Assembly: GCF_030684315.1 (NCBI RefSeq)
Contig: NC_081378.1
Span: 34,396,252-34,460,251, forward strand
DNA length: 64,000 nucleotides
Source of the DNA: Stegostoma tigrinum
Lineage: Eukaryota
Direction of reading: 5' to 3'
Shown piece by piece: positions 1 to 64,000 of the stretch. Every line of letters begins with the position of its first letter. Within the stretch, counting starts at the first letter, position 1. The notes beneath the pieces are model-generated. The model saw only the letters and a list, made by a program, of their open reading frames with translations, ran no database searches and was not told the DNA's origin. Made by a program: the position numbers and the translations under genes.

Positions 1-185
1 GTCTCAACCCAAAATGTCAACTTTTCTGTTCCTCTGATGCTGCCTGGCCTGCTGTGTTCTTCCAGCTCTACACTGTGTTATCTCTGTCTCCTGCATCTGC
101 AGTTCTTACTATCTCTGCGTGAGTTATAACCCCCACTGCAAAGCCTCTTCTAAGGATGCCCTCCTAGAAGAAGTTGTCCTCCGGC
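1..185 (+). mobile_element. Neptune-type PLE pseudo-LTR fragment
   Basis: Shares gatgctgcctggcctgctgtgtt...gcatctgcagtt with the 3' end of 42952-45517. Confidence 0.75.
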
Positions 186-1140
186 AAGAAATATAACTGT
201 TCTTGTTTCAAGTAATTCGCTTTTAAATGTAATAATTATGTGAGCAAAGTGTTAAACAGGAATACCCTGCATTCTTTGGATGCTATCAATTAATCTTTAT
301 ACATGTTGAATGGCAAAGGCTAAAAATCAATAAGAAATGTAGGTTAATTTTAAACAGACCACTAAACTGTTGAAGAATCTCAGAATTCAGGGAGACTGTT
401 CAACCCACTATGCACATGCTAGCCCTCTGCAGTAGTGAGTGCCACTTCTGTGCCTTCTACCAATTGTCCTGCACATTTCTCCTCATCAGAAAATCATCCA
501 ATCCTTTCTGAATGTCTTGAAACCATTTGCCTCTACCATGTTTGTAGGCAGCACATTCCTGATCCGAAAAACTCAATGTGTCAGACGGATTTTCCTCCCT
601 TCGCCATTACTTCTCTTACAAATCATCTAAAGTCTTGGCATTTTTAGGTCTCAATCGGAACCAATGGGAACAGTTTCTCTCCATCCTGAATACTTCTATC
701 AAATATGTTCCAGACCAGATTAGTCATCCTCAACAAATGTGAGAACATCAACAAAATGCAGGCCATTCTTAATGATGGGTGCAAATTTGTATCCATTTGA
801 CCTGCCTGTCATCATTACAAGACAGCCTTACTCTAAAGCAAGCTAAGAGCGCAACTTGTATACGTGCAATGGGAAGTCAGTTGATATATATGACAGGGTT
901 TGTTCATATATGCACACAAAAGCGATGTCCCTTTTACTCCCAATCTCATGTGCTTAACATGAACTGCCACATGATTGAGCAAAATCGCTATGAGCAAGTT
1001 TTCCACATGCACAATGAGGGATTTTTTTCTCATTTGCAAGGGCAATTTAGCTCTTGCATATTGATAGCAATGCAGCATCCATGTGTTCATTTGACATTGC
1101 TAGCCTCTTCACCAACGTACCACTGACAGAAACCACAGGC

Positions 1141-2200
1141 ATTTGAACCACAGCACTGTTTCATGGTGATCTCGACCTGCTACCATAGTATGAATCAGCA
1201 GTCATCAAACTCATGAACACAGCAATTCGTGAAACTGGGTTTAGCATTAATAACATGACACACCCAAATAAATGGGATTCCGCTAGGCTCAGCTCTCAAA
1301 CATCATTGTTAAGCACCACAAAGAACAGGCCTTGCATATTTCTGATACGTTGATGATCCATTTTCTATATTCGAATCCACTGCTGCATGTTAGAGTTTCC
1401 TTACATGTCTTAATGTTAGTGCACACAAAAACAGCTTTGAAATGAACAGTCTAATGAGCTCCTTTTTCTCAACGTCCCAGTTGAGCAATCAGCCAAATGG
1501 TCCTCTACTGCAGTCTTCTGCAAACCTAACTTCACTGGTCAGTTAGGAATCCTGCAGTTCCATGTCCTATAAGATTAATCTTCTTGGTAACCTTGTAAAT
1601 AGGGCCCAAGTCATTTGCCCATTGTGTAAGCTTAATACCAAAACAGCGTACATCAAAATGACTATCCTGATCAGATCTGTTCTCATTGAATATCACAAAA
1701 ATTCACAAATGGGCCTACGAGTCCCTAGTCTACCTCAGATTATAGTGGTAAGTAATCCTAAACAACTGGTGAAGTTATAGCTGTTTCACAATGCTAATAC
1801 ACAATAGTAAGTTAAGCAGTATTTGCTACTAACAGGATGCTGCTGTGGAACCAAAAATCTTCTGCCTGTCACACAAATGAGTTATGTGGTCTATGAATTT
1901 CAGTATCAGTGTGGAGGTTGTACATACCAATCAGTGTCAGATTATATCAAGCAGCAATTACTGACCATATGCAACCAGCCCATACTGGCAACAATCAACA
2001 CAGAATCCAGCATTAAATGTTATTCTGTAACTGAAAAGCATTTGCCACATATCCTGAGTGTGAAAAGAATTAAACAGACAACAAATTTAAAGTTAGGCTT
2101 GTAGTAAGGTGCACTTATATCTGTTGGAAGGTACATAAATTAATACCCAGGGCCCTGCTGTTTGCAGAATATGTGGTGTATGTACATGCCATTTCAACGC
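1141..2200 (+). mobile_element. Highly degenerate Penelope-like element (third family)
   Basis: Frameshifted MGxPLGSAL-NI and YVDD RT motifs near 1272-1360; SYVVYEFQxQC GIY-YIG-type motif in ORF 1823-2104. Confidence 0.55.
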
Positions 2201-2559
2201 AACAAATTAGATGGCCGCTACTGTGTGGTTCATTTTTTGAGATAATGCATTGACCAGAGTCAATTATTTATAATTTAATCAGAGCTTGACATTCAGAAAC
2301 ATACAAACAAGGACTAAAAGTAGGTCACTCAGCCCTTTAAGCCTGCTCCACCATTATAAAAATTGTAGCTAATCTGATTCTGTTCTGGAAGCAGAGGCTC
2401 AGATTGGAAAAGTGAATAGCAGTTTTCATACCTTTATAATATCTCGCTGAAACTCCTTTGTTCCAACAAGAACACCACCAGCTTCTCCAACCTAATCATG
2501 TAGCTAAAAGCTCATCCCTGGAATCATTCTTGGTAATCCCCTCCTTGTATGTTACATCC

Positions 2560-3312
2560 TTTTTATAGAGTGTTGGTACATGAATAGGAAAGGTTTAGAG
2601 GGATATGGGCCAAATGGGACTAGATTAGTTTATGATATCTGGTCGAGTTGGATGAAAGGATCTATTTCCGTACTGTACAACTCCACAGATTTATTGGTCA
2701 ATACAGTGACTACAGGAGTTGGGAGGTCATGTTGCGGCTATACAGGGCATTAGATAGGCCACTTTTGGAATAATGCATTCAATCTGGTCTCCCTGCTACA
2801 GGAAGGGTGTTGTGAAACTTGAAATGGTTCAGAAAAGATTTACAAGGATGTTGCTTCAGTTGGAGGGTTTCAGCTACAGGAAGAAGCTGAATAGGCTGCA
2901 GCTATTTTCCCTGGAGTGTCAGAGGCTGAGGGTTGACCTTATAGACGTTCATAAAATCATAAGGGGCATGGATAGGGTGAATAGCTAAGGTCTATTCCCC
3001 GAGCTGGGGCATCCAAAACTAGACGGCATACGTGTAAGGTGAAAGGGAAACGATTTAAAAAGGGACCTAAGGTGCATCTTTTTCATGCAGAGGGTGGTAC
3101 AGGTACAGAATGAGCTGCCAGAGAAAGTGGTGGAAGATGGTACAATTACAATATTTAAAAGGCATCTGGATGGGTAAATGAACAGGAAGGGTTTAGACGG
3201 ATGTGAACCAAATGCAGGCAAATGGGACTAGATTAATTTAGGATGTCTGATCAGCACGGACAACTTGGACCCAAAGGTCAGTTTCCATGCTGTACAGCTC
3301 TGTGATTCTATA
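2560..3312 (+). mobile_element. CR1-clade LINE 3' fragment
   Basis: [36 protein letters not shown] is the typical CR1 ORF2 C-terminus, followed by 3' UTR. Confidence 0.85.
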
Positions 3313-3639
3313 ACTCAATGACCAGAACTAGATGCAATGTTTCAGCTGTGGCCCACCCAGAGCTTTGTGAACATTCAGCATCTTGTACTCAGTGCCTCTT
3401 TTCAGTGCTGGTTCAACCACCAGGTGGTCACAGGGTGACAGGATTTGTGGCCAGCACATATGTCATGGTGGCAAAATACTGAACTGAAATTTCATAAGAG
3501 TTTTAAAATGGAACAAGCAACTTTCCATAAGTGTCCAAAGCACTCTGAACATAAAGCTTTTACCAACGCAGAATATCTTTATTTGGAAATTTTAAAAGGA
3601 ACTTAGGATTTGAGAGAGATTCAGCGCTTCTTAAAGAAC

Positions 3640-5480
3640 AATACAGCACAAAAATTGGCCCTTCAGCCTTCCAAGCTTGCAACGACATACTTTGCCCTTC
3701 CATATTAAAACTGTCTTCACTAACAGAATCTGTGTCCCTCTATTCCATTCCTATTCACGTATTCGTCCAGGTGCTTCTTGAATGCTGCTATCGCGTCTGC
3801 TTCCACCACCTCCTCGGGTTGTTCATATATGCATGTGCTAGAACAAGGCACACAAAAGCGATGTCCCTTTTACTCCCAATCTCATCTGCTTAACGTGAAC
3901 TGCCACATGATTGAGCAAAATCGCTATGAGCAAGTTTTCCACATACACAATGAGGGATTTTTTCTCATTTGCAAGGGCAATTTAGCTCTTGCATATTGAT
4001 AGCAATGCAGCATCCATGTGTTCATTTGACATTGCTAGCCACAGCTGAAACATTGCATCTAGTTCTGGTCATCGAGTTATAGAATCACAGAGCTGTACAG
4101 CAATGGAAACAGGCCTTTGGGTCCAAGTTGTCCATGCTGATCAGACATCCTAAATTAATCTAGTCCCATTTGCCTGCATTTGGCTCACATCCGTCTAAAC
4201 CCTTCCTGTTCATTTACCCATCCAGATGCCTTTTAAATGTTGTAATTGTACCATCTTGCACCACTTCCTCTGGCAGATCATGCTATACCTGTACCACCTC
4301 TGCACCCTGTGACCACCTGGTGGTTGAACAGGAAGGGTTTAGACAGATGTGGGCCAAATGCAAGGCAAATGGGACTAGGTTAATTTTCCTCTGGCAAAGT
4401 GTTTCAGGCACTCATCGCCCTTTGTGTGAAAAACGTGCCTCACACATCTTTTTTAAACTTACGCCCTCACACCTTAAACTTATATCCCCAAGAAATTGAC
4501 CCCTCCACCCTGGGAAAAGGCCTCAAACTTTCCACTCTATCCATGCCATTCACAATCTTATAAACTTCTATCAGGTCACTCCTCAACCTCCTGTGTTCCA
4601 GTGAAAACAAATCCAGTCTATCCAACCTTTCTTCACAGCTAATATCCTCCATACCAGGCAACATCCTGATAAACCTTTTCTGTGCCTTTTTTCAAGTATC
4701 CACATCCTTCTGGTAGCATGGTGACCGGAGTTGTATGCATTATCCCAAGCGTGGCCTAACTAAAGTTCTACAAAGCTACAGCATAATTTGTCTATCCTTG
4801 TATTCAATACTTCTTCCAATGAAGGCAAGCATGCCATAGGCCATTTTTGTTTTTTTTACGAACTTATCTAGCTGTGCTGCCACCTTCAGTGATCCGTGGA
4901 CCAGCATGCCCAGATTCCTCTGCATATCAATACTCCGATAGGTTCTGCCATTCACTGCATAATTTCCACCTGTATTTGACTTTCCAAAATGCATCATCTA
5001 ACATTCGTCCAGATTAAACTCTACCTGCCATTTTGTGCCCATGCCTCCAACTGATCTGCATCCTGTTGTATCCTCTGACAATCCTCCTCACTATCTGCAA
5101 CCCCACCAATCTTTGTATCATCCGCAAACTTACTAATTAGACCAGCCACGTTTTCCTCCAAATTATTTATGCAGATCATTTAATTCCTTGTTTAAGTTCT
5201 TTCCTACTTTCCTCATATACTTCAAAGGCCTCATCAGTTCCAATCCTCTTAGACCCACGTCTTAAACAGCCACCCCCAGTTAACACTCCCCACTTACTGC
5301 CTAATATTGTTGTAGTTCGCCTTCCCCCAATTTAACATCTTCACCTGAGGACTACTGTTATCCCTAACCATGAGTAATTTGAAACTCACATATTATGGTC
5401 ACTACTCCCAAAACGCTTCCCCACTGAAACTTCAGTCATCTATCCAGGGTCATTTCCCTGAACTAGGTCCAGTATAACCC
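3640..5480 (-). mobile_element. CR1-clade LINE fragment interrupted by a mosaic insertion at 3816-4386
   Basis: ORFs 4467-4664 and 4776-4997 are CR1 ORF2 C-terminal pieces (MHFGKSN, AYGMLAFI, LFSLEHRRLRSDLIEVYKI). Confidence 0.85.
3816..4386. repeat. Mosaic local duplication of four templated segments
   Basis: 3816-4040 = 896-1105 (direct); 4038-4304 = 3352-3086 (inverted); 4303-4329 = 3437-3411 (inverted); 4325-4386 = 3179-3239 (direct). Confidence 0.9.
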
Positions 5481-5789
5481 CTTCCTTGGGTGGACTGATT
5501 ACACACAAAAGAGATCTTTTGCGTCCATCTGAAAAGTTTAATTGAAAGATGGAACTACTCCTTCAGTACTGCACTGGAGTGTTAGCCTTTATGATTATCA
5601 GGTATTGGAGTGGGGCTTCATCTTTTCAAACGGTTAGAGTGCTACTAACCAAGTTACAGCTGTCACCCAGTCTTAATGATATGCAATTAGCAGTTGAGAC
5701 ATTCTCTTTGACAGCATATAATGAAAAGGAAATACCCCAAAAGAAAACATGGTGGGAGAAAAAAGTACAATGTTTCAGGGTTTGACCAT

Positions 5790-6310
5790 AAGACAATAAT
5801 ATAAGGGAGCAGAATTAGGTCATTTGGCCCACTGAGTCTACACCATTCGATCATGGTTAATATGTTTCTTAATCCCATTCTCCTGCCTTCTCCCCTTAAC
5901 GATTCATCCCCTTACCCATCAAAAGCCTATCTATGTATTTCCATCTTAAATACTTAAATGACTTGGCCTCCACAGCTCTCTGCGACAATGAGTTCCACAG
6001 ACTAACTACTCTCTGACAAAAGAAATTCCTCCTCAGCTCAGCTCTAAAATGCTGTCCCTTCACCCTGAGGCTGCGGCCTTGGTTCCTAGTCTCTCCCATT
6101 AGTGGAAGCATCTTGTCCACAACCACTCTATCCAGGCATCAGTAGTCTAAGTTTCATTCAGATCAGACTCAGAGTTCTCAACCACTCTTCATATGACAAG
6201 CCCTTCATCCCTGGGATCATTTTCATAAACCTCCTCTGGACCACTCCCAATGTCAGCACATCCTTCCTCACATACAGGGCCCAAAATTTCTCTCAATATT
6301 CTAAATACGG
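5790..6310 (-). mobile_element. CR1-clade LINE 3' fragment
   Basis: ORF 5896-6126 (RRNFFCQRVVSLWNSL) and CR1-type 3' UTR. Confidence 0.8.
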
Positions 6311-8159
6311 TATGGATCTTCAGACTTCCACAAATCAACTTCATACCCCAAATATTTAACTTACTTAGAATTCTTAATCTATCTGCCTTTTATACAGCAA
6401 AAGCAATGGAGCAAACTTTCAGATCAAACCTGCTGCTTTTGTTCACTGATGCCCTTCAGGATAAGAAGTCTGTTGAGTCAATCCAGTCTATAGTTGACTC
6501 TGGACCCATTCTACCATTACCATCAAGCCAGTAAATCAATCATGGCTCAATAAAGAGTGCAGGAAACTATGCCAGGAACAACACCAAGTAGACCAAAAAT
6601 ATGAAGTGCTAACCTGGTGAAGCTGAACACAGGATCTTCCTAAATAATGGAAAGAACCTGTTTGCAATAGACAAAGCTAAGAGATCTCACAGCTGACAGA
6701 TATGATCAAGTTCACAAGTCCTACCACTCTATTCGTGACTGGTGATCAATTCTCCTCCTGTCACTTTGATGGTTGAGGGTTCAAAAGGACACCAGTACCA
6801 ATGTTGATGTCACCTCATAGGCACTATTAAATCAAAACTTAAATGATTTGAAAGTCTAATTGCAAATATTACATATTAAGTGACTGATGCAGGGACAGGC
6901 AAAGGCACTTTCTTTTTTATGCATTTACTTATCCTGTAGAGATCCAACTATTGTTCTTGAATGTTAAGATTCTTTCACGTCCCCATTTAATTTTTTTCAG
7001 GATTTCTCCTCCCCCTACATTCTGACTCTTAGACACTTGGGGATTGGTTTTCAACATGCCTTTGTATCTAAATTTGATGTGGATCCAATACATTATTTCA
7101 TATACAGGAATCCTCCACGTGAACTCACATGGCTGGCCCAGTGAAGGTCAGTTCAGATAAACACACTGTTAATACTAGGTACAAAGTACCTTGCAAGAAA
7201 TGTTAGAAGTTTTGCCTATTACTTTACATCGCAAATGGATCATAAGTAATGAGGGCAGATGCATCTAGTCACATTGTGACATAAGTAAGTCACCCATGAC
7301 TCTCAGCCACAGCGAATGGGTGCGAGAACCTTTAACTGGGCAGACTTTGATCTTTGCTTTAAAGCAAACTCTCTGTTCTTTTCAAATCCTGTGGTTGAGC
7401 CTAACAAATGCTGATCTTGCTGTGGCCAAGCAACTAGCAATTCCATCATCCTACACAGTGCTGTTGGAGTGAATACTCTCAAGATAGCAGAATTTCTGAA
7501 CTAAGCTGAAGGGCGTATTTTTGATTGTGATGATGAAGTGCCAATACCACATACGTTGCAGAGATTCAAGATGGTAGCTCACCACCGCTTTCTCAACAGC
7601 AATTAAAAATGGACAAACTCTAGGTTTGTCAATGATACCCATAGCCTTGAAACACTTATTCAAAAAAAAATCTAAGTGACTCTCTCTGACAATTTCACAT
7701 ATTCCAGGATACAACACTGTTTTTGGCATTGTTGTGTACCTGACGACATTAGTAGGAATGTTCTTGATGCAATAACACACCTTTAGGTTGTCATCAACTC
7801 CCAATAACAGTGCCAAGACAGAATACAAGACTTCCTTCTGAGGGCAGTCACTTACCCCTGACTCCAATTCAAAGCATCTGAATGTCCCACAGTACAGAAC
7901 TCTCAAATTTTAGTGTCATCAATACCTGCCTAAAAGGTAAACGAGATGAATATTTCTAAATCCATAAACTTACTTGAACATTATATAGGGAGGACACAGC
8001 CAGAATACATTGAATAATAAAAGTGAGCATGTTCTAATGGTTATGAAATACTGTCCTGCCTCATGATTCAATGGCTGCTATTTTTTAAAAAAAGGCATAA
8101 AAAAGGCCCTTTGACCCATCATGTCCACGTTGCCAAAAACCACCCACAAGGCGGGAAAA

Positions 8160-8295
8160 AACACGGGCGTTTCACCGGAGGCTGCACTGATGAGGTTACC
8201 CAGCAGAATAATGAAACGTCTGTGGAACAACAAACCAGCTCGGCAAGCCAACCAACCACAACCCAAGCTATAAATCTACTCCAAAACTTTACAAC
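8160..8295 (+). mobile_element. Solo PLE pseudo-LTR fragment with hammerhead core (8182-8225)
   Basis: CTGCA CTGATGA GGTTACC...GAAACGTC TGTGG; homologous to 10355-10485 and 13000-13130; helix II degenerate. Confidence 0.7.
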
Positions 8296-8808
8296 CACCT
8301 AGTCTAATCCCACTTTCCAGATCTCGACCCATAGCCGTGTATGCCTTGGCATTGCAAGTGTCTTTTTTGAATTCAATCAGTTCAAAGTAACATAGCAAAG
8401 TAGCCAAGGAATTCCCTGCCTACTGAAGCAGTTATGGCTACCTTATTGAATATTTTTACGGCAAAGATTTTTGGACAGTAAAGGAATCAAGTATTTTGGT
8501 GAGAAGGGGAGTAAGTAGGCCTGAGTCCACGAAAAGATCAGCCACGACCATATCGATTGGCGGAGCAGGCTCGAGGGGCCAACGGCCTGCTACTATTTAT
8601 GTTCTCATACTTCTGGAACAGGCCCTGTGCCCAGGTATCCTGGTTCAGAGGTAGGGACACTACCACTCTGCCAGAAGAACGAGTCGTACCAAAATAAGAG
8701 CCCTAGCAACGGTCAGGGGTGCTCGGACCATCTTGTTGTCCAGATCCCAGTAGCTACTGCAGTGAAACACTGTATCAAACCCTTAACTATGTGCTATCAG
8801 TTCCTCAC

Positions 8809-8893
8809 CTTTCCGTCTCAACAGCAGCGCCGCTACAGCACTGTCCACACCTCCGGACAGGGCACACACCACATGCCGCAGCGGGCGGCTCAT
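8809..8893 (-). CDS. TRMU: Mitochondrial tRNA-specific 2-thiouridylase 1, coding exon 1 (remaining exons lie left of the window)
   Basis: Reverse strand reads [28 protein letters not shown](G) followed by G|gtgagg. It has the SGGVDS PP-loop and closely matches the human TRMU N-terminus. It lies in a CpG-rich patch and downstream of GTSE1 in the same orientation, as in human. No exon 2 was found in 1-8808. Confidence 0.96.
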
Positions 8894-9570
8894 GGCCGGT
8901 GTTGGGAACAGAGGGCCCCCGAGCCGAGCCGAGCCGAGCTGAGCTGAGCCTCTCGGTTAACCCATCAGCACCGCCATGCTGCAAGTCGTGTCCCTCGTAA
9001 TATTAATCCCCCCCGGAAACAGCGTCCGGCTGGTGGAGTCCGGTCCAGAGATGTTTATTCCACTGCCCCGCACACACACACACAACCCTGACATTGTTTA
9101 ACCGTCTGTGCCGTGTTTGAAAATGTCAGGCGGCCATGAAGACAAGTGACTATATGAAGTCAAACATCAGTGAACACCAACAGAGCAGAAACTGCAGATC
9201 TAGGAAGCTCCTTTATTTCTAAACAAACCTCTGGGGACCCATTGTCAAGATTTGCAAATACCCCCTTGGAATATTCAACTGACAATTTAATACAATCGGG
9301 GGCTCAAAATTAAATTTGACCCTGATAATATTGCTTAATAAGATTTAAAAGAATTCCATCAGAGAAATGAGCTCGGCCCAAGAGAGGGATACCATGCTGA
9401 AATTCATTAATGAAACTTTTTTTTTAAAAATCATTTTCAAACTCACTTAAGCAAAACAGCATCCCTGCAATGTTATGATACGTTTGTTTGGCCGCTTTTT
9501 TTTTGGTTTTTTGACAGGAAACCGGAAATACACTGGAAAAGCATCTAATGCTGCACCGGAACGTAAAGAG
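8820..9570. promoter_or_regulatory. CpG-rich, probably bidirectional promoter of TRMU and the SRR-like gene
   Basis: Local CpG enrichment around TRMU exon 1; ETS-type CCGGAA at 9013-9018, 9522-9527 and 9556-9561; the two genes are head-to-head. Confidence 0.6.
8919..8950 (+). repeat. Pentamer repeat (CCGAG)4(CTGAG)2 just upstream of the TRMU ATG
   Basis: Read directly from the sequence. Confidence 0.85.
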
Positions 9571-10074
9571 TAGACTTGAAAAGTAGTGAGCATTTTTATT
9601 TTAAACTATATAGTTTAAAGTATTTCTTTATGTTAAAATATACTACCACTAAATTTATTTTTCATTGCTGTTTTGATCTTGTTACTGCCTTATGTATGTG
9701 GTTTCTAGCTGTTTCCAAGTTTACTTTCTCCTGTCGTGAAGATGATCGCCCTCTCCAACGCTAGGATATAACAGACTGGGGGAAGGATGATATCCATCAG
9801 ATTTAAAATCAAAACAGCCAATATTTTTAAAAACTTTTTCACAATCTCAGGCCAGAATGAAGTGTATCGAGAAAAACACTTGGAGTTTAGTCTCCTTCGT
9901 AATCAAGAAAACGCAGTAAATTCGTGCATAACAAGGCTCCATAAACCTTGAAAATGGCAAGATAAATAATTGCATCTGACAAATGGAACTGAAAGGAAAT
10001 CCTTTCTAAAATAACTAACAACGAGCACGATGTTCTAGAATTAAGTAAAATACTACAGGATAACTTGTCACCTG

Positions 10075-10485
10075 GATGTGAGTTTGCTCGCTGAGCTGGA
10101 AGGTTTGTTTTCAGACGTTTCGTCATTTCCTGTTCTTTTTCTCAGAGGGTGGTAGATGGGCTCCAAAATCAATGTGTTTGTTGATGGCGCTCCGGAATGC
10201 TTCTAAGCATTCATGGCATTCCAACCGGAACTCCATCAACAAACACATTGATTTGGAGCCCATCTACCACCCTCTGAGAAAAAGAACAGGAAATGACATC
10301 ACCAACCCAAGGAAACCTAAACCGATAAATAGAAAGCGGGACATAACACCAGCGCTTCACCGGAGGCGCACTGATGATGTTACCTAGAATGGTGACAAAA
10401 CATCTGAAAACAAACCTTCCAGCTCAGCGAGCAAACTCACATCCAGAACCCCAACCTGAGCTACAAATCTTCTCAAAACTCACTA
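10075..10485. mobile_element. Foldback mini-PLE (Penelope/Poseidon type) with 13-bp TSD
   Basis: Left arm 10072-10200 is the reverse complement of right-arm segments within 10215-10446; AACTTGTCACCTG at 10062-10074 and 10486-10498; peptide remnant [18 protein letters not shown]. Confidence 0.85.
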
Positions 10486-11889
10486 AACTTGTCACCTGTT
10501 TAACCCAAGTCCTTACATATGACTATCTTGAGCTCACTGCTTTGCTCACTAACAAGTTTATAACATTGGAAAACCTTGTTAGAGGCGTGTATACTCTTGA
10601 AGGTGGACGAGGAAACAAAATACTCGGGTATTTTAATTACCTCAGATATTGGAGCTAATAACATTTATTGCATCTGCATTTTAACACCAATAGAAACAGG
10701 GTTGACAGGGGCTACTTAGTTGAGACGACTGTTAACAATTCAAAATGAATCTTAGAAAGATGAGATAGCTGCTTTTCGTAGACTAATGGCCCTATTCCCA
10801 TTATTTCATGATATGAAAAGTTTGGGGGGGGGGGGGAGAAAAAAAGAAAAGAAATCACAGAAATCAGTGTATATAACATCTCAACAACAGATGAACTTAG
10901 CTGGGTAAGTGACAGATGCCACAGTATTCCCTGAGCTAGCAAGGAGATGGGGTTTACATGTTTCTGCCTCAAGATTGCTTTTTAATTACTCCTATGAGAC
11001 AGCTTTTTTGGATGGGAAATAAACTGTGCACACAGCTGTAGCTTTTAAAAAAAAAAAAATCAACCTGTTCAGACATGTTGTGATACACTTCTGGAGCAAG
11101 TAGAACTTGAACGCACGATTTCTGGCAGAGGGCTAGGGACACAACCACTCTGGCACTGGGCTCCCTACACAGCTATACTCTTAACAGTTAAAAGAAAAAC
11201 TATCAAATGGTCACACATGATAAATGGTTATTTAGGTAAAAATGAGGACCTCACAGAACAACTTGCAGCTGTGTAATATCCTCAATATAATAATCAAAGG
11301 CATATTAAAGAGGGGGAAGAACAAAACAAATAAAACGGAATGCCAAACTATGGAAGGAGAGTTGGAAGAGGGCCAAAGATTTAGTCAAAACTAAAATGTC
11401 TCTTGAAAGATCATTGAAGAGATCAAGGGACTTAGGATGGCAAATAAAACCATGGCTAAGGTCTCTGCCAATAATGATGGAGTGAAGGTCAGGGGAAAGT
11501 CACAAAGTCTCGAGTTTGAAAACCTTAAGAAGGGAAAAGGTGGCACGTCAGGTAAAGCTGCAGAGATATGAAGGGGAGGAAGTTTGAGAGACACTGATGT
11601 CTCATACCATGACATGATTCAGATTTTTCCCCTCTAGAAAGTAAATTAGAAACAAAACAACAATTCCTCACTTTTTCATAGAATGCATCAGACGCCTTTT
11701 AAATAGCTATCTGAATCTTTCTTGTAGCAACATTTGATCACAAAACTACGTAAAATTTGAAGTAGTGGATCAAATCTCTGTGACTTTTTGGTAGATAGAA
11801 TGAGACAAGAATAACGTAGATATCAACTTATTCTTAAACTGTTTTTTAAAGTGCATTTCTATGTTTTACAATTCAGATTCAAAACAGAA

Positions 11890-12064
11890 ATGGAAGAAGC
11901 AGAAACCTTGCTGAGTTTACAGATGTTACAGGAAGCCAGGGAAGCAGTAAAGCAGAGTACTTTGCAAGTTATTGAAACTCCTGTGATCCATCTGCCTCAT
12001 GGGGCAGTTCCAATGAAAATCAACTGCGATCTGTATCTTAAGCTTGAAAACATGCAAACAACAG
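11890..12064 (+). CDS. SRR-like coding exon 1
   Basis: Acceptor ttcag before 11877; ATG at 11890; MEEAETLL...KLENMQTT(G); donor G|gtcagt. Confidence 0.92.
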
Positions 12065-15000
12065 GTCAGTACAATGAATGAATGCTTCTATGTTGTGTGT
12101 CTGTTTACTCCATATTTTGCAATACAGTAAATTGATGTGAATTTTTAGGTTTTTTAAAAATGCTGAAGGGAGACACTTTGCATAATTAATAGTTCAGAAT
12201 TCTTAGTTAAACTGTTAAACATTAATTTCAAAGTAATGTTATTCTTTTGTCATTATATTGGAGTTCTTGAACTAAAACATCATTTCAAAAAAAAAATATA
12301 AAGAAATTGTGCATAGCAGACCACGTTACTTTGATTAGTCTTTTATTAGCCCAAAATCTGACTTAACTACGTAGCTATCCACAGGCATTAGATAAAATGT
12401 AGCAAAATAGGGGATTGACAAGTCTGAAAGACTTGCATTTATTTACTGCTATCTTGTGAGCTACTGCTGTTTAGGGGTTTTACATTAGTGAAAAAAAAGT
12501 CAGCCAGAAATCTATGAATATAAATTAATTTACTGGCCTTAATACTGGCATAAGACGATCTCTAAAATTTTAAAAGATGCTCAGAAAACGGGAGCCAAAT
12601 TTTGAAACATTCATTCAATATGGCACACAATTAAATGCCTTCAATCCTAATAATATATAAACTTCTAATTATTTTGTAGGTTCATTCAAGATCAGAGGAG
12701 TAGCAAATCAGTTTTCCAAAAGAGAAACTGGGCACTTCATTACAATGTCAGCAGGAAATTACGGGAAAGCCTTTGCTTATGCTTTGAACCATTTTGGGCT
12801 TCGAGGAAAAGTACTAATGCCAGACACAGCACCAGCATCAAGGGCTGCCCTGATTGCTGTAAGCATGGGTATACATATTTGGTAACTTTGGAAAAGCCTA
12901 CATTTGAATTGAATCTAAACCTTTTCTGTAGCTAAAAAAGGACAAGAAAAGGCCGCTTAGCTGGAGGTAAAACAAGGATTTCCGAAGGTTTTGGAGTATA
13001 TCTGTAGCTCAGGTTGAGAGTATTGAGGTTGGTTGGCTTGCTGAGCTGGTTTGTTGTTCTGCAGACGTTTCGTTACCATGCTTGGTAACATCCTCAGTGC
13101 AGCCTCTGATAAAGCGCTGGTGTGTTTTCCACCTGGTTTTTAAACTCTGGGGTCCATTGCGATGGATTGCCTCACTTCCAGGTTTCCTCCACAGTGGAAC
13201 GTATATGGGGTTGAGTTCAATGTGTTTATTACTAGCCTGCTTCGTGGAGTGCCATGCTTCCAGGAATTTTCATGCTTGTCTCTGCCTAGCCTGTCCCAGG
13301 ATCTTGGGGTTGTCCCAGTTGAAGGCGTGGCTTTCCTTGTCCATGTGGATTGAGATGAGCGAGTATTGGTCGTGTCTTTTGTAGCCATTTGGTGTTCACG
13401 TACTCCCGTTGTTAGTTTCCTTCCTGTTTGTCCGATGTAGTGTTTCTCGCATTCTCTTCGGGGGATCTTGTAGCCGACATTGGTCCTGTCCATGGCAGGG
13501 AGTCTGTCTTTAGTTCAGGTGAGCACTTGTCATAGGGTTGACATGGGCTCGTGTGTGCCCCTCTGATGCCCAGCGGTCGTAGAAGCCTTGTGGTGAGTTC
13601 TGATGTGTTCCTGACACATTGTATTATGTTATCCATAACAAGTGTTCAACAATAATGGATATCCAAAGAACTGGGTCAGGTGATGCCTACAGGAACAGCA
13701 TCAGAAAGATTCTACCTGCCCCCACACACTCATCACACTATCCTATATCAGGTTACACTAAGTTACTTTTTTTTTTATACAGTCCAATCAAGCATAAGTA
13801 AAATCTAGAGAAGTTCACTCCTATTTAGCAGGCAAACCTCTGCAATTTCAATTTCAGGGATAGAAGCACATTTGTTTCTCTTAGATGACGAGGTGTAGAG
13901 CTGGATGAACACAGCAGCCCAAGCAGGATCAGAGGAATAGGAAGGTTGACGTTTTGGACCGAGACCCTTCTTCAGAAATGGGGGACAAGTTCTCCAGCAT
14001 CTGCAATTCCTATGGTCTCTGAAACAATTTAAACCCCGCTGCGAAGCCTCTTCTAAAAGGAGGCCTACCTTGAAGAAGTTACCCTCCTCCTTCTGGAATC
14101 CCCTTCCTCTCCCCCCATTTCTGAAGAAGGGTCTAGGCTGGAAACATCAGCCTTCCTGCTCCTCTGATTCTACTTGGCCTGCTGTGTTCATCCAGCTCTA
14201 TACCTTGCTATCTCAAATTCTCCAGCATCTGCACTTCCTACTATCTGTTTTTCCCTATACCAGTTTGACTTTCACTAAGTTGGCAGTTGCAAACAAACTC
14301 AACATGAAGGACAAGACTTTAATTAGCATCTACACAAAGCAACAAGTAATTCACATTGATCAGTCTGTAGCAATACAGCATTAGTTGGTGCTATTGCCAC
14401 AGCTGTGGCTGGGGCTATTCAAAGGACGAAAGAAACTCAAGTTCTACATCCTTAAAGCAGTTCCATGATATCCTAATCCTAGAGCAGGATTCCTGAATTG
14501 GGCAGAGAATTCACGTCGGCACTGCAAAAAGCAGACTGTTAAGAGTCACCCCAAGCTACAAAGAAACCGGAATGCTGAAAGTAAAGTAGACAGCTGCCGC
14601 TAGATACTAGAAAATTGCTTTAATCTTAAACCACATCACAGTCGTCTCAATACATAACCACATGGAGCCCGAGGAACACAGCAGTCCAGGCAGCATCAGA
14701 GGAGCAGGAAAGCTTATGTTTTGGGTTGGGACCCTTCCATGAAAGCAAGTCTGGCTGCAAAGTATTTCTAACACCTGGAGTATTTTGGTTTCAGTTTAAG
14801 TCCTGATTTCTGTTCCATTGCAGCTTTAACAAAATACAAGTATGTTGAAATAATGCATTGAAAAGTGGTAGCTCAGCTCTTGCAAAATATTTGTGACTAG
14901 ATAGTCTTCATCTGCTTAACGGCAAATATCTTGAAAAGATATATTTAAGAACTCCAAATTGTCAAAATAGTTTCTTAATTAGGAAAAATCGGATTTTCTC

Positions 15001-16789
15001 TCCGGGTATCTGAATGAGTTGAATAAAAGACAGTTTAAATCATCTCAATTGTATTCATAAAATGAAATGTATCACTACGAACATATTAGACTCAGCTTTT
15101 TAAAAGTAAAAAGATTCTTTGCAAGTGATGTAATTTCTAAAAACAAGGGTCACAAGTTAATTGAGTGTTTAATCTCTTCACAGGTCTTAATAAATGGTAG
15201 AAGTATTCTTCACTAATGTCATTGATAACTACTACGTTTGAATCTTGTACATTTTTATGATCACAATCTAGAGTTATGGTGTAGAAGTTGAACAGATGCC
15301 AACCAAGTTATTATTGCCTGTTGTGGAACAATTTGTTAAGGATCAGAAAATGAGTTTCTTACACCCTTTTGATGACATGGATTTGATTGCTGGCCATGGA
15401 AGGTAAAAATCCAATTCCTATCATTAACTTCACCTAGAAAGACACTTCTTGAAATCTTGAAATTTACTGCATTGCATCAAAGCAAAGGAGGCATTCTCAC
15501 TCAACCCATAGAAGTGGCTATATGGAGTCTAGTTGTCCTCAACCAGACAAGTCTAACCTTTACATGGTCTCTTTAAAAGATCATACCCAACCCAAGTTAC
15601 TTTATTCCATTAGTCAGAGACTTCTTCATCTAAGCTGCATTCAGGTTATCTTGAAAAAAAGTGACAATTCTACACCGAAAAGAGTGATTGTTTAGTAGAT
15701 CATGTCCAACTTTTGGTGCTAACTGCTTAGTACGTGATTTCACAAGTCTCATTTTATACACAAGAGCAACTGTTGTATTGAATGGATTTAAACATCATAC
15801 ATACTGGCAAAAGATAGAAGATGAAGCTACCAAAATGAGAACATGTTTCAATAATTAGCATAAATGACTGGTGCAAATATTAACAGTTTCGTTCAAAAAC
15901 ATTAAGACAAAAACTACTGATCAAAATCTAAAATATCTCTTCTTTTACGTGTTATTAGTGTTGGTCTAGAAATTCTTGAAGAAATCCCATATCCTGATGT
16001 TGTGGTAGTTTCTTGTGGAGGTGGTGGCTTGCTTGCAGGCGTGGCTGCTGCCATCAAACTATCTGGCTGTACAACCACAAATGTATATGGAGTGGAACCA
16101 AGAGGAGGTAAACTATACAGAAACACAGTTTAATTTAGTACCAGTTTTAAAGACACCAACTTCACCATTTATTCTTGATCATCAGCTTGTACCATGTACA
16201 GAAGTTTTAATGAAAATAAACCAGTATTTATGGATGCAAACAGCATTGCCACAGGGCTTGCTCCTCCATTTGCAGGTGAGTGGAAAAGAAATATACAGCT
16301 CTAGTTTCTGATGGAGGTTAAACAAAAAAAAGTCAGATTGCAAAAAGCAAGTTGTTGGAGATTGGAAATTGTAAACAAATACTGTATTTAATAAAGTACA
16401 AAAGATCTGGTTGTTAAAAGAAATCAGGAGAGACTGCCAGAAAACCAGTTCAGGGCATCAAAACTCAAAGCAACAACAGAAAAATAAAATATTTTATATG
16501 CCAGTAACATAAATATTCATCAGGGTCTTTCAAATTCTATTTTGCAATAGGTTCAAAATCATTCCAGATTTGCAGACAACATGTGAAAGAAATCCTATTG
16601 GTATCAGATGATGAAATAAAAGCAGCAGTTTCCATGCTTTACAAAATTGGTCTGGTTGTGGAACCCTCAGGAGCAGCTGCTTTTGCTGCTATTGTAGGAG
16701 AGAAGATCAGACTTAAAGGAAAGACTGCAGTGGTCATAATAACTGGAGGAAACATCAGTCCTGAAGAGCTTTGTCATATTGTTCATTAA
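11890..16789 (+). CDS. Serine racemase / serine-threonine dehydratase-like PLP enzyme (fold type II), 6 coding exons, 320 aa
   Basis: Exons 11890-12064, 12680-12858, 15272-15402, 15959-16107, 16186-16275, 16551-16789 total 963 nt, are all GT-AG and have consistent phases. Motifs: LKLENMQTTGSFKIRG (PLP Lys), MSAGNYG, HPFDD, SCGGGGLLAG, VEP, EPSGAA, ITGGN. Confidence 0.95.
12680..12858 (+). CDS. SRR-like coding exon 2
   Basis: gtag|GSFKIRGVANQF...MSAGNYGKAFAYA...AALIA|gtaagc. Confidence 0.95.
12990..13750 (-). mobile_element. Penelope/Poseidon-type PLE 3' fragment (GIY-YIG) with inverted 5' piece
   Basis: ORF 13140-13493 [25 protein letters not shown]; hammerhead at 13059-13102; 13640-13750 is upstream element sequence on the plus strand. 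Confidence 0.85.
13059..13102 (-). ncRNA. Minimal type I hammerhead ribozyme in a PLE pseudo-LTR
   Basis: CUGCA CUGAGGA U GUUACC aagcau GGUAAC GAAAC GUC^UGCAG: complete core, 5-bp helix I, 6-bp helix II, palindromic ACGU in place of helix III. Confidence 0.8.
13883..14246. mobile_element. Composite of inverted and direct Neptune-type pseudo-LTR fragments
   Basis: Minus-strand copy 13883-13985 followed by plus-strand copies of the same terminal sequence. Confidence 0.7.
15272..15402 (+). CDS. SRR-like coding exon 3
   Basis: ctag|SYGVEVEQ...FLHPFDDMDLIAGHG(S)|gtaaaa. Confidence 0.93.
15959..16107 (+). CDS. SRR-like coding exon 4
   Basis: ttag|VGLEILEE...SCGGGGLLAG...YGVEPRG|gtaaac. Confidence 0.95.
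16186..16275 (+). CDS. SRR-like coding exon 5
   Basis: tcag|CTMYRSF...SIATGLAPPFA|gtgagt; preceded by a 78-nt intron. Confidence 0.93.
16551..16789 (+). CDS. SRR-like coding exon 6 (stop)
   Basis: atag|SKSFQICRQHV...VVEPSGAAAFAA...ITGGNISPEELCHIVH-TAA. Confidence 0.95.
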
Positions 16790-17362
16790 TGGAAAAAAAA
16801 ATTGTCACACGATTACAATGAAAACTAGGTAAACAACAACAGATCTAAAATTTATACATAAATGGACTAGAGAATCATGATATGTCATATTGAGTTCAGT
16901 AAATAGTTAAATTGAAACATTTGAGTTTTGTTCTCCAATGGCTGTAGTGGAAAAATACAAGAACCACACTAGTTTGTAATTTTGTTTCGCCCAACCACCT
17001 CCCCACCCTTTTTAAAAAAAAGCATGTAACTCATCTTTTATAATTTAATCTAGTCCGTTAAATGTCCTACAATACTTGTATTTTAACACAAGATAGTAAT
17101 CAAATATAGCCTGTATAAAATATTGACTTCTGCGACTTTGTCCGATTATTTGAATTCACCAAAAAAAGTGAGCAACATTGTACAAAATCCCCTGAAAGTT
17201 TCTTTGGAACAATTTTTAGCAAATTGGTACCTTAGAACTGAACTCTGGTTTTGTTGTTACAGCTTTGACTGTTGAAATAGTTTAAAAAACAAACTTGCAC
17301 AGCAAATGGGAAGGGGCATCAATTCTGAAAAGAGTACACATTGACATTTCAAATTTTTCCTC

Positions 17363-17400
17363 TTTATTCATTTAATTAGCCTTTCAATTATTAAAATAAA
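17363..17400. terminator. Candidate polyadenylation signals of the convergent GTSE1 (minus, 17363-17368) and SRR-like (plus, 17395-17400) genes
   Basis: TTTATT and ATTAAAATAAA about 30 bp apart between the two stop codons. Confidence 0.55.
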
Positions 17401-17664
17401 TCAAAGTAAATCTACCAGGAAAACATGACTTTAATGATGGCATTTACATTTTAATATTAATTGTGGTCCAAAAGACATTTTTAGTAATCCAGAAGAACAA
17501 AATGTCAGACATTATTTCAGTTCATCCATGGACTTTAGAGAAAGTGGGAAAGTGTAGACTTATAGTAAAAGTAAATAAACAATAAGAACAAAACAGTTTG
17601 AACAAGATTAAAACAATCTTATGACAGTATAGAGATGTAGCTATTAACAATTAAAAAGACACCT

Positions 17665-17751
17665 TTAAAACTTCAGTAAAGGAGAGTCCAAATTCACATT
17701 TTCCTTATTGGCAGGGCTCAACATAATCAGCGGAGAGTTGAAATCTATAAG
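17665..17751 (-). CDS. GTSE1: GTSE1 terminal exon
   Basis: LIDFNSPLIMLSPANKENVNLDSPLLKF-TAA, close to the human C-terminus. Confidence 0.95.
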   Translation of the reverse strand, partial: LIDFNSPLIMLSPANKENVNLDSPLLKF

Positions 17752-20700
17752 CTGAAATTGAAATGGTTTTACTTTTAACAAAATATACAATCAACATAGA
17801 ATCTTAGAGCACAAAATGAAGCTGTTCAGCCTGTAACAAATCTCAGGAAGAACCATCCAAGTGAATCCTTTTCCCTGTAATCCTGCAAATAGTATTTAAA
17901 TACGTCTAGTTGCTATTTGAAAGCTCCTAGGAATTAAAATCCACCATTTCCTTCAGGTATCGTGTTCCAGAACACAACTATCTTTGTGGGGAAGGGAGAG
18001 GAGACCCCAATTTTTCCTGTAATTTAAACCGGAGACTTTTATTTATGCAAGAGGAAGTAGTGTTTCTACTTGTTTTAATCAACAACCTCTCAAAACTTTG
18101 GATACTTTAAAATCATTGTCACCAATGAGAACAATCACAGGCTCCTTGATACAAGAATGGGAAATCCACACTATTTTCTCCAAGAGCTAAATATTGCTCC
18201 CAAAATGTGGTGTACAGAGTTGAACACAAGGCTGCTGAGGCTCAACCAGTGGGCCTCCCATCGACAAAGTTATGTATCCCACATAAATTGATTAGAATTA
18301 TCAGATCACACTTCAAAAAGTGTACTAAAAACAAGAGTATAGCCCCAGGCCCTTTTGATCTTCAAACCTTTTAAAAATCTGCCCATGCCAAATTGCTGTT
18401 TACAATGTTGCCAAGCTTAATGTCATGGTACTCTTCAGACTCAAGTCCAGGCTATCTTAAACAAAAGTAATGGTCATGACGCAGATTTCTGGCAAATCCA
18501 GCATCGATTTCTCTCTGGTGGAAAAACAAAATCTGTTCACCATATGCTCTGCCACTTATCCTTTAGTGAATTATGTATTGGAGGTTACCATTCGTTATCC
18601 CTTTAATCCCCAATGCCGTGGTTTTGAAAAGTTGAACTTTGTTCTACTATATCAAATCTTCCTAAACACTGTAAATATATCCACAACATTATATTACCCA
18701 ATCCTGTTGTTAGATCATTCGGACAAAAGCTACTTAAATGAATGTTGGCAGTGACTCATTCACCCATATTTCTCTAAGTGTCAATTTTGTCCTTGATGGT
18801 GGCCTCTAGCAGCTGTCATACTAAAGACAATGGATTGGCCATCTCGTAGTTACCAGGTTATTCTTTTTGATTTGGGTGTTAGATTTGCAAGCCTGTAGTT
18901 ATTTGGGAGTTCCATACACGGAAGATTAAACAGTGGTGAATGGAGTCTCTGCTATTCCATCTTTGCTTCCCTTAACATCATATGGTGCAATCCATCTGGA
19001 TAAGATAACTTGTTAACTTAAGTGATACAAACTTGTTCATCACCTCTTTTCTATCAATTGCTATTCTGATTAATGTCCTTTTTTGCCTCCTGTACTACAT
19101 TAACTTCATCCTATGTGAAGACAGATGATCAGTACCTTAGTTATATCCTCTGCCTCCACAAGATTTCAATCCTCATCATGTTGTAAGACAACTGCTTTCT
19201 TTTCCAATATTAATGGCAAGATTGCACATGCAGGGCACAGATTTCGAGATTCACAGATAATGCAAAATTTGACAGAATTGTAAATAAGGTGTATAGTGAC
19301 GGCCATGCTGATGAAATGAACATATATATGGCAGCTGAAATTTAACACACAGAAGTGTGTAGTTGTACATTGAGAGTAGGAAGAATAAGGATAGGCAATA
19401 TAAAATGAAGGACATCGTTCTAAGAGTGGGTGCAGCATCAGGAGGTGTGGTGATTTTTATTGTCAACCAATTATGGAACAAGCTTCAGCAGGTTGAAAAA
19501 GCAGTTGTCATAAGGGATAATGGACTTTTAAAAAAGTATAAAGAACAGTCATATTATGCTGAACCTTTACACCTTAAATCTTTTCTGTATCCAGTTAAGA
19601 CAATGCTTCCAAGGATGAAAGTTTAATTTGAGGATAAACTGGCAAAGCTGAAAAAATGTTTCCCTTTTGGATGTGAAATTTGAGGAGATCCAAAAGAGAT
19701 GCTCAAAACCATGACAAATCTGCACAGAATTGACAAAGACACTGCTGCATTGGCATAAGGGAAGTAATAAAGAGCAAAGACATTTTATGCAACAAGTGGT
19801 TAAGATCTAGGATGCAAAAGTGCAGAGAAGACACATTCAAATCATGGTTTTCAAAAGGAAAGTGGATAACTATAATAGAGAAAGTCGTCACCCATGGGGT
19901 AAAGATGGAGGAATGGAACAAGCGGAATTGTTCTTGGAGAGCCAAGATGCAATAAGACAAGTGACCTCCTATTGTTTTTTCCCTACTTTAAATTTATCAG
20001 GTGTAAAAATAAACATTTTGTATATTGTGTCTGGATGACCATCACTTCTCCTTATGGAGATGTTTAGACTGTATTCAAATCAACTATCATCTTGAGAAGC
20101 CTGCCATTTGTCACATTTCCTTTGTCAGTTTGTTTGCAATCTACTAAATCATTGGGTATTTTCACCTTTATTTTTGTCCTTTTTAGAAATATCACAGGAA
20201 ACCCACTATTAGGATCATTCCCTAGATGTTTTCTCATGAAAGATATCGCTTACTTCATTTTTAGATCTAGAGTCATGACTGGTTCTTTCTGTACCGAGCT
20301 AGAAATGTAAAACCCCCACCATTTCTTTTGATTCCGATTTCCACCTCACAGTATCCAAAAGAAGGTTTAGTTCCATCTTTAAGTCATATTCTCTACTCTA
20401 ACCACTATAAACATACCACATGGCAAGTACTTCTTGTTTTAAAAAAACCTTACTTAAACACACTCACATTAATAAGCATTGGTGACATCTTGCTAGTTTG
20501 TTGCTTTAATGCACCATCTCAATTCTCACTATACACTTGCAGTTTATTGTCATTTGCCCTTTCTATTTTATTATGTACTTTATCTGTCTATAGTGAGCAC
20601 TCCATCTGTTTAGTTATTTTGTCTCCCCTGCCCTGCGAAGATGGTTGTGAAAGAGGCAGAATTTAAACTTTGGCCCCAGCCAAACTATTCAATTTGTACA

Positions 20701-23700
20701 AGTCCTGCCTACACCAAGAATTCTTTCCCTCGATACATTCTCCAAATAGACATTCAGCAAAACTATCCTCCTCACTAACATTCAAAAGTATTCCAGAGAA
20801 TACTATCTTTGATATCCCTGACTCCTAAAACACTGCATATATAGAACCTTAACACTTTTCCTATCCATTTTACTGGCTGGAAGGTGGTGCCATTGCAGGT
20901 TGGAATCCATATTGAAACCAACGAGAAAGCAGTTAACATTTCAGGTGAAAGGGGATTAATGACAACATGGTATTTTATTATTTTTTAAACAATAGACATA
21001 CTATTTTTATAAGTTATCAGTATGACATTTAATAAATTAACTGCTTTAGGCAATCTTGTTGTCTATATCTGTTAACATGAAGCTGAGTGGCTTATCTGCC
21101 AGCCATTTATATGTATTTCTACGGGTTGACAAAGCACAAGTTAACATTATCTGCTTAGATCACAAATTAAAATTATAACAAATCTTTGTGTGCTGATTTA
21201 GAAGTTAGAAGTTAGGAGTAACTCTAAAGTTCTGATCCACCAAATCCAAAATTAGTCAAACTAGCAAGTTTTAAAATAAAAAAATTAGGCACAAATAGAA
21301 AGGCATTTCCAGCTTTTTGAACTCAACTATCATTCAGATACCCCTAGAATGGTAAGTATTAAAGTTCACAGTTAAGTTTATCCTTGCTGAAATAAGCTAA
21401 CCAACTGAAAATAACTTACCGTCTCAGGAGCCTTCATTGGTGCAACTCTGTTTATTTCAGGAGTATTTGAGAGATCAATAAGTGGACGGTCTTGAATTTG
21501 CTTATTTTTTGTACCTTCAACAGTGAAATTCTAATGGAAAAAACAATTTAAAAAAAAGGAATTATGGTACTGGTTCCGTTCAATCAATAGATACCAAGCA
21601 GTTACAAAAATGTTTTCCATTAAAAATGTCCTGTCAACTAGATGACTAGTGCAGCTAAAATATTGATAGCTAATTCATCGTAAGTGGAAAATACAGCCTA
21701 TCCAAAAGATATTTAAAACATTCTAAATCTCATTCTCTTCCTAATAAATAGACTGTAAGCCTGAGTTTATAACTAGTAGAAGCTATATCATATACTCATG
21801 GTCAGGAAACTGGGGATAAAGACTTCTTTGTCAGACTGGCGATTTGTGACCAAGTGGGCTCCAACCACAACTGTTTTCAACATATATATAGGTCAAGTGA
21901 GTGAGTGGGAAAATGTGGAAAAAAGTGTTGAAGTTGTTAATTATGGAACAAACTCATGTACAAAACAAAGCTAGTTCAAAAGATGCAGCAGTCAATCAGG
22001 AAGACTAACATCTGTTAGCCCTTATTTCAAGGAAGTTGAAGTCTTACTGCAACTGCACAACATGCTAATGAGACCTCACCTGGAGTAGAGACTGCAGTTT
22101 TGGTCTCCTCATCTAATGAAAGGATGTTATTTCATTGGAGGCAGTTCAGAGAAGGTTCATGAGGATGTTTGTGATGTGGATAGTTTGTCCTATGAGCAAA
22201 GATTAAACAGGCCGGGTCTCCTCCTTGGAATTTAGATGAATGAGAAGCGATCTCACTGACACGTTAGAATTTTTAAGGCTTGACAGGATAAATCAAGATG
22301 ATGCTTCTCTCATGGGAGAGTCTGAGAATTTAAGAATGCCAATTTAAAACAAAGATAAAGAAAGAATTTCTTCTGAGGGTTGTGTCTCTTTGGAACTCTG
22401 CAGCCATCACCCCCTCTCCTCCAGCTCTCTCTGGCAAAGAGTCCTTGTATAATTTTAAAAGATGGAGAGATTCTTGATGAGCAGGGGAATCCAAGGTTAC
22501 AGGGAAAGTGCGGGAAAGATCAACCATGGTCCAATTGGATAGTGGAGCAAACTCAAGGGGCCAAATGGCCCACTCTGTTCCCACTTCTTATGGGCAAGTA
22601 ATCACGGGCTTGGAATGATAATCCAGAGAACTAAAAATGTAAATTAGAAAAAAAGTGATGACAAAGTTGTTAAATTGCCATAAAACACCAATGGGTTCAT
22701 TGATGTCCTTTAGAGAGAAGGGACCCTACCAGTTTTGGTCAGAATGTGCACGTTCCCACATGAAAATCGTTGACTCCCTTTTGAAGTGGCCTCACAGCAG
22801 CACTAATTAGTCAATGACAGCAGATAAATTCACCCCCACAAAAACTATCAATGAGAGAAAAATCACCTCAATACATGTAACTATTGGAATTGGGGTCAAT
22901 AACACAAATCGACCCCGACCACACAAACTACTCAAAATGTTTGCAGCACATGGACCAAGTGGGCAAAACACAGTCTGTTTTCTTCTGTACTTTCTATCAC
23001 ACAACTAAATGTGTCATGATATAAAAATATTAAGAATTGATCTTTGAATTTGTTCATCTTATTTAACACCTGGGATTTTCATGGATTGAAGTGGTTTAAG
23101 TGAAGACAAAATGGCCTCACAGGCATCACCTGACCCAGTTTGGTTAGGTTTCATAAAACAAACATGGGTTGCACAAAATGTAGTCGGAGCAGACAAGGAA
23201 TATACAACCAACTGCTATTACTTTGGCAGAGCAGGAAAATGCATTTTAAACTGCAGAACAGAAACAGGCCCAACAATACACTGTCCACGAAGACAAATGC
23301 TGGTTTCCATGATACTAGCACAAAACTAAGAACTTAAGATAACTGCAATATTTGCTATGGTGTACAGTCCACGAACTCAACTAACTAATCACGGACTCAG
23401 TTTTAAATTATCATTGAACAGCACTCAGTTATGTCTTTATCTTTCTTTTATATCAGACACTTATTGTGGTGTACACAGCACTCACTGTATTTATTGTATA
23501 TTCCTACCTCCTTGCTTTGAGGCTCAGTTGGGTGCTTTAAAGCTTTTTGTGGTTTATCAGGAGAGAAGTCTAGAACACAAGGAATCAGGGATGGAGACAG
23601 ATCCTCTTCAGAAGACTCAGATGAGCAAAGGCCCTCTGGCTTTCTCAATGTCTGTTCCCTATCAAGGCAAAACAGTTAATGGCAACAGACTGTAAATTGA

Positions 23701-26700
23701 CTAAATTGTAAACACTGAAATTGCACCCCAACTCCTAGCCATATTTCACAACAGCTGAAGTCATGCACTTAGTAGCTTATTAGCAAACATTAAAAGTTAA
23801 TTGAAGACTTATTTTGCTAGACTTGAATTTAGACAGCTTGTCGGATTGCTCCATGAGATAAACAGAAATTAGGTTACCATATGAAGCTATAAATTGTTGA
23901 CATTACAAAAAATTTATATTCAAAATTTATTATAATATGGTAAAACTGGTCTTTACAGTGAAATAATTATACTAGCATATTTGCTCTATGCACTTAGGGA
24001 AGGAATTCAGCCCTTCACCAATACCCTTTTAAAAAAATTGAAGTGTTCTTGGAAAGTTTAATGTACTAAAATATGCTTGAATTTGCCACGATACAAATGC
24101 TTTTTGTTGAGAAAACAACCAGGTTAAGTTAATAAAAAGTGGCAAGGCATGCATTTGGATTTTTTTAAAAACAAAAAGCTTCAAATTCAAACAAAATGTT
24201 TCTGTCTCACCTTACTAGAATAGTCTCATTTGCTGACATACTACGGTTTCGTGTTGTAATTTTGAGAGACGACGCAGGTCTTGGTTGTGTTCGTGGAGTG
24301 AATGTTGGAATACCTGACCTACGACGATTTAATGGGGTGGGTAAAGCAGGTAAACGTTTTGTTGCAGATGTTACTGATGCCAGCTTGTTTGTAATGGTAG
24401 GTGTTTGCAGCATTTCTCGAGTAAGTGGTCTATTTGGAGTACGAGCCTCTATACCACTGATGAAAATATTAAAACAATATTAGCAGCCATAAACAGAGAG
24501 TAACCCAACATTCGGAGATAAACATTTCCGCAACCTCACTTCATGACTATAGTTGGAAACTGCCACACAGTCTGCATCCCAAGAGAAATCAGATCCAGCT
24601 TATTGTACAAAGGGGATGAGAAGTTAAGTTTAAAGAGAGATTTTTTTTAGACAAAAAGGGTAAGGGAGGTACAGAGATTTAGGCACAAGATCCAGCAGTT
24701 GAAGGTTCAGCTAAAATTGGAGAGACAAATGGAGATAGAGATGGAAGCTACTGTTTGCTGGATGTAGGGGTGGAGAAAGGAACAGGAAGAGGCTTGTACG
24801 GGTGAGAAAAACAAGGATAATAGCACTGTTTCACGTTCTTCTAATTTCCAATGATGAAAATAAGGCAAGTGACTTTGGAAAAGAAAGGATAGCAAAAGAT
24901 GGATCAGAACCACTTGGGACATAACAAATCAGTATTAATAGACACCTTTATATTTATGGTAGGTGATGGATGACAAACTGACAGAGAATGTCCAGACAGA
25001 ATGTAACAGGTGATAAAACATTGGAAAAAAAAAAGTTGTAGCAGCAGAGGGGAGCCAAAAAGTGCAAACACTGGAGGAATTGACTTTGAAGAGATGATTC
25101 AGTAGCTTCCAAAGAACAACAGGGGTTGAATGTGGGCATTTTTCAGGAAGATTGCGTTGACTTTTAGAGCTAGTATCAATGATGTAGGAAGTGATTTTCA
25201 ATGACAGCTATCGTAGGACAGTAAGTAAAATTGGGCATGATGTATAAAACATGAAACATACAGGTTCAAATGCAAGTCTGGTTGGTGCAGGGGATTATTT
25301 TTGTTCTCCGAGAAGGGAGAGACTTAATGCAATGGTGCAAGTCAATGGCAATCCAAAGCCAAGTTCTCAAGGACAGCACCAATATCCTCAGAATGGATCC
25401 AAAATTGAACTTTAAGCTACATTGAAGGATTGATGAAAGGAATGCCAAGAGAGGAAATGAGAGTCTTTTCCCCCCCGATACTATTATAAAAAGAAAAAAA
25501 GGCAGAAAATGAATGGTCAAAAGTTCAACTAGAATTTTAAAGTGCAACTCAAAGTGATTTGGATATATGTTGCCTTTCTTTCCATCCTCTTTAGGGTGAA
25601 TGCAGGACAAAGTAGGATTAACAGATATGGAATCCGTGCAGCTGATCAGCAATAGAAGATAACCTGATCAGTGATAGATGTACACAGATGTTGAAAAGGT
25701 CAAGATGATGACAAGGCCGAGTCCAAACTGTTATGCCTTCATTAATTATTTGAGCTACCATCAGGAAGGAGCACTGGCACTATTTACCATTGAGGAATAC
25801 GGTCATGTGCCAGTTTTTTTGTTCATTGAAGACTATTCCATTAAGCAAGGTTGTTAAGCTTAAAGTAGAGGCAGTTGGTTCAGGAGAAATAGAAACAGGT
25901 TTAAAAAAAGGAAAAGCTTGATTGTTTTCCAGGAAATTTATGCTGAGAAAGTATGAACGTATTCGTGTGCAATACCACTGAGACAATAACCTAATACTGT
26001 TGGCCAAAAGATTGACTATTTTTTAAAAAATTAAATATGAAGGAACATCTACAAATCAATAATAAGATAACAAAGTGTGAAGCTGGATGAACACTGCAGG
26101 CCAAGAAGCATCTCAGGAGCACAAAAGCTGACGTTTTGGGCCTAGACCCTTCATCAGAGAGGGGGATGGGGTGAGGGAACTGGAATAAATAGGGAGAGAG
26201 GGGGGAGGTGGACCGAAGATGGAGAGAAAACAAGATAGGTGGAGAGGAGAGTGTAGGTGAGGAGGTAGGGAGGGGATAGGTCAGTCCAGGGAAGACAGAC
26301 AGGTCACGGAGGTGGGATGAGGTAGGTAGGAAATGGAGGTGTGGCTTGAGGTGGGAGGAAGGGATGGGTGAGAGGAAGAACAGGTTAGGGAAGCGGAGAC
26401 AGGCTGGGCTGGTTTTGGGATGCAGTGGCGGGGGGTGGGGGGGGGGGGGGGCGGGGAAGAACTGGGTTGGTTTTGGGATGCAGTGGGAGAAGGGGAGAGT
26501 TTGAAGCTTGTGAAGTTCACGTTGATAGCATTGGGCTGCAGGGTTCCCAAGCAGAATAGGAGTCAATAGTCTGATAAATATCCTGTTTTGACATTCTACT
26601 ATAATTAGCAAATTCGTGTTACCTTTCAACTGCACTGCAGGACAACAGCTTCTTTGGTTGTGTTATTTTTTGCCCTGTTGTTGTTCCAGGTGAAGGTGCT

Positions 26701-29700
26701 GAAATTCATAGAAACAATCAATCGTTCCAAAATATGTCAAAATATTCCCTTTTATACCAAAAATAAAAAATGAACCATTATGCAGATAGAGGCCATTAGG
26801 CCCATTGAGTCTGCACTGATCTTCTGAAGAGCAATCCACCCAGACCCAGCACCCCGCAACCTAGCCCCCTAACTCCAGATTTACCATCGCTAACCCACCT
26901 AGCCTGCACATCCACCTAACTTGTACATTCTTTGAATTATGGGATGAAACCTGAAAACACACACAGACACTGGCAGAATGAGCAAACGCCACACAAACAG
27001 TCCCCCAAGGCTGAAATCAAACTCAGTTCCCTGATGCTGTGAGGCAGCAGTGCTAACCACTGAGACACCGTGCTAGCCAAAATAGCCCCACTTTGGTTTC
27101 TGAGCATCAGCTTAATTCACTGTCTCCACAAATATTTCATATTCTTGTTAGTTTAGTTGGCAATTAGGTGTCCCAAGTTCCATGAAAACATACAAAACAA
27201 AATACCCTAGGCCCATATTTATACTGCAAAATGCTTATACTTACCACTGGATCTTTTCACAACTTGGCTATTAACAACAGAAGCTTTGGTCTTTGGGCAC
27301 CGATCCCTCCCCAATGCCTTTACTATTTGGTTTGATTTGACTTTATCAACGTTCATATCAATTAAGCTAATTCTTTGTAAGCTTTTATCGGGAAGACTCT
27401 GTAATCCTGTTCCTTTCTGACTCATCATTCCAGAAGCAGTTATTTTATAAGTATTTGCTGGTTTTAGTGCTGCTCTTGGGGCATCAATTGTACATGTAGA
27501 ACTAGACGACTTGATCTTTGGGCTGGCAATTCTGCTGCTGTTTTTCAAGGCTTGTAGTTTTGATGCATTTGGGCGCATGGTTAGGGACACCGCTGAAAGA
27601 CAAAGCAAAATATTTTTTAAAAAGCAGAATAAAACAACAAAACCGGCTACATTGAATTTGAAAGCAAAATGTATCATTTTTGCAGAAAAGTAAAAAAAAG
27701 CAGCAAAATTTCAGATGCATTTAACCAAACAAAATCCCATATGTTCATACATGATGCTGCATTTAAATAAGCCATTTTTCAAACATATAACCATGTCCAC
27801 TATTTCAGCCGTCCAACTCCAGATTGGAATTTGGATGATCAAAAGAATTATAGATGGACCTTGAGGTATTCAACTGCAGTTTACAAAAGGATATGCTCTT
27901 TTGGCATAAAATTGCCCTTTCAACTCATTATAACTTACACCTTTCAATCTATTAGTGTTTCATTTCTATACCAGCTTCCTGGAATATATTGCTCTAATTA
28001 AGAGATTTACAGCTCAAAAGTAGGAGGCCATTCAACTCTCCATTTCCACATCTGACAACAAGGAGCCATACAGTTTAATTACACTTTCCAGCTCTTGGTT
28101 CATGAAGATGCTAATCCGAGTTGTAATTCAATGCAAGTACCACTTGTCAAAAAATGAGGGAATTGATCATGCTTTCATGTGTCTGACTGTTCCAGAGCAC
28201 GTTTGGAAGAAGTGAATTCAAAGTCAAATTTAATTCCCATTGTAAAACCAAGAATAGCAGAGTTATTTTGAGTGCAGGATAATATGCACATAGTCTAGTC
28301 CGGGACAGAGCTAACGATAACCATTAGGAAAGAGTACATTTTAGGTTATTGAGTAGGTCTGCTATTTCGTTGAATGGGATAACGTGTCATTGCATTGAAG
28401 TAAACAAGGTTCCTCAATTTCATTCCCCATTGAGAGAACAAGTGGCATATGTTTAAAGAGAGTGTTAGACATGAAAACCAAAAGCCATATTCCACAATGT
28501 GAGTTACAAAACATTAAGATTTAAAGTCTGACTTGCCTCTACCACCACTACTGGAATTGTGAAGACGAGAACGGAGACAGGATGAGGTATGGCCGAGAGT
28601 CCTTGCTGCAGAACCAGTACTGTGTTTTGTCATGGAACCTGAAGCTTTAAACCCAGAAACATTTGGCTCGCTGACCTAAAATAAAACCAAAGATATTTTT
28701 CAAATTGTAACGATACAAAGAAAGTTACCATAAGCATTTCTACTCTATTTGATCTCCCAAAACCTATACAAAACCCACGCGAAGTTCAATAGATAACTGT
28801 GGGTGATATAAATTGAGGTAGTGTGGTTTGGCAGGCACATAATACTAGCAAGGTGTAAATCTAGTTGGAGTAGGAGGAACCAAGGGGTGTTGCAGCACAA
28901 AATCTTTAATCACTAAGAATTGCACAACAGTTTAGAAAGGCCATAAGACTAAACAAATATAAAAGCAAGGCTGAATTGCTAGAGAGTGAGAATATAATGA
29001 GAAGTTGTGCTAAAATGTGAATCACTGTTACATGGTTAGGTTACACACGTGCAGATCTGTTCACCATATTAGGAAAAGGAAATTGAGGCATTACAGAGCA
29101 TTATGAGATTAACAAAGGATGATACGAGAAACATAGGTTATATAGAAGAGGAAAAGATTAACAGGCTGGATCTCTGAAGTGATTATGATGGATGAAATAA
29201 TTTAATTCTAAAAAAGATTTCGATACTGTGGGTAGAGATTTAATGTTTAGCTTTGTGGGAACAGCACAACTAGAGGCCATCAATACAAAACAGTCAAAGA
29301 AATCTACTTCAGTAGCATTTCTTCTGCATTCCTGAATACTGATAAAATGGTGAGACTTTTCTACCACAGGAAGGAGCATTTTAAGTAGTACAATTTAATT
29401 TAAACAAAAGAAGCTGGATAATCAAAAGGAAAGAGAGAAAAATCAGATTTAGATGGGAAGAAGGAGGAAGCTCTGGTGTCCATCAAATTTGAGCTGACAT
29501 TTCCTTTGGGAAACAAACACATTTCCCAGGACTTCCAGAACATTCTAGAGTCTTCATATTCTTCACAATGATGTTGCAAAGACCAGTCCTCAATATTTTA
29601 GAGAAAAGGTTTAAAAAAAAAGCATCAAACCTGTAATCATCACTCTGGCACATTATTGCTTTAAGACCTGAAACTATTAGAAGAATGGATTCTTAACGGG

Positions 29701-32700
29701 CAACCTGCTGGCATGTCTCACTTCAAGACTGGAGATTTGATCAAAATTTAGGCTATCCCTGCAGTGAATCACTGCCTAGTGAATTAAGGATATGGAGCAC
29801 AAGATGTCTGACCTCAGCCTTCTTTGCTTGTCTGAAAAAAAAGGTATTTTAGCAAAAGCAAAACAAGGCTACTTCTTCCTCAAAAGAAAAAAAACCCAGC
29901 AAGACCAAAATGAAAAAAATTGGAAAAGAACTGCAATTTTAAAGAGGCATAGCCAAATAAACTGGTTTGAAGGTACTGAACGTAGTATTGTCAAAAATAA
30001 GAATGTTGAAGCTTTTCATCTAACACTCAATTTAAGCAGAAACCCAATGTTTATCCCCATGAGTGGAGTGCACTATTTGATTGTCAAGTGGATTCTGATT
30101 GAGGGAACATAGACCATGTACCATTAACACTGATGATTAACTGTTGAGTTACGTTTAATTTTAATCCAGGCAGTTTGACAGATTTGTCACAGCATTAACC
30201 CAAGCCATGAAACAGCAAATGGCAACCACCTATTATTATTCGGTAGATTTGAAATAGATGCAGAGAGCGTACATGTTCTTTCTACCCACAAAGTCAACAG
30301 TCCTGTGTATCAATATTGGTTTTCCCCTTACATCCAGGGGAGTTCACAGTGCCTCAATGAGATGCGGGTGTAATGCAACTTGTGGCACTCTTCGTCCTTC
30401 TGCAGCTATTTCAGGGTTTTGCCAAAAAGTGAGGGGAAAAAAAAATCCAATTTTATCTCTTATCACCCTTGATCTGCACAACAGCAAGAAATGCAAAATT
30501 CACAGCCACACCGACTCACCTAGCGCTTAAAAGTTGTAAGCTGTGGTTTTTAATCCATCCTTGCTGACTCCTTACAGTAGCTGACTCTTACAGCTCTGAA
30601 ATTCATTCAAACTCAACTTCACCTCATGCATGTGTTCAATGGCTGCCATAAAGAAAAGTGAAAAACTACAGCAGAGGCTACATGACGACAATAAAGGCAG
30701 CCAGAAAACTATGCACAAATATTTCTCTAAACCAGATTAAAAACTGAGTATTCCTCACTGTTGAAGCCATAAAACTAAAATGAATACAGTTCGCTCATGC
30801 ACGCTTTACAAAGAAAGAAAAAAATTGTTCTAAAAAAAACCCGAGATCTTAACCATAAATTTCATATCTGTATTAGGACAGCACAATCTTTGGATTTGTA
30901 CATCACCTAATTCAGGTAAGTGGGTAGAGCAACAAGTCTTATCTTGATTACTATAAAGTCTACTGTTGAACATATGAAGATTGTTCATTGAACTAACTTT
31001 TCATACAGATGGCTTCTTATTCATTATATAGGGTATTTTTTTTTTTAAAATTGGTGCTGCATTCCTGAAAATTACAATTTTAGGTGAAGCATTGAAGGAA
31101 TCTATTAAAAATTACATTTAGATTTCATACAGCCTTGAAAAGAAAAGCAGCATTATCCTAGAACCCTCCAAGATGAAATAAATATCATTTGTATATTAAG
31201 TGGCTAAATTCCAAACTAAAAAGTTTGATAAGTAATAAAAAGGAAATATGTCCTCTACTCACAGTACCTCACTTTAGTGGACTGAATAGAACAAGGGAGA
31301 AAAGTGGGAAAGAAAAGATTTGGTACAGCTCAGGCATTGTTCTTATTGGCCAAGGTGTAACACGAAGCCTATTGTTATTCCGCACCACATGGTGGCTGCA
31401 ACATGTCACTTTTACACACAACATGGACACCCACAAAGCCCACAAGTTCCAATGCTGTTTGCTGTTGAATAAGTGACTCCAGCTATTATTCCATAGCTGG
31501 TGAAGGGCCAACAATTCACTCTTAGAGCCAAAAGCATGAGAATAGGGAGGAGAATCACTTGTGTTGGAAGTATTAGCAGCAGCATCCTGGAGATTGTCTA
31601 AAGTATCATTTAATTGTTTCATTCTGCAGAGTCTCACCTAGTTCCTGACTTAGGCTGAACGAGGATACAGATACAAAAAAAAAAAAAAATCAGTAATTCT
31701 TAAAAAAAAATTCCTTAGTGCAATGTGGGCATCACTTGCTATGTCAACATTTATTGTCCACACAGTAGGGACTCTGGAGTTAGACATCTGCCAGACCAGG
31801 TAAGGACAATAGGATTTCTTCCTTGAAGGACATTGGAAAAGTTTGTACAGCGATCAACATTGATTACATGGCCACCATTACAGGCCAAGACAGCTCTTTA
31901 TCCTAGTTTTATTAAACTCAACTTTCACCATCTGCCTTGATGGGATTTGAACCCGTGTCTCAGAATATTTGCCTGCATTTCTAGATTGTTGGTCCAGTGT
32001 CATTACCACTCCGCTTCCCTCCCTGACCAAATCAGTACTACAGAATTTTACATTTTACAAAGTATTCAGGATTGATGCTTTGCTTACAACAGCAAACACA
32101 AAAGAATTACAGTAAAATATTCAAACTTCATAAAATAGATGAAAATTCCATATTTTAAAACCAATGACCTTTTTACTATTGCCAACCATAAGATCAACAG
32201 CTGCAATACAAATATTCCAGCACTTTGAGAGCTAATATTTTATACCAAGCAATCATTTGGCTGTAGTAATTAGCTAAGGACTGGCGATTGGCTTACAGAA
32301 GGGCATAACTTGCATACAGGTGATGCAAACAAATACATACTGTATTAATGGCATTCCTAGCTTGTAAATCCTTTCCCAATAAAATTGAAGAAACAGAGGT
32401 CACAACAGCCATTTTGCACAGATTTCAATCTGCTCTGCAGAATGAATGGGTCAGATTTAAAAACAAAAAGAAACTCGAGCCAGGACTTCCCAAAGTGGAT
32501 GTTAGGATGCCAAGTCAGATTACAAACTGAGCTTTTGGTGTCACAAGCTCCAATGCCACAACGCAACAATGGCAGGCTCCCCTCATCCTGCTCACGTGGG
32601 CTATTTTCCCCCCCCCCCCTCCAAAACTCCACAACTCACTGAGGGCTCATGATAATTATAGGCTTCAAACATAGGGGCAAAGCTGGGAAGGAATGCAGTA

Positions 32701-35700
32701 ACCACATGTTTAAAAGAAGACAAAGTCACTGTGGTATTTTATTTGATTTTGCATAACACAATAGTTGGATGTTTAATTGTTGTCTAGTGGATAAAGCTCA
32801 TTCAGCATCTGAACCTGTAAGCAACCAAAAACCACTGAAAAAAAAATTGTATTATTTACTCTCAACAGGAATAAAATTTTCATCCAGACTTGGACTCCAA
32901 AGCTGAATCAGATAACTAAACCATTCAAAAAGGAAAACAAGAACTATCATCGAACCACGTAACCATCCAAATAACCTGAAACCAACAATCACAAAATCAG
33001 TTACATTTCTTTAAGGATCTCTTGCTTTAGGCAAGTTCAATAACTAACATTTAGAACATGCTGAAGAGTTACACAGTATTATTTTCATATTAGAAATGTT
33101 TGGATAAATAAATCTTCCATATAACAAGCTCGTTGAGTGAACAAGAGTGGGATTGTGACAGAGGATTTCTAGTTCCTGTATAGAAATTTACCTACTTTTT
33201 ACCCAACGAAGGTAATTCATAGTGTGTGGCAGAGGTTCATAGTGGTGGTACTACAAATTCAGCAGGATACTGCCCAATACAGAAAAGAAGCACTAGAGCA
33301 ATTAAACTATTTTAGATTAGGATTGAAATTACAATGTAATAGATGTGCAGAACTGTAAAGATCGGGGGAATTTCGATCAGCACTATTTTTAGAAACAAAT
33401 CTAAAATGAGGCAATACAAAATAAGGGAGGTTTTTAAAAAAAAACACAAAGTTGATTTATAGTTACTTCATCAGTCACTTTTTGATACGGAAAACCAAAG
33501 GGTGGCAGACTGGTTAGCACTGCAACCACACAGCAGCAGGGACCTGGGTTCGATCCCAGCCTTGGAGGAGTCTGTGTGAAGTTTTCACATTCTCCCCGGA
33601 TCTACATGAGTTTCCACTGGGTCCTCTGGTTTATTCCCACATTCAAATGATGTGTGGTTAGGTGGTTTGGCCATGGTAAGCGCAGGGTTACAGTGATAGG
33701 GTTTGGGTGGGATCCTCAGAGTCAGTGCAGACTTGATGGGCCAAATTACCTTTTCCTGCCTTGTAGGATTCAATGATTCTACCCTGTCAACACTTCATTA
33801 GGTTAGATAAGTGGTTGAGGAAAATTATAAAGTAGCATTTCCACCCCCCCACCCCCAAAAGTAATTCTACACATGCACTGGGTGGTGGCTAAGCCGATTT
33901 AGAGTTCCATATAAAAGCATGAAATTTTTTTTAAAAAGTTCTCAAAACAAGCATTATTCAATTTAAATGCCGTCGAATGAAAACTTAACCACTGGATTTG
34001 AGAGATTGCTTTATTGGCATCATGGAAGGGGGCTTACAAATTATAGCTCAAATTTTTCCGTGAATGTTTGTGTCGGACGTTAAAAGGTCCCTACTAGAAA
34101 CTAATCTTTCTGAAAAAAAAAAGGGGGTCAGGAATGGAAGGAGGAGCAAATTATCTGGATCTCAGTGAATCTACCAACAAAATTATGGGGGTCAGAACCA
34201 GAAAATCTAAGTGCCACAACAAAAAAAGTTAACAGGTAGTTTTGAGGAATGGACAGTATTGTGTTTATACAGCAGGATCACAAAGGTGATGACCAGATCT
34301 TGCTCTTGCTGTAAAACTAAAAATATTTACTACAACAGCACAAACACTTGTATCCAGCCGATCACACTTACCAAAATGGTTAACATACATTAACATTAAC
34401 TCAACTGCAACAGTTAAATAACTTTATGGTTTTTGCAATGACACGTTGCTAGGGTTGTGGGCAAGGTTGTTAACTTGCTCGCCGAGATGGCTTGTTTTCA
34501 TTCAGATGCTTTTGCACCATGCTAAGTGACATCATCAGTGAGGGCTCTGAAGAAGTGATGTTGTTCTACTCTGCTTGGGATTTATACTGTCCGATCTGTT
34601 ATGGTAAATTGTGTCATTTCTGGTTCTGTTGTATATGGCATCCAATTCTATGTGTTTGTTGATTACATTATAGGGTTGAGAACCATGCCTGTAGGAATTC
34701 CTGAGGGTGTCCATGTTTGGCTTGGGCTACTATGGTTATGTTGGGAAAGTTCGTCATGTCGTTTTGCTGCTAGCCAATAAATTCCAAGTGGAGTAGAACA
34801 AAATCTCTTCATCGGAAACCTCACTGATAATGTTACTAGCATGGAGACAAAATGTCTGAATGAAAACAAGCCAGCTTGGCAAGCAAGTCAACAACAACCT
34901 CACTGAAGTTATTTGACAAGCCTCTAGTATTGGTTTAAATTGAGTTGCTTTACAAGGTAGAAAGCTGCTCACCTTTTCTGATGTAATGTATTTTGTTGGT
35001 GCACATTTTGATTGTTCAACTGATGGATTTTCTTTTAAAGTGTTGTTCTCAGTACAAGGCACATCATTATTCACGAATGATGAATTTCCACAGTTCTGCT
35101 GGGGCTGCATTAAAGAGTTGGTTTCCAGGATAGCAGTTTTCATTGGTTTTAACTGAAAGCTAGGTTGAGCCTCTAAGGAATTAACCTGCAGACGTTTCTG
35201 GATCGCAGGTGGAAGTAACCTCAATGGGCTATCTTGAACTACAAAAGTTTCTCTTCTTGCACAACTTGGGCTGCTCATACCCTTTAGAAGGGTTAGTTTT
35301 AATTTAGATTCCTCAATAAATTGTTCCACTATTTTATTGTGAGTCATTTGATTTCCCATTTTCTTACACTTTCCCTCCATCTGGTTTTCAAGGTGATGTG
35401 CTAATAAGTTGGCTTCTTTGGAAACTTCAAAGAACTGGTCTGTGTTCAAAGGACTCCAATTCCCAGTCTCTGTGGCCTTGGAACATTTCTCTTCCTTGCA
35501 ACTTAAATCAATTCCAACAGAGACACATTTTTCCACATGACGAACTGGTCCAAGAAAAACTTCATCATCATCATCACTTTTTCCACTAGGAAACAAAAAT
35601 GTTCCTAGTTTAAGATTTTATAATTACTTTTCGACATATAGTTCATATGCTTAAAGCTTGAAAATCCCTCAAATCGAGCATACTACTAAAAAAAACTTAA

Positions 35701-38700
35701 GCTCCTCACTGCTTAAGGTCACATACCAATGGCCCTAACTAGTTCCATTACTGTAGAACCAGTTCTAGACAGTGGCTGTGAACACCACTGTTTCCTCTCC
35801 TTCCCAGAAAAAGGAAAGTCTGCTATGCATTTTACACAAGCACAATGTAATATATGCAGATTTGGTACAAATGTACATGTTAATTCTAATAATCTGTCCT
35901 TTCTGTTCCCATTTTAATAATTATACCAAAAGGCAAAAGGCGCAGATTATGCTCTTGTACTTTATTTAAATGGCAACACCACAGAGTCCTGATAAAGGAT
36001 CCCAACCCAAAGCATCGACTTTCTTGCTCCTCCGAGGCTTCCTGACCTGCTGCGTTCATCGAACTCCACACCATATCGACCATATATAGATGGTCTGGGT
36101 AGCAAGTATGGGCAAGCTATTTTGGTTTAGAAGGATGTGGCACAGCCATGGCAGAACAAAATCCTGTTCTTGCCAACAGGTATAATCTGACATTTTCTAG
36201 AAAATTCACTGATTGAGATCAATGTCACCACCTGATTATTCAATTGGATCACCTTTTACAAATATTAAAGGTCTAAAAAATTAGGCCTAAAATTGATTTA
36301 TAACTAATTGAAGGAACATGCTCGTTTTGCTAATTTCCTGATAACCTATCATGATATACGAAATTTGCAGGTCAGACAGCACAATGAATAAAATTCAAAA
36401 TAGGCAGAAGTTTCTTAATCCCACATTTTTTTCCCACTGCAGAGATATTGTCTTACATGCCGAGTGTCGCCAATTCCTTTGTTTTTATTTCAGTTTCCAG
36501 ATTGAATGATTTGCCTGGATAACATTAAACACTGACATTTTACCTCTCGGCTTCAACTTTCTGTTCTTAAAGCAAAAGGCTGGTCTCTTTTGAACTTGGT
36601 CAGAAGAGATTTCCAACATTTTGCATCATCTTCCTTGCCCTAGACTGCCATCTATGAAGGGCAGCATTGTGGCAAACAACGTTTTACTCACGATTCCAGA
36701 CATTGGTTAACCAAAGGTCATGTGGTAGTATTACGTTTTATCCTTCTAAGACAAGGCCTCAACATCAGCAAAAAGATATGGTCAGTTTATTTCACACCCT
36801 TCATTTGGATTCCTTGGTGCAAAAATAAATTTAATATTTAAACTAGATAAGCATTTTTTAAAAAATCTGTGGACATGGCAACTAATGAAAGTGTTATTTG
36901 TAACCATTGAAGCCTTCAGCTTTGCACACAAAACTCATTTGGTTTGAAAGTTTCTATGTGCAACCATCTTTTGGTTAAATTTTTTTTAAAGAAGGTAACA
37001 CACTTCATATTGTCATTAAATGTCTTTGAATTGAACTCAACATATATCTAGTGCAACTGGAATACTGCATCTTGTTTGTCTGCCATAGCAATAACAGGTA
37101 TGAGAAAAGCAAACAAAATAGAAAAAAAAATTGACTTTTCCAGCAAGTTGTTTTGTTTCCGACTTCCAGAATCCACAGTCCTTTATTTAATGAGAAAAGC
37201 AAAAACACTTACCTTGCAGGAGATAACAGAATATCAAAGTCAGAATTCTCTTCAGATAAAAGATTGAAATCTGAAAATACAAAGTTACATGTTGCTGAAG
37301 TGAATTAACTGAACAGAAATACATGGAATACCATTATCAATAATGAGAGGGCATCAGATGAATCATGAATGCAGGTGGGCAGGGTCTGGACAAGTGGAAA
37401 GAGGGCGGAGTCACAATAGGAGGAAATAAGCTTGGTGGGGCAGGAACAGGCCGATACAACGGGTCTACTGGGGCTGCCTGGTTTGTGGATTTTGGGAAGG
37501 AGGGAAGTGAGCTGTCCGGGGTTGGAAGGTGATAAAGGTTCCGGGGGGGGGGAGTCTTCGGAGGTAACAAGATTGGTGACAGGCCTTTTCCCACGTAGAG
37601 AGAAACATACAACAGTAACTGTCCTCCAGTAACAAAACATGCCAAACAATGATCAGAATCTCCTTCATATCCTCCACTTTTCCTCCAAGTATCTTTTGGA
37701 TCTAACTTGCATCCTTTAGCATTTCCTCTCCTACTGTTTATACCATCAAACGTTACACAAAGTCTACTTCCTCAGCTACAATGTTTGCACTACCCCCAGC
37801 AATGTACCCATCAAGACAAGATACGGACAAGTAGGAAAGATTTAGTGGGATGTGGGCCAAACGCAGGCAAATGAGACTAGTTTATTTTGGGAAAAGCTGG
37901 TCAGTATGGACTTGTTGGACTGAAAAAGTCTGTTTCCACACTGCATGACTATAATTGCTCTATCTATAAGAAACATGTCCATATTTTCCACCTTCACACC
38001 CAAGTTTCATCTTTGGCTTTCAATTAGCTTCACTGTTTCCATAGTTAATCTCTCACTTTTTGTGTATTCATAAAAACCATAGTGGCACCTCAAATTTCAC
38101 CTCATTGCCACTGGCACTTCCACCTCTCCCAAAATGCAATTTCCACATGTCTCTATTAATCTGTATCAGAAGTTTGACACCCTTCAGCCAGTCAATTTCT
38201 TAAACTCAAAATGTATCCCAAAATTTCTTCAGCCTTATCAAATATCAGTTAAAGCCAATGACTAAATTTACCCGATTATTGTATTAGGTGTACATTCAGT
38301 ACAAGCAATTTAGTTCATGCATGGTGAAGTGACCTTTTCTGCCACTTTTCTGTGTGCCCAGCAGCTTCTTTTTAAATAGTGGCTAGTATCTCTCCAATTA
38401 CTGTGGGAGGCATAGATCACCTAAAAAGATTTACTAGTGATATATTAGCTCAAGAATGCAATTTTATTTATAAAAATCAAAGTTATTTTTGCATAGATTA
38501 CTATTTTATGGAGTCTATATTGAACATGGGAAGGAACAATTCAAGATAAGTACTAAACTGCATTCATTCACTGTTTCATACATTTAATCTTTTATGATTC
38601 AACTTTGTGTATTTTACCTTTGCTTCTCCTTCAGTCTTTCATCCCATCTGAATCACTATACTTTGATTACCTTGGAGAATTTTCTACACCTCTATACTTG

Positions 38701-39162
38701 GTGAATAACCTTTCTCACTTCAAAAATAGCAGTAGTTGAAGGGTCTTTAAAGTGCATAAGAGACTGTGCCTCCAAAAGAACCTAATCTACTCCTATCCTT
38801 CCAAAATATTGCCCTAGAAATTTTCAGCATACACTTGAACCTCATCTGAAGGATCTGCTCCAGTATAAATTATATGGTGGACCAAAATTCACAACTTTCA
38901 GGGTTAAATAGCAAGAATGCTAGCAATTTAACACAGAATGAATGAAATTAGCACAGGCTGATTGAGGTACATTAAATCCTACCATTTCAATTGACAAAAT
39001 CCCCTGTTACTGCCTTTTGAGGCATGCATGGCACTTTCTTTGGGAGGGAGGCACAATTAATTTTAAAACTGGTGTTCATATGAAGGGTTCCACACAGCTG
39101 GATTACTACAAAACATCTGAAGTGACAAACATTTGACTACCTTTGTCAGTTTGCTCATCCAT
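17665..39162 (-). CDS. GTSE1: G2 and S phase-expressed protein 1, 10 coding exons reconstructed, 616 aa
   Basis: Exons in transcript order: 39162-39141, 37270-37213, 35585-34973, 28675-28537, 27592-27245, 26698-26623, 24456-24211, 23658-23508, 21530-21420, 17751-17665 (1851 nt, in frame). Has the GTSE1 N-domain (DDEVFLGPVRHVEKC, WSPL, RETF), an SxIP region, LIDL/LIDF clathrin boxes, a KEN motif and C-terminal SPLLKF. An extra symmetric exon between 28.7 and 34.9 kb cannot be excluded. Confidence 0.92.
21420..21530 (-). CDS. GTSE1: GTSE1 exon (clathrin box)
   Basis: NFTVEG...RPLIDLSNTPEIN...PET; attag / gtaagt. Confidence 0.92.
21790..22590 (+). mobile_element. Degenerate CR1-clade LINE fragment
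   Basis: agacctcacctggagta..cagttttggtctcct..gcagttcagagaaggttca is CR1 ORF2 C-terminal sequence. Confidence 0.7.
23508..23658 (-). CDS. GTSE1: GTSE1 exon
   Basis: EQTLRK...LIPCVLDFSPDK...QSKE; gatag / gtagga. Confidence 0.88.
24211..24456 (-). CDS. GTSE1: GTSE1 exon (EB1-binding region)
   Basis: KRLPALPTPLNRRRSGIPTFTPRT, matching human KRLSALPTP...RRCSGLP; catcag / gtgaga. Confidence 0.92.
26066..26563 (-). mobile_element. Neptune-type PLE 3' fragment
   Basis: LGTLQPNAINVNFTSFK followed by the same 3' UTR/pLTR as 45050-45517. Confidence 0.85.
26623..26698 (-). CDS. GTSE1: GTSE1 exon
   Basis: PSPGTTTGQKITQPKKLLSCSAVE; tttcag / gtaaca; phases 1 and 2 fit both neighbours. Confidence 0.85.
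26775..27075 (-). mobile_element. HE1-like tRNA-derived SINE
   Basis: Minus strand starts gcacggtgtctcagtggttagcactgctgcctcacagc (tRNA-like A/B boxes); body gtgtggcgtttgctcattct; CR1-like tail. Confidence 0.75.
27245..27592 (-). CDS. GTSE1: GTSE1 exon
   Basis: Within ORF 27219-27677; ctttcag / gtaagt. Confidence 0.88.
28537..28675 (-). CDS. GTSE1: GTSE1 exon with probable GC donor
   Basis: tttag|VSEPNVSG...SSSGGR; donor AG|gcaagt; phase 1 matches the next exon. Confidence 0.82.
33500..33775 (+). mobile_element. HE1-like tRNA-derived SINE
   Basis: ggtggcagactggttagcactgc..ggacctgggttcgatccc (A and B boxes) and HE1-type body. Confidence 0.75.
34450..34905. mobile_element. Foldback Penelope/Poseidon-type PLE remnant
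   Basis: Minus arm 34450-34770 and plus arm 34775-34905 are inverted homologues; both contain decayed hammerhead cores. Confidence 0.75.
34973..35585 (-). CDS. GTSE1: GTSE1 large N-domain exon
   Basis: Part of ORF 34754-35596; cctag / gtgagc. Confidence 0.93.
37213..37270 (-). CDS. GTSE1: GTSE1 exon
   Basis: (D)FNLLSEENSDFDILLSPA(S), similar to human DILLLADEKFDFDLSLS; tttcag / gtaagt. Confidence 0.9.
37340..37600 (-). mobile_element. Neptune-type PLE RT fragment
   Basis: LLPKIHKPGSPSRPVVSACSCPTKLISSY in ORF 37305-37649. Confidence 0.8.
39141..39162 (-). CDS. GTSE1: GTSE1 start-codon exon (coding part)
   Basis: Acceptor ttttccaacag with exon start at 39183; ATG at 39162; MDEQTDK(D); G|gtagtc; phase matches the next exon. 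Confidence 0.8.
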
Positions 39163-39318
39163 TTCTTGATCTTATCTCCACACCTGTTGGAAAATGAAGA
39201 TGAACATAAGATCAGCAAAGAGTTTTAAAGTATTTCTTCATGAAATTACGACCTCAGGTAAACGTCAGCATATACGAAAAGAATTTAATCTCGCTGCATA
39301 GTTAGTGCCCATTCTCCC

Positions 39319-39319
39319 A

Positions 39320-39351
<32 letters not shown>

Positions 39352-39371
39352 TGTGTTAGTCAGTCAGTCAG
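39319..39371 (+). repeat. Compound microsatellite (CA)n(GA)n and (AGTC)n in GTSE1 intron 1
   Basis: Read directly from the sequence. Confidence 0.9.
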
Positions 39372-39539
39372 CCTCTGCTCCCTGCTCTCAAGCACAATCG
39401 ACTGGGTCGAGGACTTGGTGACATCTTTTCCCCTTCTGGACCTTCCTCGTCCTCACCAAGTGCTCAACGTCTCTGCGATTCCCCCTTCTTTCCCTCTCTA
39501 ACACACCAAACGAACGGACCACTCTCTAACAACGCTGTC

Positions 39540-39710
39540 CTATTTCACCGAGATTTTGAATGCTTCCGTCCCTCAGCGGGTTAGCCTCCCATTGGTGCAT
39601 TTGAACGAAACCGTTACTCCTCGCTCCTTGCTGCGCCGGCGCTACACTGGCAATGCATTCTGGGGGTTGTAGTCTGTAGCCATGCGCATCCAGCGACAAC
39701 GCGGGTGAGG
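39540..39710 (-). promoter_or_regulatory. GTSE1 cell-cycle promoter (CHR, CCAAT, MYB, ZNF143 motifs)
   Basis: TTTGAA at 39555-39560 and 39600-39605; CCAAT (minus) 39591-39595; TAACGG (minus) 39611-39616; ACTACAACCCCCAGAATGC (minus) 39655-39673; CATGCGCA 39681-39688; CpG-rich; candidate exon-1 donor G|gtgagg at 39457. Confidence 0.75.
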
Positions 39711-39829
39711 GATTTTTCTCTTTACAAGTTGCTGTCAGACCTGAAGCGCCTCTTCAGCATTTTCTGTTTTGTTTTTAGTTCCCGTATCCGCAGTTCTTTG
39801 ACTTAATTTCATATCTCCAGCAAATTTAT

Positions 39830-41545
39830 TCACTGGTGGGAAGAGTAGGTCTCTGACCAGCATTGATTGACAATCCCGAATTGCCCTTGAAAGGGTTCGG
39901 TGAGTTGTGTACTTGAACTGCTGCACACGCTGTACTTTGACCCTTAGGGAGGGATCTATACAATTTTGACCCAGTGATAGTGAGAAAAGATTTCATCGAG
40001 TCCTTGACCCAGCCGATTGTGCCTGGGGGGAGGGAGCAGAGATAGAGAAGGGTAGGTTGGTGTGCGTGTGCGCGAGAGAGAGATGGTGATAGTGAAGGAA
40101 TGGCGGTATATTACCCAAATCAGGGTGTTGGTATTCTCATGTATCTACTGCCCTCCTTGTTCTTCCAGCTGGAAGTGGTTGTGCGTTTGGAAAATGCTAT
40201 CTTAGGAGTTTTGATGTGGATAGTACACCCGTGCTGAACTTCAGTGGTGAAGAGAGTGGATGCTTAAGGATGTGATGCCAATCATCTGGTCGGTATCAAA
40301 CTTCTTTAGTGTTGTTGAAGCAGCACCCCTCCAGATAAGTGAAGGGTTTTCATCACCCCTTATCACTTTTCATCATACTCCTGACTTGTGCCTTGTAGAT
40401 ATGGACAGGCTTTGGGGAGTCTGGATTAACGTTACCACAGTATTCCTCGTGTCTAAACTTGCCCCAATAGCCACTATGTTTATGTGGTGAGCCCAGTTGA
40501 TCAAAGCTAATCACAAGGATTTTAAAACTGGGGGATTCAGCTATGTTAAGACCATTGATTGTTGAGGGACAGTGGTTAGATTGTCTTTTAATGGAGATGG
40601 TCATTGCCTGACATTTGTACAATTCTACCATTGGGCAAGTGCTTGTGTGGAGTTTGCACATTCTCCCTGTGTCTGAGCGTGTTCCTCCCACAGTCCAGCA
40701 CTGTGCAGGTTAAGTGAAGTGGCCATACGAATTTTCCCAGTATCCAGGGGTATGAAAGTAAGGCAGATTTAGCCATGGGAAGTACAGGGATTGGTTGGGG
40801 GGGGCGCGGGTGGAGATTGTTGGTCTAGGTAGAATATTCTTCAGAGGGTTCATGTGGAATGGATGGACCAAATGGCATGCTTCCACACTGTTGGAATTCT
40901 ATGAAATGTAACTTGCCACTTGTCAGCCAAAGCCTGGATATTACATTTGCTTCAGTAGGATGAGTGCTGGACATTGAGCAATCATCAGCAAACATCTCCA
41001 TTTTTGACCTTATGATGAAGGCAAAGTTATTGAAGCAGCTAAGTTAGTTGCGTCTAAGACACTATCTTGAGGAACTCCTGAAAAGATGTCCTGGAGCCAA
41101 GATTACTGACCTTTAACAACCATAAACATCTTCCTCTGTGGCAGGTCTGACTCCAACCAGGGAGTTTGCCCCCTGATACCACACTTGGTCAAACGTAGCC
41201 CAGATTTCAAGGGCTGTCACTCTCGTCTCACCTCAGGAATTCAGCTCTTTTGTCCATATTTGAACCAAAGTCAGGAGCTGAGTGGCCCTGATGGAACCCA
41301 AACTGGTTGCTGAGCAGGTGCTTGTTAGCACTGTTGATAACACTTGCTATCACTTTAATGATGATCAGGAGAAATTGATAATGGAGTGTGGCAATTGGCT
41401 GGGTTGGATTTGCCTTGCTTTTTGTGTGCCTGACATTCCTGGGCAATTTTCCACATCGAGGACATACCAGTGTTGGAACTGTGCTGGAAGAGCTTGGCTA
41501 GGGTAGGGGCAAGTTTTGGAGCACAAGTCTTCAGAACTATTCTCA
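39830..41545 (-). mobile_element. Degenerate L2/CR1-type LINE pieces with a nested HE1-like SINE (about 40585-40885, plus)
   Basis: LKTCAPKLAPTLAKLFQHS..WKIAQ..HKKQGKSNPAN, NQFGFHQGHSAPD and IYKAQVRSMM in ORFs 41355-41546, 41228-41446 and 40353-40691. Confidence 0.7.
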
Positions 41546-41986
41546 AAATATTATGGTATTAAACAGACTATAGTAACAGGTGCGTAGCAGGCTAAGGTTC
41601 TAAGAAGTAGAGTCGTGGCAAGCATAATATTTTTCTGACCGAGTAAAGCTTGCAGCATATCTACTGGCTGCACTTAAGTAGCACAGTACAAAGAACGGGC
41701 AGGTTCCACTGACAATACTCAAATCCTCTTTTTCACAACTCTCATTTCCTTTGTTGTCATCCTGTTGCAAAACACCCAGTATTGGATAAATGACTAATTC
41801 CCTCCAAGATTTTCTTAACTGAATCTCCCTTTACAAATGCAACCAGATCTGCCGAGTATTTCCAGTATTTGTTAGAGATGGTTATTGCCACTTATCAGCC
41901 CAAGACTGAATGTAGCCTGAGTCCTGCTGTGTGCAGATGCCAATTGCTTTGTTTTGAGGTGCTGTGAATAGAACGACACATTATAG

Positions 41987-42037
41987 TCATACAGAAAAAA
42001 ATACTCCACTAATCATACAGAAAAAAATACTCCACTA
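41987..42037 (+). repeat. 26-bp tandem duplication
   Basis: TCATACAGAAAAAAATACTCCACTA(A) twice. Confidence 0.9.
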
Positions 42038-42537
42038 TCATAAAGTCAAAAGTAAAACTCATTGACAGAGTAACTGAAAATGGTTTAGCTGAAGATGATA
42101 CCCTTTAGAACTGATGCAATGCCTTCGAGTTGAGATGAACAGCTTCTAACCAACACAATTAATTTCCTTTGGACTAGATATTACTCCATCCAGGGAGTTT
42201 TTCCTCCTGTTCCAATCCATACCGTAAGGTCTTTGATTAACACATTAAAGTCATTTATTTGAGTCTGGATTCTGAACTGGTGGCATGTTTGTTCTGGTCT
42301 GCAAGAATGAAACGGTTTAATAATTAACTTGTTGTATTTGTAGAGCCATGACTTTAAACCAGTATGTCCACACAATGGATGACTGGGATCATAATGTGAA
42401 TTTGTTGAATGAAGAGAGTTCTTCAGTCAAAGAGAATAAACATAAATATATTGGCTTGCCTTTGGTATAGACATTTCAAGAACAGATTAGAAACTAGAAG
42501 GGGGACCCTTTAGATTGGAAAGTTTTTGGGGCAGTTT

Positions 42538-42663
42538 GCAGAAGGGTCTAGGCCCAAAACGTCAGCTTTTGTGCTCCTGAGATGCTGCTTGGCCTGCTGT
42601 GTTCATCCAGCTTCACACTTTATTATCTTGGATTCTCCAGCATCTGCAGTTCCCATTATCACT
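42538..42663 (+). mobile_element. Solo Neptune-type pseudo-LTR
   Basis: Near-identical to 45395-45515. Confidence 0.8.
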
Positions 42664-42951
42664 AGGTCGAATGTAATAGTTTCTGCTAGAGAGGTCAGAA
42701 CTCAGAACTGTTAGGAAATAGGTTACCTCAGTGTAATTGTAGTTTGAAAACTTCGGGTCAGTAACATTTGGTTAGAACCCTGAAGGGGTTACTTGAATCT
42801 AAGACAATTTCTGTTCAGTTTTATAAATAATCAAATAATCTGGAGAATTTGAAGAAATTAAACTGATTGATGTGATAGAAAGTGATGTTATTGGCAATAT
42901 ATTGGATTTTGTTTTGAAATTTTTCAAATAGTGATAAATGTAAATACTTTG

Positions 42952-45517
42952 AAGCAGGAAAGCTGATGTTTCGTGCCTAGACCCTTCGTTGGAAATGGGG
43001 GAGGGGAAGAGTGTTCTGAAATAAATGGGAGGGAGGGGCTCACCTTTGTCCCCCTCCACCCACACATCAACGAATACCAATCACGTTTGGACATTGAGCA
43101 GTTTTTCCACGGCCTCCGCCTCCGTGCTTACTACTTTAACCCTCCCTCTACTAACCCCTTCTCCCGCCTCCAACACAAGCACTCCTCCTGGACACAATCC
43201 CAAGGCCTCCTACCCTCCCTTGATCTCTTCATCTCCAATTGCCGCCGAGGCATCAATCGCCTCAACCTCTCCCCCGCGGAATGTACAGCCCTCCGCTCCA
43301 ATCTCAAACTCACCATAAAACCCGTGGACAAGAGAGGCGCAGTTGTAGTATGGCGCACTGACCTCTAAATTGCTGAGGCCAGATGCCAACTCTCTGACAC
43401 CAACTCGTACCGTCCCCTGGATCATGACTCCATCCCTGAACACCAAACCATCATCTCCTAAACCATCCACAACCACATCACCTCACGTGACCTCCACACG
43501 GATAGCCTCCAACTTCATCGTTCCCCAACCCCACACCACCCGCTTCTGTCAACTTCCCAAAATCCATAAACCTGCCTGTCCTGGTCGACCCATTGTCTCC
43601 ACCCGCTCCTGCCCCACTGAACTCATCTCCACCTATCTGGACTCCATTTTCTCCCCCTTGGTCCAGGAACTCCCTACTTACATCCGTGACACCACCCACA
43701 CCCTCCACCTCCTCCAGAACTTCCAATTCCCCAGTCCACAACACCTCATTTTTACTATGGACATCCAGCCCCTATACACCTGCATTCCACATACAGATGG
43801 CCTAAAGGCCCTGTGCTTCTTCCTGTCCCGCACACCTGACCAGTTCCCCCTCCACTGACACCCTCATCCACTTAACCAAACTCGTTCGCACCCTCAATAA
43901 CTTCTTTATCAATTCCTCCCACTTTCTGCAGAAAAAGGGGTGGCCATGAGCACCCGCATGGGCCCAAGCTATGCCTGTCTCTTTGTAGGTTACATGGAAC
44001 AATCCCTCTTCCACACCTACACTGGCCCTAAGCCCCACCTCTTCCTCCGTTACATTGATGACTGTATCGGTGCCGCCTCCTGCTCCCACGAGGAGTTTGA
44101 ACAGTTCGTCCACTTCACCAACTTCTTCCACCGCAACCTTAAGTTTACCTGGACTATCTCTAACACCTCTCTCACCTTCCTGGACCCGTCTGTCTCCATC
44201 TCGGACAACCACCTAGAAAGTGATATCTCTTTCAAGCCCATCGACTCCCACAGCTACCTAGAATACACCTCCTCCCACCCACCTTCCCACAAAAATGCCA
44301 TCCCCTATTCCCAATTCCCTCGCCTCCGCTGCATCCCAGGATGAGGCATTCCACTCCTGTACATCTCAGATGTCCTCGTTTTTCAAGGACCGCAATCCCC
44401 CCCCCCCCACCGTAGTGGTCGAGAACGCCCTCGACCGTGTCTCCCGCATTTCCCACCACTCATCCCTCACACCCCCTCCCTGCAATAACAACCAAAAGAG
44501 AATCCCCCTCATCCTCACATACCACCCCACCAACCTCCGGATCCAACGCATCATCTTCCGACATTTCTGCCATCTGCAATCTGATCCCACCACCAAAGAC
44601 AATTTTCCTTCCCCACCCGTCTGCTTTCCAGATTGACCGCTCTCTCCGTGAGTCCCTTGTTCACTCCACACTCCCTTCCAGCCCCACCACACCTGTCCCT
44701 GCAACTGTAGGAGGTGCTACGCCTGCCCCAACACTTCCTCCGTCACCCTATCCCAGGACCCAAGAAGACTTTCCACATCAAGCAGAGGTTCACTTGCACA
44801 TCTGCTAATGTGGTATACTGCAACTGCTGTACCTGTTGTGGCCTCCTCTACATCAGGAAACCAAGCGGAGGCTTGGGGACTGCTTTGCAGAACACCTATG
44901 CTCAGTTCACAATAAACAACTGCACCTCCCAGTCACGAACCGTTTCAACTCCCCCTCCCATTCCTCAGACAACACGTCCATCCTGGGCCTCCTGCAGTGC
45001 CACAACAACGCTACCCAAAGGTTGCAGGAACAGCAACTCATATTCCGCTTGGGAACCCTGCAGCCCAATGGTATCAATGTGAATTTCACAAGCTTCAAAA
45101 TCTCCCCACACCCCCCCCCACTGCATCCTAAAACCAGCCCCAGCTCATCCCCACCTCCCTAACCTGTTCTTCCGCTCACCCATCCCCTCCTCCCACCTCA
45201 AGACACACCCTTATTTCCTACCTACTAACCTCATCCCGCCCCCCTGACCTGTCCATCCTCCCTACACTCACCTTTACTGGCTCCATCCCCGCCTCTTTAA
45301 CTTGTCTGTCTCCTCTCCAACTGCCTTCTCCTCTATCCGCCTCCCCTTCTCTCCCTATTATTTCAGAACCCTCTACTCCTCCCCCTTTTCTGATGAAGGG
45401 TCTCGGCCCGAAACGTCAGCTTTTGTGCTCCTGAGATGCTGCTTGGCCTGCTGTGTTCATCCAGCTCCCCACCTTGTTATCTCAGATTCTCCAGCATCTG
45501 CAGTTCCTATTATCTCT
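42952..45517 (+). mobile_element. Long 5'-truncated Neptune-type PLE (frameshifted RT + GIY-YIG) with inverted 5' pLTR piece and 15-bp TSD
   Basis: LPKIHKP..GRPIVS, MGPSYACLFVG, LRYIDD, FTCTSANVVYC..CGLLY, ETKRRLGD.FAEH; AATGTAAATACTTTG at 42937-42951 and 45518-45532; 42952-43015 is inverted. Confidence 0.92.
45388..45419 (+). ncRNA. Minimal hammerhead-like motif (Neptune-type PLE pseudo-LTR)
   Basis: CUGAUGA A GGGU cucg GCCC GAAAC GUC^AG; core and helix II intact, helix I only about 2 bp. Confidence 0.55.
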
Positions 45518-47042
45518 AATGTAAATACTTTGGTCTGTTTATCTTTTCTTTTGTATAATAAAACTTGTTTCATCGTTAAAACCAAATCTGCTGCACTGCA
45601 TGCTTAGGTTTGAGTGAAAGTCCACCAGTTTAAAATGGTCCACCGTGCCAAATGTCAGCCCAGAATCTGATTCATTCTGTAGCAATATCAGCTAGGATCA
45701 TAACGCATTAACCACAGCTTTAAGGGCTCCTTAATGCCATATTTGGTCAAATGGTGCCTTGTTAACCACTCACACACCTCTGGAATTCAGTTTCTTTTCA
45801 GTAGGTTTGAATGAAGGCTGTGCTGAAGTCTGGTAGTGTGTGCTTGTAGCAAAATTCAGACTGAGCATTGGTCATTGATTATTGCAAAAATATAAAAATA
45901 AATTGCTTCAATTAATTATACTGGTCCTTGAAATACTTTGAGAAAAGAAAAATCAGTGAAATGCCTATTTGAAGAACTAACACCAACATGATGGTTCAAA
46001 TGCCCTCCCTTCTGCATTGCAATAATTGAGATTGAGCACTTTTACAGAAAAGATTTTACAAAGCAATACCACAACACAGGAGAACATGGCCACCGTATTC
46101 TACAATGAGGTATTACCAAGTGAATGATTTAACAAACTAACTGTTTCTTTCCCCTCTAGTGATGGTTTGAGAGTCAGTACATATTTGTGAAGGGTGGGTC
46201 AGGTTTTCATTTACTAGCAGGGACCTTTTGCAAGTTCACGTACAAGATTCTGCACAAGGTTTGAAAAGTTTAAAGCACACAACTTATGTCAAGTTTAACG
46301 TGGGCTGGCAAAATAGGACTAAATAGAACACACCGATCAACAGGACATAACAATTTGTGATTCCATGCCAGTGATCTTCTGCAGGTCCTGTTTTTCCCTT
46401 CACTCTGTTATATCTTCCTAAGGTGCTATATCCAAATATGCAGATAACATTAGAGAGCATAGAAGATGTAGATAAGAGCACAAAGCTACACTGGAGTACA
46501 GACCAACCCAATGGCAAGTAATGCCAGATGGAGATTAATCTGGGAAAGGTTGAACAGGTGTGCTTATACCCAATGGGATTTAGAAGAATGAGAAATGATG
46601 AGTGACACAGAGATCCTGACAGCATTTGATAGTGCCGATGTCAAGAGGATGTCTCTCATTGAACTAAGGGACGTACTTTGAAAGGGTGACCTCTTGCCCT
46701 GAAACAAAGAACTAGGTTTTTTACCCCCCATGAAGGACATTACCGTGTGGCATTCTCTTGTCCAGAAAACAGTAGCAGCTGGGCAACTGAGTTTAATCAA
46801 GGTAGGGTTAGATTTCATTTTACAGTCAAGGGAGTCAAAGATTACTGATAGAAATGCAGGGTGCAGTGCACAGTCAAGAAAGTGCAATTGAGGCCATAAT
46901 TAGATTAGTCATAATTTTATTGAATGGCACAGCAGGCTCTCAGGGCCAAGTGGCCTACTCCTGCTGCAATTATTTTTCAATGTACCACATGAAAATGTCT
47001 TCATTAACTGTCAAGTGAGTATATAGCTTATCAGAGCAATTG

Positions 47043-47105
47043 TTTATTCATGTCTGTAAATTTATTAAACCGCAAGGAAAACATTTAAATATATTTGAAT
47101 TTATT
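47043..47105 (-). terminator. Cluster of AATAAA signals for NDUFA9
   Basis: TTTATT at 47043, 47061 and 47100, 110-170 bp downstream of the stop codon. Confidence 0.6.
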
Positions 47106-47214
47106 CCTTTAAAACTGGACAGACCCAACTTTTTATGTACATTACTGTCAAAACTAGATATGATGTGGTAATCCTCCAGGAATCCGATAAGTACTTCTCT
47201 TTCAGAATACGTTA

Positions 47215-47382
47215 TTAATTCACAGGTGTTGCTGGTTTTGCATCTTCCAGGTCAGCATCCAACCAACGGTACTTCCGATGACGTCGCAGAACTTCAATTG
47301 CTCTTTGTTCAATAGGTGTTGGAGTAATTCCTAAGTCTTCCAGACCAGGAAGGTCAAGGTATTTAAAGTCTGTGATGTGCAA
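47215..47382 (-). CDS. NDUFA9: NDUFA9 exon 11 (stop)
   Basis: [58 protein letters not shown]. Confidence 0.96.
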
Positions 47383-50300
47383 CTAAAATGAATTCATAAC
47401 CAGATAGATCCAACAAAACAATTATTTTAGTACCCTGAATATTGAGTCATTAAATTGTATGAGTTGTTTATAATATTATCTTTTAAGAATAAGACTTAAA
47501 TTTGATTAAATTTTTAAATTTAAATAGGAAAGCTTCCAATAAATAACGTGTACAGAGCCTAAACCTAAAATTCATATGCCATACGTTTCTTTAAAAAAAA
47601 ACTGGTTGCAAAAATCCATACAACATCCCAATATCAAATCCAAGGCTGATGAAACTCTACTTTGATCCCCAGTTATTAATCTAAGATTATGTAGTGGGAC
47701 GTCAGGGGCGTTGAGATTCATTGGCATTGGGAGGGGGACCTGGAACTGGAAGGCAGTTGTGGCTCAAAATGGGTTTCCCCTCTTCCTTACTCTGCTTCGT
47801 CTCTTTCCCTGGTCATGGGTGGCTTCCTGATTCTTGGACTTCTTGTGCAACAGTTGCTGACATGGAAGCACAACAAAGATTTTCAATCACTGGGGACCCA
47901 ACAAATAATGGCCAAAAAGAAGTAGAAATCAGATGATCAGAATATCACACGGTCAAACCTGCAGGAATGCTTCAACTAGAGTTAGCAACCCAAGGCCTGA
48001 TCTCAGGATATTGCTGACCCAAATAACATGCATTTAGAGTAGAAATAATGAGAACTGCAGATGCTGGATAATCCAAGATAACAAAGTGTGAAGCTGATGA
48101 ACACAGCAGGCCCAGCAGCATCTCAGGAGCACAAAAGCTGACGTTTCGGGCCTGGACCCTTCAGAGAGGGGGATGGAGAGGGGGTTCTGGAATAAATAGG
48201 GAGAGTTGGGGAGAGGCGGACCGAAGATGGAGAGAAAAGAACATAGGTGGAGAGGGAGTATAGGTGGGGAGGTAGGGAGGGGATAGGTCAGTCCAGGAAA
48301 GACGGACAGGTCAAGGAGGCGGAATGAGGTTAGTAGGTAGAAAATGGAGGTGCGGCTTGGGGTGGGAGCAAGAGATAGATGAGAGGAAGAACAGGTTAGG
48401 GAGGCAGGAATAGGCTGGGCTGGTTTTGGGATGCGGTGGGGGGGGGCAGGGAGATTTTGAAGCTTGTGAAGTCCACATTGATAACCATTGGGCTGCAGGG
48501 TTCCCAAGCGGAATAGGAGTTGCTGTTCCTGCAACCTTCGGGTGGCATCATTGTGGCACTGCAGGAGGCCCATGATGGACACGTCGTCTGAGGAATGGGA
48601 GGGGGAGTTAAAATGGTTCGCGACTAGGAGGTGCAGTTGTTTATTGCGAACCGAGCAGAGGTGTTCTGCAAAGCAGTCCCCAAGCCTCTGCTTGGTTTCC
48701 CCAATGTAAAGGAAGCCACACCGGGTACAGTGGATACAGTATGCCACATTGGGAGATGTGCAGGTGAACATCTGCTTGATATGGAAAGTCATCTTGGGGC
48801 CTGGGATGGGGGTGGAGGTGGTGGTGTGGGGGCAAGTGTAGCACTTCCTGCGGTTGCAGGGGAAGGTGCTGGGTGTGGTGGGGTTGGAGGGCAGTGTGGA
48901 GCGAACAAGGGAGTCGCAGAGAGAGTGGTCTCTCCGGAAGGCAGACATGGGTGGGGATGGAAAATTGTCTTGGGTGGTGGGGTTGGATTATAGATGGCGG
49001 AAGTGTCGGAGGATGATGCGTTGTATCTGGAGATTGGTGGGGTGGTATGTAAGAACGAGGGGGATCCTTTTGGGGCGGTTGTGGCGGGGGCGGAGTGTGA
49101 GCGATGTGTTGCGGGAAATGCGGGCGACGCAGTCAAGGGCATTCTCGACCACTGCAGGGGGAAAGTTGCGGTCCTTGAAGAACGTGGACATCTGGGATGT
49201 GCGGGAGTGGAATGCCTCATCCTGGGTGCAGATGCGGCAGAGGCGGAGGAATTGGGAATAGGAGATGGAATTTTTGCAGGAGGGTGGGTGGGAGTGGGGT
49301 GGTGTATTCTAGGTAGCTGTGGGAGTTGGTGGGCTTGAAATGGACATCAGTTTCTAGCCGGTTACCTGAGATGGAGACTGAGGGATCCAGGAAAGTGAGG
49401 GATGTGTTGAAGATGGCCCAGGTGAACTTGAGGTTGGGTTGGAAGGTGTTGGTGAAGTGGATGAACTGTTCGAGCTCCTCTGGGGAGCAAGAGGCGGCGC
49501 CGATACAGGCATCAATGTAACAGAGGAAGAGGTGGGGTTTGGGTAGGTGTAGGTGCGGAAGAGGGACTGTTCAAAGTAACCACCTCAAGCCGCACCTCCA
49601 TTTCCTACCTACTAACCTCATCCTGCCTCCTTGACCTGTCCATCTTCCCTGGACTGACCTATCCCCTCCCTACCTATACTCTCCTCTCCACCTATCCTCT
49701 TTTCTCTCCATCTTCGGTCCGCCTCCCCCTCTCTCCCTATTTATTCCAGAACCCTCTCCCCATCACCCTGTGTGATGAAGGGTCTAGGCCTGAAACGTCA
49801 GCTTTTGTGCTCTGAAATGCTGCTTCACACTTTGTTATCTTGCATTTAGAATAGATTGGGTCATTGCAGTCGGAGTGCATATTTAGAATGTTTATAGACT
49901 AGGCACAGAGGTCACAGGAAAAAAACTATCATATGAAAAATATGCTTGGTAATCCACATGATCAAAAATTTATTACTTTAAAACCTTGGTTATATGGACA
50001 TTTCCCAGTTCCAGAAATCACACCCTTTAATATCCAATGTGTTGAGGATATGATAACCAAAATCTTAAACTGGCTCAAAATTTACATTCATAGACTGATA
50101 ATAAATAGCAAAAGTAGCAGGACTTACAAATGAAAGAAAATCTCTACTCTAAAATTAATAAAATCAATCTGTCATTGCTCGAGTTATTAGTTTTGTTGAA
50201 TTAATCATGTTGTTCAAAATGTGTCCATCCTGCCAACATTAACTTTGCCAACCACTCAAAAGCAAAGCAAAATTCTAAGAACCAATATATAAATTGGGAA

Positions 50301-53300
50301 AATAACAAAATTCAAGCTGTTGATAACCTGACAGCATCACAACCCTCCTAATGAATGGAAAGAAATGATGTGAAACCCGAGTTCACCAGTTAAAACAAGA
50401 CACTCAAAAGTCATACACTTTGGACAGTGTTTGCTAACTTAAGACTATCAGACAAAGGAGAAACTCCCGTTCCTCAGAAAGTTTCACTGGAATAAAACAG
50501 CTGTCCAGATTGAATATGCAAGGTCTAGAATATAACTAAATTTATTCTAAGGTGATCTCAGTGAAGAAACTTGAACTATTAATCCAGATGTCAGCATGTC
50601 ACACAGAATTATAATTGATGACTGTAGCACATTTCTGAAGATACTTTTGACTTTTCTTTCCATTCTTGATTTAAAAATCCAATGCCAACTGACCAAATAA
50701 TGTACTAAGCATGGCAAAGGTGCTAAAACCAAACAAAACACATACCCTATCCACTTTGTCGCGGGATGTCCATTGATCAAAAGGGCTCAGCTCAAAAAAT
50801 CTTGCCAACAAACTGTGGTAAGGGAATAACAGCAAACGCACTGGTTACTGAGCATGCACAATGTAGCATAACACTGCTAAAGCCAATTATACTGATTTAC
50901 AGTATGTTTGAAATCTACAATCTTAGATCTAGAACTCTGTTCTTTCTTTCAAATTAGTAATGTACATATGTGCTGATAAGCTGTTTTAACTGAACATAAA
51001 TTAAATTGTACAACTGTAAAGAATGTATTCAATTCTCTTTGCAAAGAGATTGTTTAATCTGCTTTCAGGAGAAAAGCAGCAGAAGGATAAAGACCGGGGG
51101 ATGTGTGGGCACAGCAGCAACTTGTTTTATGCTTTTAATGTATAAACCATTCCATGATGTATCATAGCAGTATGGTCATCAAAGCTAACACAAGAACCAG
51201 AGATGTCAGGGCAGTCAGCCAAACTTTCAGCTAAAGATACTGATCTGGAAATCGTCTTAAAGATAGAAGAGCCAATAGAATGGCAATTATATGTATAGAG
51301 GGAATTCTGGAGACTGGGGCTTTGGCAATTGATGGCATGGCCATCCAAGGTGGAGCTTTTAAAATCAGGGTTTCTGAAAATGCTAGAACTAGAGAACCTG
51401 AGGGTTGTAGAGCTGGAACAACATTGGGATTGTTCTGCTCAGAGTAGATCAAATTAAGCATAGGTAGGCAGTTTTGATAGCATGAAAATGAAAAAACTAT
51501 TTCCAATGGAGGGAAAGTCCATAACTGTTTCTTTGTGTAAGAGACTACTGCAATAAATGCAGTCTCTGAAAGAGTGGTGAAAGCAGATCCAACAGTGACA
51601 TGCAAGCGAGTTAGATAAATACTTAAACCAAGAAAACATGCTGGGGTCTAGAAAAGCAACACAAGAGTACATACAGCTTTACAAAGAGGGGGCACTGGCA
51701 TGATAGGTAGAACAGTATCCGCTGTGCTGTACCACTATACTTGTATGATGAGACAGACAGAGAAATTTGAAGTGTGCCTGAACTCCACAAAATATACATC
51801 AATTCAGCTATGTCAAAACCAGTTACAAAAACTAAGGAGGGAGAAAAATCCTCCTGACCACCAGATCAAATAACTTTTACCAGAGACACACCACTGTTGT
51901 GCAATGAAAAGGGATCAATATAAAAGCAGGCAGGACTTGGGAACCAGAAAACAGACACCAGTACAGAAGGTAATTCCATATTTTTCCCATACTTCGAATG
52001 TCTGGGACAATTAGAAGGCGACAATTACTAAAATGTGACTAATTTTAACTTTGGAGCCCAAGCAGATTTGTTGTTCCCGTTTGTTTAGAACCAAAAATTG
52101 AATATTTTTACTCATGGGATGTCAACATTACAGGCACAGCCAGCTTTTGTTAAACCATCTTAGTTGTCCTTGAACGGAGTGGCTTGGTCATAACTCAGAG
52201 GACAAGAAAGAGAGTCAACCACATTGCAGTGGGTCTAGAATCACAAAGGCCAGATTAGGTAAGGATGCTCTAAGGATTTTATTCAACTTTGGTTTTCACT
52301 GAATCAAAATTTCACAAACTGCCATGCTACAGTTCTGGATTGCTAGTGCAGCAAAATTACCGCTATGCTACCAGCACTCCCTTGGAAACTAAAATTATAC
52401 TTTAGGTAATTTCTGTATTTTATATTTAAAATACATTTTTAGTTTCTTTTAATTTTAACTATAGCAACAACCATGGATCATGAGTTCTACCAAGTTTTTG
52501 TTCTCAAATGTCACAGGAGGAAACAGTGAACCATGCCTTCAAATTTTTTTGAAGAGAGAAAAAAATTGGAATTGGAAGCTTAACAGAATATTCACTTTCA
52601 AAAGGGGTCTTTAAAAAATTAAAACAATATTCCTAGCTACATAATTCAATTAAAACACCCTCAATTAGGTTGTGAAGAACAGTATGCAAATCTAGACCTG
52701 AACCAGGTAAACTGAGAGATTCACATCTGTTTATAGGCAAAAATGACTGGTTTTGGACTTCCTTTCAAACTTGTTCACATTCCTGCTGCATATTCCATCA
52801 CTGTAATCTTATAGCTTGTACTCACTGATAGATAGGCCTTGGCAATGGGTACGAAACAAACGGTCTGTGCATAACAGCATATATGTATTTCACAAGGTCA
52901 TGAAGCAGGTAGCGATGAGGCCTGTTAAATAAAGAAAAAGTGTAAACCCTCTTCAGGCACACAGTGTTCAATCCATCACCTATTACAGAGAGGAATCATA
53001 TTGATAGGCTGGCGTAAGTACATCACATAATTAGCTTTATTATAAAGTTAGTCAAATTGCAAATTTATATATTCCAATCTGTATTGTTAATTTCAAAGTC
53101 AAGGATAATTACTCTGAAACTAAAATATTCCCTTTAAGCTACAAGGCCGATACTAAAGCAATAGCAATGCTAAAGCCGCCACACGAAGCACACACAAAAT
53201 TACCAAGCATGCATGGTCATGCAAGAACAAAATGGAAAAGAAGCCATGCATTTTAACATTTTAACTCCAAAAAAAGTTATTCTGCAGTCTAAATTTTGGT

Positions 53301-56300
53301 TTCATTACAATTCATAACCAGATGAACAAGTAGTCATCTTTATTTGTGCTTATGCTCAAATTCCTGCCACGATACATGTTCAATCACAAGCAACAAGATG
53401 TAAGGTGCTGAGGCTGCAGCCATGGGTTACTGCCACAGTGATCAAGTGGTGGTTGAAAGCAGATGGCTACTTTGGGACAGGTAGGAATGGAGCCAAGATA
53501 CTGTGGTAGACAGCAGGGCAAAAGAGAATGGAAAAAAAAAACCAGAAGTAATCACATGGTCAATAGCTGAAAAAGGGTAAAGTGATTCTATTCACATAGA
53601 ATTTTGTTGTTGAATTTGATTAAGACAATTCCAGTGCCATAGACACGACAGAAAGCAGACTGAAGGAATCTGAACAGAGTGGTGATGTTTTAGGACTCAA
53701 GAGTGAAGTAAGTTGACCAATGAATTGATAATTAAGAGATTGACTGGTCCACAAATATGATGTTTTGAAGATAAGTGATAACAGCATTGTTAAAAGAAAG
53801 CATTATTATTTAAAGAAAGAAAGACTTTGATGATGAAAAGACTTTGATCCTGGGGAAGTCAAGCAGAAAATAATTTCCATGAGAACTGAGGAAAAAGTAA
53901 TGAGGAGAAACAACACACCAAAAACTAAGCTGCTGTAAGGGGTCAGAGAGAATTTGAGCAGGAGGAAGCTAAACTAAATGTTAACTTTAAAACTTACCCA
54001 ACTATAACATATGATTTTCCACTGGAGTCAGGGTCTTTAATAGCATTTACAATCGCTTTGGCCACATCCACGACCTACATGTTATTAAGATTGAAAAATA
54101 TGCTTACGTATCAGAATTTTAAGTACGAGCTAAATAATTTAAAACCATTTCTTATGTACATACATAAACAGGTTGCTTTACAGTCTTCATGCCCATAGAG
54201 ATGAGGGGTGTGGCACGTCCAAACCAACGCAAATCTAGGAAAATGCAACAGTATCCAATGATATATTTGAAAATGAGTGAAATATTTTTGTACAAAACAA
54301 AGACATGAGAAGCTGAAAATTTTCATATATACACTTCATGCCTTCATTTCATTTGATAGTAAAATAAAACAGTTGCACAGTGATATTTAAGTGGAGACTT
54401 TTTATTCATACTTACTTCTAATCCAGGCTCTTACAGCGAAACAATTTCTCTTCATCTGGAATGTCTTTAAAATGTCTGAACTGGAATTTAAGAAAGAATA
54501 CTTGTCCTTCCTTTGCCTGCTATTAGCTCTAACCTCAAATTCATGATCTGGGACCCTTAATTTTCCACAGTCCAATTTATACAGATTAGGCCTTTACTGT
54601 CAGTTAATATCTGCTGGGTTGTTTTATAATATTTTTGCTTGCATTTTGTGTCCAAAAGTAGCTTTGCTCCATTGTTATTAGCCATTTAGCCGTTGTATCA
54701 AGTACATAGGTATAAAATTTAATTCTATCTACAGTAAGTCAAGTCAGATGGGCACATCCACTGAATCAGCCTCACCAAGCCTTCAGCAGTTTACCACAGA
54801 GAACAAATGCATTTTTTTGCACTGAGTGTAAGTCCAAGGCTGTAATTTGCTTCTAACTTAATGCATAAAAGTCATACCATGATTGGATTTTGTCTAGTCA
54901 CAGGAGATGAAATTCTCTGTTGTATGAAAACATAATTAATTCTAACTTTAGTGAGATACAATCAGCATGGATTTGCGACAAAGTATCTATTTTGGGTTAA
55001 TCAGGTAATATGATAAAATAACAAGGTTGACAAAGGCAGGGAAGTAGAAATTGTATATATGGACTTGAAAAAGGCACGTGATAAAGTACTGCAACAGACA
55101 CAGTATCAAAGGGGCAGTGATAACATAGGCTGAGTCCCCTAGCGATGCCACTTTGTCAACCTAAAACATCAAAAGCAGCTGCCTCTCTGAATAGGGCACT
55201 GCTGGATGTAGAGTACAGTTACATGCACAACAGAATCAGTTTGTTTTGTTCTTATATCTGCTCTCTCTCCCCCACTCTTTAGCTAGAGAAAATTTAGAAG
55301 AATTCTTTCCATCCTGCAAAGGACCACTTGAGAGGATGCAGTAATCATATTCCATAGGAATTCTAAAAAGACACCTGGACATGAATTTAAAAGGAACTAA
55401 TTTTGCAGGTACGAGGAAAGTTTACATGCAGGCTTAAATTGGACAGCTCTTTGGAACAGTCAATACAAGTCCGAGAGATATATGATTCTGTATGTAAATA
55501 TATACAGAGCTGCCAAATAAGACACTTGCTCAAATATGTAATGATTCACCAAAAGTGAACTGAGATTGAAAGCACATTAAGCTTACAAGAAAAAGACTTA
55601 CTGGCAAAATAGTTGAGGAATTTGTCCTCTCTTCCAAAAATTTCAGACGGTTTGATGATGACAGAATCTGGGAATTCTTCCCGCACAACCTTTTCTCCAA
55701 CAGCCTGCCAAAAAATTATTCAAAACAAGCACACTTCCACTTTATTCTGTAAACGTTAACATTTTAGGTACAGATTCTAATTTCCAAATTAGTCACATTC
55801 TTCTTACCTTTGTTCTTAGTAGTTTTGAAACACTCTTCATGTGCGCATTAAGATGAGAAACGTGTATTAATTTTTCAACCCCAGATTCACTGCATGCACG
55901 AGCAATATCCTGTGCAATTTTGATGTTAACATCCTCAAATTTGAAATTCCTAAAAGAAAGTAAATGATTTAAACACCGATGCATAACAGAAAATAAGAAC
56001 TGTATTATTTTTGGCTGTCATTATCAAACACTCCCAAATAAAAGTTAGACAGAGTAAGGGTAAACTTAACATTGAGTCATACAGCCAGGAAGCAGACCCT
56101 TTGGTCCAGTCAGTCCATGCTGAACATAATCCCAAATTAAGCTCGTCCCACCAGCCTGTTCATGGCCCACATTCCTCCAAACCTTTCCTATTCATGTACT
56201 TAAAGAATATTTTTTAAGTGTAATTGTGCCCACATCCATCACTTCCTCAGGAAGTTCATTCCACACATGAACCATCACTGTAAAAGAAATTTGCTCCTCC

Positions 56301-59300
56301 TGTATTTTTTAAAAACTTGTTCACCTGTCACCTTAAAAATGTGTCCCCTAGACTTGGAAATCCCCCATCCCGGGGTACCTAGACCCCTCTATTTTATAAA
56401 CTTCAATCAGGTTACCTGTGAACCTCCTACACTCCGGTGAGAAAAGTCCCAGCCTGTCTTTATAACACAAATCTTCACCAGCCAGCAACCATCCTGGTAA
56501 ATCTCTTTTGAACTGTCTCCAACTTAATAATATCCTTCCTATAATTGGGCGACTCGCTCGAACCGGAAACAGTATTCCAGAAGAGGCCTCAAAAACGTCC
56601 TGTACAACTTCAACATGACTTCCCAACTCCTTTACTCAAAGGACTGAGCTATGAAAGCGAGCGCACGAAATGCCTTTCTAATCACCCAGTGTATATGTGA
56701 CACAAACTTCAAAAGAACTATGGACTTGAACTTAGAACAGTGGGATAAAATCAGAGGACCACATCATAGAAGAAGACCCTTTAAGCCCATCAAGTCTGTA
56801 CCAGTCAAAAACCACCCCAAAACAACATTTTCCAGAACTGGCCCACAAACCTTGTATGGTTTGGCACTGAAAGTGACATCTAAATATTGCCTCTACAACT
56901 CTTACAAGCCCCAAGTTTCAGATTCCTATCACCCCCCCAGGTGAAAACATTTTTCCTTGCGTCCCTTCTAACTTTTACTTTGCCTCTTACTTTAAATCTA
57001 GACTTCCTGGTCAGATTCCTCCAGCAAAGGGAAAGTTTTTCCCTGTCTGCCCTGTCCATCACCCCACTATCCCACACATCTCAATCATGTGCCCCCCTCA
57101 GTCTCCTTTGCAAAGGATAGATGCAGAATTTGCACTGGGGATGAAAGAGGCTTTATTGGAAGCAAATATAGTGAATTTGTGATTAAAAATTTTGATAAAA
57201 TGGCCTTACAAGTTGTGAAAGGTTCATGACAAGTGGTGGCAAAGCAAATTTGGACATTGTCCACATTTGTATTGAAACTGGCCACGAGCAGGCGGCTTCT
57301 GGTCGTTCTCATTATTGTTTTTAAAAAACAAAATCCAGCAGCTAAAGTGAAACATTAGAGACTAGAAACAATGTCTGGGAAATGGCCAGTTTTGCATTTG
57401 GTCTTTGTATAATAGTATGAAATGGCTGGTAGCTATTGGGTAGCACACATTACATTTCTTCCGATTTCGGGATTGTGGTTCAGTTGGTAGCGTTTTGGCC
57501 TCAGAAGTTTGGGGGTTTAAGTCCCACATTAAGACAGGAACAAAATACATAAATAAATAAAAACAAGCCTGACATTTCAGTGTAGTGATAAGGAAGAGCT
57601 GTCATTCAGATCTAAGGCTTCATCTGTCCTCTCAAGTGAAGATTCCAAAGCACTATTTTGAACAGCATTTACAGCAACAGTTCGTCCCAAAGAGTATTAT
57701 GGAAGAAGCAAGATTATCTAGCCATTATGACCTTGTTGTTTGCAGGAACTGGTAATGTGTGGATTGGCTGCCACATTTCCAACAATACCAAAGTAAATCA
57801 CAAAACAGTAGCGCATTGGCTGTAAAGCTCTTTGGAATGCCCATAGTCACGTGCAACTGCAATTTTTATTTTTATTTCTTTGTTGACCAGAGGGCTCTAT
57901 GTTTTAATTTTTGGTATGTGCAGAGTGGAGTAAAATCATCTAAGGATGTTTGTGATCTGCTGCAATTTTTAATCAGTTAAAAAAAAGGTTTTCTGAAATC
58001 TCAGATCAGTTTTAGTCAGTGCCTTGAAAATAGGTGGACAACTGATACAAATTCTACTCTTGCAACAGCCAAATGGGACTGGCTCTGCATTTGCATCCAC
58101 TTAGGTAAAGCTTACAAGAAGATCTGTAGCTCAGGTTGTGGATGAGATTGTAGATTTGCTCGCCAAGACAATGCGTTGATTGAGGATGTTTCATCATCCT
58201 GCTCGGTAACAATTGCCAGTATGCGTCTGATGAAGCATTGGTGTTCTGTCCTGCTTGTTATTTATATGCTTCAGTTTGCTGGGTTTGTTAGCATAACTTC
58301 CAGTTCTGTTTTACAGCGGTTTGTATATCGGATCCAGTTCAATGTGTTCCAGTTGGAATGCCAGATCTCCAGGAATTCCATGTCATGTCTCTTTGGCTTG
58401 TGCTATTACGGATGTGTGGTCCCAGTTGAATTTGTACCCTTCTTTGTCCGTGTGTACTGTAACCAGTGAGAACTGGTTGCATCTTTTGGTGGCTAGTTGG
58501 TGTTTGTGCATTGTTATTGTCAGTTTTCTTCCAGTTTGGCCTATGTAGTGCTTCTCAGCCCTTGCATGGTAATTGGCATATTACATTGACTTTATTGGTT
58601 GTGAGTATAGGATCCTTTACGTTCATCAGTAGCTGTTTTAGGGTGGTTGTTGGTTTGTGAGCTGTCCTGATACCCTGGGGTCTGAGTAGTCTCGTGGTCA
58701 TCTCCGATATGTCTCTGATATACAGTTGGGTGACTAGTGTGTCTGGCCATGTTGTGGTCTGTCACAGAGGTAATGGCAGAGTGTGCTTTTTGGATATCCA
58801 TCCCTTTTAAAAAACTCTGTACGAGTGCTCCTGTTCTGCTTTGCACAATTCCAGATCGCTGCGGTGTGTTGTAGCTCATTTGAATAATGTCATGATGCAA
58901 CTATATTTATGGGTGTTGGGGTGGTTGCTGGTGTAATTAAGTATCTGGTCCATATGGATGGTCCTTCTGGAATATGCTAGTCTGCAGTTCCTCGTTGTTC
59001 TGATGTTCCACCATTACGTCCAGGAAGGGTAGTCAGTTATTGTTCCCTTCTTTTGATGAATTTTATTCTGATGAGGATGTTGTTTATGTGTCATTGGGTT
59101 TCTTCTTGTCTTGTGCATTTGATAATCACGAAGGTATCAATATAGCAGACCCAGCGTTTGTGTTGGATTGTGGGGAGCGCTGTCCATTCTAATCTTTGCA
59201 TTACTGCTTCTGATTTCAGTCCTAGTATCAGGGATCCTATGGGTGTTCTGTTGATTTGTTTGAATATACAGTCGTTGAAGATGAAATGGGTTGCAAGGCA

Positions 59301-61415
59301 CAGATCCAACAATTTCAGGGTGCTGTCCTTGTTGATGCTGTTGGCATCATGGGGGGCCTGCCTTCCTGATTTGTCCAGCAATGCAGCAATTGTCTCTTTA
59401 GCTAGGTCGATGTTTATGGATGTAAATGGTGCTGTTACATTGAAGGATATCATTGTCTCGTCCTCTTCTATTCTGGTGGCCTTGACGATATTGAGGAATT
59501 CTTATCAACTGAAAATGAGGATATACAAACACCAACTAGTCACCAAGAGACACAATCAGTTCTCACTGGTCTCAGTACACACAAACAAAGGAGGTCACAA
59601 ATTCAACTGGGACAACACATCCGTAATAGCACAAACCAAACAGAGGCACGCCAGGGAATTTCTGGAGGCCTGGTATTCCAACCGGAATTCCATCAACAAA
59701 CATATTGAACTGGACCCAATATACAAACCATTGAAACACAAAACTGAAAAAGTGATGCCAACCATCCCACCAAACCGAGGCATATAAGTAACAAGCAGGA
59801 GAGAACTTCAACACCTCACCAGAAGTGCACTGATGATGTTATCTAGCAGGGTGACGAAACATCTGCAATCAAACCCACTGGCTTGTCGAGCAAGTCTACA
59901 ACTTGGGTAAAAGTTTCCAGATCAGAAACAAAACATATCCTAATTTGTAGTATATAATTTACACCCACAAAAATAAATTAAATATAGTAAAATAATGACT
60001 GTTCTGACTTTGGTAAAGATTGACACTTACCGTGTTTCCCATTCACGTCCAACAAGATTAATAACAACATTGGAATGTTCCACAGCCCGTCTGGTGGAAT
60101 CTTTATCTCGAGGGTTCCAGTCCTGACAACGAAATTAATCTTATTAGAACACCAATTAAAAATTCAGCCAGTCTTTGAGACATTAGTGTCCAGCATTAGG
60201 GGAGACAATAGCTGGTGGTATTATCACTGGAATGCAAATCCAGAGACCCAGATAACCTTCTGGGGACCTGTGTTCAAATCCTGCCATGGCAGGATGTGGA
60301 ATGTGAATTCAAATTCAATAAATATCTGGAATTAAGAATCTAATGATGACCATGAATCCACTGCCAACTGTCAGGAAAAACCCATTTGGTTCATTAACAT
60401 CCTTTAGGGAAGGAAACTGCCATCTTTACCTGGTCTGGCCTCCACACTACTCCAGAACCACAGCAATGTGGTTGACTCTGAACTGCAACTCTGGGCAATA
60501 AATGCTGCCTGGCTAGTAATACCCTCATCCCGTAAAATGAAGAAAAAAAATGCTACGTCAATCCTGGCAATCCACCCCTCAAAATTAAGGCAGTTCAGCT
60601 TTTTGTACTTTCATTTGTTACTTGGTCGTTTCCACTTAATTTCTTAGCACTGGAGGTAGTTGCAAGGGGATTCTTTAATATGACTGCCTCCTTGTAGCTA
60701 AATCAGATTAGTCAATGCCAGCAATTTGAGATATGGAGAAATTACTGGGAAAATGGATTTAACCTTTATAGCAAGTCATTTAGGCTCCTTAAAATGCAGC
60801 CTTTAACACCCTTGTTATTTCAATCAGTTCCTTAGATTCAAATACTTTCACCATGCAGATTGCACGCTTCCTGATCATTCAATCCTGTCTTTCTCCTTTT
60901 GAATTGAATACTGACTCCTCAATTCAATATCACTTTCATAATATTAACTTTATGATGTGCTTAAAAAGTTATCTTCCCAATAGTTTCTAGTAGGGCATTA
61001 GTCCAAATCCAAACCATTAACAAACTAACTGGATGAAAAGAAAAATTTGAGTGTTGTTGCTTTTCCTGTTAGAAAACAGGTGACACATTTGCACATTGCT
61101 ACTTCTCCTAGAATAGCTCGATAATTTTACTTTCAGCTGCGTAGGGATGTCTTCAATTGCTGTTTGCCCCTTACAAGTGCATTTAAACCTGGTATTTCAG
61201 CACAAGCTGAAATTATAATACAAGCCGGCACTGATATCTTAAATATACTTTTGGAAACTCAAAACATCCAAGAGTTACATATTTCAAAATTTTCTTGCAA
61301 CAGTATTTGAGACTCACAAGAAAGGTCAGCTGTCCCAGATCACCCATGACTCTGAGATGATTGACATCGTATGGATCACAGCGATGTGGTATCACTACCT
61401 GAGAGCCAATTCGCC
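47215..61415 (-). CDS. NDUFA9: NADH:ubiquinone oxidoreductase subunit A9, exons 3-11 (exons 1-2 lie right of the window)
   Basis: Exons 61415-61318, 60122-60031, 55949-55808, 55704-55602, 54234-54164, 54074-53998, 52921-52826, 50812-50746, 47382-47215 are all GT-AG and in frame. Peptides [51 protein letters not shown] and AIEVLRRHR match NDUFA9. Confidence 0.97.
48044..49840 (-). mobile_element. Neptune-type PLE, 5'-truncated, with inverted 3'-end copy (49580-49840) and TSD
   Basis: ORF 48034-48948 has Cys-rich linker [10 protein letters not shown] and [24 protein letters not shown]; TGCATTTAGA(G/A)TAGA at 48029-48043 and 49841-49855. Confidence 0.92.
50746..50812 (-). CDS. NDUFA9: NDUFA9 exon 10
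   Basis: [22 protein letters not shown]|gtatgt. Confidence 0.95.
52826..52921 (-). CDS. NDUFA9: NDUFA9 exon 9
   Basis: [31 protein letters not shown]|gtgagt. Confidence 0.96.
53998..54074 (-). CDS. NDUFA9: NDUFA9 exon 8
   Basis: [25 protein letters not shown](G)|gtaagt. Confidence 0.96.
54164..54234 (-). CDS. NDUFA9: NDUFA9 exon 7
   Basis: [23 protein letters not shown]|gtatgt. Confidence 0.95.
55602..55704 (-). CDS. NDUFA9: NDUFA9 exon 6
   Basis: [34 protein letters not shown]|gtaagt. Confidence 0.96.
55808..55949 (-). CDS. NDUFA9: NDUFA9 exon 5
   Basis: [47 protein letters not shown]|gtaaga. Confidence 0.96.
56070..56720 (-). mobile_element. CR1-clade LINE 3' fragment
   Basis: [23 protein letters not shown] in ORF 56348-56626 and CR1-type tail. 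Confidence 0.8.
57468..57860 (+). mobile_element. tRNA-derived SINE with Deu-like central domain
   Basis: tRNA-like head gtggttcagttggtagc..ggtttaagtccc; body catctgtcctctcaagtgaa..gcactattttgaa; L2-like tail gtaaagctctttggaatg. Confidence 0.6.
58110..59900 (-). mobile_element. Penelope/Poseidon-type PLE (decayed RT + GIY-YIG) with inverted 3'-end copy (59500-59900)
   Basis: ORF 59091-59453 [28 protein letters not shown]; inverted arm; ACTT(A/G)GGTAAA at 58099-58109 and 59901-59911. Confidence 0.88.
59826..59867 (+). ncRNA. Minimal hammerhead ribozyme motif (PLE)
   Basis: UGCA CUGAUGA U GUUAUC uagcag GGUGAC GAAAC AUC^UGCA; core intact, helix III palindrome decayed to ACAU. Confidence 0.65.
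60031..60122 (-). CDS. NDUFA9: NDUFA9 exon 4
   Basis: [30 protein letters not shown]|gtaagt. Confidence 0.96.
60200..60545 (+). mobile_element. tRNA-derived SINE; related copies near 22600-22800 (plus), 31720-32015 (minus) and 52100-52380 (minus)
   Basis: tggtattatcactgg..atccagaga..tgttcaaatcc head and aatgctgcctggc tail recur in the window. Confidence 0.65.
61318..61415 (-). CDS. NDUFA9: NDUFA9 exon 3
   Basis: [32 protein letters not shown]|gtgagt. Confidence 0.96.
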
Positions 61416-64000
61416 CTAAAAAGAATGAATTTGGTTAATACACAAACTAAAAATTATCCTCCAGTGTCATCTGTGTAACAGTGCTGCGTAAAATGCCAAA
61501 ACCTCACCATTCCTTTACTGTCAAGGACAGTTCTAAGAGCAGACACCAAACTGGGAGCTACCTGAGGAACTTAGCATGCAAAATTTCTAATTTTAATGCA
61601 ATCATGGAGTTAAGTCATTCAGCACATTGAAGTAATCCTCTATTACACTGACAATGACATCAAAGTTACCCCTCCAAAAAAAAATCCTTCTAGTGTGTAA
61701 ACTCTCCTTTGGCCTCTTTGGAGGAGCCCAACCGTTTTATTATGACATCTAATTCTGTTTTTCCACAAGCTGTACAATTATTTTGCTTTGCAGATTATTA
61801 AGCATGAGTAAATAATTATCCAGCTATGACATTAAATTCACTCTTTTCTAATTTACTTGGTACATTCTGATGCACAGTCTGGGTTTCTCTCAATACATAA
61901 TTTATTCTTCCCCAATAAAATTTTACTGCTTATCATCTTTACACTAAGGTCAGCCTTTTTTCCACACATCTTCTAATGTAGGAGTATTTAGGTAATTCCC
62001 AAAGTATTTCAACAAAAGTGAGCAGTATATTTGAAAACAAATATTTACATCCTACCATTCTTGCTATAAATGTGAACAATTAACCTATTAAACAAATTCC
62101 TTCACTGGTTATAATCTATGTTCCCTCTAATTATTGTTCTTCTGGATGGAGCTCCATGCACAGCAGTGACTTCTGAAACTGGAAGTCAAGATGCGAAGCA
62201 CTGATTGATGTTGACAGCTAAGAGGAAATGTTGGTTATAAACAGAAAGCAAACATTTTGACCCCAACTAGATATGCGCAGGGACAGTTATGTCATGGCCA
62301 ACAGACGGCACTTAAAAAGACAGCATTTTATCAGTGAACTTACAATGAATACCCCACAAACAGACAGAATGAATGCAAAATTGTTTGAACTCAGACAGGG
62401 AATTCAGATGGGATTCCAAAGGGGGAAAAATGTGCTTAAATAAAGTGTTAGTCAGTGACCACAAAGATCTAGGCTTTTTCTAAAAGAATTATCACACAAG
62501 TGTTGCACTGGACTTTTACAAATATTAGCTATAAGGACACTATAATGAAGGGAAAAAGGACAAACATAAGTGCCCCATATGGAAAGTAGGATGTATTATT
62601 TCAATTCTGGATGTTTAAAATCAACGTCCACACTCAGTATGACAACAGACGACCTCTGTGGGTCAACAGGGTAACAGTAAAAGCTGTTCGTGTTTGTCCC
62701 TGCACCTGGAGGAGATCTGCTGCTATGGTAGGCCACGAACATCTGTCTACTGTCATGCTTGCACATCCACTGTAGCTTCTCTGTAAACATTTTATGACAT
62801 ACGTCATCCAACTATTCAGAGAACAATCCTTTCTGCTAGCGTCTGGAAAAGATCTCTGCAACTTTCCAGTTCTGATCAAATAGCTGTAATATTGACTCTC
62901 TTCTGCCTAGAAATCCCTTTCTAAAAGATTACTTTTCACTCTTCCAACTTCAAGTAACTGTTTGTCTTATGATCTTTATATAGAATTTTCACTTGATCTT
63001 AGCACAAATTTTAAAGGCCTCTTCATTTTTAAATGGATCTTTATCTATTGACCAGCTTTCTGAAACACAGAAAAGTGGATGCAGTGTACTATTTTGTGAG
63101 GTTTTTCCATGTTACAAAGTTTGAGTTATCATATTAAGACATCTATCATTTTCACAAACAGAAATTGCCACAATAACTCAGCTGGTCGGCCAGCATCTGT
63201 GGAGAGAAAACAGAGTTAATGTTTCAGGTCCAGTTACCGTTCTTCAGAACACAGAAGCTCATAGGGCGAGGAGAGAATGGGTACGGGTGGCAGCTAAGTT
63301 AGTGAGAGGTTTGGCAAAGTCAGGTGCAAGTGATTGGGAGGGCTCCAATGGTTAATTGGAAGGGCCAGTTTTAAAGCTAGTCAAGACAAAGCGAGTTGGT
63401 GACTTTTTCCAAGCAGGTTCCAGATGCCAGGTATTTCAGTTTTCCAACATCTGCAATATCAGCCTTTTAGATCATTGTTAAAATGTTCCTGAAATCTTCA
63501 ACTGAAGGCTAACAAAATATCCTAAAAAGAAAAATACCAAGGGAGTTCAAAGGGTGTAATCAGTTAAAATTTACAATATTTGCAATGTAGTGAACGATGG
63601 GGAAAATTACCAGTCAATCATTCTCGACAATTGGAAATGAGACAGTGAAAACATGTGCTATTTATGCAATCGCTTTCTACAATGATTGCGAATCATTTTA
63701 TGGACAGTGAAGCTACAGCAAATATGATACCACCTTTAAAGTTTGTAAATAGGAGTACAGTAATATTTTAAAACAAAAAAGCTCATTATTATTTTGCCTT
63801 ACATTATATTGCCTTCCCCTACCACACCATCAAAATCTGAACCTCTAATGCCTCATATTTTTATGGCTTAAATTTTATAAAATGCTGAAACAATTTGATT
63901 TTTCACTGCCTTACTCAATTCAGTTATTTATAATATTTCTCAATTTAACATACGAAACAAATCTCAAATTGCCACCTTGCTATTGCAGTGTTTATAACTA

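What the first reader, a model, noticed from the sequence alone, without database searches (positions are those of the whole stretch)
13059..13102. Complete minimal hammerhead ribozyme in an intronic Penelope element
Seen (minus strand): CUGCA-CUGAGGA-U-GUUACC-aagcau-GGUAAC-GAAAC-GUC^UGCAG, with all conserved core bases, a perfect 5-bp helix I, a perfect 6-bp helix II, one extra U after A9 and a self-complementary ACGU instead of helix III. Homologous copies keep the pairing: helix I is UCA/UGA near 34500-34540 versus UGCA/UGCA at 59826, and helix II varies GUUACC/GGUAAC, GUUACC/GGUGAC, GUUAUC/GGUGAC. Known: PLE pseudo-LTRs carry minimal type I hammerheads proposed to cleave as dimers. I do not know whether this shark family has been described.
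Basis: partly seen in the sequence, partly recalled or inferred. Interest (0 to 1): 0.7.

Follow-up and report, generated by a model that had tools for sequence, protein, structure and literature searches.

The report
Fossil Penelope hammerhead between shark genes
This is a real but well-known type of small RNA motif, predicted to cut itself, left at the end of a broken jumping-gene copy that lies between two shark genes and likely does nothing there; in the intact jumping gene the motif also holds the stop codon and the likely start codon, so a cut would remove the start of the gene's only protein.

Summary
The 44-nt motif is there letter for letter (13102-13059, minus strand). It is a minimal type I hammerhead of the kind published for Penelope-like elements (PLEs), at the 3' end of a truncated, frameshifted Poseidon-type copy. 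It is not in a coding intron: it lies between the GTSE1 stop (17665) and the TRMU start (8893) of a genome whose GTSE1 is labelled zebra shark. The 'perfect' helix I is a CpG-decay accident (the family has a U-G pair there). Copies lose hammerhead letters as fast as flanking letters, so this intact copy is a chance survivor among 11,042 core-pattern matches. Across four sister subfamilies, helix I and helix II each keep one pair through base changes, which is modest support. In the family majority, the 'extra U' belongs to an AUG that opens an 829-codon RT-endonuclease frame. That frame's stop is the UGA of the next hammerhead core, so a cut would sever the start codon. An ORF start at stem II is published for the anole element PAc. 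Cleavage was not tested here. This scan has noted shark PLE hammerheads and the start/stop overlap before on other DNA. New member of a known kind; low interest.

The parts
13059..13102 (-). Minimal type I hammerhead motif (helix I 5 bp, core CUGAGGA, extra U, helix II 6 bp with 6-nt loop, GAAA, ACGU palindrome, predicted cut between 13064 and 13063)
13094..13096 (-). UGA = U4-G5-A6 of the core; in the family majority it is the stop (codon 830) of the RT-endonuclease frame
   Evidence: 19 of 26 natural family-A copies have the endonuclease EAW motif in this frame, 11 of them with no stop in between
13089..13091 (-). AUG = A9 + extra U + G10.1; likely start codon of the 829-codon frame in full-length sisters (use as start is inferred)
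12985..13023 (-). About 37-nt optional PLE 'tail'; sister copies end near 13023 or at 12985
   Evidence: tail described in PMC11167929 and PMC8557442
12985..13614 (-). 5'-truncated Poseidon-type PLE remnant: codons ~657 onward (GIY-YIG endonuclease, YIGQTGR motif) through hammerhead and tail; 91% identical to the family majority, three frameshifting indels (~13551, ~13376, ~13130)
13639..13752 (+). Inverted 5' piece of the same element (codons ~621-658)
17665..17751 (-). Context: last coding exon and stop of GTSE1 (4.6 kb upstream of the motif, same strand)
8809..8893 (-). Context: first coding exon of a TRMU-like gene (SGGVDS motif; 4.2 kb downstream of the motif, same strand; exon end approximate)

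Best explanation
The motif is the minimal hammerhead that sits in the terminal repeat of a Poseidon-type Penelope-like retrotransposon, here in a truncated, frameshifted copy between GTSE1 and TRMU that is likely inert and likely kept its intact core by chance. How it works (steps marked): SHOWN - full-length sisters are ~2.49-kb units with this motif at both ends. One frame runs from the AUG inside the 5' motif to the UGA inside the 3' motif, leaving 2 non-coding bases per unit. SHOWN - helix III is reduced to a self-complementary ACGU, so a lone RNA cannot close it. INFERRED from PMC4209133 and PMC11167929 - in the active parent the motif cut slowly after GUC, only when paired with a second copy and/or folded by the element's own protein. 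INFERRED - that cut falls 28 nt after the A of the AUG and would remove the start codon from the message. INFERRED - reverse transcription began downstream at the two tail positions and ran through the site, so copies like this one came from uncut (or re-joined) RNA. INFERRED - once in the genome the motif was under no selection.
For: Motif exact, 0 of 100 shuffles. 10 of 20 hand-picked loci show 5' and 3' motifs 2,350-2,711 nt apart. Column majority of 17 rows: first stop at codon 830 in the AUG frame against 44 and 23 stops in the other frames, with RT and endonuclease motifs in frame. A natural 424-aa piece matches Pfam RVT_1, E 2e-8. No CX2-5CxxC linker between RT and endonuclease, the Poseidon state in PMC8557442. 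Two 3' ends at about +70 and +107 from the AUG; PAc starts RT at +111-118 with a 30-40-nt tail. Neutral decay: non-CpG changes 41/1102 in the motif against 122/3172 in flanks, p=0.93; CpG 71/266 against 126/514, p=0.54; core intact in 8 of 38 copies, all pairs too in 4 of 38. 11,042 core-pattern matches with AUG genome-wide, control 3; 247 of this subfamily type; 6 exact 44-mers. Subfamily pairs: helix I G-C/U-A, helix II U-A/U-G/C-G.
Against: No cleavage, transcript or translation data. The dimer fold is not favoured by nearest-neighbour energies (-24.7 against -30.6 for two monomer minimum-energy folds and -38.1 kcal/mol for an alternative duplex), and helix I has probability only 0.06-0.20 in flanking context. 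Covariation is thin: 1 of 11 pairs shows a two-sided change against the commonest pair, rows are related and hand-picked, and helix I is paired in only 69% of cells. Helix I is 3 bp in three subfamilies and 2 bp in some copies. The 829-codon frame is a column majority, not one intact copy. The 38 copies used for the decay test were the top hits to this copy. Rfam finds no hammerhead here. No Pfam family matched the window's own endonuclease piece.
Confidence: 0.8

Rival explanations
1. The overlap of start, stop and hammerhead is only tight packing of a very compact element: the motif processes tandem precursor RNA (or makes circles) and the codons happen to fall in it, with no regulatory link.
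For: The stop moves: core UGA in subfamilies A and D, a loop-II UAG in B and C. Other PLE hammerheads have A or C as the extra base (PMC4209133 Fig. S3), as do 138,921 matches in this genome. ORF starts inside pLTRs are already described (PMC3846280). Catalytic mutants did not affect PAc insertion in vitro.
Against: The AUG at A9 and its frame are kept in all four subfamilies, and the stop stays inside the motif in all four despite a 1-nt shift. A liver-fluke protein (P0031) and an unnamed one (P0033) begin with a similar peptide.
Confidence: 0.55
2. The shape is kept as a structural or protein-coding signal (binding site for the element's protein, N-terminal peptide) and does not cut in vivo.
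For: Published min-HHRs are inactive as monomers and weak as dimers. No RNA-seq reads ended at the PAc cut site. No fragment began at the cut among 125 family-A-query and 74 family-B-query hits. Short helix I in several sublineages.
Against: All catalytic core letters are kept in the four subfamily majorities apart from CpG-prone columns (25 of 34 columns invariant against 34 of 80 in the upstream spacer). Helix II pair 3 changes Leu to Ser yet stays paired. PAc cleavage depends on C3 and G8.
Confidence: 0.2
3. This particular copy has been co-opted by the host, for example to cut GTSE1 read-through RNA before it reaches the TRMU promoter.
For: It is on the same strand as both genes, between them, and has an intact core and both helices. 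Its junction is present in both samples laid.
Against: About 1 in 10 top-hit sisters is equally intact (4 of 38). No same-strand partner in the window passes the descriptor. AATAAA lies 300 nt past the GTSE1 stop. Helix I is weak in context.
Confidence: 0.04

Closest known systems
Minimal hammerheads (min-HHR) of metazoan PLE pseudo-LTRs, especially the Clonorchis sinensis Cercyon-type entry of Fig. S3 (Cervera and De la Pena 2014, PMC4209133; read parts 1-2 of 4 of the text and supplement file 2 parts 1-2 of 3; supplement file 1 was not searchable)
   Same: Core CUGANGA, one extra base before G10.1, long helix II, short helix I, palindromic 15.2-16.2, mostly solitary truncated copies. The Clonorchis entry has the same UGCA/UGCA helix I, extra U, 6-bp helix II and 6-nt loop.
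   Different: No cartilaginous fish in Table S1 or the Fig. S3 list as read. The passages read do not note that the extra U forms an AUG. Counts here (11,042 + 138,921 pattern matches, no pairing test) exceed their ~4,000 (coelacanth) and ~9,000 (Xenopus), with different descriptors.
PAc, Poseidon element of Anolis carolinensis (Frangieh et al. 2024, PMC11167929; read the main-text section whole and passages of methods; the GenBank supplement could not be read)
   Same: [quoted passage not shown]
   Different: PAc is described with a pLTR of at least 145 nt ahead of the ORF start. Here the family majority leaves 2 nt between stop and start. Whether PAc's stop is also inside its hammerhead could not be checked. 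PAc cleavage was shown (protein-assisted); this one was not tested.
Non-LTR retrozymes of animals (PMC7229834 and bioRxiv 10.64898/2026.07.22.740005; passages only)
   Same: Type I hammerheads in mobile repeats, dimer-dependent in vertebrates; the preprint reports retrozymes in one cartilaginous fish and derives them from PLEs.
   Different: Those are short non-coding tandem repeats; this is the end of a protein-coding 2.5-kb element with no helix III stem.

Membership tests
PLE minimal type I hammerhead (PMC4209133) | Core boxes CUGANGA, GAAA, UH intact | tested here: met
PLE minimal type I hammerhead (PMC4209133) | Extra base between A9 and G10.1; G10.1-C11.1 pair | tested here: met
   U13090; G13089-C13072
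PLE minimal type I hammerhead (PMC4209133) | Helix III replaced by a palindrome | tested here: met
   ACGU at 13068-13065
PLE minimal type I hammerhead (PMC4209133) | Located in both terminal repeats of an RT + GIY-YIG element | tested here: met
   10 of 20 hand-picked loci with both copies; frame content
PLE minimal type I hammerhead (PMC4209133) | Compensatory changes in helices I and II | tested here: inconclusive
   One pair in each helix across four subfamilies; score 0.196 against 0.156 +/- 0.015, 1 of 500 shuffles, but only 1 two-sided pair and related, hand-picked rows
PLE minimal type I hammerhead (PMC4209133) | Self-cleavage after H17 (dimer or protein-assisted) | not testable with these tools
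   No assay; dimer fold not favoured by folding energies
Rfam hammerhead families | Score at the gathering threshold | tested here: not met
   No match in the window; no hammerhead at E<=10 in 12.5-14.5 kb
Penelope/Poseidon clade of PLEs (PMC8557442) | [quoted passage not shown] | tested here: met
   (family majority); Pfam RVT_1 on a natural piece, GIY-YIG only weak at E 0.08 in a sister
Penelope/Poseidon clade of PLEs (PMC8557442) | No CX2-5CxxC zinc-finger linker (present in Neptune/Nematis) | tested here: met
Penelope/Poseidon clade of PLEs (PMC8557442) | Partial tandem and inverted copies, optional 30-40-nt tail | tested here: met
Penelope/Poseidon clade of PLEs (PMC8557442) | RT tree places it in the clade | not tested
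   No named reference PLE set was on hand; nearest proteins found are tapeworm and fluke RTs at 44-48% identity
Non-LTR retrozyme | Short non-coding tandem repeat with canonical hammerhead | tested here: not met
   Solitary end of a coding 2.5-kb element

The most novel reading that the evidence does not exclude
In this shark/fluke branch of Penelope-like elements the hammerhead is a translation switch. It holds stop, start and cut site within about 34 nt, so uncut RNA is the message, binding of the element's own protein triggers the cut that removes the AUG (negative feedback), and a unit cut at both ends regains its whole reading frame only by closing into a circle. This would give PLE hammerheads a function and make the ~2.49-kb unit a nearly all-coding RNA.
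Probability: 0.2. Interest if true: 0.65.

Novelty: new member of a known kind. Interest (0 to 1): 0.25.

Why it matters
The copy itself likely matters little. The family bears on an open question: what PLE hammerheads do (PMC8557442 calls it unclear; PAc catalytic mutants still insert in vitro). Stop, start and cut site in one 34-nt motif give a clean reporter test of whether cutting controls translation. The genome also holds about 150,000 minimal-hammerhead core patterns, a large source of natural variants.

Tried and rejected
Rfam scans: no hammerhead model matched. Intron location: rejected for coding exons. Expression: no RNA holder listed; contigs of 2 of the 4 listed runs (two samples, one study) bridge the 3' junction but cannot show RNA ends. 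Fragments starting at the predicted cut: none among the hits (125 and 74 hits, overlapping sets, Poseidon-type families only). An apparent start cluster 25-26 nt before C3 (9 hits) scattered when other copies were used as the query and included subfamily-B cross-hits. A general AUG-in-core signature among PLE proteins: my pattern hit 2 of 110 homologues against 26 of 1,507 internal Met positions, so no enrichment. P0031 was seen by eye and missed by the pattern; P0030 is likely chance. Horizontal transfer from flatworms: not claimed, 43-48% protein identity, and the search covered only proteins of 743-2,120 aa. A search for further AUG-type families with other helix II letters gave 615 matches, and the first 100 listed are mostly single uncompensated changes. 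Subfamily tree: too weak to count independent pair switches (14:9:8 sites). An intact full-length copy: none seen among 128 scored matches, longest open frame 438 aa, but the query was only the C-terminal 310 aa. Literature searches for a shark description: 'hammerhead + Penelope', 'hammerhead ribozyme + shark', 'Penelope-like + pLTR + start codon + hammerhead', 'Penelope + shark genome + transposable elements', 'Poseidon + retrotransposon + ORF + overlap + pLTR', 'hammerhead/Penelope/elasmobranch', 'Cercyon + Penelope'. None listed a paper on this family or on the stop codon inside the core; Repbase, Dfam and most subscription papers were not searchable, and unread supplements (PAc GenBank file, bioRxiv tables) may hold it. 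No protein fold or complex jobs were run.

Full report
1. Observation. The minus strand from 13102 to 13059 reads exactly as reported. A descriptor for core boxes plus helices I and II found three sites in the window with at least 3 bp in each helix (13097-, 8187+, 59830+). Only 13097 has helix II >= 6 and helix I >= 5, which 0 of 100 shuffled windows gave. The 44-mer folds at z = -3.1. Rfam has no match at gathering level in the window and no hammerhead at E <= 10 around the site. Seven more homologous pieces lie in the window.

2. Host context. The exon at 35 kb matches Pfam GTSE1_N and is 100% identical to a protein labelled Stegostoma tigrinum GTSE1. Its coding exons run 37271 to 17668, stop 17667-17665. 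A TRMU-like first exon starts at 8893 in a CpG-rich stretch, and three PF03054 matches lie further along beyond the window. The motif is therefore between the two coding regions, on their strand. Untranslated exons could not be tested.

3. The element. A genome search with 661 nt gave 8,384 first-look candidates; 40 were scored and the best other copy is 89% identical. I walked upstream and fetched 20 of 25 loci, chosen by hand for signs of a 5' repeat. Ten of the 20 carry a forward motif at both ends, 2,350-2,711 nt apart. In the column majority of 17 rows (three loci lacked a 3' hit) the unit is 2,492 nt. The frame opened by A9-U-G10.1 has its first stop at codon 830, against 44 and 23 stops in the other frames, and holds the RT motifs (416, 479, 511) and the endonuclease motif (715). 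Codon 830 is U4-G5-A6 of the 3' motif (17, 15 and 16 of 17 rows), followed by 2 nt and the next AUG. A natural 424-aa piece matches RVT_1. There is no CX2-5CxxC linker, the Penelope/Poseidon state in PMC8557442 (passages). Copies differ from the majority by 5-9% at non-CpG and 20-40% at CpG sites. The window copy spans 13614-12985, with an inverted 5' piece at 13639-13752 and three frameshifting indels. Sisters end at two places about 37 nt apart, the PLE tail, which in PAc marks two RT start sites (PMC11167929).

4. Is this copy special? No sign of it. Among 38 sister motifs in 29 loci, position 13060 is G in 23 and A in 14, so the family's helix I has a U-G pair and the window's U-A comes from CpG decay. 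Motif columns change as fast as flanks (non-CpG 41/1102 against 122/3172, p = 0.93; CpG 71/266 against 126/514, p = 0.54). Eight of 38 keep the core and 4 of 38 keep all pairs as well. These were top hits, which biases toward low divergence. Genome-wide there are 11,042 exact matches to the AUG-type core pattern (control 3), mostly the younger subfamily B among the 100 listed; 247 have this subfamily's core and helix II; 6 have the exact 44-mer.

5. Selection on the parents. Majorities of four subfamilies (29, 19, 19, 19 rows) keep the core apart from CpG-prone columns, the extra U and the AUG frame. The core region is 79-91% identical between them, against 54-73% for the upstream spacer. Helix I pair 3 is G-C (A, C) or U-A (B, D). 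Helix II pair 3 is U-A (A), U-G (B, C) or C-G (D), the last with a Leu-to-Ser change. On 24 hand-picked natural rows, helix II is paired in 100% of cells and helix I in 69%; the covariation score is reached by 1 of 500 shuffles, but only one pair has a two-sided change against the commonest pair, and the rows are related. Against a strict structure: helix I is 5 bp only in A; 4 of 59 B copies have G at the third 5' position without a partner, and 4 D-like copies have only 2 bp.

6. Start and stop. The endonuclease frame runs into the motif in all four subfamilies. It stops at the core UGA in A and D and at a loop-II UAG in B and C. Natural copies agree: B 12 of 12 with no stop, A 19 of 26 in the UGA frame (11 with no stop), C 5 of 5 (2 with no stop), D 2 of 2. 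The Clonorchis min-HHR in Fig. S3 of PMC4209133 has the same layout and, by my reading, would give the same AUG frame. A Dicrocoelium protein starts MPPRMVVKRL and an unnamed one MMSSRLVTKRL. Across all 110 homologues the signature is not enriched, so this holds for a sub-branch at most. An ORF start at stem II is published for PAc and ORF starts inside pLTRs for rotifer elements (PMC3846280, passages). I found no paper on the stop inside the core (searches listed under Tried and rejected).

7. Mechanism. A monomer cannot close helix III. The strand-swapped dimer scores -24.7 kcal/mol, against -30.6 for two free minimum-energy folds and -38.1 for an alternative duplex. In flanking context helix I has probability 0.06-0.20, while helix II stays at 0.6-1.0. 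This fits the published low activity of min-HHR dimers and the protein requirement of PAc; the energy model ignores tertiary contacts and Mg2+. The cut would fall 28 nt after the A of the AUG, and the next Met is codon 43. RT starting at the tail must cross the site, so complete copies imply uncut or re-joined templates (inference), as in PAc in vitro. I saw no fragment starting at the cut. Viral hammerheads can promote translation, with the one mapped cut upstream of the start codon (PMC13725137, abstract and passages); here the cut is downstream, so the expected effect is the opposite.

8. Verdict. A real, ordinary member of a class published in 2014, in a lineage not listed in the parts of that paper I read, in a likely inert copy. 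The start/stop overlap is real and testable, partly published, and noted earlier by this scan (unchecked notes, not support). Interest 0.25.

Noticed in passing
window 45390-45417 (+), element ~43000-45520 (+) and ~48030-49580 (-); G000 genome-wide: A second, Neptune-like PLE family (CxxxxCxxC linker in the 48034-48987 frame) carries another minimal hammerhead core. The pattern with an extra base other than U has 138,921 matches, control 39. Helix II is 4 bp plus a tetraloop; helix I was only 2 bp in 20 of 24 sampled. With the 11,042 AUG-type matches this is about one per 21 kb, against 126,247 canonical motifs in the ~28-Gb axolotl genome (PMC7229834; different descriptors, no pairing test in my count).
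   Followed up: partly
window 10214-10480 (+); L086-L104, L145-L174: Subfamily B is much younger (sisters 93-97% identical) and dominates the intact cores; it is the better source for bench tests.
   Followed up: partly
P0031, P0033; PMC4209133 Fig. S3: Nearest annotated proteins are from tapeworms and flukes (44-48% in RT), and the Clonorchis hammerhead is close to the shark one; shared ancestry or old transfer was not resolved.
   Followed up: partly
window 13114-13103 and 13046-13036 (-): Two short hairpin-like stretches flank helix I in all four subfamily majorities (CUUC-4 nt-GAGG upstream, GCUC-3 nt-GAGC downstream); they could stand in for loop I or reflect coding. Not tested.
   Followed up: no
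L054, L155/L156, L161/L162, L173, L180, L204: Head-to-head inverted pairs of hammerhead ends only 30-100 nt apart are common, in line with the palindromic junctions described in PMC3846280.
   Followed up: no
window 8187 (+), 34520 (-), 34860 (+): Other decayed copies do lie inside genes: 8187 downstream of the first TRMU exon on the opposite strand, 34520 and 34860 in a GTSE1 intron.
   Followed up: partly
window 31637-31494, 26702-26622, 24458-24210 (-): GTSE1 isoforms differ: an exon present in whale shark and bamboo shark proteins matches here but is absent from both zebra shark isoforms, and the two isoforms use different middle exons.
   Followed up: no
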